DNA of 64,000 bases from a phage. This document shows, piece by piece, positions 1 through 64,000 of this stretch. The position numbers were made by a program, and so were the translations under genes. The notes under the pieces are model-generated. The model saw nothing but the letters and a program-made list of their open reading frames with translations. It did not search any database and was not told the origin of the DNA. How positions within the stretch are numbered: the first letter of the stretch is position 1; every line of letters begins with the position of its first letter. Where the stretch lies: assembly GCA_026110335.1 (NCBI GenBank), contig GCA_026110335.1_3055.1; one strand, written 5' to 3'.

Positions 1-295
1 TGACAGAATCATCTTTTTGAACTTCTTCGAAAAAAGAATATTCTAACATATAAGCAATTGAAAATAACGGGCTATCTTTATAGGATTCGCCCATTACATC
101 AATGGCTTTATACCAGCAGTCATCAATTTCGCGTTTAATGCTAATAACATTCTTTGCAGGGTCAATTTTTACTTTAAATGAATTTTCATCAATAAACTGG
201 GCAATTCGTTTATTAGCTCCGCAAGTTTCATTAAAAATATCTTTATACCCAGTTTTAAAGCGATAAACCTTATCTTCTTCAAACCATTCGCTCAT
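1..295 (-). CDS. hypothetical protein, N-terminal 98 codons; C-terminus lies beyond window start
   Basis: ATG at 293-295 (minus) with AGGAAA RBS upstream; open frame runs to position 2; in small-gene cluster downstream of pseT. Confidence 0.4.
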   Translation of the reverse strand, partial: MSEWFEEDKVYRFKTGYKDIFNETCGANKRIAQFIDENSFKVKIDPAKNVISIKREIDDCWYKAIDVMGESYKDSPLFSIAYMLEYSFFEEVQKDDSV

Positions 296-356
296 TTCAA
301 TTTCCTCATTTGTTTTGGTAGAGCTATAATATCACAACTCTACCATAAAGTAAACT

Positions 357-632
357 TTAAATTGCTTTGAATTCTGATGTCTGTGATTCAAAGCGAATAT
401 CGCCTTTGATGACTAGCTCAGCATCAAGACTGAATACGACAATGATATGCGCGGAGCCTGGATACAACGTGATGGCAACAGAATCCACCTGGTCTGGAAG
501 CAAAGTATTCAATACATGAGTCACTTGAGCATGAATTCGAAGCTCAGCTGCGTTATCAAGTTTTTCAAACATATTATTAGCGATAATTTGGCTAAACACT
601 ACTTCTACGATTTTAGAGTAAGTCGGAAACAT
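357..632 (-). CDS. hypothetical protein (91 aa), pseT-downstream small gene
   Basis: ORF track; compact co-oriented arrangement with pseT. Confidence 0.45.
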   Translation of the reverse strand: MFPTYSKIVEVVFSQIIANNMFEKLDNAAELRIHAQVTHVLNTLLPDQVDSVAITLYPGSAHIIVVFSLDAELVIKGDIRFESQTSEFKAI

Positions 633-695
633 ATTTACCTCACATAATTTTCTTCAAGCCAATTAATAATACCCAAGTTTCATGATGTAAAGCCA

Positions 696-1917
<1,222 letters not shown>

Positions 1918-1921
<4 letters not shown>

Positions 1922-2148
1922 TTATTTTTCTCAACTAATGATTGAATATAATCATGCAGGTCTTTAGATGCTTTACCCCACTTATTTTGATATTCATTTT
2001 TAAGATTAGCCCGAGATTGAGCTAATAAAACATCATTAGTTGGAGGCAAAGATTCTAATCGTTGAATCTGGCGTCCATAAATCATTGCAGCCATCTCAGA
2101 TTCATAAATCAATCCTTTGAGATGTTCAAATTGATGCCATGAAATCAT
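1918..2148 (-). CDS. hypothetical protein (76 aa)
   Basis: ORF track; overlapping start/stop with neighbours. Confidence 0.45.
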
Positions 2149-2444
2149 TTACATTTATCCTCTTTTAGCTCTTGACGATAATAACATATCATAGTTTTTT
2201 GGTCATGTACATATCGTTTTACATCATTAAGCCAAATACGAAATTCCTGGGAATCTTCAAATGGCATACCGACCCAAGCTTTACCATCAATGACTTTAAC
2301 TTGCCAAGATAGTTTAGCTTCATCATATGACTTTATTTGCACAGGCCAATTAGGATGAACTGTTTCTTTCTTTACTTCTAGAGGCTTTGTCGAACAACCA
2401 ACTAGAAGACCAATAGATAATATTACTGCCGATAGTTTAATCAT
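2145..2444 (-). CDS. putative lipoprotein (99 aa)
   Basis: N-terminal signal with lipobox-like LLVGC (MIKLSAVILSIGLLVGCSTKP). Confidence 0.5.
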   Translation of the reverse strand: MIKLSAVILSIGLLVGCSTKPLEVKKETVHPNWPVQIKSYDEAKLSWQVKVIDGKAWVGMPFEDSQEFRIWLNDVKRYVHDQKTMICYYRQELKEDKCK

Positions 2445-2794
2445 TTAGAAAGGTCCTGGATGTCTTCTGCGAACTTGTTGAAGGAGTTGTTGATTTGTTT
2501 TTCAACCAATCCTGGCTTATGAGCCACCACATCCGCCTTCTTTGCATCTTTGCACAGTTTTTCATTTTCACGCTCAATAGCAGCAATTGCCTCACGATTT
2601 TTATTATTCATCGCATCAATATAATTATACTGAATTCGCAAATTATCTAATGCTAAAGCGTTTTCATTGGCCGTTTTTGTAATTTCAGTAACCGATGTTT
2701 CTAATCTTTCTACCTTATTTTTTAAAATAATAGATGTTCCGCCAAATGCTATTACAAGTAATAGCAATCCAGCTGTAAAATTACTTACATGCAT
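2441..2794 (-). CDS. hypothetical membrane-anchored protein (117 aa)
   Basis: Hydrophobic N-terminal segment (FTAGLLLLVIAFGGTSIIL) followed by charged, coiled-coil-like region. Confidence 0.5.
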   Translation of the reverse strand: MHVSNFTAGLLLLVIAFGGTSIILKNKVERLETSVTEITKTANENALALDNLRIQYNYIDAMNNKNREAIAAIERENEKLCKDAKKADVVAHKPGLVEKQINNSFNKFAEDIQDLSK

Positions 2795-3288
2795 AAAGTT
2801 TTAATAACCTCTACAATATCGTCTTGAGAAAGACCGTTAATTAAAATATGATGTTCAGCTGGAGATTTAGAAATTTTAAAGCATGCCTCAACATCTTCTG
2901 CCATATCTGATGCGCTACGATTTGGATTACTAATTCCAAGACGATGCTTTTCTGTCAAAGGATTAACAATGATGTAGCATTTACAGTTATTAATATGAAC
3001 ATTAGGTTGAGTCTGATTAATGAATACTTCACAATCATATTTCGCAAGCTGATTTTCTAAAAAGACTTTCATCTCCTCAACTGCATCAGGAAGCATATCA
3101 CGGGCTTGCTCAAGACGACGATTTCGATATTCTTTGATGGTCGTTTTCCGCTTAACTTGCTTAGCTAAATCTTTCTTAAGATCGGTGATATATCCAACTC
3201 GACGATTTCCTTTAAATACAGAAATCCCATCTGTAGTATCACCATATGCTTCAACGACCATTTCAGTAGTAATAAGCTGTAAATCCAT
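2785..3288 (-). CDS. alc: Alc, inhibitor of host transcription on cytosine-containing DNA
   Basis: 167 aa from second ATG; position between rnlA and pseT as in T4; sequence matches my recollection of T4 Alc. Confidence 0.8.
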   Translation of the reverse strand: MDLQLITTEMVVEAYGDTTDGISVFKGNRRVGYITDLKKDLAKQVKRKTTIKEYRNRRLEQARDMLPDAVEEMKVFLENQLAKYDCEVFINQTQPNVHINNCKCYIIVNPLTEKHRLGISNPNRSASDMAEDVEACFKISKSPAEHHILINGLSQDDIVEVIKTLCM

Positions 3289-3319
3289 CATAAAGTCCTC
3301 ATGTTATGTCAGTAAGACT

Positions 3320-3349
3320 ACTGTAACACAACACGAGGGACTTGTAAAC
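3320..3349 (-). promoter_or_regulatory. candidate T4-type early promoter upstream of alc (weak -10)
   Basis: GTTTAC (rc of gtaaac at 3344-3349), 18-nt spacer, TACAGT-like -10. Confidence 0.3.
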
Positions 3350-3352
3350 AGC

Positions 3353-4944
<1,592 letters not shown>

Positions 4945-4971
4945 AATAAAATGGGCCTTGCGGCCCACTCC

Positions 4972-5474
4972 TTAAAAGTATTTTTTAAAACTCATCATAA
5001 CTTTATCATCAACATCATTATCAATCTGTGCAACAAGATAAGATGACAGTTCTACTTCTTGCGGCGCGGATTGAACATTATCAGAATTAAGATATTCACG
5101 AATCCAAGGATATGGATGTTTAACCGGAGCATCGGTAATTGGGCATGGAAGACCGCACTGTTTCATACGAGATACAGTTAAGTAATCAATAAAGCTCCAC
5201 ATGCTATTTGTATTTAATCCAGGAACATCGCCATCTTTAAATAAATGAACTGCCCAATCTTTTTCTTGACGGTTAACTTCCATGAAAATATCAACTGCTT
5301 CTTGTTCACACTCTTGAGCAATTTTAACCCATTCATCACCATCAGTACCGGATTGAAGCTGACGAATAATATATTGAGTGCCTTTAAGGTGAAGCTGCTC
5401 ATCACGTGCAATGAACTTCATAATCTTGGCATTACCTTCCATGATTTCCATGTTCTTATGGAAGTTAAAGGTAC
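4972..5474 (-). CDS. nrdB: ribonucleotide reductase small subunit, exon 2
   Basis: Encodes ...TFNFHKNMEIMEGNAKIMKFIARDEQLH... to C-terminus; aligns to recalled class Ia R2 (E. coli NrdB FACSFAFAERELMEGNAKI); junction inferred. Confidence 0.85.
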
Positions 5475-6565
5475 CGTTATGTTCGATTGAGCTCGCTAAT
5501 TCTCAACCCGTTCTCTTATGAACTGCTACATATTACTATGCAGACCAGACTATATCACAATCCCAGAGGGATTCTCCCCATTTCGAGTCGCTTGACCCTA
5601 CGTCCGAAGACTAGTCGTTGAACCTTGCTTTGCAATTGTCGCCGTGCCATCGTTTATATGTTGATGGTGATAAATCTTTCTTATCACAATATGGACAATT
5701 CAATTGAATTCTATTTGGATTTAATTTACATCTGTCATTATGTTTTAGATAAAATCCAGGACCTTTACCAATGTGACCGCAGAAATCACATGTGATTTCT
5801 TTTTGTGCAGGATGGGTCCCGTTCTTAACCATTTCTAATGTTTTTGCTGATGTTCTTTTCTTATGGTCTTCTGATAAGAAATGATGTGAACCGTCATTTA
5901 CCCGTTTTGATTGAGTTTCTGACTGCATTTTACCACCGCAAAATACATGAGTACCTTCTTTTATAGCTGCAATATTGCGTTCTTTAACTTTTGCAATATG
6001 CTCAGCTTGTTGAAAATTATGTATACCTAATGCAACTCTATTTAAATTAGATTTACGCTGCATTTCACCATCTAAAAGATGAAATGTACCATTTTCTATC
6101 TTAGATTTAATAGAGGCAATATTTTTAGCTCGTACTTCAGGGATGTTAAAAACCTGGATTTCTCTAGATTTTGCGGCTTTAGAAGCTAATTCAGAAATTT
6201 CTTCAGGAGAATATTTCATTCTAAGCTTTATAGCATGACAAGCCTGGTAATCTTTTTGAGCTAAATGTATATCATAATGTTCCTGTATAGAAAGGCACAT
6301 CAAATTATCTAAATCATTATTTTCACGGTTACCGTCTTTATGATGGATTTCGTATGTTCTTCCATCAGAATCTTTAGGTATAGGTCCGTTAGCATCTATC
6401 CAAATTTTTCTATAGTTCAATTGTGCATCCTCTTAAAAGTATAATCATATTTATATTATACTAATTAAAGGTGCAAGCAAAACCTTGGCTGCTAGTTTTC
6501 CTATAAAGGACTTTCCAGCAATTAAAGGAGTTTTCGATAAACGTTACCGTTTAAAGGCGCATTTT
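5475..6565 (-). mobile_element. group I self-splicing intron in nrdB carrying a homing endonuclease ORF
   Basis: Interrupts conserved R2 motif FYVSFA|C; 5' exon ends in U, intron ends in G; about 1091 nt; boundaries inferred from protein continuity. Confidence 0.75.
5611..6420 (-). CDS. HNH homing endonuclease, I-TevIII-like, apparently full length (269 aa)
   Basis: Intron-embedded ORF with HNH-type motif (EIHHKDGNRENNDLDNLMCLSIQEHYDIH) and C-terminal Cys/His-rich region. Confidence 0.75.
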   Translation of the reverse strand: MNYRKIWIDANGPIPKDSDGRTYEIHHKDGNRENNDLDNLMCLSIQEHYDIHLAQKDYQACHAIKLRMKYSPEEISELASKAAKSREIQVFNIPEVRAKNIASIKSKIENGTFHLLDGEMQRKSNLNRVALGIHNFQQAEHIAKVKERNIAAIKEGTHVFCGGKMQSETQSKRVNDGSHHFLSEDHKKRTSAKTLEMVKNGTHPAQKEITCDFCGHIGKGPGFYLKHNDRCKLNPNRIQLNCPYCDKKDLSPSTYKRWHGDNCKARFND

Positions 6566-7202
6566 ACGCAAAAGATACATAAAAACGAATAGCTTCCAAT
6601 GCGTTGATTACATGCAGGCAGAGGTAAAGAGAACGCATTAATTCATATTTGGCAGTTTTAACACCTTCACTGAACTCATGGTATTCTTCTAAAGCATTTT
6701 GGTATTTACGTGTTTTCTCAATAACGTCATCATAATAACGTCCAATGGATTCAGCACGTTTCATAATAGCTTCATCTAATACAATCTCATCAAATACCTT
6801 TGACGGATCAGTATAAAGATTTCGCATGATATGAGTATATGAACGGCTGTGAATAGTTTCACTAAAAGTCCATGTAGCAACCCATGTATCAAGACTTGGG
6901 TCTGAAATTAATGACATAAGTACAGCAGACGGTGCACGTCCCTGAATGCTATCTAGAAGTGATTGATACTTCAAGTTATTAGTAAAAATATCTTGCTGAT
7001 ATTGAGGAAGCTTGTTAAATTGTGCAGAATCCATCATTAAGTTTACTTCTTCAGGACGCCAGAAAAATGATAATTGCTTTTCGGTTAAATCTTCAAAAAC
7101 TTTATGACGTTGAATATCATAACGCGCAATACCAAGACCTGAACCAAAAAACATAGGTTCTTTTAAAACATCAACTGGATTTGTATTAAAAACTGTGCTC
7201 AT
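6566..7202 (-). CDS. nrdB: ribonucleotide reductase small subunit, exon 1
   Basis: MSTVFNTNPVDVL... through ...EAIRFYVSFA; ORF then reads into intron to a stop. Confidence 0.85.
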
Positions 7203-7253
7203 AAATTTTCCACTTAGTTAATAGTTGGTGACTCGTCCATGAGTCAAATTATA

Positions 7254-9518
7254 TCATAATTTACAGGATGAACAATCGTCGGCTTTTGGAGTTTCTATTT
7301 CATAATCATCAGTACCAGAACCATCGCGGGTATTATGATAATAGAAATTTTTAATGCCATAATACCATCCGTATAGCATGTCATCAATCATTATTGACAT
7401 TGGAACCTTTCCTTTTGGAAAAATCTGCGGGTCATAATATGTATTCGCTGAAGCTGATTGACATACCCATTTCAGCATAATAGCTACCTGCGTAAGATAA
7501 GGTTTATTACCTTTCTTAGCTAATTTCCATGTATAATCATAGAGGTCTATGTTATGTTCAATATTGGGCACGACTTGATTAAATGAACCCTCTTTTGATT
7601 CTTTAACAGAGACTGGTCCACGTGGAGGCTCGATACCGTTTGTACTGTTAGAAACTTGGGAAGATGACTCACATGGCATAAGTGCTGATAATGTGCTATT
7701 ACGGATGCCAAAGAGCTTAAGGTCTTCCCGCAGCGACGACCAGTCACAAACGTATTTTGGAGCTGCGATTTGGTCAATCTTTTTATTGTACCAGTCGATA
7801 GGTAATTCGCCTCGAGACCAACGAGTGTCTGAATAATATTCGCAAGGTCCTTTTTCTTTGGCGAGCTTAATGGATGCTTTAATGAGTCCATACTGTAATC
7901 TCTCAAATAGTTCATGTGTTAAATCGTTAGCATCTTCATAAGAAGCAAAGTTACTTGCCAGCCAAGCTGCATAGTTAGTAACACCTACACCGAGGTTACG
8001 ACGCTTTTTAGCTTTTTCTGCTTCAGGAACTGGATATCCTTGGTAGTCCAAAAGATTATCAAGAGCACGAACTTGGACTTCTGCCAATTCATTAATTTTA
8101 TCTTGGTCTTGCCAATCGAAGTTATCCAACACAAATGCGCTAAGGGTACACAATCCAATTTCAGCATCAGGGCTATTCACATCATTTGTTGGAATAGCAA
8201 TTTCACAGCACAAGTTACTCTGACGAATAGGTGCCTTTTCACGAATAAACGGAGTGTAGTTATTCGTATTATCAATGAACTGCACATAAATCCTTGCTGT
8301 TCCTGAGCGTTCAGTCATGAGCAATTCAAATAGTTCACGGGCTTTAATACGCTTTTTACGAATATTAGGGTCTTTTTCTGCTGCTTCGTATAATTCACGG
8401 AAACGGTCTTGGTCTTTAAAATAAGAATAATACAGCTCTCCACCCATTTCGTGTGGACTGAACAAAGTAATGTAATCGTTCTTTCCGAATCGTTCCATCA
8501 TCAAATCATTCAGTTGAACACCATAATCCATATGACGGATACGGTTTTCTTCTACGCCTTTGTTATTTTTCAAAACGAGAAGATTTTCAACTTCCAAATG
8601 CCAAATAGGATAATAAGCAGTAGCAGCGCCGCCACGAATTCCACCCTGTGAACATGATTTAACAGCAGTCTGAAAATGTTTCCAAAAAGGAATAACACCA
8701 GTATGGCGTACTTCACCCATGCCAATCTTAGAACCTTCAGCACGAATCATACCAACGTTAATACCAATTCCAGCGCGTTTGGAGATATATTCAACAATTG
8801 AAGCGGAAGCCTTATTGATAGACTTTAATGAATCACCTGCCTCAATAACAACGCATGAACTAAACTGTCGAGTCGGAGTACGACAACCAGCCATAATAGG
8901 AGTTGGCAGTGAAATCTGTCGAGTAGATACTGCTTCATAAAAACGAATAACATGTTTTAATCTATCAACAGGTTCATCTTGATGCAATGCCATTCCAATA
9001 GTCATAAATGCAAACTGCGGAGTTTCATAAATTTGACCAGTGGTTTTATCTTTAACTAGATATTTTTCTTTTAATTGCATCGCCCCGGAATAAGTAAATT
9101 CCATATCCCGTTCGTGCTTAATTTTTGATTCTAAAAATGTAATTTCTTCTGCTGAATATTTTGACAATAATTCAGGGTCATATTTACCTTCATTTACACA
9201 GTAAGAAATATGGTCAATAAATGAACGTGGTTCATACTGCCCATAAACATGCTTACGAAGAGCGAACATTAAACAACGTGCAGCTACATATTGATAATCA
9301 GGCTCTTCAACCGAAATAGAATTCGCAGCGGCCTTAATGACAATAGTCTGAATATCATCAGTGGTCATTCCATCACGGAGATATGATTTAATATTTTCAT
9401 ATAATTCATAAGGATCTACAGATGTTCCTTCAGCTGCCCAAGATAAAACTTTAATAATTTTTTGCGGGTCAAAGCTCTGAGAAACACCACTACTTTTGAT
9501 AACATTAATTAATTGCAT
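7254..9518 (-). CDS. nrdA: ribonucleotide reductase large subunit
   Basis: 754 aa; N-terminal ATP-cone region and class Ia R1 catalytic core; matches recalled T4 NrdA; adjacent to nrdB. Confidence 0.93.
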   Translation of the reverse strand: MQLINVIKSSGVSQSFDPQKIIKVLSWAAEGTSVDPYELYENIKSYLRDGMTTDDIQTIVIKAAANSISVEEPDYQYVAARCLMFALRKHVYGQYEPRSFIDHISYCVNEGKYDPELLSKYSAEEITFLESKIKHERDMEFTYSGAMQLKEKYLVKDKTTGQIYETPQFAFMTIGMALHQDEPVDRLKHVIRFYEAVSTRQISLPTPIMAGCRTPTRQFSSCVVIEAGDSLKSINKASASIVEYISKRAGIGINVGMIRAEGSKIGMGEVRHTGVIPFWKHFQTAVKSCSQGGIRGGAATAYYPIWHLEVENLLVLKNNKGVEENRIRHMDYGVQLNDLMMERFGKNDYITLFSPHEMGGELYYSYFKDQDRFRELYEAAEKDPNIRKKRIKARELFELLMTERSGTARIYVQFIDNTNNYTPFIREKAPIRQSNLCCEIAIPTNDVNSPDAEIGLCTLSAFVLDNFDWQDQDKINELAEVQVRALDNLLDYQGYPVPEAEKAKKRRNLGVGVTNYAAWLASNFASYEDANDLTHELFERLQYGLIKASIKLAKEKGPCEYYSDTRWSRGELPIDWYNKKIDQIAAPKYVCDWSSLREDLKLFGIRNSTLSALMPCESSSQVSNSTNGIEPPRGPVSVKESKEGSFNQVVPNIEHNIDLYDYTWKLAKKGNKPYLTQVAIMLKWVCQSASANTYYDPQIFPKGKVPMSIMIDDMLYGWYYGIKNFYYHNTRDGSGTDDYEIETPKADDCSSCKL

Positions 9519-9835
9519 AAGTCCTCAACTTGAAAATCGTCTTTAAACAATCGGTTAACTATATGAGCTATTATATCACCATGACACGGCTTTGGTTTAC
9601 ATGTGCATCCTAGCCTCATTCCACGTAAAGGCTCTAAATGCGCTTTAGTTATTTCTCCGGATTTAATTCGACGTATAAAATCTTTTTTGAATAATTCAAT
9701 GGCAGCCTCCCGGCTGCCAGCATCTTTACCGACGTAATTTCCCCAAAATGTACCACGGTGAATATTAACATCAAAGTCGGATTTATATTTATTCACTACC
9801 CGGCATAGACGGCCCGCGCGGTTGTAGGTGTTCAT
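9509..9835 (-). CDS. hypothetical protein (108 aa), nrdA.1-like position
   Basis: ORF track; between td and nrdA as the nrdA.1/nrdA.2 small genes of T4. Confidence 0.5.
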
Positions 9836-10064
9836 ATTGTTCTTCCGTTAAAACAGTAATATCGTAGTAACAGTCAGAAGAAGTTTTAACTGTAGAAATT
9901 TTATTATCAAAATACTCACGAGTCATTTTATGAGTATAATATTTTTTGCCATAAATGATAATAGGCTGATTTGGTCCTGGAACTTCTAACTCACTTGGAT
10001 TAGGAAGTGTAAAAAGAACTACACCAGAAGTATCTTTAAATCGTAAAATCATATATCCTCGCAA
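9789..10064 (-). CDS. hypothetical protein (91 aa), nrdA.2-like position
   Basis: ORF track; position. Confidence 0.45.
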
Positions 10065-10072
10065 TAATAAAA

Positions 10073-10933
10073 TTACACCGCCATTTTTCCTTTCAAGACA
10101 CCGTGGGACTGATAATCTTTGAGAACGAAATCTTTAGGCCTGAGTTTAAGAACATATTCCAATTGTTCTTTAGTAGAAAGATAACGGAATTTATAAGGCA
10201 ATCCGCCTATTACCAGTTCACAAAGCTCTTTAGGTTCACGACGCAAAATTTCTTTACATTGTTCGACATGATTCATATAGATATGAGTATTACCACCGGA
10301 AAATATCAAATCTCCTGGAATAAGATTACACATCTTAGCTACAATATGAACGAACGCAGCATATGATGCAATGTTGAATGGCAAGCCCAAGAACACGTCA
10401 ACACTTCTTTGATACCACTGCAAATCCAAATAGCCATTACGCACATTAAACTGATAGAACATATGACAAGGCGGTAATGACATATATTTAAGTTCAGCTG
10501 GATTCCATGCAGAAACAATTTGACGTCTATCATTTGGTAGTTTTTTAATACGATCAACAACTTCTATAATTTGGTCTACACCGCCAAAATCACGCCATTG
10601 TTTTCCATAAATTGGACCAAGTTCACCACTATGATATCCTAAATCTTTTGCTTGATTTTCGTAATTTTCATCCCAGACTGTTTTGCCTTGAATTAATGAA
10701 TTGTGTTGAATTAATCGTAAATCATTGACATTTGTGCTTCCTGATAAAAACCATATTAGCTCAGCAATGCAAGCTTTCCAGGCGAGCTTCTTAGTTGTTA
10801 CCGCAGGAAAACCTTTAGTTAAATCCCAGCGTAATTTAGTACCGAACAAAGCAATTGTTCCTGTGCCTGTTCGGTCATCGGTTTCATAGCCATTTTCAAA
10901 AATGTCTTTAATTAAATCTTGGTATTGTTTCAT
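10073..10933 (-). CDS. td: thymidylate synthase, uninterrupted (no intron)
   Basis: 286 aa continuous ORF with ThyA active-site region (LPPCH) and C-terminal MAV; T4 td is split by an intron, this one is not. Confidence 0.9.
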
Positions 10934-10978
10934 TTAGTACCTTATATAAATTATAATACATTTTATGAAGCTAAATAA

Positions 10979-12175
<1,197 letters not shown>

Positions 12176-12185
12176 ATTATTTTCC

Positions 12186-12428
12186 TTAAACAGACTTTTT
12201 CACAATTTTCCAATCAGCTTTAAACTGTTCAACGTCAGAATGGTAAATCCAAAATCCTGCGCTTTCTCCATCCTCATAAAGAGGGCATCCATCGCATTCA
12301 TCTTCCCATCCAATGTCACGTAAAAGATGTTCAGCTTTTTCAACAAGTTCAGAATCTTTACCGATGATATTAAAATACCATTTACCTCTAACTTCCGAAT
12401 CTTTGATGCTCTGACGTTGTAATCTCAT
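12186..12428 (-). CDS. hypothetical protein (80 aa), frd.2-like
   Basis: ORF track; preceded by early promoter. Confidence 0.45.
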   Translation of the reverse strand: MRLQRQSIKDSEVRGKWYFNIIGKDSELVEKAEHLLRDIGWEDECDGCPLYEDGESAGFWIYHSDVEQFKADWKIVKKSV

Positions 12429-12454
12429 TTTATTCTCCTCAAGTTGATAAGGCT

Positions 12455-12484
12455 ATAGTATCATTACCATAGCCTGTTGTAAAC
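12455..12484 (-). promoter_or_regulatory. T4-type early promoter
   Basis: GTTTAC -35, 18-nt spacer, TACTAT -10 on minus strand; A/T-rich UP-like region. Confidence 0.55.
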
Positions 12485-12486
12485 AT

Positions 12487-12714
12487 TTATTTTTGAATTA
12501 AGCCCATATAAAATTTAGCATCTTCAGGATACATGCCATCACAATACTCATTGGTCATAAAACTGATAAGGTCTTCAAGAGGACCTTGGACTTCAATTTG
12601 AATACTAAAGAATTGAGTATCTTTAATGTAAGCCATACTCAAAGAAGGATAACGATTGCGGATAACTTCGTAAGTGTATTCAAAATCAACAATATCAATA
12701 TTAACCTTAGCCAT
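12487..12714 (-). CDS. hypothetical protein (75 aa), paralog A ([13 protein letters not shown]...)
   Basis: Start at MAKVNID; about 55 percent identical to ORF 13198..13425. Confidence 0.5.
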
Positions 12715-12743
12715 TTTATTTTCCTCATGTAGTTGATAGGGTA

Positions 12744-12773
12744 ATAGTATCACACTACTACCCTACTGTAAAC
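12744..12773 (-). promoter_or_regulatory. T4-type early promoter
   Basis: GTTTAC-N18-TACTAT on minus strand. Confidence 0.55.
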
Positions 12774-13153
12774 TACTTTTTGAAAGTTTTTCGCAAAAGT
12801 TCAATGATTTCATCTACATTGTTTTCGTCTACAATGCAGTGAATTTTTGTTACGCCAGAAACCGGGTCTTTGACTTCATCTTCTTCAGAAGTCGGTTCTT
12901 TATACTCACGAAAACAATGAAATTCGTCTTCGCAAATTTCTAAAAGTCTATCTTTGAGGTAAAAATGCTTTCCATTTGCGCATTCAATGTGTTTTACTGC
13001 TTTATATCCATTAGCGACGGAAACTTCTTTAACTTCAAACCATCCGCCATTATCTCGAATGGCTTTAACTATTGATGAATTAGAACACGGACTATAATTA
13101 ATAAATGTATCAATAAGTCTTGGAATAAGTTCATACTTTTTACCAGTATACAT
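12773..13153 (-). CDS. hypothetical protein (126 aa)
   Basis: ORF track. Confidence 0.45.
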   Translation of the reverse strand: MYTGKKYELIPRLIDTFINYSPCSNSSIVKAIRDNGGWFEVKEVSVANGYKAVKHIECANGKHFYLKDRLLEICEDEFHCFREYKEPTSEEDEVKDPVSGVTKIHCIVDENNVDEIIELLRKTFKK

Positions 13154-13197
13154 TGCGTTTTCCTCATTTTAATAGGGGCTTGATAGCCCCTTGATAA

Positions 13198-13425
13198 TTA
13201 CTGTTCAATAAATCCTGTGTAAAATTCTACATCTTCAGCATCCATACCGTCGCAGTATTCATTAACCATAAACTGTTTAAGACGATTTAAAGGACCTTCA
13301 ATAACAACTGAAACATTACAATTAGGATCATTTAGTGCGCTTATGATACTAAGTTCAGGATAACGATTACGAATAATTTCTTCAATATATTCAAAATCAA
13401 CAACATCAATATCAATTTTAGCCAT
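13198..13425 (-). CDS. hypothetical protein (75 aa), paralog B ([13 protein letters not shown]...)
   Basis: Start at MAKIDID; paralog of 12487..12714. Confidence 0.5.
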
Positions 13426-13468
13426 ATTATTTTCCTCTTTAATCATCAGCAGTATTGCCGATAGTTGT

Positions 13469-13498
13469 ATAGTACCATAAAGCTTTATGCTTGTAAAC
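13469..13498 (-). promoter_or_regulatory. T4-type early promoter
   Basis: GTTTAC-N18-TACTAT; part of a conserved promoter cassette repeated in the window. Confidence 0.6.
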
Positions 13499-13520
13499 CG
13501 TTTTGTGAAAAAATTTTAAA

Positions 13521-13548
13521 ATAAAAAAGGGGGACCTCTAGGGTCCCC
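13521..13548 (-). terminator. intrinsic terminator downstream of gene 32
   Basis: GGGGACC-tcta-GGGTCCCC hairpin followed by T-run on minus strand. Confidence 0.65.
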
Positions 13549-13570
13549 GATTAATTAGTAATATAATCTA

Positions 13571-14479
13571 TTAAAGGTCATTCAAAAGGTCATCCAGGTC
13601 CGTGTCATCAGCACTAGATGAACTGCCAGAGCTTGAACTCATAAAATCATCTTCAGTTTTTGTATTGAAGTCATCAACATTGAATGCATCCAAATCATCA
13701 GCAACTTTATCAGCTTTCTTAGCGGCAGTTGCTGCGGCACCACCCATAGCAGCAGTTCCCATAACTTGACTGAACTTAGTGCTCAGTTCTTCAAATGATT
13801 TAAATTTATCTTTAGAAGTCATTTCAGAAAGGTCAACCATTTGTTCGAACAGTTCTTTCTGGAAAGATTCATCATCAATGTTTGGAATCGCAGATTGATT
13901 CAGGAATTTAGATTCGTCGTAGTTACTAAAACCAGAAACTTGTTTAACTTTCAGTACAAAGTTAGCACCTTCCCATGGACAAGTTACATCAACCGGAGTT
14001 TCACCCATTTCAACATCAACCGCAATCATTGCATTGATTTTATCCCAGATTTTCTTACCGAAACGGTATTTAAATACTTTACCTTCGTTTTCTGGAGCAG
14101 CTGGGTCTTTTACTACAAGAATGTTAGCCCAGTAAGAAGTTTTACGTTTAACAAGACTGTACTCTTTATTGTCAGTGTTATACAAATCATTTTTACTGAT
14201 GTACTGACATACTGGACAAGAATCGTAATCACCGTGGGTAGATGAACAGTTTTCAATATACCATTTACCATTTTTCTTGAAACCGTGATTTACAAGAATT
14301 GCGAATGGTGCTTGTTCATCATTTTTAGACGGAAGAAAACGAATTACTGCTTGACCGTTACCCGCATTGTCGAGTTTCAGTTTCCACTCGCCTTTATCTT
14401 CAGAAGAAAAACCACCTTTATTTCCAGCCAGTTTAGCCATTTGTGCAGCGAGTTCAGCAGTAGATTTACGTTTAAACAT
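13571..14479 (-). CDS. 32: single-stranded DNA-binding protein gp32
   Basis: 302 aa; [17 protein letters not shown]..., zinc-binding residues, acidic C-terminal tail; matches recalled T4 gp32. Confidence 0.95.
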
Positions 14480-14513
14480 TTTTATTTCCTTTTTAATTTA
14501 ATTAACAGTTGGT

Positions 14514-14545
14514 GCTATGACGATGTATGACCTCATAGCTGGTCA
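14514..14545 (-). promoter_or_regulatory. gene 32 autoregulatory translational operator (mRNA pseudoknot)
   Basis: Transcribed strand reads TGACCAGCTATGAGGTCATACATCGTCATAGC, matching the recalled T4 gene 32 leader pseudoknot, followed by A/U-rich leader before ATG. Confidence 0.7.
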
Positions 14546-14562
14546 GTGAGATAATTATAATC

Positions 14563-14570
14563 TATTTATA
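14563..14570 (-). promoter_or_regulatory. late promoter (TATAAATA) upstream of gene 32
   Basis: Exact TATAAATA on minus strand. Confidence 0.5.
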
Positions 14571-14578
14571 ATAAGCAA

Positions 14579-15232
14579 TTAATACTTGCAGGATTTCACA
14601 GTTTCAATGAAAACACTTTTGGCTTTCTGTGAATCAATATTTAAAATTTTTCTATAAGCCTTTAACTTTATAGAATAATTATTCCAGACTAAATTATCAG
14701 TCTGTTCATCATGTTTATCAATTATATTTAAAAACGAATCAAGCAAGATAAACGTCTCAAACGAAATTATATTCGATTGAAGCAGTTTAAAAATATAACT
14801 TGATTGAACTTTTGGATTATACTCAAAGATTTCTTTAAAAGCAGAAACTTCAACTTTTTTACTAAAATAATAAATGTTGCGAATATCTTCTTCAAACTTA
14901 AATTTAATTTGCTTTAAGCGTCCGATATATTCACGATAAAACACAAGTGCATCAGCGTCAGAGATGTCACCAATCCAAGCATCCTGGTTAGCAACCAGAT
15001 TGCTTATAAAGATTAAAGCAAGTTCCTTTAATTTATATTTTTCTGATAACTTCTGGAAAAAATACTTATCCCTTCGCTTTTGATAAGCGGCATCAGACAC
15101 CCGCATGCACCAATTATACTTAATTACATCATACTTTCCATTCATATGTTGTTTTATCATTAAGTATAATTTATAAACTGATTTACCATCAATATATCTT
15201 TCACCACCAGCAGGCATGCGGAGTTTAATCAT
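14579..15232 (-). CDS. 59: gp59 helicase loader
   Basis: 217 aa; position between 33 and 32; length and sequence consistent with T4 gp59. Confidence 0.85.
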   Translation of the reverse strand: MIKLRMPAGGERYIDGKSVYKLYLMIKQHMNGKYDVIKYNWCMRVSDAAYQKRRDKYFFQKLSEKYKLKELALIFISNLVANQDAWIGDISDADALVFYREYIGRLKQIKFKFEEDIRNIYYFSKKVEVSAFKEIFEYNPKVQSSYIFKLLQSNIISFETFILLDSFLNIIDKHDEQTDNLVWNNYSIKLKAYRKILNIDSQKAKSVFIETVKSCKY

Positions 15233-15567
15233 AGTAGAAAATCTAATGTATTAGTTTTTTCACAACGAACAACAGAAGGACGTAAAAGATTTTCGTCAAT
15301 AGCTTCTGACTGAATTTTTTCAATTATACCCGAAGGAATAAATTTAGCAAATTGAGTTTCAGGAATAGAATTTTCTTCCAAGAATGCTGTTGTAGCTTCA
15401 AGATAACTCATTCCAAACTCTTCTACCATTTTTTCAATAATAAATCCATTTTCTTGACGATCAAGAAGCTTTGCTATTTCATCCTTTTCTTTCTTAATTG
15501 AAAGTTCTTTTTCTGAAAGACCGGTCTCATCGACCGGACGAATATCATTTAGAGAAAACTGTGTCAT
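15229..15567 (-). CDS. 33: gp33 late transcription co-activator
   Basis: 112 aa from MTQFSLNDIRPV; matches recalled T4 gp33. Confidence 0.85.
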   Translation of the reverse strand: MTQFSLNDIRPVDETGLSEKELSIKKEKDEIAKLLDRQENGFIIEKMVEEFGMSYLEATTAFLEENSIPETQFAKFIPSGIIEKIQSEAIDENLLRPSVVRCEKTNTLDFLL

Positions 15568-15814
15568 AAAGTTCAACTACCTCTTCAGTTTCAGCTTCAA
15601 ACACATCACGATTATCTTTATGATACAAAGCTAACAGACGATTAAACATCTTACCATCAACGCCAAGTTCATCTTTGGCACGAATTCGAATATCTTTAAT
15701 CAATTCATTATAACCGGAAATTTTCAGTTTATGATCAGATGCTTCTTTAATAAATTTAGCTAAGTCTTCGCCGTGGATAGCTTCATCAAATTCAACCATT
15801 TCTTTTTTAGCCAT
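15545..15814 (-). CDS. dsbA: DsbA double-stranded DNA-binding protein
   Basis: 89 aa; position between rnh and 33. Confidence 0.75.
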   Translation of the reverse strand: MAKKEMVEFDEAIHGEDLAKFIKEASDHKLKISGYNELIKDIRIRAKDELGVDGKMFNRLLALYHKDNRDVFEAETEEVVELYDTVFSK

Positions 15815-15822
15815 TATTCACC

Positions 15823-16740
15823 TCAAAATTCATTAATGCTATTAGTTAATTTAGAAAGACCCGCTTTTACAAAATATGAATAAATTTTGCCACGCGGTGG
15901 TAATTTATATGAATTATAGTAATTCACAATGTTTGAAGCAATATTATCAGGAATATAATCAAAATCAATTAGAACTAAATTTTCTTTGTATCGATTATAT
16001 TCAGATTCGGTAAGAAGCACCTTAGCTTGCTCACGGTCATTAGCAATAGCTTCAACGATTGAAGTTTTCATTGAAGGAGTTCGTTCACCTTCAACTCTGG
16101 TAAACCAAAAGTCAGACCGTACTTTAACTGAAGCAACGTTATCCTTTTTGTCGCCTTTAAGGATTTTAGTCATACAGTCAATTTCAGCAGAACCACTTTT
16201 AATTTTAACCCATTTCTTGTGCATCGGTGACCATTGCTTAACATTTGGATATTTGTGAAGTTGAGTAAAGTCACCATCCGATGAAATGATTAAAACCTTA
16301 TGTCCTTCTAAAGAGAACTTTTTAACCAAAACAGCAATATGATCATCTGCTTCATACTTATCAATATCCATAACAATGTATGGCATATAAGCTTTCAATT
16401 CATCTATAACTTTATGGCTGGATTCAAAATAACCTTCCCAGTCCCAAGTAGATTCTTCTCGTGCTTTTCCACGGTTTTTCTTATAATAATAAGCAAAATC
16501 ACGACGCCAGTATCCAGATTTCGCGTTATCAATACACAGTACAATTTTAGTGTATCCAAGCGTTTTTGCTTTTTTGACATTAAACTTAATTGAGTTCAAT
16601 ATCAAATGACGAACCATTGATAAGTTAATTTTTTCTTTATCTGGGAAGTTTACTAAAGCAGTTGAAAGCGCAATCTGACTAAAGTCAATTAAGCAAATTC
16701 CTTCTTTGTAATCTTCATCCAGCATCATTTCTAAATCCAT
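15823..16740 (-). CDS. rnh: RNase H (5'-3' exonuclease / flap endonuclease)
   Basis: 305 aa from MDLEMML; FEN-family acidic residues; matches recalled T4 RNase H. Confidence 0.9.
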   Translation of the reverse strand: MDLEMMLDEDYKEGICLIDFSQIALSTALVNFPDKEKINLSMVRHLILNSIKFNVKKAKTLGYTKIVLCIDNAKSGYWRRDFAYYYKKNRGKAREESTWDWEGYFESSHKVIDELKAYMPYIVMDIDKYEADDHIAVLVKKFSLEGHKVLIISSDGDFTQLHKYPNVKQWSPMHKKWVKIKSGSAEIDCMTKILKGDKKDNVASVKVRSDFWFTRVEGERTPSMKTSIVEAIANDREQAKVLLTESEYNRYKENLVLIDFDYIPDNIASNIVNYYNSYKLPPRGKIYSYFVKAGLSKLTNSINEF

Positions 16741-16802
16741 ATGAACCTCGTTCAATTAGTGAGATTTTTATTATATACCATCCAAATCTTAAAGTAAACA
16801 AG

Positions 16803-16810
16803 TATAAATA
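16803..16810 (+). promoter_or_regulatory. late promoter (TATAAATA) for gene 34
   Basis: Exact TATAAATA about 35 nt upstream of gene 34 ATG. Confidence 0.6.
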
Positions 16811-16844
16811 CTTATTATTGAAAACACAATAGGAGCCCGGGAGA

Positions 16845-19800
16845 ATGGCCGAGATTAAAAGAAAGTTCAGAGCAGAAGATGGTCTGGACGCAGGTGGTGA
16901 TAAAATAATCAACGTAGCTTTAGCTGATCGTACCGTAGGAACTGACGGTGTTAACGTTGATTACTTAATTCAAGAAAACACAGTTCAACAATATGATCCA
17001 ACTCGTGGATATTTAAAAGATTTTGTAATCATTTATGATAACCGCTTTTGGGCTGCTATAAATGATATTCCAAAACCAGCAGGAGCTTTTAATAGCGTAC
17101 GATGGAGAGCGTTACGTACCGATGCAAACTGGACAACTGTTTCATCAGGACCTTATCAATTAAAGTCAGGTGAATCAATTTCAGTTGATACTGCAGCTGG
17201 TAATGACATTACATTTACTTTACCATCTACCCCAATTGACGGTGATACTATCGTTCTCCAAGACATTGGAGGAAAACCTGGAGTTAACCAAGTTTTAATT
17301 ACAGCTCCAGTACAAAGCATTGTAAATTTTAGAGGTCAGCAAGTACGTTCAGTACTAATGACTCATCCAAAATCACAGATAGTTTTAATTTTTAGTAATC
17401 GTCTGTGGCAAATGTATGTCGCTGATTATAGTAGAGAAGCTGTAGTTGTAACGCCTGCGAGTCTCTATCAGGCGCAATCAAACGATTTTATCGTACGTAG
17501 ATTTACTTCTGCTGCACCAATTAATGTTAAACTTCCAAGATTTGCTAATCATGGCGATATTATTAATTTCGTCGATTTAGATAAACTAAATCCGCTTTAT
17601 CATACAATTGTTACTACATACGATGAAACGACTTCAATACAAGAAGTTGGAACTCATTCCATTGAAGGCCGTACAACGATTGACGGTTTCTTGATGTTTG
17701 ATGATAATGAGAAATTGTGGAGATTGTTTGACGGGGATAATAAAGCGCGTTTACGTATTATAACAACTAATTCCAATATTCGTCCAAATGAAGAAGTTAT
17801 GGTATTTGGTGCGAATAACGGAACAGCTCAGACAATTGAACTTCAGCTTCCGACTGATATTTCTGTTGGTGATACTGTTAAAATTTCCATGAATTACATG
17901 AGAAAAGGACAAACAGTTAAAATCAAAGCTGCCGGTGAAGATAAAATTGCTTCTTCAGTTCAATTGCTGCAATTCCCAAAACGTTCAGAATATCCGCCTG
18001 AAACTAAATGGGTGACTGTTCAAGAATTAGTTTTTAACGGTGAAACTAATTATGTTCCAGTTTTGGAGCTTGCTTATATAGAAGATTCTGATGGAAAATA
18101 CTGGGTTGTACAACAAAACGTTCCAACCGTAGAAAGAGTAGATTCTTTAAATGATTCTACTAGAGCAAGATTAGGCGTAATTGCTTTAGCTACACAAGCT
18201 CAAGCTAATGTCGATTTAGAAAATTCTCCACAAAAAGAATTAGCAATTACTCCAGAAACGTTAGCTAATCGTACTGCTACTGAAACTCGTAGAGGTATCG
18301 CAAGAATAGCAACTACTGCTCAAGTTAACCAGGATACTACATTCTCTTTTGCTGATGATATTATCATCACTCCTAAAAAGCTGAATGAAAGAACAGCTAC
18401 TGAAACTCGCAGAGGTGTTGCTGAAATTGCTACGCAGCAAGAAACTAATGCAGGTACTGATGATACTACAATCATTACTCCTAAAAAGCTTCAAGCTCGT
18501 CAAGGTTCTGAATCATTATCTGGTATTGTAACTTTTGTATCTACTGCAGGTGCTACTCCAGCTTCTAGCCGTGAATTAAATGGTACGAATGTTTACAATA
18601 AAAACACTAATAATTTAGTTGTTTCGCCTAAAGCTTTGGATCAGTATAAAGCTACTCCAACACAGCAAGGTGCAGTAATTTTAGCAGTTGAAAGTGAAGT
18701 AATTGCTGGACAAAGTCAGCAAGGATGGGCAAATGCTGTTGTAACGCCAGAAACGTTACATAAAAAGACATCAACTGATGCAAGAATTGGTTTAATTGAA
18801 ATTGCTACGCAAAGTGAAGTTAATACAGGAACTGATTATACACGTGCAGTCACTCCTAAAACTTTAAATGACCGTAGAGCAACTGAAAGTTTAAGTGGTA
18901 TAGCTGAAATTGCTACACAAGTTGAATTCGACGCAGGCGTCGACGATACTCGTATCTCTACACCATTAAAAATTAAAACCAGATTTAATAGTACTGATCG
19001 TACTTCTGTTGTTGCTCTATCTGGATTAGTTGAATCAGGAACTCTCTGGGACCATTATACACTTAATATTCTTGAAGCAAATGAGACACAGCGTGGTACA
19101 CTTCGTGTAGCTACACAGGTCGAAGCTGCTGCAGGAACATTAGATAATGTTTTAATAACTCCTAAAAAGCTTTTAGGTACTAAATCTACTGAAGCACAAG
19201 AAGGTGTTATTAAAGTTGCAACTCAGTCTGAAACTGTGACTGGAACATCAGCAAATACTGCTGTATCTCCAAAAAATTTAAAATGGATTGTGCAGAGTGA
19301 ACCTACTTGGGCAGCAACTACTCTGATAAGAGGTTTTGTTAAAACTTCGTCTGGTTCAATTACATTCGTTGGTAATGATACAGCCGGTTCTACCCAAGAT
19401 TTAGAACTGTATGAGAAAAATAACTATGCAGTATCACCATATGAATTAAACCGTGTATTAGCAAATTATTTGCCGTTAAAAGCAAAAGCTGCTGACGCAA
19501 ATTTATTAGATGGCCTAGATTCATCTCAGTTCATTCGTAGGGACATTGCACAGACGGTTAATGGTTCACTAACCTTAACCCAACAAACGAATCTGAGTGC
19601 CCCTCTTGTATCATCTAGTACTGCTACGTTTGGTGGTTCAGTTTCGGCAAATAGTGTACTAACTATTTCTAATACTGGAACGGCAACTCGTCTGATTTTT
19701 GAGAAAGGACCTCAAACTGGAACGAACCCGGCTCAAACGATGACAGTCAGCGTGTGGGGGAATCAATTTAGTGGGGAATCAAACACAACACGTTCTACCG

Positions 19801-20717
19801 TATTTGAAGTTGGTGATGAAACATCTTATCACTTTTATTCTCAACGTAATAAAGAAGACGGGAATATAGCGTTTAGCATTAATGGTACTGTAATGCCAAT
19901 AAACATTAATGCTTCCGGCTTGATGAATGTTAATGGCGTTGCAACATTTGGTCGTTCAGTTACAGCCAATGGTGAATTCATTAGCAAGTCTGCAAATGCA
20001 TTTAGAGCAATTAGTGGTGATTACGGATTCTTTATTCGTAATGATGCTGCTAATACCTATTTTATGCTCACCGCAGCTGGTGATCAGACCGGTGGATTTA
20101 ATGGATTACGTCCTTTAGCTATTAATAATGCATCCGGCCAAGTAACGATTGGTGAAAGCTTAATCATTGCCAAAGGTGCTACTATAAATTCAGGCGGTTT
20201 AACTGTTAACTCGAGAATTCGTTCCCAGGGTTCTAAAACTGCTGATTTATACACTCGTGCTCCTACTGCTGATACAGTCGGATTCTGGTCAATCGATATT
20301 AACGATTCAGCCACTTATAACCAGTTCCCGGGTTATTTTAAAATGGTTGAAAAAACTAATGAAGTGACTGGACTTCCATACTTAGAACGTGGTGAAGAGG
20401 TTAAATCTCCTGGTACACTGACTCAGTTTGGTAACACACTTGATTCGCTTTACCAAGATTGGATTACTTATCCAACAACACCAGAAGCGCGTACCACTCG
20501 TTGGACTCGCACATGGCAGAAAACCAAAAACTCTTGGTCAAGTTTTGTTCAGGTATTTGATGGAGGTAACCCTCCTCAACCGTCTGATATTGGTGCTTTA
20601 CCATCTGATAATGCTATAATGGGTAATCTTACTATTCGTGATTTCTTACGAATTGGTAATGTTCGCATTGTTCCTGACCCAGTGAATAAAACGGTTAAAT
20701 TTGAATGGGTTGAATAA
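16845..20717 (+). CDS. 34: long tail fibre proximal subunit gp34
   Basis: 1290 aa; repetitive fibre motifs (ATETRRG..., ITPKKL...); 34-35-36-37 synteny. Confidence 0.93.
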   Translation: MAEIKRKFRAEDGLDAGGDKIINVALADRTVGTDGVNVDYLIQENTVQQYDPTRGYLKDFVIIYDNRFWAAINDIPKPAGAFNSVRWRALRTDANWTTVSSGPYQLKSGESISVDTAAGNDITFTLPSTPIDGDTIVLQDIGGKPGVNQVLITAPVQSIVNFRGQQVRSVLMTHPKSQIVLIFSNRLWQMYVADYSREAVVVTPASLYQAQSNDFIVRRFTSAAPINVKLPRFANHGDIINFVDLDKLNPLYHTIVTTYDETTSIQEVGTHSIEGRTTIDGFLMFDDNEKLWRLFDGDNKARLRIITTNSNIRPNEEVMVFGANNGTAQTIELQLPTDISVGDTVKISMNYMRKGQTVKIKAAGEDKIASSVQLLQFPKRSEYPPETKWVTVQELVFNGETNYVPVLELAYIEDSDGKYWVVQQNVPTVERVDSLNDSTRARLGVIALATQAQANVDLENSPQKELAITPETLANRTATETRRGIARIATTAQVNQDTTFSFADDIIITPKKLNERTATETRRGVAEIATQQETNAGTDDTTIITPKKLQARQGSESLSGIVTFVSTAGATPASSRELNGTNVYNKNTNNLVVSPKALDQYKATPTQQGAVILAVESEVIAGQSQQGWANAVVTPETLHKKTSTDARIGLIEIATQSEVNTGTDYTRAVTPKTLNDRRATESLSGIAEIATQVEFDAGVDDTRISTPLKIKTRFNSTDRTSVVALSGLVESGTLWDHYTLNILEANETQRGTLRVATQVEAAAGTLDNVLITPKKLLGTKSTEAQEGVIKVATQSETVTGTSANTAVSPKNLKWIVQSEPTWAATTLIRGFVKTSSGSITFVGNDTAGSTQDLELYEKNNYAVSPYELNRVLANYLPLKAKAADANLLDGLDSSQFIRRDIAQTVNGSLTLTQQTNLSAPLVSSSTATFGGSVSANSVLTISNTGTATRLIFEKGPQTGTNPAQTMTVSVWGNQFSGESNTTRSTVFEVGDETSYHFYSQRNKEDGNIAFSINGTVMPININASGLMNVNGVATFGRSVTANGEFISKSANAFRAISGDYGFFIRNDAANTYFMLTAAGDQTGGFNGLRPLAINNASGQVTIGESLIIAKGATINSGGLTVNSRIRSQGSKTADLYTRAPTADTVGFWSIDINDSATYNQFPGYFKMVEKTNEVTGLPYLERGEEVKSPGTLTQFGNTLDSLYQDWITYPTTPEARTTRWTRTWQKTKNSWSSFVQVFDGGNPPQPSDIGALPSDNAIMGNLTIRDFLRIGNVRIVPDPVNKTVKFEWVE

Positions 20718-20725
20718 GAGGTATT

Positions 20726-21841
20726 ATGGAAAAATTTATGGCAAAGTTTGGACAAGGATATGTCCAAACGCCATTTTTATCGGAAAGTAATTCAGTAAGA
20801 TATAAAATAAGTATAGCGGGTTCTTGCCCGCTTTCTATAGCAGGACCATATGTCAAATTTCAGGATAATCCTATCGGAAGTCAAACATTTAACACAGGTC
20901 TTCATTTAAGAGTTTTTGACCCTTCTACGGGAGCATTAGTTGATAGTAAGTCATATGCTTTTTCGACTTCAAATGATACTACATCAGCTGCTTTTGTTAG
21001 TTTCATGAATTCTTTTTCAAACAACAGACTTGTTGCTATATTAACAAGTGGAAAGGTTAATTTTCCTCCTGAAGTAGTATCTTGGTTAAGAACAGCAGGA
21101 ACGTCTGCTTTTCCATCTGACTCTGTATTGTCAAGATTTGATGTATCATATGCTGCTTTTTACACTTCTTCTAAAAGAGCTATTGCATTAGAACATGTTA
21201 AACTGAGTAATAGAAAAAGCACAGATGATTATCAAACTATTTTAGATGTTGTATTTGACAGTTTAGAAGATGTTGGAGCTACCGGGTTTCCAAGAAGAAC
21301 GTATGAAAGTGTTGAGCAATTTATGTCAGCGGTTGGTGGAACTAATAACGAAATTGCACGTTTACCAACTTCATCCGCGATAAGTAAACTCTCTGATTAT
21401 AATTTAATTCCTGGCGATGTTCTTTATCTTAAAGCACAGCTATATGCTGATGCCGATTTACTTGCGCTTGGAACTACAAATATATCTATCCGTTTTTATG
21501 ATGAATCGAATGGATATATTTCTTCAACACATGCTGAGTTTACTGGACAAGCTGAGTCATGGGAATTAAAGGAAGATTATGTAGTTATTCCAGAAAATGC
21601 AGTAGGATTTACGATATATGCACAAAGAACTGCACAAGCAGGTCAAGGTGGCATGAGGAATTTAAGTTTTTCTGAAGTATCAAGAAATGGCGGAATTTCA
21701 AAACCTGCTGAATTTGGCGTCAATGGTATTCGCGTTAATTATGTCTGTGAATCTGCTTCACCTCCGGATATAATGGTACTTCCTACACAAGCATCGTCTA
21801 AAACTGGTAAAGTGTTTGGACAAGAATTTAGAGAAGTTTAA
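20726..21841 (+). CDS. 35: long tail fibre hinge protein gp35
   Basis: 371 aa; position and size. Confidence 0.85.
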   Translation: MEKFMAKFGQGYVQTPFLSESNSVRYKISIAGSCPLSIAGPYVKFQDNPIGSQTFNTGLHLRVFDPSTGALVDSKSYAFSTSNDTTSAAFVSFMNSFSNNRLVAILTSGKVNFPPEVVSWLRTAGTSAFPSDSVLSRFDVSYAAFYTSSKRAIALEHVKLSNRKSTDDYQTILDVVFDSLEDVGATGFPRRTYESVEQFMSAVGGTNNEIARLPTSSAISKLSDYNLIPGDVLYLKAQLYADADLLALGTTNISIRFYDESNGYISSTHAEFTGQAESWELKEDYVVIPENAVGFTIYAQRTAQAGQGGMRNLSFSEVSRNGGISKPAEFGVNGIRVNYVCESASPPDIMVLPTQASSKTGKVFGQEFREV

Positions 21842-21845
21842 ATTG

Positions 21846-21870
21846 AGGGAGCCTTCGGGTTCCCTTTTTC
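21846..21870 (+). terminator. intrinsic terminator after gene 35
   Basis: GGGAGCC-ttcg-GGTTCCC hairpin followed by TTTTTCTTT. Confidence 0.55.
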
Positions 21871-21872
21871 TT

Positions 21873-21880
21873 TATAAATA
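21873..21880 (+). promoter_or_regulatory. late promoter (TATAAATA) for genes 36-37
   Basis: Exact TATAAATA upstream of gene 36. Confidence 0.6.
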
Positions 21881-21903
21881 CTATTAAAATAAAGGGGCAT
21901 ACA

Positions 21904-22560
21904 ATGGCTGATTTAAAAGTAGGTTCAACAACTGGAGGCTCTGTCATTTGGCATCAAGGAAATTTTCCATTGAATCCAGCCGGTGACGATGTACTCTATA
22001 AATCATTTAAAATATATTCAGAATACAATAAACCGCAAGCTGCTGATAACGATTTTGTTTCTAAAGCTAATGGTGGTACTTATTTAAATAAAGTAATTTT
22101 TAATAAAGGAATGACTGTTCCTGGCGCAGGGTCAGGCGATAACGGTATTTTTGCTGGTCCTGGTGATAGTGCCACGTATGATACTACAAATATGGATATT
22201 GTTTCGTGGTATGGTATTGGTTTTAAATCATCACAAGGAACAGCAGGTAGAACTGTAGTAATTAACACACGAAATGGAGATATTAGCTCAAAGGGCGTAA
22301 TTGAAGCATCACAAATCCGTGTAACTTCGTTATCACCAGTAAATAATTATGACCTTACGCGGAAAGATTATGTTGATGGAGCAATAAATATTGTTACAGC
22401 AAACGCAAACTCTAGGGTATTACGCTCTGGAGATACTATGACAGGAAATTTAACTGCGCCAAACCTTTTTTCACAGAATCCTGCATCTCAACCCTCGCAT
22501 GTTCCACGATTTGATCAAATTGTTATTAAGGATTCTGTTCAAGATTTCGGCTATTATTAA
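21904..22560 (+). CDS. 36: long tail fibre distal connector gp36
   Basis: 218 aa; position and size. Confidence 0.85.
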   Translation: MADLKVGSTTGGSVIWHQGNFPLNPAGDDVLYKSFKIYSEYNKPQAADNDFVSKANGGTYLNKVIFNKGMTVPGAGSGDNGIFAGPGDSATYDTTNMDIVSWYGIGFKSSQGTAGRTVVINTRNGDISSKGVIEASQIRVTSLSPVNNYDLTRKDYVDGAINIVTANANSRVLRSGDTMTGNLTAPNLFSQNPASQPSHVPRFDQIVIKDSVQDFGYY

Positions 22561-22568
22561 GAGGACTT

Positions 22569-25500
22569 ATGGCTACTTTAAAACAAATACAATTTAAAAG
22601 AAGCAAAACTGCAGGAGCACGTCCTGCCGCTTCAGTATTAGCCGAAGGTGAATTGGCTATAAACTTAAAAGACCGCGTACTTTTTACTAAAGATGACCAA
22701 GGAAATATTATTGATCTGGGTTTTGCTAAAGGCGGTAGTATTGACGGGAATGTTATTCATACAGGTAATTATAACCAAACCGGCGATTATACTTTAAATG
22801 GCACCTTCACTCAGACAGGTAATTTTAATTTAACTGGTATTGCTCGAGTAACTCGCGATATTATTGCCGCTGGGCAGATTATGACTGAGGGCGGAGAACT
22901 TATTACAAAAAGCTCAGGTACAGCGCATGTTCGTTTTTTCGATAACAATAGCCGCGAACGTGGAATCATTTATACCCCGGCCAATGATGGTTTAACTACA
23001 CAAGTACTTAATATCAGGGTTCAAGACTACGCCGCTGGTGATGAAAGCACCTATGCATTTTCGGGCAGTGGCCTATTTACTTCACCTGAAGTATCAGCAT
23101 GGAAATCTATTTCGTCTCCACAAATTCTGACCAACAAAGTCATTACAAATGGGAAGAAGACCGGCGATTATGACATTTATTCATTATCAAATAACACTCC
23201 AATGGCAGAAGGCGAAACGGCTATTAACCACCTCCGTGTTATGCGAAATGCTGTAGGAGCAGGTATTTTCCACGAAGTTAATGTTAATGACGGAATAACC
23301 TGGTATTCCGGAGATGGCTTAGACACTTATCTTTGGTCGTTTAACTGGGCCGGTGGATTGAAAGCAGGCCATTCTATTTCTATAGGTCTTCCGGGTGGCT
23401 CTAAAGGATATTCTGAATTAGGGACTGCCTCAATTGTTCTTGGGGATAATGATACCGGATTTAAATGGCATCAGGACGGATATTATTTCAGCGTTAATAA
23501 TGGAACAAAAACGTTTTTATTTAGTCCCAGCGAAACAACTAGCCTAAGAAAATTTGTAGCTGGATATTCTACTAACGGAACCGATTTAACTACTCCTCCA
23601 ACTGAAAACTATGCTTTGGCCACTGTTGTTACTTACCATGATAATAACGCGTTTGGAGACGGTCAGACTCTTTTAGGATATTATCAAGGTGGTAATTATC
23701 ATCATTATTTCCGCGGTAAGGGTACTACAAACATTAATACTCACGGTGGTTTGTTAGTTACTCCTGGTAATATTGACGTTATTGGTGGTTCTGTTAATAT
23801 TGATGGTCGTAATAATTCTTCTACGCTGTTGTTTAGAGGTAACACGACCGGAGCTAGTTCAGTTGATAATATGACAATTTCCGTTTGGGGCAATACGTTT
23901 ACTAATCCTAGTGTAGGTAATCGTAAAAACGTCATGGAAATTTCTGACGCAACTAGTTGGATGAGCTATATTCAAAGACTTACAACAGGTGAAGTAGAAA
24001 TGAACGTTAACGGTTCATTTGAATCATCTGGTGTTACTGCTGGAAATAGAGGAGTTCACACAACAGGCGAAATTTCATCTGGAGCAGTGAATGCGCTTCG
24101 TATTTGGAATGCAGATTATGGAGCTATTTTTAGACGTTCAGAAGGTAGTCTTCATATTATTCCAACTGCTTACGGTGAAGGTAAACATGGTGATATCGGT
24201 CCACTTCGCCCGTTTAGTATGGCTTTAGATACCGGTAAAGTTACTATTCCAGATTTACAATCAAGTTACAATACGTTTGCTGCTAACGGTTATATTAAAT
24301 TTGCTGGTCATGGAGCGGGTGCCGGCGGTTATGCTATTCAATATGTTCAAGCAGCTCCTATTTTCCAGGAAATCGATGATGATGCTGTAAGCAAATATTA
24401 TCCTATTGTTAAACAGAAGTTTTTAAACGGTAAAGCTGTCTGGTCTTTAGGTACTGAAATTAATTCGGGTACATTCGTTATTCATCATCTGAAAGAAGAT
24501 GGTTCACAAGGCCATACGTCTCGTTTTAATCAAGACGGTACTGTTAACTTCCCAGATAACGTTGCTGTCGGCGGCGGTGAAGCTACTATTGCTCGTAATG
24601 GTAACATCTGGTCTGATATCTGGAAAACGTTTACTTCAGCTGGTGACGTAACTAATATTCGCGATGCTATTGCTACTCGCGTTGCCAAAGAAGGCGACAC
24701 GATGACAGGCCGTTTAACTCTTAATGCCAACTCGGATGCTATTATTATTAACAGTGCTGCAACCGAATCTTGTTATGTGAAAGGACAAAAAGCGGGCGTT
24801 AATAACTGGTATGTTGGTAATGGTGGGGCTGATAATGCCATATCGTTTTATAGTTTCCGAAATAATTCAGGCATAATTGTTAATAATGGTGGCGATATTG
24901 CTTTAAACCCAGAAGGGTCAGCCACTTTTAATTTTAATAGGGACCGACTTTTTATTAATGGCTCTGTCTGGACCAGTCACCAGGCCGGCGATTGGGGAAA
25001 TCAATGGCGCCAGGAAGCTCCGATATTTGTGGATTTTGGCTACGTCGGTAATGATAGTTATTATCCAATTATCAAAGGAAAATCTGTTATTACGAATGAA
25101 GGATACGTATCTGGTGTTGATTTCGGTATGCGCCGTATCACTAATACTTGGGCACAAGGTATTATCCGTGTAGGTAATCAGGAAAACGGTTCCAGCCCAC
25201 AAGCTATCTATGAATTTCACCACAATGGAGTTATGTATGTTCCTGACATGGTTAAAACTGGAGCAAGATTATCAGCTGGCGGTGGTGACCCGGTGTGGAC
25301 TGGACCATGTCTTGTTATTGGTGATAATGATACCGGATTAGTTCATGGTGGTGACGGTCGTATTAACATGGTTGCAAATGGAATGCATATTGCTTCATGG
25401 TCGTCCGCTTACCATCTCCATGAAGGTCTTTGGGATACCACTGGTGCTTTGTGGACTGAACATGGAAGAGCTATTATTTCTTTTGGTCATTTAATCCAAC

Positions 25501-25880
25501 AAAGCGATGCCTATTCTACATATGTTCGAGATGTTTATGTCCGTTCGGATATTCGTGTTAAAAAAGACCTTGTTAAATTTGAAAATGCTTCTCAGAAGCT
25601 TTCTAAAATTAACGGTTACACTTATATGCAGAAGCGAGGCCTAGATGAAGAAGGCAATCAGAAATGGGAACCTAACGCCGGTTTAATTGCTCAAGAAGTT
25701 CAAGCTATTTTACCAGAATTAGTTGAAGGTGACCCTGATGGCGAAGCTTTACTTCGTTTGAACTATAACGGTGTAATTGGTTTAAATACAGCTGCAATCA
25801 ATGAGCATACTGCAGAAATTGCAGAACTTAAATCAGAAATCGAAGAACTTAAAGCATTAGTTAAATCATTGTTAAAATAA
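22569..25880 (+). CDS. 37: long tail fibre distal subunit gp37 with C-terminal intramolecular chaperone-like domain
   Basis: 1103 aa; conserved N-terminus; C-terminal about 110 aa (SDIRVKKDL...) resembles the self-cleaving chaperone domains of endosialidase-type fibres. Confidence 0.9.
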
Positions 25881-25911
25881 TAAGAGGGGCTTCGGCCCCT
25901 TGGAGGTTTAT

Positions 25912-26688
25912 ATGGCAGTAACAGGACCATGGGTAGGATCGTCTGCAGTAGTTAATACAGGACAAAATTGGATGGGTGGCGCGGCCCAACGATTAAGAAT
26001 GGGTGCTCCATTTTGGATGAGTAATATGATAGGTCGATCTGTTGAAATAATTCACACGCTTGGAGCAGACCATAACTTCAATGGTCAATGGTTCCGAGAT
26101 AGATGTTTTGAGGCAGGTAGTGCACCTATAGTGTTTAATATCACTGGAGATTTAGTATCATATTCTAAAGATGTTCCTTTATTCTTCATGTACGGAGATA
26201 CACCGAATGAATATGTTCAACTGAATATACATGGTGTAACGATGTATGGCCGTGGCGGGAATGGCGGTAGCAATGGTCCTGGCTCAGCTGGAGGTCATTG
26301 TATTCAAAACGATATTGGTGGGAGACTAAGAATTAATAATGGCGGAGCTATCGCAGGCGGTGGCGGTGGTGGCGGTGGTGGGTATTATTCTCCTACGAAA
26401 CCAATGAAATTAACCTTTGGTGGTGGTGGCGGTCGTCCGTTTGGTGCTGCTGGTGGATCTGCCAACATGCAATCAGGCGCAACTGCTGGTACTCTTTATG
26501 CGCCTGGTTCGGGGTCTGTAAACGGTGTCTACAATGGCGGAAACGGTGGCGAAGTTGGCTCCGCAGGAGGTAGATGTAATATTCGTGGTCAAGGATCTGA
26601 ACATAATGGCGGAGCTGCTGGTTATGCCGTCATAGGGTCTACACCGACATGGCAAAACGTTGGAGCAATATATGGTCCAAGAGTATAA
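25912..26688 (+). CDS. 38: gp38 receptor-recognising adhesin, T2-type (glycine-rich)
   Basis: 258 aa from ATG with GGAGG RBS; conserved N-terminal region and multiple poly-glycine motifs typical of T2-like gp38. Confidence 0.85.
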
Positions 26689-26718
26689 TTTGAATAAATA
26701 TCCTTAAAAGGAGGGTCT

Positions 26719-27375
26719 ATGGCAGCACCTAGAATATCATTTTCGCCCTCTGATATTCTGTTGGGTGTTCTAGATCGCTTGTTCAAAGATAACGCTACCG
26801 GGAAGGTTCTTGCTTCCCGGGTAGCTGTCGTAATTCTTTTATTTATGATGGCGATTGTTTGGTATAGGGGAGATAGTTTCTTTGAGTACTATAAGCAATC
26901 AAAGTATGAAACATACCGTGAAATTGTTGAAAAGGAAAGAACTGCACGCTTTGAATCTGTCGCCCTGGAACAACTCCAGATAGTTCATATATCATCTGAG
27001 GCAGACTTTAGTGCGGTGTATTCTTTCCGCCCTAAAAACTTAAACTATTTTGTTGATATTATAGCATACGAAGGAAAATTACCTTCGACAATAAGTGAAA
27101 AATCACTTGGAGGATATCCTGTTGATAAAACTATGGATGAATATGCAGTCCATTTAAATGGACGTCATTATTATTCTAACTCAAAATTTGCTTTTTTACC
27201 AACTAAAAAGCCTACTCCCGAAATAAACTACATGTATAGTTGTCCATATTTTAATTTGGATAATATCTATGCTGGAACGATAACCATGTACTGGTATAGA
27301 AATGATCATATAAGTAATGACCGCCTTGAATCAATATGTGCTCAGGCGGCCAGAATATTAGGAAGGGCTAAATAA
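26719..27375 (+). CDS. t: holin
   Basis: 218 aa; single N-terminal TM segment and large C-terminal domain; position after gene 38. Confidence 0.9.
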   Translation: MAAPRISFSPSDILLGVLDRLFKDNATGKVLASRVAVVILLFMMAIVWYRGDSFFEYYKQSKYETYREIVEKERTARFESVALEQLQIVHISSEADFSAVYSFRPKNLNYFVDIIAYEGKLPSTISEKSLGGYPVDKTMDEYAVHLNGRHYYSNSKFAFLPTKKPTPEINYMYSCPYFNLDNIYAGTITMYWYRNDHISNDRLESICAQAARILGRAK

Positions 27376-27648
27376 TTATTTGTTCGTATACATCTCTAGA
27401 TATCGATATACACCCTCAAAACCCTCGTTGAATTCGTCGATGAGGGTTTTCTTATCTTCTTGAGTTAATTCAGAAACAATTTTACGGAATGAATTCTGAT
27501 TTAATTTTCTACCTTCATGCGTTACTCCAATCTCATTCAGAAATGCAATAAAATTAGCACGATTCTCAACAATATCTTCTCTGGAAAATTTAATCAAAAT
27601 AGACGCAACAGTAATAATTTCACGAACTGTATCAATATTTTTATTCAT
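27376..27648 (-). CDS. asiA: AsiA anti-sigma-70 factor
   Basis: 90 aa MNKNIDTVREIITVASILIKFSREDIVENRANFIAFLNEIGVTHEGRKL...; matches recalled T4 AsiA. Confidence 0.92.
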   Translation of the reverse strand: MNKNIDTVREIITVASILIKFSREDIVENRANFIAFLNEIGVTHEGRKLNQNSFRKIVSELTQEDKKTLIDEFNEGFEGVYRYLEMYTNK

Positions 27649-27809
27649 TAACTATACCGCTCAATTAGTTGACTTTGTTATAATATCATCAGACGCTTGA
27701 TTTGTAAACTGGTCTGTGTTATTTTCTTCAAAAATTTTTTCTATGAATTCCTTGAACGACTCACGTTCCTGAGCTACATTATGCTCGATTACCTTTTCAA
27801 GATTATGAC

Positions 27810-28088
27810 TCATTCGAAATAATCTTCAATTTCATAATCATGGACATAAATCATTATAGTTTTTAATACATCATCAATACTTTTTCCTGGAGCTGGAATT
27901 ACGTAGAAATATCCTGCTTTTGAGAGGTCTTTATAAGTTCCAATCAAGAAATCATTATTCTCAAGATGTAGTTCTTCAACTAATTCATTAACAATTGAGT
28001 GGTATAAATTTGGTAGAAACTTATATAGCTTTTCTAGAATATCAATTTTGATTGTGTATTGAACCACGGACTGAGAATCAATAATCAT
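27810..28088 (-). CDS. arn: Arn anti-restriction (McrBC inhibitor)
   Basis: 92 aa; position between asiA and motA; length matches T4 Arn. Confidence 0.7.
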   Translation of the reverse strand: MIIDSQSVVQYTIKIDILEKLYKFLPNLYHSIVNELVEELHLENNDFLIGTYKDLSKAGYFYVIPAPGKSIDDVLKTIMIYVHDYEIEDYFE

Positions 28089-28171
28089 AGACCTTCCCCT
28101 TATGTTTCTGTTTGCGATTAGATTCTTTAAACGCTTTCTTCTTATCCTTATGAACAGAAGCTTTATTAAAA

Positions 28172-28390
28172 TTATGTTTTGCGACTAAATTGTTCATAGT
28201 GCTGAATTACCTCTCTCAAACATTTGCATGTGAATGAAAACTTTTTAGCTACACCACATTCAAATATATGTTCTCTTAAATCGCGTGTATCGGTATATCC
28301 CATCTCAACGATAAAATGCCGTATTAGATTTTTATCTTTATCATTGAGAGAATTAAAATAATCAGATTTTGAATTAATTTCCCTGGCCAA
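28172..28390 (-). CDS. hypothetical protein (72 aa), arn.1-like
   Basis: ORF track; position. Confidence 0.45.
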   Translation of the reverse strand: MAREINSKSDYFNSLNDKDKNLIRHFIVEMGYTDTRDLREHIFECGVAKKFSFTCKCLREVIQHYEQFSRKT

Positions 28391-28670
28391 ATTGAATCAC
28401 CTTCAGTTGACGTTTTAACTCTTTTATCATTTCTTCGTTCATCGCAATATAAAGATCGCGTAAAGCAGGTTTTAGCATTCCATTTACTGGAGAACTAAAT
28501 GGACATACATAATCTTTTCCTACAAGCTTTTTGGCGAATTCCATATCGCAGAACTTAAATCCCGGCTCATTGGTATAAATTCCCCAATTAGTTGACATCA
28601 TTTTATTGGCATATTCCAATGCCTGGATTTGATTCATAATTCCATCAATTTGAAACTTTTTAATATTCAT
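28374..28670 (-). CDS. hypothetical protein (98 aa)
   Basis: ORF track; position. Confidence 0.45.
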   Translation of the reverse strand: MNIKKFQIDGIMNQIQALEYANKMMSTNWGIYTNEPGFKFCDMEFAKKLVGKDYVCPFSSPVNGMLKPALRDLYIAMNEEMIKELKRQLKVIQFGQGN

Positions 28671-29131
28671 TAGTAAAGGTCCTCAGAGTAAAGTTCTTTT
28701 TCACTACCACCACGTTCAATACGTACTTGTCCAGCGTAAGTTGCAATAATCATTGCTTCTTCACGTGTCCAATAATTACTATATTGGTCAATAAACCCTT
28801 GGTCATCATCACAAACTTGTTGAGTAACTAATTGAGGTTTAACTACATCTAAAACTTCTGCCATATCTTTAGAATAATGACGAGCACCTGGAATAATAAG
28901 AGTTCGTCCATCTTTTAATTTAAAACGGTTGGCTGCGCAGACAATTCGTCGTTGATACTTTTGGTTTTCATCCCAATACGCAGTCTGCCAACAGATTTCA
29001 GGAACTTCTTTCAGAATATCTTCTTCTGTGCATTTATAACCATGCGCTTTAAATTTTTGAACAAGACTCTCCGGAGTCTCACGAGATAAAGGAACATTTA
29101 GCATTTTTAAACGATTAATAAATGGGTTCAT
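28670..29131 (-). CDS. hypothetical protein (153 aa)
   Basis: ORF track; coupled start/stop with neighbours. Confidence 0.5.
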
Positions 29132-29457
29132 TTAAACCATCCTTTAATACGTTGCCACAAAGTTTTCTGTTGAGCTTTGTTAACACCAATTGAACGAATA
29201 ACTGGTTGAGATTCCTGGAATTCTTTATAATCAGCAAGGTAAATTTCGTAAGCTGCATCCGTAAATGAACTTATCGCTGCCATAAAATTATTGCGAATAC
29301 CTACTGGAGCATCTTTACTTTCACGAATAATCATGTATTTACCAGTCTTAATCTTTACGATAGTTCCAAGATAAGCTCCGTGGTACCAGATGTCCCAACC
29401 CTCTTGAGTAGGTTCTGCGCAACGACGAAGTTCATTAACGATTTCTAACTTGTTCAT
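29128..29457 (-). CDS. hypothetical protein (109 aa)
   Basis: ORF track. Confidence 0.45.
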
Positions 29458-29467
29458 TATTTATTCC

Positions 29468-30103
29468 TCACAGTTCAGATGCTACAGTGATTACAGCTTC
29501 AATGTTTTCTGCCGAGCGTTTAATGTCAAGATACACATTACCGTTTTTAGCGATTTTACATGACATTCCGATATCAGTAAATTTCTGAATATGATGTTCC
29601 ATCATTTTGTATCCAAAAATTCGCATATTTCCATTGTTGTTAATTTCAAAATTACGAATTCCGTGAGTGCGTTTTTCTAAAATAGCAAGATAGTTACTAC
29701 GATAAGTTTCAACTTTTTTAAGAACAAATCCATTTTCATCCAAAAGTTTTAACATGAAGTCTTTATCTTCTTCCATATCAGAAGTAATCTCACGAGCTTT
29801 ACGAGTTGCTCGTTTTTTCAGCAGTTCCGGAGCGTTTTCCTGTGCGTATAAAGTTGCTGCATTTGAAATAATATCCTGAGCTTCACCAGTAATGATTAAT
29901 CCATCACCAGATTTCTCCACCAGGCCTTTTTTAATCAATACCCCAATATTACTATTAACTACTGCATTACCTAAATCTGGATGCACCTCACGAACTTCTG
30001 CAGCTGTAATGAAATCTTTCTTAGCAATAGTAATTAAAATCGCAGCAGTTTTTTCATTCAGAACATCGTTAGAAGCTTTGATGATGTAAGTTACTTTAGA
30101 CAT
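29468..30103 (-). CDS. motA: MotA middle-transcription activator
   Basis: 211 aa; matches recalled T4 MotA; next to asiA/arn cluster. Confidence 0.9.
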   Translation of the reverse strand: MSKVTYIIKASNDVLNEKTAAILITIAKKDFITAAEVREVHPDLGNAVVNSNIGVLIKKGLVEKSGDGLIITGEAQDIISNAATLYAQENAPELLKKRATRKAREITSDMEEDKDFMLKLLDENGFVLKKVETYRSNYLAILEKRTHGIRNFEINNNGNMRIFGYKMMEHHIQKFTDIGMSCKIAKNGNVYLDIKRSAENIEAVITVASEL

Positions 30104-30144
30104 TTTCTAATCTCCGTAATTCTGTATCAGTAGTTGATAGTTGT

Positions 30145-30174
30145 ATAGTACCACAGTATGCTTTGGTTGTAAAC
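30145..30174 (-). promoter_or_regulatory. T4-type early promoter for motA
   Basis: GTTTAC-N18-TACTAT with A/T-rich upstream region. Confidence 0.6.
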
Positions 30175-30198
30175 CGTTTTGTGAAAAAAATTTTTGAA

Positions 30199-30228
30199 AT
30201 AAAAAAGGGAGAGCCTCGGCTCTCCCTA
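30199..30228 (-). terminator. intrinsic terminator
   Basis: GGGAGAGCC-tc-GGCTCTCCC hairpin followed by T-run on minus strand. Confidence 0.6.
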
Positions 30229-30231
30229 AAA

Positions 30232-30381
30232 TTACTGCATGACTGTGACAACTATCATGATAACACGTTGAATGCCGAACGCAAGAAGACCTCCTGCTAC
30301 GGCTGGAACAACGCCTAAACCCGCCAGTAAAATGCCGCCAGATACTAATGCTGCGCTTGTAATACCAATGAATGGACTCAT
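30232..30381 (-). CDS. small hydrophobic membrane protein (49 aa)
   Basis: ATG overlaps gene 52 stop (ATGA); MSPFIGITSAALVSGGILLAGLGVVPAVAGGLLAFGIQRVIMIVVTVMQ. Confidence 0.5.
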   Translation of the reverse strand: MSPFIGITSAALVSGGILLAGLGVVPAVAGGLLAFGIQRVIMIVVTVMQ

Positions 30382-31706
30382 TTGATTTCCTCTAAATCTT
30401 TGGTGTATTCGGTAACTACATCAGTAGTTTTCCAATATTCGTTTTCTTCTTTTTTAGCTTTAGCTTCTTCAGCAAGTTTCTTTGCTTCATCAGAAGTCAT
30501 ATGAAAAATATTCATTCCAACTAGTTTATCAACATAAGAAGAATACATGTCGATTTTCGAAAGTTCTTCGGTCAGTTCTTTACGAGTTTTACCCTGTACA
30601 ACAATTTCACCTGAAATTACTTTCTTAATGAAATGTGCCTTGGCAAAGGCTAAACGAAATGCTGATTCAGTTTCTTTGATTTTGTTATCAATTCGTTTTT
30701 GGACATAAGTTTTACGAACTTCAACAAAGTCTTTAATTAAATCAACTACGTTATCGTAAACTTGCAGCTTTCCTTTCTCATTAATGACTGTAATATTTTG
30801 GGAACGACGCTCAATCAACCCGAAGTCTTTCATGATTTTTGCATGGCGTTCTTCTTCGTTATCACTCAAAGAATATTCTTTACGGAATTTAACTTTAAAG
30901 CCAAAGCCATGTTCACCACAAGCATCATCCCATGTAATGAAGCCTTTATCTTCAAGCGGGTCTAAGATTTTACTCACATAAGTTTCACGATCATACTTAT
31001 ACGGAATCTCAGTGATATTCATTTGAGTTCGTGAAGTAAACTTGTACGTTCCACGAATTTCATATTGACCGTCAATTTCAACGACTTCACCACGAAATTC
31101 TGGGAATTCTACTTTCGGTTTAGTTACTTTCTTTCCTTGAAGAGCTTGTAATACAGCTTTCTTAACAGAAGAAACACTATGAGGAAGAATGTAAGTTGCA
31201 TAACCAGTTGCAATACCGGAAACGCCATTAAGAAGAACAGTAGGAATAACAGGCAAATAGAAAGCAGGCGGAATGTGTTCTTTATCTTGATGTACCGGAG
31301 CATATTCAGTATCTTTATATACGTTATAGAAATTTTTACTTACACGAGCAAAAATATAACGACTTGCTGCTGCCTTTTGGACAGTACGAGAACCAAAGTT
31401 TCCTTGACCATCTAACAAAGGAAAGTTATTATTCCAAGTATTAGCCATCAAAGCACCTGCGTCTTGCGCAGAGTTTTCACCATGATGATATCCAAGGTCC
31501 GCTACACCGCCTGCGATAGAAGCGAGTTTGTGAAACTTATCTTTATTTCCTCGTGCCAAATCAAGAGCTCGAGCAATAACAAATCGTTGAACTGGCTTAA
31601 ATCCGTCAATCATATTTGGAATGGCACGATTTTCAACCGTGTACATAGCATAAGCCAATGCTTCATTATCAATGATACTTTTTAAATCGCGATTATTCAG
31701 TTGCAT
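30378..31706 (-). CDS. 52: DNA topoisomerase II medium subunit gp52
   Basis: 442 aa; GyrA-like N-terminal domain with active-site region; matches recalled T4 gp52. Confidence 0.93.
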   Translation of the reverse strand: MQLNNRDLKSIIDNEALAYAMYTVENRAIPNMIDGFKPVQRFVIARALDLARGNKDKFHKLASIAGGVADLGYHHGENSAQDAGALMANTWNNNFPLLDGQGNFGSRTVQKAAASRYIFARVSKNFYNVYKDTEYAPVHQDKEHIPPAFYLPVIPTVLLNGVSGIATGYATYILPHSVSSVKKAVLQALQGKKVTKPKVEFPEFRGEVVEIDGQYEIRGTYKFTSRTQMNITEIPYKYDRETYVSKILDPLEDKGFITWDDACGEHGFGFKVKFRKEYSLSDNEEERHAKIMKDFGLIERRSQNITVINEKGKLQVYDNVVDLIKDFVEVRKTYVQKRIDNKIKETESAFRLAFAKAHFIKKVISGEIVVQGKTRKELTEELSKIDMYSSYVDKLVGMNIFHMTSDEAKKLAEEAKAKKEENEYWKTTDVVTEYTKDLEEIK

Positions 31707-31710
31707 AAAT

Positions 31711-31851
31711 TTACCATACTAGTGAATGTAGTGCCATAATAACATCAGAAATGAAAAGCACGACTTGAATTAATCCGAACATTATTCCGTAATATAATGC
31801 TATCAATAAAATAGCAAGGGCTAGTGAATAGCCCAAGATTTTCTTAATCAT
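31711..31851 (-). CDS. small hydrophobic membrane protein (46 aa), 52.1-like
   Basis: Hand-translated ORF MIKKILGYSLALAILLIALYYGIMFGLIQVVLFISDVIMALHSLVW; not in ORF track (<60 aa). Confidence 0.4.
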   Translation of the reverse strand: MIKKILGYSLALAILLIALYYGIMFGLIQVVLFISDVIMALHSLVW

Positions 31852-32002
31852 TAGTAGATAACAACACAAATGTTAAATATGCACACATACCCTGAGCTAA
31901 AGCTTGCGAAAACACACTGCTGGCATCAATACAGATAGTTAAAACACATGCTACTATCCAACAAATAAATGAAATAACTCCTAATAATTTTGCGATATTC
32001 AT
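31844..32002 (-). CDS. ac: small membrane protein (52 aa), probable Ac (acridine sensitivity)
   Basis: Hand-translated; hydrophobic; position between stp and 52 as in T4. Confidence 0.45.
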   Translation of the reverse strand: MNIAKLLGVISFICWIVACVLTICIDASSVFSQALAQGMCAYLTFVLLSTND

Positions 32003-32009
32003 ATTTTCC

Positions 32010-32090
32010 TCACTGGCGTCCGAAGACGCCTTTGGTTTTAAGATTGTTACGATAGAACTGCATCACGTGTTCATTGTGGAAATTACTCAT
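32010..32090 (-). CDS. stp: Stp peptide (26 aa)
   Basis: Hand-translated [26 protein letters not shown] matches recalled T4 Stp; ATG overlaps ndd stop. Confidence 0.8.
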
Positions 32091-32548
32091 TAATATGCCT
32101 GCAAAACAAATTTAAAGTTATCAGCCAACATACGATTCATTTCTTCAAGTGTTTGATACTCAGAATGATGATTACGAGTAAACGCCAAAGCTAACTGTCC
32201 TTTTCCAAATCCCGTCGTCAAAGGTTTCATCTTAGAAGCAGGCAGATAAAATACTGTGTATGGAACATTGTTATTTGCAATAGTACGTGCAAGCTGAGAC
32301 CGACGTTGACGAATATGACTTAGAACTGCGCTGAATCCTTGCTTAGAACGTTGATTACCTACATAAAATCGTGCAGACACACATGGATTACTAAATGGAC
32401 GACCATCTAATTTACTTACTAAAAAGTAAAATCCAGGTTTAGACAAAATGTCTTTATGCGGAGTTCCAAAAACCCATTCACCGCCCTTGATTGTACCAAT
32501 AACAGTAGCACCTGCATTATTCAGATCAGTAACAGTCATGTATTTCAT
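32090..32548 (-). CDS. ndd: Ndd nucleoid disruption protein
   Basis: 152 aa from [25 protein letters not shown]...; matches recalled T4 Ndd. Confidence 0.88.
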
Positions 32549-32606
32549 ATTAATTTCCTCTAAATTATTTTCTACTCCAAGGCCGCATGAATACGCGGCC
32601 GATAAA

Positions 32607-32822
32607 TTAATCGTCACAGTCGACGCTCAATTCCCAAAACTCTTCTACGGTATAAGTTTCAGTATCATTTTCAATACAGAAACGTTCATTACTGTTATTT
32701 GCTAAAGTAGCGTTAACTGTCGGTTTCTCGCTAGTGCTCTTAAGAGGTGAAATACGAATTAACTGATCACCGTTATCTAAACAGAAAATTTCACCAACTT
32801 TTACATCTTTAAAACTTTTCAT
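32607..32822 (-). CDS. hypothetical protein (71 aa), ndd.1-like
   Basis: ORF track; position. Confidence 0.45.
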
Positions 32823-32937
32823 AATTCACCTCAAGGAGTATAAAATCCGAATGCAGTTGTTGACCATCCCATCCAATATGGGAAATTTGCACCAATGTAA
32901 AACATGAGAATATAAAACCAAATGTTTAGTAAATTCA

Positions 32938-33156
32938 TCATTTTACACCATTCCAAATTGTTTCAACCACAGATTTTAAACCATTTTGATGAATATCAAT
33001 TCCGACTACCGCCATCAAATAGATTCCAACTACAACTGAACCTAAGGCAAAAATCAGCATGAAAATGAATAAAGCCGGAAAAATATTATCGAAAAACCAT
33101 TCAATAAATGTAAAAGCACTGCGTTTACGCTTCATATTTTCCTCACATAAATCCAA
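32938..33156 (-). CDS. small integral membrane protein (72 aa)
   Basis: Two hydrophobic segments. Confidence 0.45.
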   Translation of the reverse strand: MDLCEENMKRKRSAFTFIEWFFDNIFPALFIFMLIFALGSVVVGIYLMAVVGIDIHQNGLKSVVETIWNGVK

Positions 33157-33256
33157 AATAAACGTTTAATACATCAATCATTAAAACGATTGGGAATATA
33201 CTCAAAACTATTAGTATTATAACTACATTCCATATAGCTTTAACAATCTTTTTCAT
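33143..33256 (-). CDS. small hydrophobic peptide (about 37 aa)
   Basis: Start set at MKKIVKAIW because an early promoter lies inside the longer ORF-track frame. Confidence 0.35.
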   Translation of the reverse strand: MKKIVKAIWNVVIILIVLSIFPIVLMIDVLNVYFGFM

Positions 33257-33283
33257 TTTCTGTTCCTCCGTAGTTGATAGGGT

Positions 33284-33313
33284 AATAGTACCACAAAGGA
33301 ACAGTCTTGTAAA
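33284..33313 (-). promoter_or_regulatory. T4-type early promoter
   Basis: GTTTAC-N18-TACTAT. Confidence 0.55.
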
Positions 33314-33499
33314 CAACTTTTTTAAAAATATTCGTAATAAATGTGAATACCAACTACTACCGCTGAAACCTGTGCAACCCACCACGCGCAAGCAATAAGT
33401 ACAGAATTCAAAATTTTCATAATAACCTCATCACAAAAGTAAATGTTAAACAAATTACTGGAATACTAATTAACCAAACAAAACACCACCACAATGAAC

Positions 33500-33763
33500 T
33501 CATAGTTCAATCTCAATGATTTCAAGATTATTTTCTTTAATAGCTTTCTTTAAATCATCGTAAATAAGAACTTCCCAAGAATTGTTTAAATCACCATTCA
33601 ACAAACGCTCTTGTTGCAATTTATCAGTCAGATATGGTTGATCTGATTCATATTTAGACAATCCCAATGAAATAAATGATGTTGCATCGTCAATTTCAGA
33701 ATATTGTACATAAACAAATTCACCTGTGATTTTATGTTTAACATAAAAGAATTTAAATTTCAT
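33500..33763 (-). CDS. hypothetical protein (87 aa)
   Basis: ORF track; preceded by early promoter. Confidence 0.5.
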   Translation of the reverse strand: MKFKFFYVKHKITGEFVYVQYSEIDDATSFISLGLSKYESDQPYLTDKLQQERLLNGDLNNSWEVLIYDDLKKAIKENNLEIIEIEL

Positions 33764-33790
33764 TTTTGTTCCTCTGTAGTTGATAGTTGT

Positions 33791-33820
33791 ATAGTACCAC
33801 AGTCCTTGTGGTATGTAAAC
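33791..33820 (-). promoter_or_regulatory. T4-type early promoter
   Basis: GTTTAC-N18-TACTAT; same cassette sequence as at 13469 and 30145. Confidence 0.6.
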
Positions 33821-33836
33821 CGTTTTGTGAAATTTT

Positions 33837-34394
33837 TTAAATGGAAAGATACCATCCGTTGTAGTTGCTTTTTCTTACAACCTTACGAAGGTCTTCTCTA
33901 TCACCGATGAACTTCGGAGTGTACTGGATGACACCTGGGTGAATTTCTTTAGTGTTGAATATAATTATACAGTCAGCGACCTGATGATTCAGAATGGGCC
34001 CTAGATTTATTCCAGAACCATATGGATACTCTCCGCTGCATCCTGTTGTTACAGAAATCCAACGTGAGTCAGTTTGATGTGTCTTAACTTCTACACGAAG
34101 CCCGCAGTATCTTGGATGCGCCAATACATCCCATGCGTATGTATACGGGTCATTAACGTCCTCTTGGCCTTTGTTAACATACCCGCTTAGCCAATCTGCT
34201 ACAAAAAACTCTGCGTACACCGCGATACGGCATCTTTCGATAACTTCTGCTTTATCCTGGTTCGGGTTTTGTTTTAAAGAGTATCTTGCTGTATCAGCAA
34301 TTTTGACCTTCATTTCACTAGTCAAATCACTGTTCGATAGGGTAAATGTCGGAATCTGAAATAGTCTCTGTAAACCCGGATTCGTTTTCTGCAT
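33837..34394 (-). CDS. denB: endonuclease IV
   Basis: 185 aa; position between rIIB and ndd; length matches T4 DenB. Confidence 0.8.
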   Translation of the reverse strand: MQKTNPGLQRLFQIPTFTLSNSDLTSEMKVKIADTARYSLKQNPNQDKAEVIERCRIAVYAEFFVADWLSGYVNKGQEDVNDPYTYAWDVLAHPRYCGLRVEVKTHQTDSRWISVTTGCSGEYPYGSGINLGPILNHQVADCIIIFNTKEIHPGVIQYTPKFIGDREDLRKVVRKSNYNGWYLSI

Positions 34395-34656
34395 TTAGAC
34401 TTTCCTTTTTACCGCTGAGATAAGCGTTATATACTTTAAGAGTGCCGTAATAAATTCGGTCATTTTCATCTAAAGACTCACGGTCAAGCTCATCGAGTTC
34501 CTTTTTATCCATGACTATAACATCATTACAGTAAAGAAACCCAAGTTTTTCGTGACCAAACTCAAATTTATTACAGTACACAATATTAGCGTGATGATTT
34601 CCGTGTAGAGAAATTTCTTTTATGTCGGAATCACCGATATTCATACAATAAATCAT
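34327..34656 (-). CDS. hypothetical protein (about 109 aa), denB.1-like
   Basis: Start set at MIYCMNIGD with AAGGA RBS; 3' end overlaps denB start. Confidence 0.4.
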   Translation of the reverse strand: MIYCMNIGDSDIKEISLHGNHHANIVYCNKFEFGHEKLGFLYCNDVIVMDKKELDELDRESLDENDRIYYGTLKVYNAYLSGKKESLNAENESGFTETISDSDIYPIEQ

Positions 34657-34693
34657 AATTTTCCTTAAAACAAAGGGGCCGAAGCCCCTTATT

Positions 34694-34888
34694 TTATTTG
34701 AATTGTGCAATTCTTTTCTCTAAACAATCTGCATAAGATTTCATTGAGATAAATTGTGAAAGCAACAGTTCTTGCTCAACTGCATTAACTGTTAGAAACT
34801 TTGTGCTTTCTAAAAATTTGCTCAGTGCATTAATTTTGAGCATTAATTGATCGTATTCTTCTTTTACTCGTGCTTGATAACCTAACAT
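34694..34888 (-). CDS. hypothetical protein (64 aa), rIIB.1-like
   Basis: ORF track; followed by stable tetraloop hairpin. Confidence 0.45.
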   Translation of the reverse strand: MLGYQARVKEEYDQLMLKINALSKFLESTKFLTVNAVEQELLLSQFISMKSYADCLEKRIAQFK

Positions 34889-34920
34889 AATTTTCCTTAA
34901 TATGATAAGGGCCGAAGCCC

Positions 34921-35859
34921 TTATTTAAATTGTTCAGTAACGTCTTCAACTACTTCGTATTGGCAGGTACGCATTTTAGCATCGTTGTAATCAATCGGAA
35001 TTGATACTACATCACGCGGATGTACTTTAACTTTTACAACTCGGCTGGTTGAACTGCCAAAGTGACGAATATAAGATTTAGAACACACATGCAGACCGCG
35101 AGAACAAGTTTGTGTATCATCGTCATTCACACGAGTACGTGGCATTTTAACTACTTTACCAGGACTGTTATCAAAGGTGTTTGAGTGACAGTCAAAGTAA
35201 TTGTTGCGAACTACTTTCCAAGCATAGAAGTAACCATCTTCTGTAATTTCAATATCGTTTGCTACCAAGAAATCAAAGAGTCGAGATACCGCTTTTTGGC
35301 TTGGGTTTTCCAACAGATTTTCCAAGAACGGAAAATAAAATTCAAAGTTTTCACCTTTTTCCATCGAATCGAGAATACGATCAACCAAACCAGACCGCAA
35401 TTCGATATTTTGATAGAACAAGCTTCCACCTTCAATTCGAACATCGCCGGAAATATATTTTTCAACAGCGCGACGAACATTAATTTTTTGCGCAGCTTCT
35501 TCCAGCTTATCCGCTACAAGCAGATTAAGAATTTCCTGGAAGTTTGAATGAGTATTAGGAGTTGCGTTATAAGTTACACCGTCAACAGTAATTGAAATGA
35601 ATTTTTTAGATGCATTCCAAATAATGTCAGATTTAGCAACTGGAGCAATAACTGCATCGCTATTAACTTTAACTGTAATATCACCGCTAATAGTAACTTT
35701 AGGGCGTTTAGCTTCTTCAGCATTTTTCAAAACACGACGGATTGTGTCAACCGATACACCTTGCCAATCAGCCAATTCCTGTTGGGTGTAATTACCACTT
35801 GAATACAGCTTAACAATTTCAGCTTGTTCGTTTTTGGTCAGGCATTTAATATTGTACAT
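34921..35859 (-). CDS. rIIB: RIIB
   Basis: 312 aa MYNIKCLTKNEQAEIVKLYSSG...; matches recalled T4 rIIB. Confidence 0.92.
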   Translation of the reverse strand: MYNIKCLTKNEQAEIVKLYSSGNYTQQELADWQGVSVDTIRRVLKNAEEAKRPKVTISGDITVKVNSDAVIAPVAKSDIIWNASKKFISITVDGVTYNATPNTHSNFQEILNLLVADKLEEAAQKINVRRAVEKYISGDVRIEGGSLFYQNIELRSGLVDRILDSMEKGENFEFYFPFLENLLENPSQKAVSRLFDFLVANDIEITEDGYFYAWKVVRNNYFDCHSNTFDNSPGKVVKMPRTRVNDDDTQTCSRGLHVCSKSYIRHFGSSTSRVVKVKVHPRDVVSIPIDYNDAKMRTCQYEVVEDVTEQFK

Positions 35860-35870
35860 AATTTTCCTTA

Positions 35871-38048
35871 TTAGGCCGCAAGGGCCTTCATAGTTTTAGC
35901 GATTTGGGAAACTTCATCATCACTTAAAGAATTGCGATAACCGATGAAGTCGGAAACAATACGGAATTTCTTGGTAAACTCAGCAACCATTTTATCACTG
36001 TTTTTTGAAGCATTATTTGATAATACATCAAAAAGATTAGTTACTGTCCAGATGTCATGACCGATGGTATCTCTTCCACCATTAAAATATACACCCTGTA
36101 ATGAACTAACCATATTAGCGAGTCGTGTATATTCTTCAGAAACTTCATCTACACTGAAGTACTTCATCATAAAATCTAGTTCAGGATACTTGATAATTTT
36201 ATCAATATATCGTTTAGCTGAACTTGAATAACCTACGTACTTATCATAATCTACATCATCAAAAGCATCTACATATAAATCACGCAAAGCTTCAAAAATA
36301 CATTGGCACTGACCGAGTTCTTTTACCTTTTTCTGTAAAAGCGGACGAATAACATAAAATTCATTAATGCCAATAAGATTAGCCATACGAATCAAAATAT
36401 TCGTAGATGAATGACAAAGAGATGTAGTACCATCCATAGAGAAAATATCAGAACGATGCATATACGCTACATAACCAGTAATTTCATCTGCTTCTGACGT
36501 AAGTGTAAATAGTTCCTCTTTTTCCCATCGCCCATCTTTAATTTCAAATTTAAATGCTGTAGCAGCTTTAGGACGAGGAGCTTTACTTTTAACTACCTTT
36601 GGAATATAGCTTTTAACTAAAGCTTCGATTTCTGACAAATAATGAATGTTAACTTCATCACTTTCAAACATTGCCATAATATCAGGAAGCAAATCAATCT
36701 GCGATTCTACTTCTGGGTTAATAAACAGAAGACGCTCATTGTGATGAATATTTAAAGTATTATTAAATTCACTATCATCTAACGCACGTGCTAATCCACG
36801 GACAATATTAACACGATTTTTAATATCATCAATAACGATATTAATTTTTGTTGTATTAATACCAAACAGACGATAGCTTGATGCAACGGCTGAAGTTTCA
36901 TGGCTTTGCTTAATACGTTTCAGCCGAGGGTCAAGATTTACTTCATACACAACTCCTGCATTGCATAACTTACTGTCAGGTTCAAACATGCTCTGCATCT
37001 TCTTATATGACAGATTTTTAGTCGTGAATTTGACTGAATTACTAATCATATAATCTCGAGCAGAATACCCCATCTTCATTAATTCGCGATATGTATGACG
37101 AGGAGATGTAGATTCTTTAAATCGTTTTACATCTTCATTAAATGCTTTCTCACTGAGTTCTTTAACTCGTTCAATAATATTTTTACGAGTGCGATCATCC
37201 AGCGAAAGAGCCTCGCGAGATGGAGCAATATCAAGTGAACCCATTGGAAACTTAATGTAATTCACTTCATTGCGAATGCTTAACCAGTTGCGGTCTCTAA
37301 TAACACCATCAATAGGATAAACAATACCGCCGTAGATAGCATATAATCCACCACGATCAGGCCAGTATCTTTCTGGATTTACACCGTAATAGTCATCAAA
37401 ATCCGGAAAATAATCAATTTCGCGGTCAAGACCATTAATGATAGCCAAATCTTTGAATGGTCGCATGATATAAGAAACTTCATAAGCAAAGTTTCTAAAG
37501 TCTTTTTCTTCAACTGGAACTACGATTTCAATACCAGTTTTATCATCTGGACCCATTTCTTTTACGAATGTAGGTTTAATCTGCGGGCCATCGCCATCCA
37601 TGTAAGCTACATAACCACGAATTTCACCTTTATGATACGAAGTAATACTAAATGTATCAGTATAACTAAATGGAGATTTAGAACCTAAACCAAATCCGCC
37701 AATGAAATCATTAGATTCAGCCTTAGATGAACTGAAGTATGAATTATACAGACCAGGAGAATTATCATCACCCTGAATATCAAAATCACTCATACCCGGA
37801 CCAAAATCTCGACAAACAAATCGTGGATCTAAACGTCCAGGAACTTGTATGATAAATTTTTCAGGATTTCCATTGAGTGCATGGGCATCAATCATGTTAG
37901 TAATCAATTCACGGACTACTGCGCGAATTTTGTTTGTATACAAATCAGATGACAGAATTTTAAATACTTTAGGAGATGCTGTGATGCTAAATGCTTTTGA
38001 TTTAGAACCATTACCAAGAATAGTTTCTTTTTCAGTGGTGATAATCAT
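35871..38048 (-). CDS. rIIA: RIIA
   Basis: 725 aa; GHKL-type ATPase-like N-terminus; adjacent to rIIB. Confidence 0.92.
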
Positions 38049-38058
38049 AATTTCCTCA

Positions 38059-38262
38059 TTAATTCATATTACGCTTAATAACTTCAGCAACTTCTAGTAG
38101 TTCATCTTTAGTTGCGGTGTCGGATTGAATTTTATCTCTAATATCCTTAAAGCGGTTTTTAAATTCTTCGGCTTCTCCCATATCGAAAAAGCGTTGAATG
38201 ATTCTATATTCTCGATGAACTGCTTTATCAAAAAGTTCTAAATTTACTCTATATGATTTCAT
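38059..38262 (-). CDS. hypothetical protein (67 aa), rIIA.1-like
   Basis: ORF track; position upstream of rIIA. Confidence 0.5.
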
Positions 38263-38287
38263 TTCAATATCCTCATTTGCCCAATTA

Positions 38288-38317
38288 ATTATACCACATC
38301 CTTGTGGTAAAGTAAAC
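38288..38317 (-). promoter_or_regulatory. T4-type early promoter for rIIA.1-rIIA
   Basis: GTTTAC-N18-TATAAT on minus strand. Confidence 0.6.
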
Positions 38318-40134
38318 TACTGGCTCATCCATTCTTTACGAAGGTCAGCGTTATCTCCCATGAGCATTTCAAAAAGCTCTTTCCAATTCTCAGGAAGTTT
38401 AACAACATCATATACTGGATTTTGAATCATCTCACGATATTCAGATTTTTCCAAAGAGCCAAGTCCCTTAATATAACGGATGCTATGTTTAGGTAGAGCA
38501 TCTTTGGCACTCTCATATTCAGCGACTGTATAAAACCATTCTTGTTTTTTACCGACCTGAGCGATGATTACAGGAGTTTTGACAAAGCGAATTCGTCCTT
38601 GCTCAAACAATTCTGGCCAATTACTAAAAAATCCGAGCAGAGAAGGATAAATGCTTCCTAGACCATCGTGGTCAGCATCAGTCATAATAGCGATATTATG
38701 ATAATTCAAGTTTTCAGCTTTTTCACCAAGAACTAATCCAGTGATTGCGCAAATATCAAATAGTTCTTTGTTTTTAAGCATATCTGCATAAGACATACCC
38801 CAGCTGTTGAGAACTTTACCACGCAATGGATAACCACCGTGAAGTTCTTTATCACGAACATCAATAAGATAGCCGATAGCAGAATCACCCTCAGTCAAGA
38901 AAAGAGTAGTATCAGCATCTTTACCACAAAGATTCGCTTTAATATGTTTATGAACCTTAGCTTTAGAAGCCTTTTTAGCTGCTTTAGTTTCTGCTGCTTT
39001 TTCTGCCGCCAATTTACGAGCTAGTGCAGCTTCAATAATCGGCATCAAAATCGCTTCATTATTTAGAATAGCGCGTGAAATCTTTTTAGCATCAAGTTGA
39101 ATATGACTACGGATTTCACCAAATGGAGAAGTCAAACGCTCTTTAGTTTGAGAATCAAATCGCATGTTTTTCATATCACGAACAAACATAACGATAGTCA
39201 AACATTCTTTAACACGCGCTTTAGTTACATCAATTTTGAACTTGCGTTTGATTTGTGGAATAAGGTCTTCACAAATATCATCCATAACACAGTCAATGTG
39301 ATGGCCACCATTCTTAGTGTGAATGTTATTGACGTACGTCAACTGACGAAAACCATCCGGTGAACGACCAACCGCAATAGAACAATTTTCTTGTTCTTGA
39401 ACGATAGCATGTTCATCATACTGTCGTGCATATTTCTTAAAATTGCCCTGAACCTTTTTACCATTAAAGGTAAATTGAATATCAGGATAAACAACAGCAA
39501 GTGTCTGGAGACGATCTAGTGTAATGTCAAGATAAACTTGGGACAGCTCATTAGTTTCAAATGACATAAAATCAGGAATGAAAGTAACACGAGTTCCTTT
39601 CCATTTTCCAGGAATATCTTCCCATGATTTATTTTCCATGCCATTTGAACAACGAACTACAATATTATTTTGACCATCACCAGTTTCACCAACAAACATC
39701 ACAGAAAAAATGTTTGTCAAACTAGAACCAACACCATTCATACCGCCAGTGACGCGCTCTTTATCATCACCGAAGTTACCACCTGCTTTTGGAATAGTCC
39801 ATGCAGCAACAGGGCCAGGAATTTCTTCACCAGTAGGTGTTTTAACCATCGCTTGTGGAATACCACGACCGTTATCTTCAACTGTTACTTGATTGTTTTT
39901 AATAGTAACATTAATTTTATTTGCGAATTTAAACTTAGTACGAATACCTTCATCTACTGAGTTATCGATAATTTCATCAATAAGCTTAACAAGACCAGGT
40001 ACATACTGAACACTTTCCCATTTACCAAACAGAAAGCGCTCATGCATTTCATTAGCAGAAGAGCCAATATACATGCCGCTACGCTTTTTGATATGTTCAA
40101 TATCGCTCAGAATTTTAATTTCATTCTTAATCAT
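38317..40134 (-). CDS. 39: DNA topoisomerase II large (ATPase) subunit, fused 39+60 form
   Basis: 605 aa single ORF spanning GHKL ATPase and TOPRIM regions; no split or bypass element. Confidence 0.9.
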   Translation of the reverse strand: MIKNEIKILSDIEHIKKRSGMYIGSSANEMHERFLFGKWESVQYVPGLVKLIDEIIDNSVDEGIRTKFKFANKINVTIKNNQVTVEDNGRGIPQAMVKTPTGEEIPGPVAAWTIPKAGGNFGDDKERVTGGMNGVGSSLTNIFSVMFVGETGDGQNNIVVRCSNGMENKSWEDIPGKWKGTRVTFIPDFMSFETNELSQVYLDITLDRLQTLAVVYPDIQFTFNGKKVQGNFKKYARQYDEHAIVQEQENCSIAVGRSPDGFRQLTYVNNIHTKNGGHHIDCVMDDICEDLIPQIKRKFKIDVTKARVKECLTIVMFVRDMKNMRFDSQTKERLTSPFGEIRSHIQLDAKKISRAILNNEAILMPIIEAALARKLAAEKAAETKAAKKASKAKVHKHIKANLCGKDADTTLFLTEGDSAIGYLIDVRDKELHGGYPLRGKVLNSWGMSYADMLKNKELFDICAITGLVLGEKAENLNYHNIAIMTDADHDGLGSIYPSLLGFFSNWPELFEQGRIRFVKTPVIIAQVGKKQEWFYTVAEYESAKDALPKHSIRYIKGLGSLEKSEYREMIQNPVYDVVKLPENWKELFEMLMGDNADLRKEWMSQ

Positions 40135-40202
40135 CACTTATCCTCGTTTGGTTTCGGGAATATTATACTCCAATAATCATAAAGCTAAAGGCCCGAAGGC
40201 CT

Positions 40203-40463
40203 TTATTTAAAACGGATAGTTGAATCCTTAAAGAACAGCCCAGAACATACTGTTCCTTCTACTTTCTGCCCAGTAGGTCCAATAGCACGAAATCCAGTAT
40301 GCTGGAAATCATTTTCAGAGCAACCGAACCAATTATATCCAGTGATTTCAATATTAGTAAAACCACTTGAAGACAAAACTTTAGTTGCATTATCAGCATC
40401 AGTACATCCTACTAAAGACACTACTAATACTAATGCTGCAATAGAACGATTAATATATTTCAT
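40203..40463 (-). CDS. putative lipoprotein (86 aa)
   Basis: Signal peptide with lipobox LVGC (MKYINRSIAALVLVVSLVGCTD). Confidence 0.5.
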   Translation of the reverse strand: MKYINRSIAALVLVVSLVGCTDADNATKVLSSSGFTNIEITGYNWFGCSENDFQHTGFRAIGPTGQKVEGTVCSGLFFKDSTIRFK

Positions 40464-40465
40464 AA

Positions 40466-40642
40466 TTACCCTTTAAGCAAGTCGTAAAAACCACCATTCA
40501 CATGCTTAGGAGCGGAAACTAACCGAATAGCAATCCGATGACAATCAGGACATACATCAGTATCCCTTTCAGAAATTTTCTTGATTTTTTCGTATTCTTT
40601 TGCGCAGTCTTTGGATTGACATTTATAATCATAAAGAGGCAT
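40466..40642 (-). CDS. small zinc-ribbon protein (58 aa)
   Basis: Hand-translated MPLYDYKCQSKDCAKEYEKIKKISERDTDVCPDCHRIAIRLVSAPKHVNGGFYDLLKG; two CxxC pairs. Confidence 0.45.
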   Translation of the reverse strand: MPLYDYKCQSKDCAKEYEKIKKISERDTDVCPDCHRIAIRLVSAPKHVNGGFYDLLKG

Positions 40643-40644
40643 AA

Positions 40645-41064
40645 TTATTCCTTAAAGTGAGCTTTCAACATCTGATACAAGGACCATGCCTGTTCATTAT
40701 TTTCAATAATAACTTCCATGACAGGAAATTCGGCGAAATCTTCTATTTGTTCTTGCTCTTCCTGCTCTTGCTCTTCAGCTGCCTGATATGGATTTTCCAC
40801 TTCATCAAAGAACCCAGCTTCGTTAGTAGAGAGCCAGATAAAGTTTTCGTCAAGGATATCACCACCGGCACAACGTTTGAGCACACCTATGGATGTCATA
40901 ATTTTAGTAGGACGCCCAAGATAATCAGCATCTAAAATTTTAAAAGGCTCCATACCTAAACGCCGCGCATAGATTCCGTTATCAGTATGGTCTTTAATAA
41001 AAGACTCTTGAGCTTGTTTATTTTTAAATTGATACCATTTATTAACTTCAAATTTAATAGCCAT
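40645..41064 (-). CDS. hypothetical protein (139 aa) with acidic EQEQEEQEQ stretch
   Basis: ORF track; position near goF of T4 but not verified. Confidence 0.45.
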
Positions 41065-41282
41065 TAATAAATTTCCTTCCAGTAAGTTGTACCGTCTTCA
41101 GTGATTTCACGGAATACACCATAAATCGGTTGTTTATCACCGACTTTCTCATACACATAAACAGAAGTCAAGTGAGTAAACTTGCTAGTATGTTCCTTTT
41201 GAACTACTACCAAATTTGGATCAAATAATACATCTTCAAATTCATCATTAGTGCAATTCTGAACAATTTTACGTTTCATCAT
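41064..41282 (-). CDS. hypothetical protein (72 aa)
   Basis: ORF track; position near cef of T4 but not verified. Confidence 0.4.
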
Positions 41283-41380
41283 AATTTCCTCATTAATTGA
41301 ACATTGGAGCGATGCGTTTCAGAAGAGTATCAGCGCACCTTTAACGAATTATTCATTTTATTCTTCAAGTTGTTTTCTGT

Positions 41381-41423
41381 ATCAGTAGTTGATATTGATA
41401 TAGTACCATAATCAACTACTGAT
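41381..41423. repeat. 13-bp perfect inverted repeat (ATCAGTAGTTGAT ... ATCAACTACTGAT) with 17-nt spacer
   Basis: Read directly from sequence; spacer contains a TACTAT -10-like element. Confidence 0.6.
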
Positions 41424-41452
41424 GTATATAGTTTTATGAAAAATTTTAAACT

Positions 41453-41950
41453 TTATGCACAGCGAGCTTTGCTATAGTGTTTAATCCAACTTTCAGGAAT
41501 GACTTTGTATGTTCCTAAAAATACCGCGTTGTACAACTTAACGCCATCTTCTACCCATTGATCGGTAATGTATGCACACATAGCACGAGTACGATGTTTT
41601 TGAACAACCCCTTCCTCATCTTCGGTAAATTCGAATTCATAAGGAGCAATGAACTTAATAGCCTGACCGAGTTTCCACTTAAAGTCTACACCTACATGCG
41701 AAGTATCAATCGTTTCAATTTCTTTAGCGGGAACAGCTTTCAAAAACGCAGATTCAAGAAATTTCGCGCGAACATAACCAAACTGAGGTTTAGACTTTCC
41801 ATCTTTAGGAATGATACGCACTTTTACTTCAGAATCTTCATCTTTAACGCCGTGTTTAAGCTGAATGCTTACAATTTCGACCAATTTTCCTGCTGCTTTA
41901 GAGCGGGATTTATCAGATACACGAGCAATTTCACCAATATTAATAATCAT
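41453..41950 (-). CDS. motB: MotB-like protein
   Basis: 165 aa; position between dexA and cef/goF region; paralogous to next ORF. Confidence 0.6.
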   Translation of the reverse strand: MIINIGEIARVSDKSRSKAAGKLVEIVSIQLKHGVKDEDSEVKVRIIPKDGKSKPQFGYVRAKFLESAFLKAVPAKEIETIDTSHVGVDFKWKLGQAIKFIAPYEFEFTEDEEGVVQKHRTRAMCAYITDQWVEDGVKLYNAVFLGTYKVIPESWIKHYSKARCA

Positions 41951-42026
41951 AGTTATCTCTCACTTGTTAAAAAGATTTTATACTCCACAGGACCATTATA
42001 CTCTGGTCCCAAGAGTTTGTAAACTA

Positions 42027-42572
42027 TTAATTCAAAATAGCTACCACCGCACTACGAGGTACTACACTAAAATCTCCTGCATGGACAACGTTCAGAAGCT
42101 CAACACCATCTTCAATCCACTGGTCTGTTACCCAACCACAGATAGGATTATCAAAAGGACGACGGATAGACACAGCAGCACACAACAGGTCTGTAGGGTC
42201 TTGTTCTTCAACTTCTTGGAACAGGATGAACTCATCTTCATAAACCAGGTTTTTCTTTATTTTGTTATTATCTAACCGGCGACCGTGGATGACGTAAGAT
42301 TTGTCAAACCACTCACTTTTGGCAAATTCTTCAACAATAAATTCGCCTTCGCCAAAAACATCAGTCAGAGTTTTATGACCAGAAATCAAGGCATTAGTTT
42401 TAATTTTAGGTTCAACCAGTTTGTAGGTTTTGCCGATTTCAATAGCGGTAGTCATAGTAGGTTCCTTAATTTCCAATGGTTTAACAGGGCATACATAAGT
42501 ACTTACAACGTCAAAATCAATCAGTTTAGCTGCCGGATTCGGTGTGTATTCAGGATTATAATTAAATTTCAT
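42027..42572 (-). CDS. MotB-like paralog (181 aa)
   Basis: C-terminal region shares motif (C..TDQW.EDGV.L.N.V..G...V.P) with 41453..41950. Confidence 0.5.
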   Translation of the reverse strand: MKFNYNPEYTPNPAAKLIDFDVVSTYVCPVKPLEIKEPTMTTAIEIGKTYKLVEPKIKTNALISGHKTLTDVFGEGEFIVEEFAKSEWFDKSYVIHGRRLDNNKIKKNLVYEDEFILFQEVEEQDPTDLLCAAVSIRRPFDNPICGWVTDQWIEDGVELLNVVHAGDFSVVPRSAVVAILN

Positions 42573-42574
42573 AA

Positions 42575-43087
42575 TTATCTCATTTCAATAAAATCTACAA
42601 GTTCAGCATGGGATTTACGGAACATTACTTGGTGCCCGCCAATGATAACTTCATCTTCAGGAACTTCATAAATCGCAATGTACATTCCACGATCTTTTAA
42701 GTCTTCACGCTCTTCTCGGGTGAACCATCTCATCATATCATATTCACTAGCGAAAGCAAAATGATATAATGAAATAAGCCACAATGGAATATAATTTTCA
42801 AATTGTGAATAATCTTTATTCCATTTAGTTTTAATAGCATCATTAGCATTTTCAACTAATAACTTATCATCATGCGGAATAGGAATACTTTCATGACTTT
42901 CATAATTATCGCTATGATGATGAAATGATGATGAATTAATACCGCAAAATTTTAGCCAAGTTCGAGTTTTCATAGAATCAAATCCACGATAAGGAGTTGA
43001 TTGAACGCATAACTCTTGCCTAATTTTCATTATACCACTATCATCATTTAATGCGCTAAACGATGATTCAACACGATAAATTTTCAT
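42575..43087 (-). CDS. hypothetical protein (170 aa)
   Basis: ORF track; preceded by early promoter. Confidence 0.5.
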   Translation of the reverse strand: MKIYRVESSFSALNDDSGIMKIRQELCVQSTPYRGFDSMKTRTWLKFCGINSSSFHHHSDNYESHESIPIPHDDKLLVENANDAIKTKWNKDYSQFENYIPLWLISLYHFAFASEYDMMRWFTREEREDLKDRGMYIAIYEVPEDEVIIGGHQVMFRKSHAELVDFIEMR

Positions 43088-43114
43088 TTTATTATCCTCA
43101 GTAGCTATGGTGTT

Positions 43115-43144
43115 ATAATACCATAACTAACCGAGGAAGTAAAC
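43115..43144 (-). promoter_or_regulatory. T4-type early promoter
   Basis: GTTTAC-N18-TATTAT. Confidence 0.5.
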
Positions 43145-43150
43145 AACTTT

Positions 43151-43834
43151 TTATCGTTTTGTTGAAAGAGACAGAGGATCGCACTCTTCCTCTGATGGAG
43201 CGTCTTCAAGACCCATAGCATACCGCAAAGCATACTTCATCATCAGGATGTCTTTCGCACAGTCATGAATAGAATTATGCGCAACAAATCCATCTAAAGT
43301 TCCCTTTGGAAGAGGACACGTGGTCATATCACGAACAAGGAGAAGTGCTTCAATTCTGGTACGAATATCACGCTGATTCCAGAATTTACATGGTTCTAAC
43401 TTAAATGTATCAAGCTCATTCTCAGAAACGCCGTTAAGGCGTTGAATATCGCGAATGAGATCGACTAAAATTGGAAAATCAAACGACATTCCACGGCACC
43501 AGCCTTGAGATTTCCAAGGATCAATATTATGCGCATTGATGTAATCATTAAATTTTGCAATACCATCAATGGTGCTTACATCTTCATCTGATGGTGCAAT
43601 ATTTTTTCTAGCTTCAGGTGATTGATTTTTCCACCATTCGATAGTGCTTTTAGTAAAAAGACGATGTCCTTTTTGGCTTTTTAAATCAAATTTGATTTTA
43701 ATGCCACGTGAAACTAGTTCATCGAATGTTTCAACGACTTCTGGATTAGGGTCAAAGGCAATAACAGCCAAATCAATAACAGCTGCCTTTTCGCCACTTC
43801 CCATTGTTTCAAAATCTATAATAAAATCAAACAT
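43151..43834 (-). CDS. dexA: exonuclease A (DEDD 3'-5' exonuclease)
   Basis: 227 aa; N-terminal D-x-E motif (IIDFETMG); position next to dda. Confidence 0.85.
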   Translation of the reverse strand: MFDFIIDFETMGSGEKAAVIDLAVIAFDPNPEVVETFDELVSRGIKIKFDLKSQKGHRLFTKSTIEWWKNQSPEARKNIAPSDEDVSTIDGIAKFNDYINAHNIDPWKSQGWCRGMSFDFPILVDLIRDIQRLNGVSENELDTFKLEPCKFWNQRDIRTRIEALLLVRDMTTCPLPKGTLDGFVAHNSIHDCAKDILMMKYALRYAMGLEDAPSEEECDPLSLSTKR

Positions 43835-44076
43835 TAAATTTTCCTTGCTAAATCGCGAATTTGACCTACAGTATAATCTTGAATATAAACTTTATTAATA
43901 GGTTCATCAATAAATTTTGCCATAGATTCAATGTCTTTTTGTATCTCTTCAAGACTGTATACTATCTTTGAAGCTTTTTCGCGAATAGTAATATTTTCAG
44001 GACCCGGATTTTCTTCAATGACAGCTTTAACATTTGTCATAAGAGATTTAAACTGGTACCAACTCAATTCAATCAT
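43834..44076 (-). CDS. hypothetical protein (80 aa), dexA.1-like
   Basis: ORF track; weak paralogy with next ORF. Confidence 0.45.
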   Translation of the reverse strand: MIELSWYQFKSLMTNVKAVIEENPGPENITIREKASKIVYSLEEIQKDIESMAKFIDEPINKVYIQDYTVGQIRDLARKI

Positions 44077-44329
44077 TAATAATCGCCTTATAAAGATAGC
44101 TAATTTCGCCTAAAATATAATCATTGATTGTAACAGTTTTCACTTCACCACAAAAGAATTCTAACGCAATTAAATCTCGTTCAATTTCTTCTAATTGAAG
44201 CCTCAACTTACTAGATTCTATTTTTACAGTTTCACGATTTTTGCTATAAGCAATTTCATAAATTTCGCTTACTTTATCTTGAAGAAGATAAAACTGATCT
44301 TTAGTTATTTCCACGAATAGCTTCCTCAA
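44069..44329 (-). CDS. hypothetical protein (86 aa), dexA.2-like
   Basis: ORF track. Confidence 0.45.
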   Translation of the reverse strand: MRKLFVEITKDQFYLLQDKVSEIYEIAYSKNRETVKIESSKLRLQLEEIERDLIALEFFCGEVKTVTINDYILGEISYLYKAIIND

Positions 44330-44335
44330 ATTTAA

Positions 44336-45655
44336 TCATACATAAAATACATCATAACGACCACGGGTAACACCAACATAAAGAAGTTGTTGGGCCAATT
44401 CAGCATCTGCATAATGAATACAAGGCGTATAAATGAAAGCACGGTCTACAGACATGCCCTGAGCTTTATGGAATGTTGATGCAGGAAGTGCTTTCACTTT
44501 ACTGAACTGTGATTTAGCATCCCAAAAATCACTCCACGGAGCTTTTCCGCCTTTGTTCCAATTTTTATAAGTTTCTGCCGTTTTACCTAAAAATAGGTTA
44601 AACTTATATAGCTCTTCATCAGATGAAATTATTTTAATTTTTTCACGATAATATTCATCATCGCCGTAAGTTTCTACTGTTAAATCCCAATGACGAATTA
44701 AGTATTCTCCAGGAACACCACGAGCTTTAACAAACGTTGATGTATACTCTGCTTCTATAATACGAACTAACTGTCCGTTATTAAAAATAATTTCTGACAC
44801 AGGCTTTCCATCAATTTTATATGTTTTAATTAATGGTTCCTGCATTACAATAATTTCACCGACAATAAAATCTTTATCAGTTTCAAAAATCTTTTTACGA
44901 ATAATGCTATTTAACTTGTCAACAGATTTATTCGTAAATGCCATTACGCGATTTTCAAACAAATCATCTAGAGATTTGACGATTGAAAAATAATTTACCA
45001 TAAAATCACGTAAAGCGGTATCACCAGTAAATCCACGTACTCCATGCCCGTCAACAATTTTATCATAAATCCACTTACCGTTACGAACGTCAGTAGCTAC
45101 ATCAATAATAGGAGCATTACTGCGTTTAACTTCAGTGAGTTCACACTGATAAAAATCTTTGTGTGTAAAGAATGGACTGATATAAGCAGTATTTTCTCCT
45201 GGGTCAACAGGTCTAATTTGCTTATTATCGCCTATTCCAATTATAGTACACCACGGCGGGATAGTTGAAAGCAGAATTTTAAATAGCTTTCTATCATACA
45301 TTGACACTTCGTCGCAGATTAATACCCTGCATTTAGCTAAATCTGGCACTTCCTTCTGTTCAAAAAGAACGTTTTCTTCATACGTAACTGGGTTAATTTT
45401 AAGAATACTGTGAATAGTACTCGCTTCTTTCCCCGACAGTTTTGAAAGAATCTTTTTAGCTGCATGTGTAGGAGCTGCCAAAATGATACCAGTTTCACCC
45501 GTAGATATTAAAGCTTCAATGATGAACTTAGTAAGAGTAGTCTTACCGGTACCGGCAGGTCCATTAATAGTTACATGATGTTTCTTTTCTTTAATAGCCT
45601 TCATAACGATGTTAAAGGCATTTTTCTGGCCTTCTGTCAAATCATCAAATGTCAT
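44336..45655 (-). CDS. dda: Dda DNA helicase (SF1B)
   Basis: 439 aa; Walker A GPAGTGKTT; matches recalled T4 Dda. Confidence 0.93.
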   Translation of the reverse strand: MTFDDLTEGQKNAFNIVMKAIKEKKHHVTINGPAGTGKTTLTKFIIEALISTGETGIILAAPTHAAKKILSKLSGKEASTIHSILKINPVTYEENVLFEQKEVPDLAKCRVLICDEVSMYDRKLFKILLSTIPPWCTIIGIGDNKQIRPVDPGENTAYISPFFTHKDFYQCELTEVKRSNAPIIDVATDVRNGKWIYDKIVDGHGVRGFTGDTALRDFMVNYFSIVKSLDDLFENRVMAFTNKSVDKLNSIIRKKIFETDKDFIVGEIIVMQEPLIKTYKIDGKPVSEIIFNNGQLVRIIEAEYTSTFVKARGVPGEYLIRHWDLTVETYGDDEYYREKIKIISSDEELYKFNLFLGKTAETYKNWNKGGKAPWSDFWDAKSQFSKVKALPASTFHKAQGMSVDRAFIYTPCIHYADAELAQQLLYVGVTRGRYDVFYV

Positions 45656-45963
45656 CGGAAAGTCCCTGCAATTGGAATACTAACAATACGCCCAGTATCT
45701 AAAATTCGCTGATATAATCTTTGTGTCTCCGCATCTAGTTTAACGTGTTTCATTTCAAGCTTATTAAACCAGAACTTACGCGGAGTTTCGACCATTCTTA
45801 GAACTCCCATTTTTAAATCTGTTTTATACTGCGTTTTCAAAGTATCGAAAACTTTATCTGCAATATCCTTTCTAAAAAATACTGCAGGACGATGCTCATC
45901 AAGTGGAACCGGGACAGTAAATCCTTCCATATCTCGATAAACTATTGCATATACATAAACCAT
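45652..45963 (-). CDS. hypothetical protein (103 aa), dda.1-like
   Basis: ORF track; position. Confidence 0.5.
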   Translation of the reverse strand: MVYVYAIVYRDMEGFTVPVPLDEHRPAVFFRKDIADKVFDTLKTQYKTDLKMGVLRMVETPRKFWFNKLEMKHVKLDAETQRLYQRILDTGRIVSIPIAGTFR

Positions 45964-45965
45964 AA

Positions 45966-46715
45966 TTAACCTTTAATCAGTTGGAATAATGATGCGCTAA
46001 GTGGTAAGCCACGTTTCAATTTTAATTTACCAATGAAACCAATCTTTTCAAAACGTTGCAGACCTTGGATAACTTTATCATATGTTTCGAAAAGCGATTC
46101 AGCGTTAGTTAATTTAGTTTTAGTTTTCCAGTCAGAGCCTTTAAGAAGAACGTTGAGTTTAGTAAGTTCATGACCTTCTGCTTGATGTGAGCCATTAATG
46201 CGTGCTTTCAAAGCAACAATTTTAAGTTTAGATTCGTTAGATAAAGGTTGATTTTTCATCATGTTCGCCATATGCTTAACACGATTTTCACGTTTTGCTC
46301 GGATTTTTAAAATAGTGCCATAAACCTTTTTAATTTGGGCCCACTTCTTCTCGTCGAGATTAAGTTTCTCTACTTTACGGGCAGAAGGATTAGCGATACG
46401 TCTTGCAATGGCATCACGTTTCTCAATAAGTTCTTCTAATGTTAAATCAGAACGAGCCGTGTTATATTTTTTCTTAACCGGGATAACATTACCTTTAATG
46501 TAGCCGATATCGTTATTAAAACGTTCTAACGATAATTTCTCTCCTTCAATACGATTATCAAAAGGTTCTCCTGAGTAAGCGCAAACTTTCTGATCTAAAA
46601 TGTTCTTAATGTAATTGAAGTCTAAGTTAAAATCTTTAGAACGTCTTTTAGCTGATGCCTGAGTGTGCTCTAAACGACGTTTAATTTTACGAATTTGATT
46701 ATTAGACAGTTTCAT
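45966..46715 (-). CDS. srd: Srd (sigma-like host-takeover protein)
   Basis: 249 aa basic protein; position between dda.1 and modA; length matches T4 Srd. Confidence 0.6.
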   Translation of the reverse strand: MKLSNNQIRKIKRRLEHTQASAKRRSKDFNLDFNYIKNILDQKVCAYSGEPFDNRIEGEKLSLERFNNDIGYIKGNVIPVKKKYNTARSDLTLEELIEKRDAIARRIANPSARKVEKLNLDEKKWAQIKKVYGTILKIRAKRENRVKHMANMMKNQPLSNESKLKIVALKARINGSHQAEGHELTKLNVLLKGSDWKTKTKLTNAESLFETYDKVIQGLQRFEKIGFIGKLKLKRGLPLSASLFQLIKG

Positions 46716-46751
46716 ATTTTTCTCACATCTTACGGACGGTTAACTACTTAT

Positions 46752-46781
46752 ACTATAACATTTTTACTTCAGATTGTAAAC
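46752..46781 (-). promoter_or_regulatory. T4-type early promoter for srd
   Basis: GTTTAC-N18-TATAGT. Confidence 0.55.
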
Positions 46782-46838
46782 AACTTTATGTAAAAATGCT
46801 TTAAAAATTTCATGGTATAATGAATCTAAGTCCTTCCA

Positions 46839-47441
46839 TTATAGATTAAATCCTTCAAAATCAAGAGTATAGATAGTATATGTTGAATACTTTTTGTACT
46901 CATATCTATCTGCAATTCTAAATACACTTCCAGCTGGTATCATTACTTCTTGTTCATCTGAAACTAATTCCATATTACGATAACGATGGCTATCCGGAAA
47001 CTTAAAGTTTGGATTGTATTCTTTACAGCGTAGAGCTTTTATAGCATACTCCTGGAAATTGAATACCATGGGAGCTTTGAATTCAAAAATAACTTGTGTG
47101 TTATACTCTAAACCGGAAGCAAAATGTAGAGCTATGTTTTTATCATATGAAGCTGATACGACTTTATCAAATGTAATAATATCAATTCCTTGATTTAACA
47201 CCTGCTTAGTCTCAGCTGGAACACCTCTCCAAAGAGGTTTATCGTTTGGAACCAAACGAGATTTGATTATTTCATTTAACCAAGTATGGTCATCTGGTTT
47301 GTTGGTAATACAATGAATTAAAAGTTCAATTTCAGATAAATTAAACCCTTCAGAAAGTAATTCTTCACGAATAGAAGCACGCACCGATGCATCCATTGAT
47401 TTTATTTTAAAATCTTTTAGTTGCATTACTGAGTATTTCAT
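46839..47441 (-). CDS. modA: ADP-ribosyltransferase (assigned modA by length and position)
   Basis: 200 aa; paralog of adjacent ORF; position next to srd; modA/modB assignment could be swapped. Confidence 0.65.
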   Translation of the reverse strand: MKYSVMQLKDFKIKSMDASVRASIREELLSEGFNLSEIELLIHCITNKPDDHTWLNEIIKSRLVPNDKPLWRGVPAETKQVLNQGIDIITFDKVVSASYDKNIALHFASGLEYNTQVIFEFKAPMVFNFQEYAIKALRCKEYNPNFKFPDSHRYRNMELVSDEQEVMIPAGSVFRIADRYEYKKYSTYTIYTLDFEGFNL

Positions 47442-48061
47442 TCAACTACCTCAATATCATAAACTTTAAATGTTCCAAATGAATCGTGTAATTTTTCTTT
47501 TGAAATAGAAGTTATTTTATACTTTCCAATTGGAATCATCCATTCTTGTTCACACACAATCATCATTAAGTTATCAGTACGCTCTGAATCTAGCCCATCA
47601 GTATCTTCATACGTGTACTTGAACTCAGTATTAGGAGAAGAAAGTATAATATCGCTGATATGGTCAGAATAATTAAAAGCTTTATCAGTTTTTAAGCGAA
47701 ATATTATTTCAGTGGAATATTCAACATAAGAAAAACCACATGCTGTGTGCAAACTAGTAGTAAATGAATCTACTCTGTTCGTTGAAAACACTTCTCCAAC
47801 TTGTAAATCTTTAATAAGTTCTTCTGTTGATTTTGATATACCACGATATAACTGATAAGGCGATTTAGTTAAATGCTTTTTAATGATTTTATTCAATTGC
47901 CGATGAAGAGCTTCATTCTTTTTAGCTTCCATACATTGCCAAAGAACAGACTGCTCAAAGTCAGTAAATTTTTCACAGACCTTTTTATACATATCATATT
48001 GAAAATCAACGCTTTCAGCTTTTATAGATAACTGTTCAACATCTGCAAGATTAATAATCAT
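47438..48061 (-). CDS. modB: ADP-ribosyltransferase (assigned modB by length and position)
   Basis: 207 aa; paralogous to 46839..47441; overlapping start/stop. Confidence 0.65.
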   Translation of the reverse strand: MIINLADVEQLSIKAESVDFQYDMYKKVCEKFTDFEQSVLWQCMEAKKNEALHRQLNKIIKKHLTKSPYQLYRGISKSTEELIKDLQVGEVFSTNRVDSFTTSLHTACGFSYVEYSTEIIFRLKTDKAFNYSDHISDIILSSPNTEFKYTYEDTDGLDSERTDNLMMIVCEQEWMIPIGKYKITSISKEKLHDSFGTFKVYDIEVVE

Positions 48062-48087
48062 GATAGCCTCCGTATACTTCAGAAGCT

Positions 48088-48117
48088 ATCATATCATCGT
48101 TAGAAAGGAAAGTAAAC
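48088..48117 (-). promoter_or_regulatory. T4-type early promoter upstream of the mod genes
   Basis: GTTTAC-N18-TATGAT. Confidence 0.5.
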
Positions 48118-48128
48118 AACTTTTTGAA

Positions 48129-48311
48129 TTATTTTGCCCAGGGAGCCCAAGGCGGAGGGTCAAGATGGTATGAAGCTAGTTCTTCTAGAAGAGCATCTGG
48201 GGCTTCAATTCCATAATTCTGTAATACTATACGGTACTCTTTCTTATAATCACTAGAATCATTCTGGATATTCGTAGAATGATTATCTTCTAACATCTCA
48301 AATAAATCCAT
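48129..48311 (-). CDS. hypothetical protein (60 aa)
   Basis: ORF track. Confidence 0.4.
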   Translation of the reverse strand: MDLFEMLEDNHSTNIQNDSSDYKKEYRIVLQNYGIEAPDALLEELASYHLDPPPWAPWAK

Positions 48312-48319
48312 ATTAATTC

Positions 48320-48790
48320 CTAGCGATAAAAACCAAAGTGACGATTAGCTTCAACAATCTTTCTTTCTTCTTCAGACATTCTCCAGCGTAGTCCAACATC
48401 AAAATGAGCCCAGACCATCCTAACAAATGCATTTATATCTTTAATATCTTCAATAATGAATGTTTTACTTTTAGAAGGTTGACTCGCTAATTTAACTTTA
48501 TCGTCTTCAAACATGTCAAAAAGACCATATTCATGAGCTCTTTTATAGCCTTTAATAGTTAAAGCTTCAGAAGAAGAAAACGGTGAATCAGTATTCTGCA
48601 AAATATCTTCAGTATGCTTTATAATTAGAATAACATTTTCTGGATATTTTCTTTCTTTTATATCTTTAATTAAAATATCCGGATTTTCTGCTAAAGGAAT
48701 AATTAACGAGCATTTTTTATCAAGTGTATTTACTGATTTACCTTCTTTAGACATAAATTCTATTGAATAATGTTTTGCTACTTCAATCAT
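48320..48790 (-). CDS. hypothetical protein (156 aa)
   Basis: ORF track. Confidence 0.5.
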
Positions 48791-48943
48791 GTGATTTCCT
48801 TTTGCCTACTAATGGACCGTCAGGAATTTTGTTTTCCTGGATATATTTCTCATTTTCTTCCATCATTTTACTGCCAATTTTAAGAAGCAAATCCATTGCT
48901 TCATTTGCTTTAGCTTTAGCCTCTTCTAACGTCATATCTCTGT

Positions 48944-49147
48944 TCACGATTTATCCCCATAGATGTCTCTCATCAATTTAAGCGCTGAGCGTTCTAGTTT
49001 CTTTTCTTTCTCAGCACTAATCATTGATTTCATCCATTCTTCCGATTCGTTCTGAATTTCTTTATTTGCTTGTTCAACCCAACCATCATCAATATACATT
49101 GAGTTTGGTCTACTAAACCATTCAAGAATCTTCTTGAGAACTTTCAT
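48944..49147 (-). CDS. hypothetical protein (67 aa)
   Basis: ORF track. Confidence 0.4.
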
Positions 49148-49619
49148 TTGTTTTACCTAAAACAATAGTAGGAGCATCGTCAAATTCATGAATTTTTAGC
49201 AATTTTGGATTTAAATTATTCCATACATAATAAATAAAGTATGATAAAGCATCTTCACTCGCAATTATAAATTTATTTCCTTTATCTATTTTCCAGTCAT
49301 ATACTGAATCGTACGAATAAAAAGATAAAGGGTTATCATTATATTGTTCTGCGCTAACATTAATGTATTCGGATTTAGTAAATGCTTCAATTGCTCTAAA
49401 CGGACTATTTGACACAGTTTCAATAATTCCGATCTTTTTAAGTTTTATTTCAGCATCTTCTGGAACTGGCATTGAAACGAAATTTTCTACGAGATACATA
49501 GGGTTACGATAACCCTTATCAATCATTACGGCTACAGTAATTGGAACATCTTTAGCAAACGACATGCTATTACTGCTAATATACATTTCAAACAAAATCG
49601 CTTCCATAATTTTCCTCAA
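49122..49619 (-). CDS. hypothetical protein (165 aa)
   Basis: ORF track; position near mrh of T4 but not verified. Confidence 0.45.
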
Positions 49620-49957
49620 TCACAAGATGTAGATGAACAGCTAGAATCACAAGAACTTCCACATGAATCGCCCGTCCATACATGAACAGGAACATTAGTG
49701 TCATATGAATCAGAACTAGACTGTATATTCTGCGTATTAGATGATGTAGTAGGTGGTGACCAGCGCCAAGGATTTTTATAATATTCTTGGGCTTCTTCAT
49801 AAGTCATAGTAACTGCTTCTACTGTTCCATCTCCCATATAAACATACTCAACTACAGTTAAAGGAAGGTAGTCATTTGAAATAGGAACTACACCTTCTCC
49901 GGGAGTTGTAGAGAAAAAATCCGTAAAGAAACTTTTAAACCAATTAAAGATAAACAT
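49616..49957 (-). CDS. hypothetical protein (113 aa) with Cys/Ser-rich C-terminal tail
   Basis: Ends ...[18 protein letters not shown]. Confidence 0.45.
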
Positions 49958-50163
49958 TACAAAAAGCCTCTTTTGAATTCGACTTGCTTTTCACCATAAT
50001 CATATCGAATCTCTGCATTAAATTCGACAGAACCATCTGCGTACATCATAAATGAATGCACAACAACTTCTGTGGACCATGGTTGTAGTTCATATTTCTT
50101 CATTACATGCCGTGAAATGATAATATCTAAATCTTCATTCGGTTTAATCCAACGATTTAACAT
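49957..50163 (-). CDS. hypothetical protein (68 aa)
   Basis: ORF track; preceded by early promoter. Confidence 0.45.
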   Translation of the reverse strand: MLNRWIKPNEDLDIIISRHVMKKYELQPWSTEVVVHSFMMYADGSVEFNAEIRYDYGEKQVEFKRGFL

Positions 50164-50189
50164 AGTGCTCTCCTCTATAAGATAATTCT

Positions 50190-50219
50190 ATTATACCATA
50201 CTCATTTTGGAAAGTAAAC
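50190..50219 (-). promoter_or_regulatory. T4-type early promoter
   Basis: GTTTAC-N18-TATAAT. Confidence 0.6.
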
Positions 50220-50232
50220 CATTTAAATGAAA

Positions 50233-50258
50233 AAAGGACTCCCGAAGGAGTCCTTGAA
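50233..50258 (-). terminator. intrinsic terminator downstream of soc
   Basis: AAGGACTCC-ttcg-GGAGTCCTT hairpin followed by T-run on minus strand. Confidence 0.6.
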
Positions 50259-50261
50259 TTA

Positions 50262-50498
50262 TTAACCACCTATTGCTGTAGGCGTAAACATTGCAGCATT
50301 CTTAGTTTTCCAAGTTGCTGCATCGGAAACTACATCAGAATAAGCTGCTTTTTCTGACGGAAAGATTTGATAATGAGAATCTGCAATACGATGCTCGTTA
50401 GAATAGATTTCAAATGGAACAGAAACTTCCATACCTTTAACTTCTTTGCCTTCACCCGCTGGATGAGTAAAGGTCTTGATGTTAACGAAACCACCCAT
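50262..50498 (-). CDS. soc: small outer capsid protein
   Basis: 78 aa; VNIKTF...HYQIFPSEKAAYS resembles recalled T4 Soc; own late promoter. Confidence 0.75.
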   Translation of the reverse strand: MGGFVNIKTFTHPAGEGKEVKGMEVSVPFEIYSNEHRIADSHYQIFPSEKAAYSDVVSDAATWKTKNAAMFTPTAIGG

Positions 50499-50530
50499 AA
50501 TAAACTCCTTTATTGTTTAATTACAGGTGT

Positions 50531-50538
50531 ATTTATAT
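50531..50538 (-). promoter_or_regulatory. late promoter (TATAAATA) for soc
   Basis: Exact TATAAATA on minus strand about 30 nt upstream of soc ATG. Confidence 0.6.
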
Positions 50539-50540
50539 CA

Positions 50541-51059
50541 TCAATAACCTCGGTCTTGACGAGCGAAGTTTTCAGCATTTTTCAGATAATAAAGTTTAAA
50601 GATTTCTTCAGCTGACATTCCAAGAGCAATGAATTTATTCATGAAAAAGTGAAATTGGTCAATTAGTTCAAATTTAATTTCAAGCTGATCTTCAGGAGAT
50701 AAATCTTGAATTTTCTTGGATTGCATTTCAGAATAACGTTTCTTCCAAGGTTTCCATACAGCAGAAGCTTCTTTTTCGCCATTACTCATACCGCCAAGAG
50801 AAGTATATAACTCGCGAGTTTCGTCTGCGATATAATCGTCTTGGTTTCGCAACCAAGCAAGAACTTCTCCTGCAGTTTCAAGTGAATCGGGATGACGATT
50901 TGTTTCTGGTTTATCATTAGCCAAACGAATCTGTAAATGCCGCTGCATATCAAGCATAACCTGCAGTGGGTCAATATTGTGCATAATATTCTCAGCATAT
51001 GCACGATTTGCTTTATCAACACCTTCGATCAAATGAGCACATTCATTAAAGTGAGCCAT
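50541..51059 (-). CDS. 56: dCTP pyrophosphatase (dCTPase/dUTPase) gp56
   Basis: 172 aa from MAHFNECAH; MazG-like; position between soc and dam. Confidence 0.8.
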   Translation of the reverse strand: MAHFNECAHLIEGVDKANRAYAENIMHNIDPLQVMLDMQRHLQIRLANDKPETNRHPDSLETAGEVLAWLRNQDDYIADETRELYTSLGGMSNGEKEASAVWKPWKKRYSEMQSKKIQDLSPEDQLEIKFELIDQFHFFMNKFIALGMSAEEIFKLYYLKNAENFARQDRGY

Positions 51060-51119
51060 TATTTTTCCTTTCAATTCATCAATAAGTTAAATAATTATAT
51101 CATTTGAATATGTAAGCAA

Positions 51120-51908
<789 letters not shown>

Positions 51909-52010
51909 TCATTTATTGCAGCAAAAAACGAATTATACAATTCTTCATCATATGTATTTGATAGTAATACTAACACGTTTTGCGATAAATATTAATTTAA
52001 AGGAGGACAT

Positions 52011-52211
52011 ATGGTACAAAAATTAATGGCACTTGTTAATGCCATAAAAGGTAATAAGAAACGTATAGCTTTTACTATTTCTGCTATGATAGGAATTTTA
52101 CTTTGGAATTTTGTTTTATCGCCAGTTGCTATTGCTCATGGCGTTAGTATTCCAGTAGTTACTCTTGATACATTCGTAGATTTAGCATTTGCTTTAGTTG
52201 GGTTAATTTAA
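52011..52211 (+). CDS. small membrane protein (66 aa), plus strand, convergent with gene 61
   Basis: Strong RBS AGGAGG 5 nt before ATG; two hydrophobic segments; stop overlaps gene 61 stop. Confidence 0.5.
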   Translation: MVQKLMALVNAIKGNKKRIAFTISAMIGILLWNFVLSPVAIAHGVSIPVVTLDTFVDLAFALVGLI

Positions 52212-53236
52212 ATCTTAGCATATTTAGATAGCCGCATTTTAGCCATCAACCCCTGGGCAATATTATTTTTCATATATTCCATAATTTGTTCAGGGGTTGC
52301 ACCTTCCTTTCTAATCATATCATTAACATCTTTTGATTTCCAGGGAGATTTATCCCAAAACATAACCCTTTCTCCTGCATCAACTAATTTAGTCATTCGC
52401 TTAATAGTGTCAGGGTGACGAGGTTCATTATCTAAAACCCACACTCGTTTATCTTTAAATGGAACAACTTCTAGGTCTAATTGACCACCCGTAATAGCTA
52501 TACCATTTTCAATAAAAAGTGAATCTATAGGTCCTTCTAGAACATATACATCACCATCTTTAACTCGTTCAACCCCGTAAATTTTTGTTGCCTCAGGATA
52601 AGCTTTGATGGTGATATATTTTTGGGGAGCATCTTTCTTTAATGCACGCCCTTGAAACGACTCGGCTTTTCCATTAGCATTATAAATTGGAATAACAAGA
52701 CGAGGCTCAGGTATTTCCTTTTTATATGTTCCCGGTGCTATGCTATTAACTAATTTAGGCCATTCAGTTGTAAACCAAAGATATTTCCATTTATCCTTTG
52801 GAATACAACGAGCTTTTATATATTTTATAATTGCATGGTCTTCCGCCAGTTTATCTAATCTAACACATGACGGAAGAGATTTAATTATTTTCTTCTCAGG
52901 TTGTTTAGGAAGTTCTTTAGGTTTTTCTACTGGACGACTTTTACATTTTTCTTTTCTTATTTCAAAGATATACTCACGATATAAATCAGGTTCAAACTCC
53001 TTTAAATATATTCCGATTGGTGCATGATAGTTACAGTTATAACAATGAATATTTCCTTCATTATTATCGCCGTAATACCATCCACGGGCTTTATTTTGGT
53101 CGGTTTTTGAATCTCCACAGACAGGGCATCTAAACCGTAATTTAAAAGTTGAACTATTATTTACTTGTGTGAATTTAGGTAAATGAGCTAATGCACGATA
53201 CGCAAACTCATTATCAATCCAAGGTATTGATGACAT
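52208..53236 (-). CDS. 61: DNA primase gp61
   Basis: 342 aa; N-terminal zinc ribbon CPVCGDS...CYNCNYH and TOPRIM region; matches recalled T4 gp61. Confidence 0.93.
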   Translation of the reverse strand: MSSIPWIDNEFAYRALAHLPKFTQVNNSSTFKLRFRCPVCGDSKTDQNKARGWYYGDNNEGNIHCYNCNYHAPIGIYLKEFEPDLYREYIFEIRKEKCKSRPVEKPKELPKQPEKKIIKSLPSCVRLDKLAEDHAIIKYIKARCIPKDKWKYLWFTTEWPKLVNSIAPGTYKKEIPEPRLVIPIYNANGKAESFQGRALKKDAPQKYITIKAYPEATKIYGVERVKDGDVYVLEGPIDSLFIENGIAITGGQLDLEVVPFKDKRVWVLDNEPRHPDTIKRMTKLVDAGERVMFWDKSPWKSKDVNDMIRKEGATPEQIMEYMKNNIAQGLMAKMRLSKYAKI

Positions 53237-53239
53237 TCT

Positions 53240-53404
53240 TTACTCTTCTTTTTCTTTAGATTCCTCTTTTTTCTTTTTAGGAATCTGTTCAGGACCTTTA
53301 TTTACTACAGCGCCTGACGTTGTTCCAGTAGAGATATTTTCAGGATTACAACCTGAATCTCCAGCTACCATATCTTCTTTGATAAATTCTTTATATGTTT
53401 TCAT
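53240..53404 (-). CDS. hypothetical small protein (about 54 aa), 61.1-like
   Basis: Hand-translated MKTYKEFIKEDMVAGDSGCNPENISTGTTSGAVVNKGPEQIPKKKKEESKEKEE. Confidence 0.35.
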   Translation of the reverse strand: MKTYKEFIKEDMVAGDSGCNPENISTGTTSGAVVNKGPEQIPKKKKEESKEKEE

Positions 53405-53405
53405 A

Positions 53406-54032
53406 TTAACCTCTATTCATAAAAGCATTAAAAATTTGGTCATCAATAGAAACATTTACTTTAGACTGTTTTTCAGATGGCAATTCATATCCACATATTA
53501 CAATTTTATGATCAATATCAAAATACACAGAAGCAATATGATTAATGATATTTTCAGTGAAGTCTAAATCAACATCAATGTCTTTTTGACCAAAACCCAA
53601 AGGATAAATAATGCGAGTAATTCGATTATCTTTAACAAAGATTCCACCGACATACTCTGTGCTGCGTTTAAAGTCTACACGCCGACGAAATGAAAAATAT
53701 TCAGGCTCTTTATGAGCTCGGCTCATAGGGCACAACGAATAACTAGAATAAGAGATGTCAAATCCTACGCCTTCAATATGAACTAAATTGTCATGATTAA
53801 ACCAATTATAATCATATGCCAAGTCCATTAGATTGTCATATGTGAAAGGCACCGGATTAACATCATTGGTCACAAGCATATAATTAGCAACTGCTATAAT
53901 TTCATTATTTTTAACGAAAACAAACCGTGATTGATGCGAATGACCTGGACCTGTGTTTTCACGATTAATGATATAACACTGGGCACCTTTATATTTGTAC
54001 GTGTCTTTACACTTGTGCATTTGATAAAGCAT
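53406..54032 (-). CDS. hypothetical protein (208 aa), 61.2-like
   Basis: ORF track; coupled to sp. Confidence 0.5.
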   Translation of the reverse strand: MLYQMHKCKDTYKYKGAQCYIINRENTGPGHSHQSRFVFVKNNEIIAVANYMLVTNDVNPVPFTYDNLMDLAYDYNWFNHDNLVHIEGVGFDISYSSYSLCPMSRAHKEPEYFSFRRRVDFKRSTEYVGGIFVKDNRITRIIYPLGFGQKDIDVDLDFTENIINHIASVYFDIDHKIVICGYELPSEKQSKVNVSIDDQIFNAFMNRG

Positions 54033-54325
54033 TATTCACCTACCACTTCAGCGATGATATTTTTATTATTGAAGTTTTTATCACAATACAGAACATAATT
54101 ATACTGCATTACACCGCCAGACTTAAGCTGTTTTTGCACTTCAGCTTTCATTTCAGGACGATCGCGCTCAACGATATTCATAATATCCGCTTCAATTTGA
54201 GTTTCAACCTCAGTCTGATCTGCAGTCATAGACCATTCGCACAAATCTTTATCATAATCTGCCATAGCAGGCTGAGCAGCGCAAGAAGCTAAAGCAAAAA
54301 TTGTAGCAAAGATAAATTTTTTCAT
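54032..54325 (-). CDS. sp: Spackle periplasmic protein (superinfection exclusion)
   Basis: 97 aa with cleavable signal peptide (MKKFIFATIFALASCAAQPAMA); position in 61.x cluster. Confidence 0.7.
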   Translation of the reverse strand: MKKFIFATIFALASCAAQPAMADYDKDLCEWSMTADQTEVETQIEADIMNIVERDRPEMKAEVQKQLKSGGVMQYNYVLYCDKNFNNKNIIAEVVGE

Positions 54326-54353
54326 GATAATCTCCTCAGTAGTTTATGTTTAT

Positions 54354-54383
54354 ATAGTATCTCAATTTCTAACAAAAGTAAAC
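54354..54383 (-). promoter_or_regulatory. T4-type early promoter
   Basis: GTTTAC-N18-TACTAT. Confidence 0.55.
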
Positions 54384-54637
54384 TATTTTATTTCCTCAAG
54401 TTCGTTAATCAATAAAAGTTCTCTGACGCTAAAAACAAAGAAAAATGTGTTCCCATCAACCAGAGCATGACCGCTAATAGAACACCCTCTGCGGAATTTA
54501 GAAACTTCACAATCTAGAACTGTAAAGGGTTTTAATCCTATGACTTTAGCTGTGCGTCTATTCAGTTCACAACCACTTGCGAATTTTTCCAAATCTTCTT
54601 CTGATTTAAACTGATATTCTCTATTAACTAGCATCAT
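54383..54637 (-). CDS. hypothetical protein (84 aa), 61.4-like
   Basis: ORF track. Confidence 0.45.
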   Translation of the reverse strand: MMLVNREYQFKSEEDLEKFASGCELNRRTAKVIGLKPFTVLDCEVSKFRRGCSISGHALVDGNTFFFVFSVRELLLINELEEIK

Positions 54638-54668
54638 TTTCTTTTCTCCACGATTAGCTGATAGAATT

Positions 54669-54698
54669 ACTATAACACAACTCTATCAGCTTGTAAAC
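54669..54698 (-). promoter_or_regulatory. T4-type early promoter
   Basis: GTTTAC-N18-TATAGT. Confidence 0.55.
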
Positions 54699-54700
54699 TA

Positions 54701-54985
54701 CTATTTTACTAGCATCAATAACTGTTTCTCTAACTTGACTATTTTACGAAAGTATCTTTTGCATTGACGAATCTGTCGCTTCGTAGGGCGCACAGCAAAC
54801 TTAATAAATTCCACTCGACCAAATGGAGGGCTTTCTTCTGCTGGAATATCTAACACCAATTCCCACGTATCTGCAATAAGTGCTTTGAATTGAGTATTTT
54901 TCCTGATGTTATACGGTGTAGGTTTAAATAAAACAATATGCATATTATCCTCGGCAATCCACTTCACATACTTTCTTGTCATCAA
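54701..54985 (-). CDS. hypothetical protein (94 aa)
   Basis: ORF track; overlaps dmd start region. Confidence 0.45.
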   Translation of the reverse strand: MMTRKYVKWIAEDNMHIVLFKPTPYNIRKNTQFKALIADTWELVLDIPAEESPPFGRVEFIKFAVRPTKRQIRQCKRYFRKIVKLEKQLLMLVK

Positions 54986-55127
54986 TGAAAGCTTTAACTA
55001 ATGCTTTATTAACTTCAGCATATTGAGTAGTAGCCCATTGAACGTCATCTTTCATCATTGTGATTTCTTTAGTAAACATGCTTTCATTCTTAAACCACCC
55101 CATAAAAACTACCTTTACCAATTCCAT
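54945..55127 (-). CDS. dmd: Dmd antitoxin (inhibitor of RnlA/LsoA toxins)
   Basis: 60 aa MELVKVVFMGWFKNESMFTKEITMMKDDVQW...; matches recalled T4 Dmd; immediately upstream of gene 41. Confidence 0.8.
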   Translation of the reverse strand: MELVKVVFMGWFKNESMFTKEITMMKDDVQWATTQYAEVNKALVKAFIDDKKVCEVDCRG

Positions 55128-55156
55128 AAAAATCTCCTCATTTAACCAACAAGACT

Positions 55157-55186
55157 ACTATACCATAGTCTTGTCAGCTTGTAAAC
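55157..55186 (-). promoter_or_regulatory. T4-type early promoter for dmd
   Basis: GTTTAC-N18-TATAGT. Confidence 0.55.
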
Positions 55187-56613
55187 TAAAATTTTAATTC
55201 ATTCGCCAAAGCATCTAACTGAGCTCGAGTGGATTCATTTCTTTGATAGCGATTCTGTTCAGCCTGAATCTGCTGTGAACCTGCTACTTCACTCACTCCA
55301 GTTGGAGTAGAATCTTGTTCAATTTCTACCCATTTCTGATTTCCTTTTTGAACACCCATCAAAAACTTATTCCATTTGTTCTTATCACCATATCGTGATT
55401 TGATTTGCTTAATGAGCTGTTGTTCAGCCGCTGCTAACTCTTCAGTTTCAATGACCGCAAGCATAAAATCAGCTGTTGCTGGAAGACCAGCGGATTCTGC
55501 AATATCGCTCATGTTAACATCGGAAGAGTCCCAAGCTTGTTTACCAACCTGTGCTGCAGTCCAAAGAACAGTTTCGGTTTCAACAGCCAGAGCACGCAAC
55601 TCCTCTGCAATAGCTTTAACAGTTGTGTAACTATTTTCTGAATAAACTCTAATGCGGCAAGATTTACAAATACCTAGATAGTCGACAATAATGATTGTTG
55701 GAACAAAATTCTTCTTGAGCTTCAATTCGTTTAAAAGAGATCGAAATGTATTAGCATCTGCTCCACCAGTGGGATATTGCTTAACGATTAAACGACCGAG
55801 AGTAGATTTCTCACGCCATTTTTCCATTTTTCCTTTATACTCAGCGTAAGAAATATGTCCATCATCAATGTCATCAAGAGAAACATCAAGCATATTAGCG
55901 TCAATACGCTTAGCACAGACTTCTTCTGCCATTTCCATGGAGATATAAAGAACGTTATGACCAAGCTGCAAATAATCTGCTGCTAATGAACACAATCCTA
56001 ATGACTTACCAACGTTAACACCAGCCATTAAAACGTTCAGTGTTCCAGTCTCAGCTCCGCCTTTAGTAATTTTGTTTAGAATTCTGAGTTTAAATGGAAC
56101 CTTACGAGCTTTATTCATATAAGATAGCCAACGTGCTTCGTAGTCATCCATCCAATCATGACCAACGTAGCTATCAAATGAAATTGATAATGCTTGACGC
56201 ATAATGTCAGGAATAGCACCAACATCCGGCATTTTCTTATTTCGTTTTTCCGGAGGAAGCTCAGCATTAGTTTGAATTTCGATTATTTTAGACGTAGCAT
56301 TAAACATCGCCCTTTGCTGAACATATTTTTCTGTTTCTTTTACTAACCAGCTGTGGTCTTCCGGAGAATCAGCTAGTTTTGAAATAAGTGTTTTTACACC
56401 AGAATATTCTGTTTCAGTAAATGAACTATTTTCTAATGCAACATTTAACGCATTAATAGATGGAACGCTATGATACTCATTGACATGAGATTTAATTAAT
56501 TTGAATGTATTTTTAGCTGGACCACTTTCAAAATATTCTGAATCCATATATGGCCAAACTTTTGAAAAATAAGCTTGATCAAATATGAGATGAGAAAGAA
56601 TAATTTCTACCAC
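55186..56613 (-). CDS. 41: replicative DNA helicase gp41 (DnaB-like)
   Basis: 475 aa; Walker A GVNVGKS; matches recalled T4 gp41. Confidence 0.93.
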   Translation of the reverse strand: MVEIILSHLIFDQAYFSKVWPYMDSEYFESGPAKNTFKLIKSHVNEYHSVPSINALNVALENSSFTETEYSGVKTLISKLADSPEDHSWLVKETEKYVQQRAMFNATSKIIEIQTNAELPPEKRNKKMPDVGAIPDIMRQALSISFDSYVGHDWMDDYEARWLSYMNKARKVPFKLRILNKITKGGAETGTLNVLMAGVNVGKSLGLCSLAADYLQLGHNVLYISMEMAEEVCAKRIDANMLDVSLDDIDDGHISYAEYKGKMEKWREKSTLGRLIVKQYPTGGADANTFRSLLNELKLKKNFVPTIIIVDYLGICKSCRIRVYSENSYTTVKAIAEELRALAVETETVLWTAAQVGKQAWDSSDVNMSDIAESAGLPATADFMLAVIETEELAAAEQQLIKQIKSRYGDKNKWNKFLMGVQKGNQKWVEIEQDSTPTGVSEVAGSQQIQAEQNRYQRNESTRAQLDALANELKF

Positions 56614-56622
56614 ACTTACTCC

Positions 56623-56985
56623 TTAAAAGAATTTAAATTTTTTCTTTGACCTTTTATTAAATGCATCTTGCAGTTGCATTGTAATACATTTTTCTACATG
56701 AGGAGCTAACTCAGCTTTTCTTTCTTGGTCAAGAACAGCAAAGTCCATTACGACTTTTCCATCAACCCAATCTAATTTTGTCACATACACAATGTGTGTA
56801 GAACCATCTTCTAGTTTAATGACAATCTCCTGGATAACATTTTCCATGGCAGATTTAATTATCTTAAGAGACTCATTAAAAAGACGTTCTTTTCTTTCTT
56901 CTTCCCCCTCCGAAGAGGGGGATTCATCGATAATTTCTAGATCTAAGTCTAAATCATCTTTATTCATTAAATTCTTCCATATCAC
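56623..56985 (-). CDS. 40: gp40 head vertex assembly chaperone
   Basis: 120 aa; position between uvsX and 41. Confidence 0.7.
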   Translation of the reverse strand: MIWKNLMNKDDLDLDLEIIDESPSSEGEEERKERLFNESLKIIKSAMENVIQEIVIKLEDGSTHIVYVTKLDWVDGKVVMDFAVLDQERKAELAPHVEKCITMQLQDAFNKRSKKKFKFF

Positions 56986-58135
56986 TTAACTGCTCGAGGT
57001 CAGTTTCTAAATCAGCTGCTGATTTACTTTTACTTTCTGGAGATTTAAATTTTTCAACCTTTGAGTTAATCAATTCATCAACTTCAGCTTCAACAATTTC
57101 ATTACTATCAATAGCACCTAACTGATAAGCACGTTTAATAGCATCTCGGAATGGCTGATGTTTAAATAAAGGACCCCAGAATGTAGTGCAGTTGGTATCT
57201 TTTGCACGCCAAGATTTTTCTTCGCGAATCATCTCGCCGGTTTCTTCGTCAAGAAATTCACGAGCATACCAACCATTTTTAGGTTTTACCACAAATCCTA
57301 ATTCTAGAGCCATATCTAACAACCCAGAATAAGGATCGATACCACCGTCAAATTTAACATCAATAAAGAATTTACTTTTTTCTTTAACGGTACGAGATTT
57401 TTCTACATTTAGAACAAATTGATACCCCTGAAGATCAGAACCATCTTTAATCTGACGTTTACCGATAATGAATACGGTATCAGCAGAATACATCGGTCCA
57501 GTACCACCTCCCATAACTGTTTTACTAAACATTTCTTGTGTTTCGTATGTATGGTTAATAGCAATACATGGAATATTTTTAGTACTAAAATAGGGAGTTA
57601 CGATACGAAATAAGCTTTTCATTGTTTTAGCTCTAGTCATATCACTAACAACTTTTTCATTTAAAGCATCTTCAGTTTCTTTCTTAGAAGCTAAGTTACC
57701 AAGTGAATCGATAAAAACGACTACCTTTTCGCCGCGTTCAATTGCATCCAATTGATTAACCATGTCAATACGTAATTGCTCAAGTGATTGAACCGGAGTA
57801 TGAATTACTCGTTCTGGATCGACTCCCATAGACCGCAAATAAGCAGGAGTAATACCAAATTCACTATCATAAAACAAGCATACTGCATCAGGATATTGAC
57901 GCATGTAAGATGACACCATTGTTAATCCAAAGTTTGATTTAAATGATTTTGATGGACCTGCCAAAATTAACAGACCAGATTGCATACCACCAGTAATTTC
58001 ACCAGAAAGTGCAATATTCATCATAGGAATTTTTGTTCGAACTACATCTTTTTCATTAAAGAATTTAGATGCTGTTAATTCTGCTGTCAATTTAGAAGTA
58101 GAAGCTTTAATCAAACGAGATTTTAAATCAGACAT
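56960..58135 (-). CDS. uvsX: UvsX recombinase (RecA-like)
   Basis: 391 aa; RecA fold with Walker A GPSKSFKS; matches recalled T4 UvsX. Confidence 0.93.
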   Translation of the reverse strand: MSDLKSRLIKASTSKLTAELTASKFFNEKDVVRTKIPMMNIALSGEITGGMQSGLLILAGPSKSFKSNFGLTMVSSYMRQYPDAVCLFYDSEFGITPAYLRSMGVDPERVIHTPVQSLEQLRIDMVNQLDAIERGEKVVVFIDSLGNLASKKETEDALNEKVVSDMTRAKTMKSLFRIVTPYFSTKNIPCIAINHTYETQEMFSKTVMGGGTGPMYSADTVFIIGKRQIKDGSDLQGYQFVLNVEKSRTVKEKSKFFIDVKFDGGIDPYSGLLDMALELGFVVKPKNGWYAREFLDEETGEMIREEKSWRAKDTNCTTFWGPLFKHQPFRDAIKRAYQLGAIDSNEIVEAEVDELINSKVEKFKSPESKSKSAADLETDLEQLSDMEEFNE

Positions 58136-58143
58136 ATAATACC

Positions 58144-58821
58144 TTATAGTAGTGTTCTTGTTCCACGAAATACTTCGAGCATTCTTGCATAAGATTTATT
58201 TGGAAATCCAGCTTCAATTGCTAATTTTTTAAGCTTAATAGCACCGGGTTTTCCAGAGTTTTCCCATATTTCTTTAATCTTTTCAATGTTATCCCACATT
58301 ATTGGGTCACGTTTATGTGATGGTTTATTTCTATTATAACCATATGGATTATTAAGCAAAGCTTCTTTTCGTTTTGCTTTAGTTTCTTCTGACTGCTTTT
58401 TGCCTAGCTGGGCTTTCCGGCAAACATCACTAAATCCAAGATGTTTTGGTTTTCCTTTTTGGGCTTTTGAAATTTTTTCTTTGGTTTCTGATGAAACTCT
58501 ATAACCAATTCTTCTACCACCCTCTCCACCAATTTTTAAATTATAAGTCATAGGATCATTTACCACATCTATTGTTACTAATTCTCTTTCAGCATCACGG
58601 GCTGATTTAAAATCTTTATAAAACCCAAGAATGCTTAAATTAAAATTTTTCTTACCATACTTTTTCTTGGCTTGTGCTAATAAAGTTCCTGATCCCATAT
58701 AACCATCATTTAAATCATCGGTTGAATGAGTTCCATAGTAAATTTTATTATTAACTAAATTAGTTATAACATAAGTATAATTATATTTCTTTTCTTTATG
58801 TCTTTTCATGTCATTAATCAA
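58144..58821 (-). CDS. GIY-YIG homing endonuclease, SegA-like
   Basis: 225 aa; N-terminal GIY-YIG module (YNYTYVITNLVNNKIYYGTHS...R...E...N) and basic C-terminal DNA-binding region; free-standing between uvsX and the glycosyltransferase-locus gene. Confidence 0.7.
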   Translation of the reverse strand: MINDMKRHKEKKYNYTYVITNLVNNKIYYGTHSTDDLNDGYMGSGTLLAQAKKKYGKKNFNLSILGFYKDFKSARDAERELVTIDVVNDPMTYNLKIGGEGGRRIGYRVSSETKEKISKAQKGKPKHLGFSDVCRKAQLGKKQSEETKAKRKEALLNNPYGYNRNKPSHKRDPIMWDNIEKIKEIWENSGKPGAIKLKKLAIEAGFPNKSYARMLEVFRGTRTLL

Positions 58822-59662
58822 CTGCTATTGGATGAATAGCATTAAACTTATGAAATGCTTCTGATTTTTCTTTACGCGAAACACACATGCGAAGAACCTT
58901 TAGTGGTTCATCTTCTTCACCCAACGATTTTCGTTTTTCAATATTTGAAGTTTTCCAACGAGCTTGCTCTGGAAACTCTCTATTGATTTGCTCAAGCGCT
59001 CTATTATGTTTAGAATTACTACGAATTGAACTACACCCACCGGGAGCGTGTGATTTTCCAGATACAACTAGATATTTGAACAAGGCCAAATGCGGATAAC
59101 CTTGATTAATTAAATTGAGAAATGCATACATATCTTCGCATAAATCAATTTTTCCATACCCAATTTGTTCTGTCGTAAGTTTTCCGAGGTCATACCATGT
59201 ATTCGTGAATCCATATGAGTTTTCACGATAATTACCCCAAGATGAAGTAATTTTAAAAATTGGTAGACGAGCATGACCGTGATAATACCCGCAATCCATG
59301 GCATCTTCAACGTATTGAATTAATTCATAGAACTGTTCACGAGTTAATTGATTAATTTTATCTACGCGCCGTTTATCGTCTCTCTTTCGTATTGAACTCA
59401 TACGAATAGTAGTATCATCATCGATCATCCAAATTCGTTGACCTGCATACATATCAGTAATTGCTTTACGAGTACCGGCAATTCCATTAACATCATCAGG
59501 AATAGTTACAATTTTAGCTCTAGACCCATAAGCATCATAATAAGCTTTTTCTTCGTGTTCACGCACTACAATATGGGGTTCATAATCAGTCGGAAACATA
59601 TTAAGGGCAGAAACTGCCCCTACACGCTGATAACTTGGAATTACGAATTGAATCATTTCCAC
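58814..59662 (-). CDS. putative DNA-modifying glycosyltransferase (GT-A-like, DDD motif) at the beta-gt locus
   Basis: 282 aa; IWMIDDDTTI DxD-like motif; occupies the uvsX-42 slot where T4 encodes beta-glucosyltransferase but does not resemble recalled T4 beta-gt. Confidence 0.45.
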   Translation of the reverse strand: MEMIQFVIPSYQRVGAVSALNMFPTDYEPHIVVREHEEKAYYDAYGSRAKIVTIPDDVNGIAGTRKAITDMYAGQRIWMIDDDTTIRMSSIRKRDDKRRVDKINQLTREQFYELIQYVEDAMDCGYYHGHARLPIFKITSSWGNYRENSYGFTNTWYDLGKLTTEQIGYGKIDLCEDMYAFLNLINQGYPHLALFKYLVVSGKSHAPGGCSSIRSNSKHNRALEQINREFPEQARWKTSNIEKRKSLGEEDEPLKVLRMCVSRKEKSEAFHKFNAIHPIAVD

Positions 59663-60393
59663 TCACCGTTATAATCTTTTTTCACAATATGAGTTTCGCC
59701 AGTATTCCACCAATGATCAACCAAGTAAAAATGACGAGAATATACATGAAGACTTCCAACATTCCATATAATAGAACCTGCTTTATACTGACGAGTTGAA
59801 TCGCCTGCATTCAAATCAGATACTAATTTATCTAATACGTATTTTTGCCATGCATAATCATTACGGAATCCGAAGACCACGTCATTTGAGCGCATGCTTA
59901 CTACTGCATTGACTTTCTTATCACGAATCAGGTACTGTACTGTATTAGTACACATGAAATCTGACATGCCATCTTTATTATAGTCAAATTGCATGGATGG
60001 ACGAGTATAAATCATGATACCACGTCGAGAATCAGGATTTTGACCAAGTTCAGCTAAACACATATCATACTGGGCATAGTTATCTTCTGACCAAATAGCC
60101 CAGCCATAATTCGAGTTAATTTCGCCTTTAGAAGATGCTACCTGCTGCCAAATCTTTGGTGTTTCACCTGGAATATCTTTAACAAACAGACTTTGAGACT
60201 TGTACCATTCAAGTTCACGCTGAATGTATTCATCATTAAGAGCGCCAAAAATAAACGGTTCATCTGCTACAAATGATGCGCCAATAATTTCAATAGTTTT
60301 AACACCGGTTTTATCAACCACGAAATCTTTTTCTTTTAATGCAAGCCCCAAACGAAGACGGATTTCTTCAACTGTCATAGAGTCACTAATCAT
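59653..60393 (-). CDS. 42: dCMP hydroxymethylase gp42
   Basis: 246 aa; thymidylate-synthase-like fold; position next to imm. Confidence 0.9.
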   Translation of the reverse strand: MISDSMTVEEIRLRLGLALKEKDFVVDKTGVKTIEIIGASFVADEPFIFGALNDEYIQRELEWYKSQSLFVKDIPGETPKIWQQVASSKGEINSNYGWAIWSEDNYAQYDMCLAELGQNPDSRRGIMIYTRPSMQFDYNKDGMSDFMCTNTVQYLIRDKKVNAVVSMRSNDVVFGFRNDYAWQKYVLDKLVSDLNAGDSTRQYKAGSIIWNVGSLHVYSRHFYLVDHWWNTGETHIVKKDYNGEWK

Positions 60394-60400
60394 TTAAACC

Positions 60401-60550
60401 TCAATTGATACATTCATATTTAACTTGTAACAGTAATAAGCTCCAACCTAAAATAATAGTTGGAATCATAAGAGGAACCGTTACACTATAGTATATACTT
60501 ATTATAATCATCAAGATTAAAAGCAACACTGTTATAATTTTGCTTTTCAT
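60401..60550 (-). CDS. small hydrophobic membrane protein (49 aa)
   Basis: Hand-translated MKSKIITVLLLILMIIISIYYSVTVPLMIPTIILGWSLLLLQVKYECIN; ATG overlaps imm stop. Confidence 0.4.
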   Translation of the reverse strand: MKSKIITVLLLILMIIISIYYSVTVPLMIPTIILGWSLLLLQVKYECIN

Positions 60551-60798
60551 TCCTTCTCTCTGATGATAATTACTTGATTTGGTTGTGCAGACTTTTTAGT
60601 TTCACCTGCAATTGACCAAATAAATGTAATAAACCAACCAATAATTGACCAGTTAAACAGTAAAGATGTGAAAAAGATTCCTACTGTCGATTTTGACCCA
60701 CGCATCAAGGCGATAAACCATGGAAGCATGTATATAATAATAGCCAACACACCTGAAACTAAAACCATAAAAATTGAACCTGCTACTAAAGTTTCCAT
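60547..60798 (-). CDS. imm: Imm superinfection immunity membrane protein
   Basis: 83 aa with two TM segments; position between 43 and 42. Confidence 0.8.
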   Translation of the reverse strand: METLVAGSIFMVLVSGVLAIIIYMLPWFIALMRGSKSTVGIFFTSLLFNWSIIGWFITFIWSIAGETKKSAQPNQVIIIREKE

Positions 60799-60805
60799 GT
60801 TTTCC

Positions 60806-61198
60806 TCACTTAGTCAAATTTTTTACGCATGAATTATAAGAATTCACTACATACTCCATCGGAGCATTTTTACCAGTACGCCATTGATAATTATTAGCCC
60901 AATTAGCCCAAAGTTCAGCACAGTAGTTTTCAATTTTTTCTTCACGTGTAATCACATCTGAATTACGATATGCTTGAGCAGATTCATCTGGACGAATAGC
61001 TTCGTCAAAATTCGCCTGCATTTGTTCTACTGTCTGTTTTGGAGCTTCTTTATAACACTTGACATTAGGATTATAAAATTTGCTTGAACAGTTTACAATT
61101 TTTCCTACATCAGACTGATTTACTACCGATCCTTGAGCTACACAACCAGCAAGACCTAATGTAATAACCAAAATAGCGATTTTCATTTCATTCTCCAA
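60806..61198 (-). CDS. putative lipoprotein (130 aa)
   Basis: Signal peptide with lipobox LAGC (MKIAILVITLGLAGCVAQ). Confidence 0.5.
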   Translation of the reverse strand: MENEMKIAILVITLGLAGCVAQGSVVNQSDVGKIVNCSSKFYNPNVKCYKEAPKQTVEQMQANFDEAIRPDESAQAYRNSDVITREEKIENYCAELWANWANNYQWRTGKNAPMEYVVNSYNSCVKNLTK

Positions 61199-61220
61199 AT
61201 CCGTATCAGTTGATAGTTGT

Positions 61221-61250
61221 ATAGTACCATAGAAGAACAGGGATGTAAAC
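61221..61250 (-). promoter_or_regulatory. T4-type early promoter
   Basis: GTTTAC-N18-TACTAT; same cassette as at 13469, 30145, 33791. Confidence 0.6.
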
Positions 61251-61332
61251 AGTTTTGTGAAAAAATTTTTAGGGAATCCAAAGGGTCCAGAATCATCTCT
61301 TTTTCATAAGTATAGATTTATATTACTTGTAT

Positions 61333-61353
61333 GAAAAAGGGACCTGGAGGTCC
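61333..61353 (-). terminator. intrinsic terminator downstream of gene 43
   Basis: GGGACC-tgga-GGTCCC hairpin followed by T-run on minus strand. Confidence 0.55.
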
Positions 61354-61367
61354 CTAGATTTATTCTA

Positions 61368-64000
61368 TCAGCCAAACAGGAAGTCTAACGAAGCTTTTTC
61401 TTCATAGTCCATGCCAGCTGATTCACACATACCCGCAAGCGGTTTAACAAACGATTTTTGGAACAAAGTTGAGTAGTCAATCCAAGACAATACATCAGAA
61501 CGAATTTCTTTTGGAAGTTCTGTACCCGACGGCCAAGCAATGCACTTATCACCAAATGGATTTCCTTCACGTAATGGAAGAACCATTACCTTATTTCCAT
61601 CCAAAATTGGAGCTACACCTAGACCACTAACAGCTCGACGATAAGTTAGCACCCCACGAATGTGGAACGGGCATTTAAATCCTGGCCAACCTTTATCATC
61701 ATATTTCGCTATATCGTTCGCAGTTTTTACTTCAGCAATAACTTTATAGTCGAGTTGACGATATTCTTTCTCGAAGTTCTTGTAATATTCTTGGACAGAC
61801 TCTTCACCTTCCTGAAGAATACGACGAATACTTTCTTCGAGAGCTTCTTGTACTGCTTTTGGTGTTGAACTCTGTTGAGTTTCCATACCCATGATTTTTA
61901 GATGCGGTTCAGCAAATCGCTTATCTTCCATATCATAAACGTTCAGAGCATAACGCTTTTTCGCTTTCCAAAATCCACCAACACCCTTTGAACCAAGTGG
62001 AGGGCAAGAAATAGCTTCACGGTCCATATGCATCAGATGCTCGCGGTTATTCATATAATCACATAACTCACGATATGCAACATCAATCATAGGTTCCATC
62101 TTTTTCTTACCGAACTGATTCATAAATTCAACCAAATCGTTCTGCTCTTTGAATCGGTCAAGACCAACTTTTTCAATAACTTTATCTACGCAAACATATA
62201 CCGAATCAGTATCACCTGCTGCAATGAAATCTTCATCATTAGTTCCGCATACTTTATTCAGATATTCATTAATTTTACGAGCAATCCACTGAATACCAAC
62301 TTGGCCGAAAATTGTGATAGCAGTAGCATTTCGCAAATCATAGTAACGGAAATGAATATTACCAAGAGCACCATAAAGACTGTTAATAAGAATTTTACGG
62401 TTCAGCTGATTTGTATTAGCAAGTGTAGCAGCTTTTTCACATTCTTCAATCAGACTATTGAGAACAGATTCAGTATAATTCGATAGTTCATTTAAGAAAT
62501 CATCACTGAACTTAACATATCGTTCAACTTCTGGTTTAGTTGAACAAGACCCTGCGCCTTTCATAATAATCTTTTTAATAGCTTCGGCATTCATTTCTTC
62601 AGCGAACATTTTCTTTTTCCAATCTTTACGCTGGAAAAATACTTTAGCGATTTCCTTTGGAATGATACCTTCTTGATGCTTATCATACATCCATCCATTC
62701 GGAGAACAAGAATATTCATCACTCGGTTTAGGAGCTGTTCCTGCGATATATTCATGAATTGGATGAACTTTAAATTGTCCACGAATAGTCTCAGGACTAA
62801 TGTTAACCTGACGAATAATGCTAGGATACAGAGACGTCAAGTCAAAACTCATAATATATCGACGAGCAATTGGTTTAGGTTCAAACACAAATGCACCCGG
62901 AAAACTTTGTTTAACGTGCGAACCTTGTTGAGGAATAACCTTATGTTCACCTTTCAATGAGTTAAAAATAATAGCATCCCAAGTTTTAATAGGACTCATT
63001 ACACCAGAAAAAGGCATTTTAGCATAATAAGACATACTTAAAACTAGATCGATAAACCCGCGAATTTTATCAATTGCTTGAACTGATTCTACGTCAATGA
63101 TGTTATAACTAATGTATCGTTGATGATTAGTCTCACGAAGTTTATTAATAGGACCGTCGTATGGTAATTTACCTTTTTTGGTTTCATGTTGAGCAACTGA
63201 TTCCAAAGAGAATGACGGCAAATTAGTAAATGCGAATTTCTTGTACAAATCTAAATAATCAAGAATAGATACGCCATCAATAGAATAAATTTCTTTGCTA
63301 CCGTACACATTTTGAATTAGTTTAGATTTTACCCGACCGATTGGAGAGAAACGTTTCATACTGCGTTCACCCAGAATCATTTTAACGCGATTCATGATAT
63401 ATGGAACGTCAAACCCCTCAATATTCCAACCAGTAAAAATAGCAGGTCGTTTCTGTTCCCAGAGATTGATATATTCCATGAGCATATCACGCTCATTATC
63501 GAATGGCATATAAATTACTCGGTCAAGAATTTCTTGAGGAACTTCATCACCACCTTCACAGTCAAGCTTAGCAGCTAACTTTGCATCCCATTTTGATACT
63601 GAACCGTACATTGAATTCAAAAGGTCGAAAACATAAAAACGATCGTCAATTGAATCGTAATGAGTGATAGCATCAATTTCATATTCTGCTTTCATTGGGT
63701 CAGGAAATTTATCACCAGTAACCTCAATGTCACAGTTAGCTATACGAACAAATTTTCGGTCATAAACAATTTCTGAACCATATGTATCACTGATATAAGC
63801 GAGTTTAAAATCGTTCATACCGAGAGCTTCGAGACCGATGTCTTCCATTCGCTTCATCCAATCTCGAGCATCTTTCATTGATGGAAATTTTTGAGGAGCG
63901 CAGTTTTTACCATAGATGTCTTTGTACTTTGACTCTTCCTTACAATGCCTAAACATAGTCGGAAGATATTCTACTTCACGAGTACGTTCCTTTCCATTTT
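61368..64000 (-). CDS. 43: DNA polymerase gp43 (family B), N-terminus beyond window end
   Basis: Exo and pol motifs (e.g. YGDTDS-like AAGDTDSVY); matches recalled T4 gp43 from about residue 37; true start lies past position 64000. Confidence 0.93.
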   Translation of the reverse strand, partial: NGKERTREVEYLPTMFRHCKEESKYKDIYGKNCAPQKFPSMKDARDWMKRMEDIGLEALGMNDFKLAYISDTYGSEIVYDRKFVRIANCDIEVTGDKFPDPMKAEYEIDAITHYDSIDDRFYVFDLLNSMYGSVSKWDAKLAAKLDCEGGDEVPQEILDRVIYMPFDNERDMLMEYINLWEQKRPAIFTGWNIEGFDVPYIMNRVKMILGERSMKRFSPIGRVKSKLIQNVYGSKEIYSIDGVSILDYLDLYKKFAFTNLPSFSLESVAQHETKKGKLPYDGPINKLRETNHQRYISYNIIDVESVQAIDKIRGFIDLVLSMSYYAKMPFSGVMSPIKTWDAIIFNSLKGEHKVIPQQGSHVKQSFPGAFVFEPKPIARRYIMSFDLTSLYPSIIRQVNISPETIRGQFKVHPIHEYIAGTAPKPSDEYSCSPNGWMYDKHQEGIIPKEIAKVFFQRKDWKKKMFAEEMNAEAIKKIIMKGAGSCSTKPEVERYVKFSDDFLNELSNYTESVLNSLIEECEKAATLANTNQLNRKILINSLYGALGNIHFRYYDLRNATAITIFGQVGIQWIARKINEYLNKVCGTNDEDFIAAGDTDSVYVCVDKVIEKVGLDRFKEQNDLVEFMNQFGKKKMEPMIDVAYRELCDYMNNREHLMHMDREAISCPPLGSKGVGGFWKAKKRYALNVYDMEDKRFAEPHLKIMGMETQQSSTPKAVQEALEESIRRILQEGEESVQEYYKNFEKEYRQLDYKVIAEVKTANDIAKYDDKGWPGFKCPFHIRGVLTYRRAVSGLGVAPILDGNKVMVLPLREGNPFGDKCIAWPSGTELPKEIRSDVLSWIDYSTLFQKSFVKPLAGMCESAGMDYEEKASLDFLFG

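Follow-up and report, generated by a model that had tools for sequence, protein, structure and literature searches.

T4 segA beside a T2/T6-type glucosyltransferase gene in a Tequatrovirus genome, and a uvsX tract that has probably moved with it

Introduction

The stretch of phage DNA analysed here, referred to as the window (64,000 nt, contig GCA_026110335.1_3055.1), contains an intact open reading frame between uvsX and a glucosyltransferase gene. From the letters alone, an earlier note had described this as a free-standing GIY-YIG homing endonuclease gene, probably mobile and able to drive localised marker exclusion against related phages. This raises the question of which endonuclease is encoded, and of whether the genomes of relatives carry the traces that its movement would leave. 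The gene at this position in T4 is segA; its product, also called F-TevI, is reportedly the subject of papers by Sharma, Ellis and Hinton in 1992 and by Sharma and Hinton in 1994.

In T4, segA is a free-standing, active GIY-YIG endonuclease gene inserted between uvsX and b-gt, and its target gene is uvsX (Edgell, Gibb & Belfort, 2010; PMC2988022). SegA, an endonuclease that depends on Mg and is specific for its site, breaks both strands of uvsX and leaves a 3′ extension of 2 nt (PMC2988022, citing Sharma & Hinton, 1994), and promoters of the downstream gene are embedded in segA (PMC2988022). Another arrangement of free-standing endonucleases is found in fractured genes, in which a split intein is accompanied by a free-standing GIY-YIG or Vsr-like endonuclease; uvsX is absent from the list of host genes (Dassa et al., 2009; PMC2677866).

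Results

Identity of the open reading frame

From cd.3 to gene 43, by way of rIIB/rIIA, the window is colinear with T4 over its full length. In the open reading frame listing of the window, the frame at 58144..58821 on the minus strand is intact and reads for 225 aa from a TTG at 58821; four codons further in, at 58809, an ATG gives a 221-aa product. The segA coding sequence is 666 bp in T4 (AF158101 23570-24235) and has the same length in all segA+ relatives. It is therefore likely that translation starts at ATG 58809 rather than at TTG 58821, and 58144-58809 is the better gene model. The free-standing Seg-like gene first described is thus real and lies on the minus strand in the uvsX/glycosyltransferase interval, although its 225-aa start gives way to the shorter product. 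The gene and its neighbours are as follows.

56960..58135, minus strand: uvsX, 391 aa, protein 100% identical to T4 UvsX (Pfam T4_UVSX_C and RecA)
58144..58809, minus strand: segA coding sequence, free-standing GIY-YIG homing endonuclease SegA, 221 aa, stop codon TAA at 58146-58144 (open reading frame, Pfam, T4 identity)
58814..59662, minus strand: ba-gt, T2/T6-type beta-glucosyl-HMC-alpha-glucosyltransferase, 282 aa (Pfam TAGT, annotation of relatives)
59653-60393, minus strand: gene 42 (open reading frame listing, neighbour of ba-gt)

In a tblastn comparison with the phage collection, all 221 residues are identical (100%) in 16 records, T4 strains among them, and the SegA of AF158101 is 99.5% identical. 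At the DNA level, identity to T4 is 99.6-99.7% from 58100 to 58836 (blastn). The annotated order in T4 is uvsX (22386-23561), segA (23570-24235), b-gt (24400-25455) and 42, and segA of the window has the same position and orientation, between uvsX and the glucosyltransferase slot. Judged by identity and location, the gene is T4 segA at T4's own locus, a known gene and not a new or additional Seg. The comparison with SegA to SegG that had been suggested accordingly bears out membership of the Seg family, the match being SegA itself (100% aa), so that this is a known Seg in its T4 position.

Domains and catalytic residues

The Pfam GIY-YIG domain (PF01541) matches SegA residues 14-94 (E 3.4e-9, 37.3 bits, profile positions 2-78 of 78), above its cut-off of 22.6 bits, and NUMOD3 matches residues 106-127 (28.6 bits, cut-off 20.4 bits). 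The C-terminal 122 residues include 21 lysines and 9 arginines (30/122 basic). Both the GIY-YIG N-terminus, with its match above the curated cut-off, and the lysine-rich C-terminal region that had been read from the translation are therefore present.

The catalytic residues of I-TevI are Y6, Y17, G19, R27, E75, and N90. In an alignment of SegA with SegB to SegG, I-TevI, and the homing endonuclease of Shewanella phage Thanatos-1, residues Y13, Y24, G26, E74, and N90 of SegA are invariant or nearly so, and these correspond to the GIY tyrosine, the YIG Tyr-x-Gly, and the catalytic glutamate and asparagine. At these five positions, the loss of catalytic residues that had been named as grounds for rejecting the assignment is not seen. 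The stretch around Arg27 of I-TevI faces a gap in all of the SegA to SegE proteins and an equivalent arginine is not assignable by sequence; the SegA call is not weakened by this, given that T4 SegA, which has the same sequence, is documented as active (PMC2988022). SegA has in common with I-TevI the GIY-YIG catalytic domain (Tyr, Tyr-x-Gly, Glu, and Asn), 2-nt 3′ overhangs, and a C-terminal DNA-binding region of modular type; it differs in being only 20% identical to I-TevI and in not being intron-encoded. A PDB sequence search with SegA returned chance matches only, giving no structural anchor beyond Pfam.

An intron- or intein-encoded endonuclease was considered and rejected. The segA gene lies between two complete open reading frames, uvsX of the window is uninterrupted, and a scan of the window with Rfam gave no matches, introns included.

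The upstream junction and the signals within segA

Three short features adjoin or overlap segA.

58810..58836, minus strand: upstream junction of 27 nt, the last ba-gt codons and stop plus 4 nt (T4 homology extends to 58836)
58333..58358, minus strand: uvsX middle (MotA-type) promoter TGCTTAATAATCCATATGGTTATAAT, within the segA coding region (pattern match; X03099)
58141..58145, minus strand: uvsX Shine-Dalgarno sequence AAGGT, overlapping the segA stop codon (mapped from the ribosome-binding-site annotation of X03099)

The promoter at 58358-58333, in the 3′ part of segA, is the counterpart of the -35/-10 that the T4 record X03099 marks as a putative middle promoter. The window therefore agrees with T4 in the 221-aa protein, the site directly upstream of uvsX, and the embedded uvsX promoter and Shine-Dalgarno sequence, and also in the T4-type uvsX allele described below. 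Upstream of segA the two differ. T4 has b-gt and a 164-bp spacer, whereas in the window the ba-gt stop codon is followed by 4 nt and the ATG, with no spacer, and no homology was found between window ba-gt and T4 b-gt. Since ba-gt directly abuts segA in place of the 164-bp spacer, the segA-specific upstream promoter region of T4 is missing from the window.

The junction reads TTCATCGAATAGCAGTTGATTAATGAC in T4 and TTCATCCAATAGCAGTTGATTAATGAC in the window, and the segA-less phages part from the window right after ...GATTAATG. T4 has no ba-gt and nevertheless keeps 27 nt of the ba-gt 3′ end and stop upstream of segA, with one mismatch. This remnant indicates that the T4 segA block formerly adjoined ba-gt, as it does in the window, and therefore that the b-gt arrangement of T4 is the derived one. 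The remnant is at 24236-24262 of the T4 locus (L001), and the b-gt-segA spacer also holds a hydrophobic mini-ORF of 24 codons, together with a stretch similar to the spacer that separates ba-gt and uvsX in segA-less phages. Elsewhere in this interval, an additional open reading frame of 642 bp, missing from the window, separates ba-gt from gene 42 in some relatives, among them Manna (L014, 3054-3695) and HY03 (L010, 304-945).

Translational control by a hairpin over the segA AUG (-13.1 kcal/mol) was rejected, as its z is -1.5 and the 5′ arm is not conserved in T4. A sigma-70 promoter scan showed no enrichment over shuffles.

Distribution among relatives

At 90% amino acid identity or more, SegA is present in 27 records, compared with 535 records that match the surrounding 3.6-kb region (about 5%). 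Only nine records match the 3.6-kb region in full; the typical relative covers 81% of it and is without exactly the endonuclease gene (about 680 bp). The gene is therefore sporadic and not, as had been raised against mobility, a core gene of all close relatives. The segA/ba-gt arrangement is already present in nine GenBank records, for example ESh36, LH2, Manna, and PD112, in which the gene, where annotated, is called 'homing endonuclease' or 'putative endonuclease'.

The comparison of the interval between uvsX and gene 42 that had been proposed shows what occupies the segA site in its absence. In the segA-less phages SG1, HP3, and RB14, a 77-bp spacer separates ba-gt and uvsX, and uvsX begins MSIADLK, as against MSDLK in the segA+ type. 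No tandem duplication of the segA-uvsX region was found in the window or its relatives, each record having it in one place.

The T4-type tract of uvsX

The uvsX gene next to segA consists of two parts that differ in their relation to the common allele of the genus, and the first of these is the putative co-conversion tract.

57494..58135, minus strand: T4-type 5′ tract of uvsX, gene nt 1-642, codons 1-214 (alignments)

Against the common allele, as represented by HP3, RB14, and HY03, uvsX nt 1-642 has 142-160 mismatches (22-25%), while nt 643-1176 (534 nt) has only 7-14. In each of the three comparisons, the clustered mismatches end at nt 642 (window 57494). All 37 residue differences between T4-type and common-type UvsX are within the first 214 aa. 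The 5′ part of uvsX is dimorphic across the records compared: for 57420-58120 of the window, 29 records reach 95% identity or more, about 1,377 others stay at or below 80%, and none falls between. The 29 records with the T4-type tract are all of the segA+ records together with SG1. The much-studied T4 recombinase UvsX is, in this comparison, a minority allele in Tequatrovirus.

The tract and segA together form a block of about 1.3 kb. Among the window, T4, ESh36, LH2, and Manna this block differs by 0-0.3%; the flanks of the same five genomes are more diverged, by 1.3-3.0% in the 3′ part of uvsX, 2.2-5.1% in ba-gt, and 3-11% in gene 42. An older copy, 2.5-4% diverged, is present in PD112 and CE1. 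In several backgrounds the block is thus much younger than its surroundings, which is the pattern expected of repeated gene conversion by homing. The earlier reading of the gene as probably mobile agrees with its sporadic presence and with these population data, which are consistent with a mobile gene that co-converts the markers beside it.

SG1 combines the T4-type tract with a common-type uvsX start and lacks segA, and so shows that the tract can exist without the gene. It is probably a recombinant in which a crossover in the first ~50 nt of uvsX removed segA. The linkage of segA to the diverged tract could also come from the 22% divergence itself, blocking recombination inside the block.

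The probable SegA target region in uvsX

57500..57544, minus strand: putative SegA target region, uvsX codons 198-212, ETQEMFSKTVMGGGT (listed site and intein junction)

Tables of homing endonucleases reportedly give the site of F-TevI/SegA as the 24-mer GAAACACAAGAAATGTTTAGTAAA, then 14 nt, then the cut. In the window this 24-mer has a single occurrence (57521-57544, minus strand), with 0 expected by chance, and encodes UvsX residues 198-205 (ETQEMFSK); its exact match to uvsX strongly supports the listed site. The top-strand cut would presumably be at about 57507/57506, after uvsX nt 629 and 13 nt short of the end of the T4-type tract. The 24-mer, 14 nt upstream of this cut, sits in the segA+ allele, and the common uvsX allele differs at three of its 24 positions and at several more around the putative cut. 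A SegA break near uvsX codon 210, with co-conversion, would fit this arrangement, the cut coordinate itself being putative.

Split inteins in the uvsX genes of relatives

An independent marker of a homing site is found in uvsX itself. About 25 phage records, from several genera, have a split intein and a free-standing GIY-YIG homing endonuclease gene inserted after uvsX nt 633. This position corresponds to G211|T212 of T4 UvsX (window 57503/57502) and is 9 nt from the segA-linked tract boundary. The junction is ...VMTGG|C...HN|TGVMYSADT in Thanatos-1, SEA1, HY03, and TG1, and the blast match of HY03 to the window stops exactly at 57503. The N-half of the intein is 82-87% identical in most records and 57-65% identical in TG1 and two Vibrio phages. 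Fractured uvsX loci are found at the following places, and also in loci L011 and L012.

Thanatos-1 (L006), 2085-4485
SEA1 (L007), 3667-6002
HY03 (L010), 1862-4347

The only full-length relatives of SegA outside the T4-type set in the phage collection are also at uvsX. In Thanatos-1, a homing endonuclease gene (L006, 2995-3648) whose product shows 52% identity with SegA from end to end lies between two open reading frames annotated 'recombination protein'. The first contains UvsX residues 1-210 and continues CVVAGTKIQL...; the second begins MKIKS...GIVTHN and continues TGVMYSADT.... The two halves give sub-threshold but mutually consistent Hint/Intein_splicing matches, with the N-terminal part of the profile in the first and its last 34 positions in the second. 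On this evidence from sequence, Thanatos-1 uvsX is split by an intein between the equivalents of G211 and T212, with a free-standing homing endonuclease gene amid the halves.

In Salmonella phage SEA1, a segA-like pseudogene (L007, ~2950-3660) occupies the T4 position immediately upstream of uvsX; it has two frameshifts and aligns in three pieces at 61% amino acid identity. The uvsX intein of SEA1 holds a different homing endonuclease gene. The pseudogene looks like a decaying SegA whose target is occupied. HY03, itself a Tequatrovirus, has the uvsX intein, with ba-gt again as the upstream neighbour, and the resident endonuclease in HY03, Pm5461, and SEA1 is of a different, SegG-like type. The HY03 uvsX has extra divergence at nt 60-360, which is away from the intein site and not next to the insertion.

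A likeness to fractured genes (Dassa et al., 2009) is therefore seen in the uvsX genes of Thanatos-1, SEA1, HY03, Pm5461, TG1, and other phages, and not in the window, where uvsX is uninterrupted and the related endonuclease is outside the gene. A scan of IMG/VR with an alignment of SegA and the Thanatos endonuclease found generic Seg N-terminal domains only, none of 80 loci having uvsX or a SegA-type C-terminal domain nearby. Likewise, scans of IMG/VR and metagenomes with the C-terminal domain gave one weak match without uvsX and 23 limited to the N-terminal, NUMOD3-containing part of the query. As these scans added none, the association of the SegA lineage with uvsX is one of three lineages, T4-type, SEA1, and Thanatos-1.

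Other mobile elements and small open reading frames of the window

The absence of other T4 seg genes from their usual places holds for both that had been named. For segF, soc (50262-50498) adjoins gene 56 (50541-51074), and for segG, genes 32 and 59 are only 99 bp apart. The endonuclease genes of T4 that are missing from the window include segF, segG, I-TevI, mobE, and mobA. The td gene (10073-10933, minus strand) is without an intron and without I-TevI; mobE and nrdB.1 are missing between nrdB and nrdA (7202-7258); and gene 39 (38317-40137, minus strand) is one 606-aa open reading frame with no gene 60/60.1/mobA insertion.

In the nrdB intron region, a 269-aa HNH open reading frame (5611-6420, minus strand) resembles full-length I-TevIII, of which the T4 copy is truncated. 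This region is about 477 bp longer in the window than in T4, and an Rfam scan at the gathering threshold found no group I intron in the window. Insertions relative to T4 include a 123-aa open reading frame between td and frd (10979-11350, minus strand) and one of 84 aa between sp and 61.4 (54383-54637, minus strand). The primase-helicase gene 41 is intact in the window (475 aa); in the closest relative, Shigella phage ESh36, it is annotated as two pieces around a 999-bp open reading frame (L004, 347-1345), possibly another fractured gene.

Discussion

The open reading frame is T4 segA in a Tequatrovirus genome in which a T2/T6-type ba-gt replaces b-gt, and it is very likely that homing with co-conversion has shaped the region around it. 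In a mixed infection, SegA would cut uvsX of a segA-less relative around codon 210, at a distance of some 630 bp from its own gene. The T4 recombination machinery would mend the break with the segA+ genome as template, and the stretch copied would reach from the break through the whole of segA, transferring uvsX nt 1-642 and segA (about 1.3 kb). The outcome would be intronless homing with co-conversion, equal to localised marker exclusion, the markers of the rival in the interval being lost.

Such a process resembles that of SegF with gene 56 and SegG with gene 32. In each case a free-standing GIY-YIG gene lies beside a conserved replication or recombination gene, cleavage is inside the neighbour at a distance, and the diverged stretch in between is passed on along with the endonuclease gene. 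For SegF and SegG, intronless homing and marker exclusion have reportedly been shown experimentally, in papers by Belle et al. (2002) and Liu et al. (2003). The distance for SegA, estimated at ~630 bp, is larger, and the case for SegA homing is a comparative one. We know of no published cross showing SegA homing in vivo.

The most serious alternative is that segA is no longer mobile and is kept passively for the promoter and ribosome-binding site of uvsX, a gene essential for fitness, the tract being a single ancient import whose flanks have recombined in the ordinary way. The uvsX promoter and Shine-Dalgarno sequence are indeed inside or at the end of segA, and the same argument for retention has been made before (PMC2988022). 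Moreover, a tract diverged by 22-25% would be enough in itself to hold back crossing-over within the block, and the one boundary shared by all segA+ genomes is explicable by a single origin. However, the open reading frame is intact and its product matches, residue for residue, an enzyme of known biochemical activity, the tract boundary falls at a site that other homing elements also use, and a block that differs by 0-0.3% between flanks that differ by 1.3-11%, across backgrounds, points to recent repeated transfer rather than old vertical descent. Passive retention is therefore considered improbable.

Less probable again, and held to be very unlikely, is that SegA acts mainly on its own genome, in recombination-dependent replication or local amplification, and not by homing into relatives. 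SegB drives segmental amplification of neighbouring loci (PMC13096335), the in vitro site of SegA was mapped on the uvsX of T4 itself, and it is the segA+ allele that contains the 24-mer. Against this, the population pattern is one of presence and absence with a co-converted tract, and the search of the window and relatives for a tandem segA-uvsX duplication was negative. That the open reading frame is a different, uncharacterised Seg-like endonuclease with its own target can be dismissed, since although Seg proteins are only 17-46% identical to each other and a reader without tools could not separate them, a match to T4 SegA of this quality in protein and DNA, at the same locus, rules out a new member.

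As a gene call, nothing changes, as segA is already a textbook homing endonuclease gene of T4. What the comparison of genomes adds is, to our knowledge, the first population-level view of the DNA that segA would move, a 1.3-kb block that includes 642 nt of uvsX and ends at a site that split-intein elements also use. The comparison further implies that T4 UvsX, studied for decades, has an N-terminal part (214 aa) that is atypical of most of the genus.

A further proposal, put forward tentatively and at slightly less than even likelihood, is that SegA and the endonucleases of the uvsX split inteins share their uvsX target and are competitors or relatives at a single homing site, T4 SegA cutting within a few nucleotides of the G211|T212 point. 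The SegA lineage occurs both outside the gene, in T4, the window, and the decayed SEA1 copy, and inside an intein, in Thanatos-1. If the proposal is true, this would be a natural case of an endonuclease switching between free-standing and intein niches with its target kept. The N-terminal 214 residues of T4 UvsX would then be a foreign allele, with a 17% protein difference from the usual Tequatrovirus type, that hitch-hiked with segA.

Follow-up and report, generated by a model that had tools for sequence, protein, structure and literature searches.

In T4, the slot between gene 42 and uvsX encodes the beta-glucosyltransferase (beta-gt), and the question raised by the present locus is which enzyme is encoded at this position in the window (the whole stretch of 64,000 nucleotides of phage DNA that was analysed) and what it would do to the 5-hydroxymethylcytosine (hmC) of the phage DNA. 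The gene is very probably a T2/T6-type TAGT (TET-associated glycosyltransferase, also named 'ggt', beta-alpha-gt or glucosyl-DNA beta-glucosyltransferase), predicted by analogy with the T2 and T6 enzymes to join a second glucose, through a beta-1,6 bond, onto alpha-glucosyl-hmC. Genes of this kind are already published with respect to locus, fold and role, and this one is an ordinary T-even feature with hundreds of named records. The T2 and T6 genes were reportedly cloned and sequenced by Winkler & Ruger (in Nucleic Acids Res 1993, 21:1500).

In this part of the window, every gene is encoded on the minus strand, and transcription runs from gp43 to uvsX, gene 40 and gene 41. The region encodes the DNA polymerase gp43 (61368..63956), three small membrane-protein ORFs between gp43 and gene 42, two of which stand at the T4 imm / imm.1 positions, the dCMP hydroxymethylase gene 42 (59653..60393), a member of the thymidylate synthase family that is 236/245 identical to T4 gp42, the glucosyltransferase gene (58814..59656), a segA gene (58144..58809) and uvsX (56960..58135). 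Gene 42, which makes the hmC precursor, directly adjoins the glucosyltransferase gene upstream. On the other side, segA encodes a GIY-YIG homing endonuclease of 221 aa (GIY-YIG, NUMOD3), and a 4-nt spacer separates its start codon from the glucosyltransferase stop codon (58814-58816); its ORF extends to 58821, and the CDS was taken as 58144..58809 because identity to T4 SegA (220/221, 99.5%) begins at the fifth codon of the ORF. This gene shares the uvsX-42 slot and has no part in the modification function. The preliminary description had rightly placed the glucosyltransferase at the position of T4 beta-gt, but the slot that it took to hold one gene holds two, TAGT and segA; in T4 there are likewise two, beta-gt and segA. 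The arrangement 42-TAGT-segA-uvsX is also present in phage PD112, whereas T2 and T6 have no gene at the segA position. Megablast of positions 54000-64000 assigned the DNA to the genus Tequatrovirus, with CJY920, PD112 and CE1 as top matches (~96.5% identity over the whole stretch).

The maximal ORF of the glucosyltransferase gene (58814..59662, minus strand) comprises 282 codons, begins with GTG and includes QRIWMIDDDTTIR / GQRIWMIDDDTTIRM according to the ORF list. The DNA around its start reads GGTGAGTGGAAATGATTC. Two codons downstream of the GTG, an ATG at 59656 overlaps the TGA stop of gene 42 as ATGA and is preceded by the purine-rich, ribosome-binding-site-like sequence GGTGAGTGG; in the orthologues of T2, PD112, teqskov and RB14, the annotated start is the corresponding ATG (843 nt including the stop, 280 aa). 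Because of the ATGA coupling, the putative ribosome-binding site and the orthologue annotations, the likely start is ATG 59656 and the CDS was taken as 58814..59656 (280 aa). A GTG start at 59662 was dropped, the coupling and the annotation of the orthologues both favouring the ATG. The 282-aa protein with a DDD stretch described previously was therefore exact as to ORF and motif, but its length is likely to be 280 aa. The gene is intact, its frame being open over the full length and all 11 residues that are invariant in the family being present. Its GC content (0.33-0.36) and skew are the same as those of the flanking DNA, so that the gene bears no compositional mark of foreign origin. Within positions 58000-61400, a promoter scan gave an uninformative count of 20 promoter-like sites (14.9 +/- 3.3 expected), and a terminator scan returned five terminator-like hairpins, one of them within a coding region. 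A hairpin at 59602..59622 (minus strand), with a GC-rich 9-bp stem (TAGGGGCAG TTT CTGCCCTTA) and a T-rich stretch behind it, falls within codons 12-18 of the glucosyltransferase gene; it was flagged by the terminator scan, and its sequence is conserved in T2 and T6.

The family of the protein is readily recognized. In Pfam, it matches PF20691 (TET-associated glycosyltransferase, TAGT) with 40 bits (gathering score 27.5), residues 5-209 being aligned with profile positions 2-205 of 205, and no other Pfam family was matched up to E = 1. In PHROGs, it matches phrog_842 'beta-glucosyl-HMC-alpha-glucosyltransferase' (E = 2e-88, positions 3-269 of 270); NCBIfam has no model for this protein. A tblastn search against 50,697 phage records gave matches in 689, of which 475 share at least 90% identity and belong to T-even phages of Escherichia, Shigella, Yersinia and Salmonella, and a second group, at ~64% identity, belongs to phages of Klebsiella, Enterobacter, Citrobacter and Cronobacter. 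Many of the matching phage records bear the name beta-glucosyl-HMC-alpha-glucosyltransferase, and nearly all homologues from two rounds of collection carry PF20691. The protein shares 270/280 residues (96%) with that of T2 and differs at 7-12 positions from those of RB14, teqskov, PD112 and T6; at the DNA level, its alignment with T2 and T6 has a mean column identity of 97%. The T2/T6 enzyme has the same length of 280 aa and falls into PF20691 and phrog_842 as well, and its gene likewise lies downstream of gene 42, on the uvsX side, with the ATGA overlap. The T2/T6 beta-glucosyl-HMC-alpha-glucosyltransferase had already been named as a candidate in the preliminary description, and the two family assignments and the identity to T2 agree with that choice; no clear homology to a family outside the glycosyltransferases was seen. 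The family name 'TET-associated' does not describe the context in the window, because T-even phages obtain hmC from gp42 as a nucleotide, rather than through a TET/JBP dioxygenase that acts on DNA (PMC13216743).

The fold and the conserved residues of the protein are those of a glycosyltransferase of GT-A type. In an alignment of 41 homologues, gathered in two rounds of collection down to ~20% identity, the residues I6, R11, R63, D79, D80, D81, D175, G186, G206, G207 and R212 are invariant. In the AlphaFold2 model, the strand 3-7 is beta strand 1, and the strand 74-78 (RIWMI) is immediately followed by D79-D80-D81; the fold is of GT-A type, a beta strand leading into a conserved Asp-rich (DxD) motif, and a GT-B two-domain fold was sought in this protein and not found. 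The triplet D79-D80-D81 (GAT GAT GAT, 59414..59422, minus strand) is invariant in the 41 sequences and is thus a conserved feature rather than a chance run of Asp; as a DxD-type motif, it probably binds a divalent metal and the diphosphate of UDP. At the end of beta strand 1, the motif IPSYQR (codons 6-11, 59624..59641, minus strand) corresponds, by conservation and by profile alignment to GT2 structures, to the N-terminal nucleotide-binding motif of GT2 type, with I6 and R11 invariant and with P7 and Y9 conserved to 90% or more among the 41 homologues. Furthermore, E174-D175 (59132..59137, minus strand) contains the invariant D175, which is the likely candidate for the catalytic base of an inverting GT-A enzyme.

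A PDB search with the single glucosyltransferase sequence gave only chance matches (E > 1) and no structure of a close relative, so that the roles given to these residues are transferred from distant enzymes. The profile HMM of the 41 homologues reaches AvpGT (9jma) with E = 2e-4 and other GT2 structures with E ~0.7-0.9. In the alignment with AvpGT, IPSYxR falls on IPTYNR, R63 on a conserved Arg and MIDDD on FLDDDD. IPSYQR falls also on VPTYN of TarS (5tze), and DDD falls on the DDD/DSD motifs of 9jma, 5tze and 2z86. In weaker profile alignments, E174-D175 falls on an 'ED' in AvpGT and on the 'ED' of residues 177-178 in TarS, where D178 is the proposed catalytic base. The structural neighbours of the model are WrtF (9omh, score 13.3), AvpGT (9jma, 13.2), GalNAc-T1 (8v9q, 13.0), chondroitin polymerase (2z86, 12.6), GlfT2 (4fix, 12.5), TarS (5tze, 12.4) and cellulose synthase (4p00, 12.2). 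The GT2 neighbours invert the anomeric configuration, which fits the formation of a beta linkage from UDP-alpha-glucose. The glucosyltransferase is nevertheless only 8-16% identical to bacterial inverting GT-A enzymes of GT2 (TarS 5tze, AvpGT 9jma, chondroitin polymerase 2z86), it has no membrane or accessory domains, and its predicted acceptor is a sugar on duplex DNA, whereas bacterial GT2 enzymes act on a lipid-linked or polymeric glycan. An AlphaFold3 model of the T6 protein has also given a GT-A fold, and the phage TAGTs were described as a sister group, not a subgroup, of GT2 (PMC13216743). The hydrophobic strand followed by DDD and the GT-A fold proposed earlier from the reading frame are both borne out, the strand and the triplet adjoining in the AlphaFold2 model with the triplet invariant in 41 sequences, and the fold being recovered in that model.

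The protein is clearly distinct from T4 beta-gt (b-gt, PF09198, PDB 1JG7). The best BLASTP match to b-gt has E = 4.1 over 35 residues, in line with the earlier remark that the two do not resemble each other, and the strong identity that would have spoken against this remark is absent. Both genes occupy the slot between gene 42 and segA/uvsX, and both enzymes (TAGT by prediction) use UDP-glucose as donor and form a beta linkage on phage hmC DNA (PMC13216743). In contrast, T4 beta-gt has 351 aa, a GT-B fold (PMC13216743) and bare hmC as acceptor, whereas the TAGT of the window has 280 aa, a GT-A fold and, as predicted, alpha-glucosyl-hmC as acceptor.

On this basis, a pathway in three steps can be proposed. 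The gp42 protein would make hm-dCMP, leading to hmC in the phage DNA; an alpha-glucosyltransferase, which would be coded beyond the window, would place one alpha-linked glucose on hmC; and TAGT, with UDP-glucose, would attach another glucose by a beta-1,6 linkage to give gentiobiosyl-hmC. In this scheme, TAGT would act as a single-domain GT-A glycosyltransferase nearest to GT2-family enzymes, with IPSYQR and D79-D80-D81 holding UDP-glucose via a divalent metal and with D175 as the likely base activating the first glucose at its 6-OH, for a transfer that inverts by single displacement (from UDP-alpha-Glc to a beta linkage). The gene would be translationally coupled to gene 42 via the ATGA overlap, and its expression would therefore be expected together with the early replication and nucleotide-metabolism genes. 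A tblastn search of the window with T6 alpha-gt and T4 beta-gt as queries detected neither gene (best E = 1.6). By T4/T6 synteny, alpha-gt has its locus ~9 kb past gene 43, between genes 47 and 55, and thus outside the window; the relatives PD112 and T6 both carry alpha-gt, and the acceptor-producing enzyme is assumed from these relatives because its locus would be located beyond the window.

The literature on related phages is consistent with this pathway. TAGT was described as syntenic with T4 beta-GT, and Tequatrovirus phages encoding alpha-GT and TAGT contain alpha-glucosyl- and alpha-gentiobiosyl-hmC and no beta-glucosyl-hmC according to HPLC/MS (PMC13390438). The T2/T6 enzymes are assigned to the second glucosylation step, while TAGT homologues also occur alongside beta-GT or alone and the biological function of TAGTs was called 'yet-to-be defined' (PMC13216743). 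The extent of modification is unpredictable from sequence, because di-glucosylation amounts to ~5% in T2 and ~72% in T6 (figures quoted in PMC13390438) despite ~96% identical enzymes. For annotation, the value of the gene is that the window would belong to a T2/T6-type Tequatrovirus, with alpha-gt and TAGT expected, and not to a T4-type one, with alpha-gt alongside beta-gt; the phage DNA should therefore contain gentiobiosyl-hmC and be devoid of beta-glucosyl-hmC. TAGT would thereby decide between one glucose and the gentiobiose disaccharide on phage hmC and influence the sensitivity to modification-dependent defences, among which the Brig1 glycosylase has alpha-glucosyl-hmC as its target, while GmrSD is directed at both glucosyl- and gentiobiosyl-hmC (PMC13216743).

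Direct glucosylation of bare hmC, by which TAGT would be the functional counterpart of T4 beta-gt instead of acting at the second step, could be suggested by the exact T4 beta-gt position of the gene, by the phages that carry TAGT homologues without alpha-GT or beta-GT (PMC13216743) and by several database records that say just 'beta-glucosyltransferase' or 'glucosyl transferase'. It is however very improbable in view of the 96% identity to the T2/T6 enzymes, which the literature places at the second step (PMC13216743), of the Tequatrovirus phages with alpha-GT and TAGT that lack beta-glucosyl-hmC by LC-MS (PMC13390438), and of the missing kinship to beta-gt in sequence and in fold. Near-identity to the T2/T6 genes also bears on the nature of the sugar, as T2/T6 DNA carries glucose and gentiobiose. 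A different sugar (e.g. arabinose, as in RB69-like phages) or a non-DNA acceptor consequently has next to no probability, although the donors of GT-A/GT2 enzymes are diverse, the fold alone does not fix the sugar, and no donor-specificity residues are defined for the TAGT family; indeed, the arabinosylating Mosigvirus phages have a different chemistry and gene set (PMC13390438), and the gene is coupled to gene 42 in the genome.

A weak or dead allele, contributing little to modification, would have precedents in reference records with lesions (R11H in T2; an amber codon or a deletion in the DDD motif in T6). The allele of the window keeps R11 and has neither the amber codon nor the DDD deletion, and its private substitutions all lie outside the 25 columns that are invariant or at least 90% conserved. 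Since, in addition, the frame is fully open and every invariant residue is present (11/11), there is hardly any likelihood that this allele is impaired, and a functional TAGT acting at the second step of glucosylation is the reading retained here.

The reference alleles deserve a separate description. In T2 (AP018813, 4007-4849 of the compared stretch), residue 11 is His (SYQH, R11H) in 7/7 records, and Arg (SYQR) is found in all 41 aligned members. In one T6 record (MH550421, 4138-4980 of the compared stretch), codon 10 is an amber codon (TAG) and the gene is annotated from Met20; in the other, independent T6 record (AP018814 / NC_054907, 31-870 of the compared stretch), a 3-nt deletion removes one Asp of DDD. 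Apart from the amber codon, the T6 protein has 11 substitutions relative to that of the window, and the residues of the window protein that are private or rare with respect to T2/T6 are N19, I89, K95, R97, S202 and H203. The R11H substitution may explain the classically low (~5%) gentiobiosylation of T2 DNA, and the T6 stocks in use today may lack full capacity for adding the second glucose. It is tentatively conceivable, though rather doubtful, that the allele of the window represents the fully active form and the T2/T6 laboratory alleles are hypomorphic or null, and that, separately, the T4 beta-gt cassette displaced TAGT. If this were true, the low gentiobiosylation of T2 and the behaviour of T6 stocks might be an effect of laboratory alleles and not wild-type biology.

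Comparison with T4 further delimits the exchanged segment. At the 3' end of gene 42 (59653..59670, minus strand), homology to T4 breaks in the last ~five codons, gp42 ending in ...KKDYNGEWK* in the TAGT-type version of the window and in ...KKDYVGKYA* in T4; this TAGT-type end supplies the ribosome-binding site and the ATGA coupling, and the 5' boundary of the glucosyltransferase cassette exchange lies here. On the other side, homology between the window and T4 begins at 58836 and runs on through segA into uvsX. It thus covers the last 7 TAGT codons and the stop (58814..58836, minus strand), at the 3' boundary of the TAGT / beta-gt exchange: T4 (NC_000866) contains, at 5241-5263 of the compared stretch, a near-identical copy of 23 nt (TTCATCGAATAGCAGTTGATTAA) that matches the TAGT 3' end at 22/23 positions, is non-coding there and lies before the 4-nt spacer preceding segA. 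With sharp breaks on both sides, the TAGT and beta-gt cassettes are therefore exchanged between well-marked limits. This arrangement suggests that the T4 beta-gt cassette displaced TAGT in a 42-TAGT-segA-uvsX ancestor, or that the TAGT 3' end travelled with segA during its homing; neither segA nor a remnant nor synteny is mentioned in PMC13216743.

The interpretation of the T4 copy as a clean relic of TAGT was dropped, as Pu-Krd-SF5, which has beta-gt and is devoid of segA, has at 2692-2723 of the compared stretch a version that shares its first 13 nt (TTCATCGAATAGC), followed by a 9-nt insertion and then by a diverged form of the remainder. On this comparison, only the last ~10 nt and the spacer are identifiable as unambiguously TAGT-type in T4, and the apparent history is not one simple replacement; it may have involved a microhomology crossover or co-conversion during segA homing.

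In some other phages, among them KMB26 (Tequatrovirus; 1153-3077 of the compared stretch), Merlin, CC31, EnA02 and STP4-a, the slot from gene 42 to uvsX contains TAGT in tandem with a beta-gt homologue, which shares ~50-55% identity with T4 b-gt. At least three configurations of the slot therefore exist, with TAGT alone, with beta-gt alone or with the two together. Furthermore, a small hydrophobic ORF of Pu-Krd-SF5 and T4, absent from the window, was noticed next to beta-gt. In Pu-Krd-SF5, this unannotated ORF of 36 aa (MLGPLLLIIGLGLFAFLGLFVMLVRKERISSNSQTPS) lies directly downstream of beta-gt at ~2607-2717 of the compared stretch, and in T4 (~5264-5350, minus strand, of the compared stretch) a 1-nt difference shifts the frame and cuts the 36-aa ORF to 24 aa.
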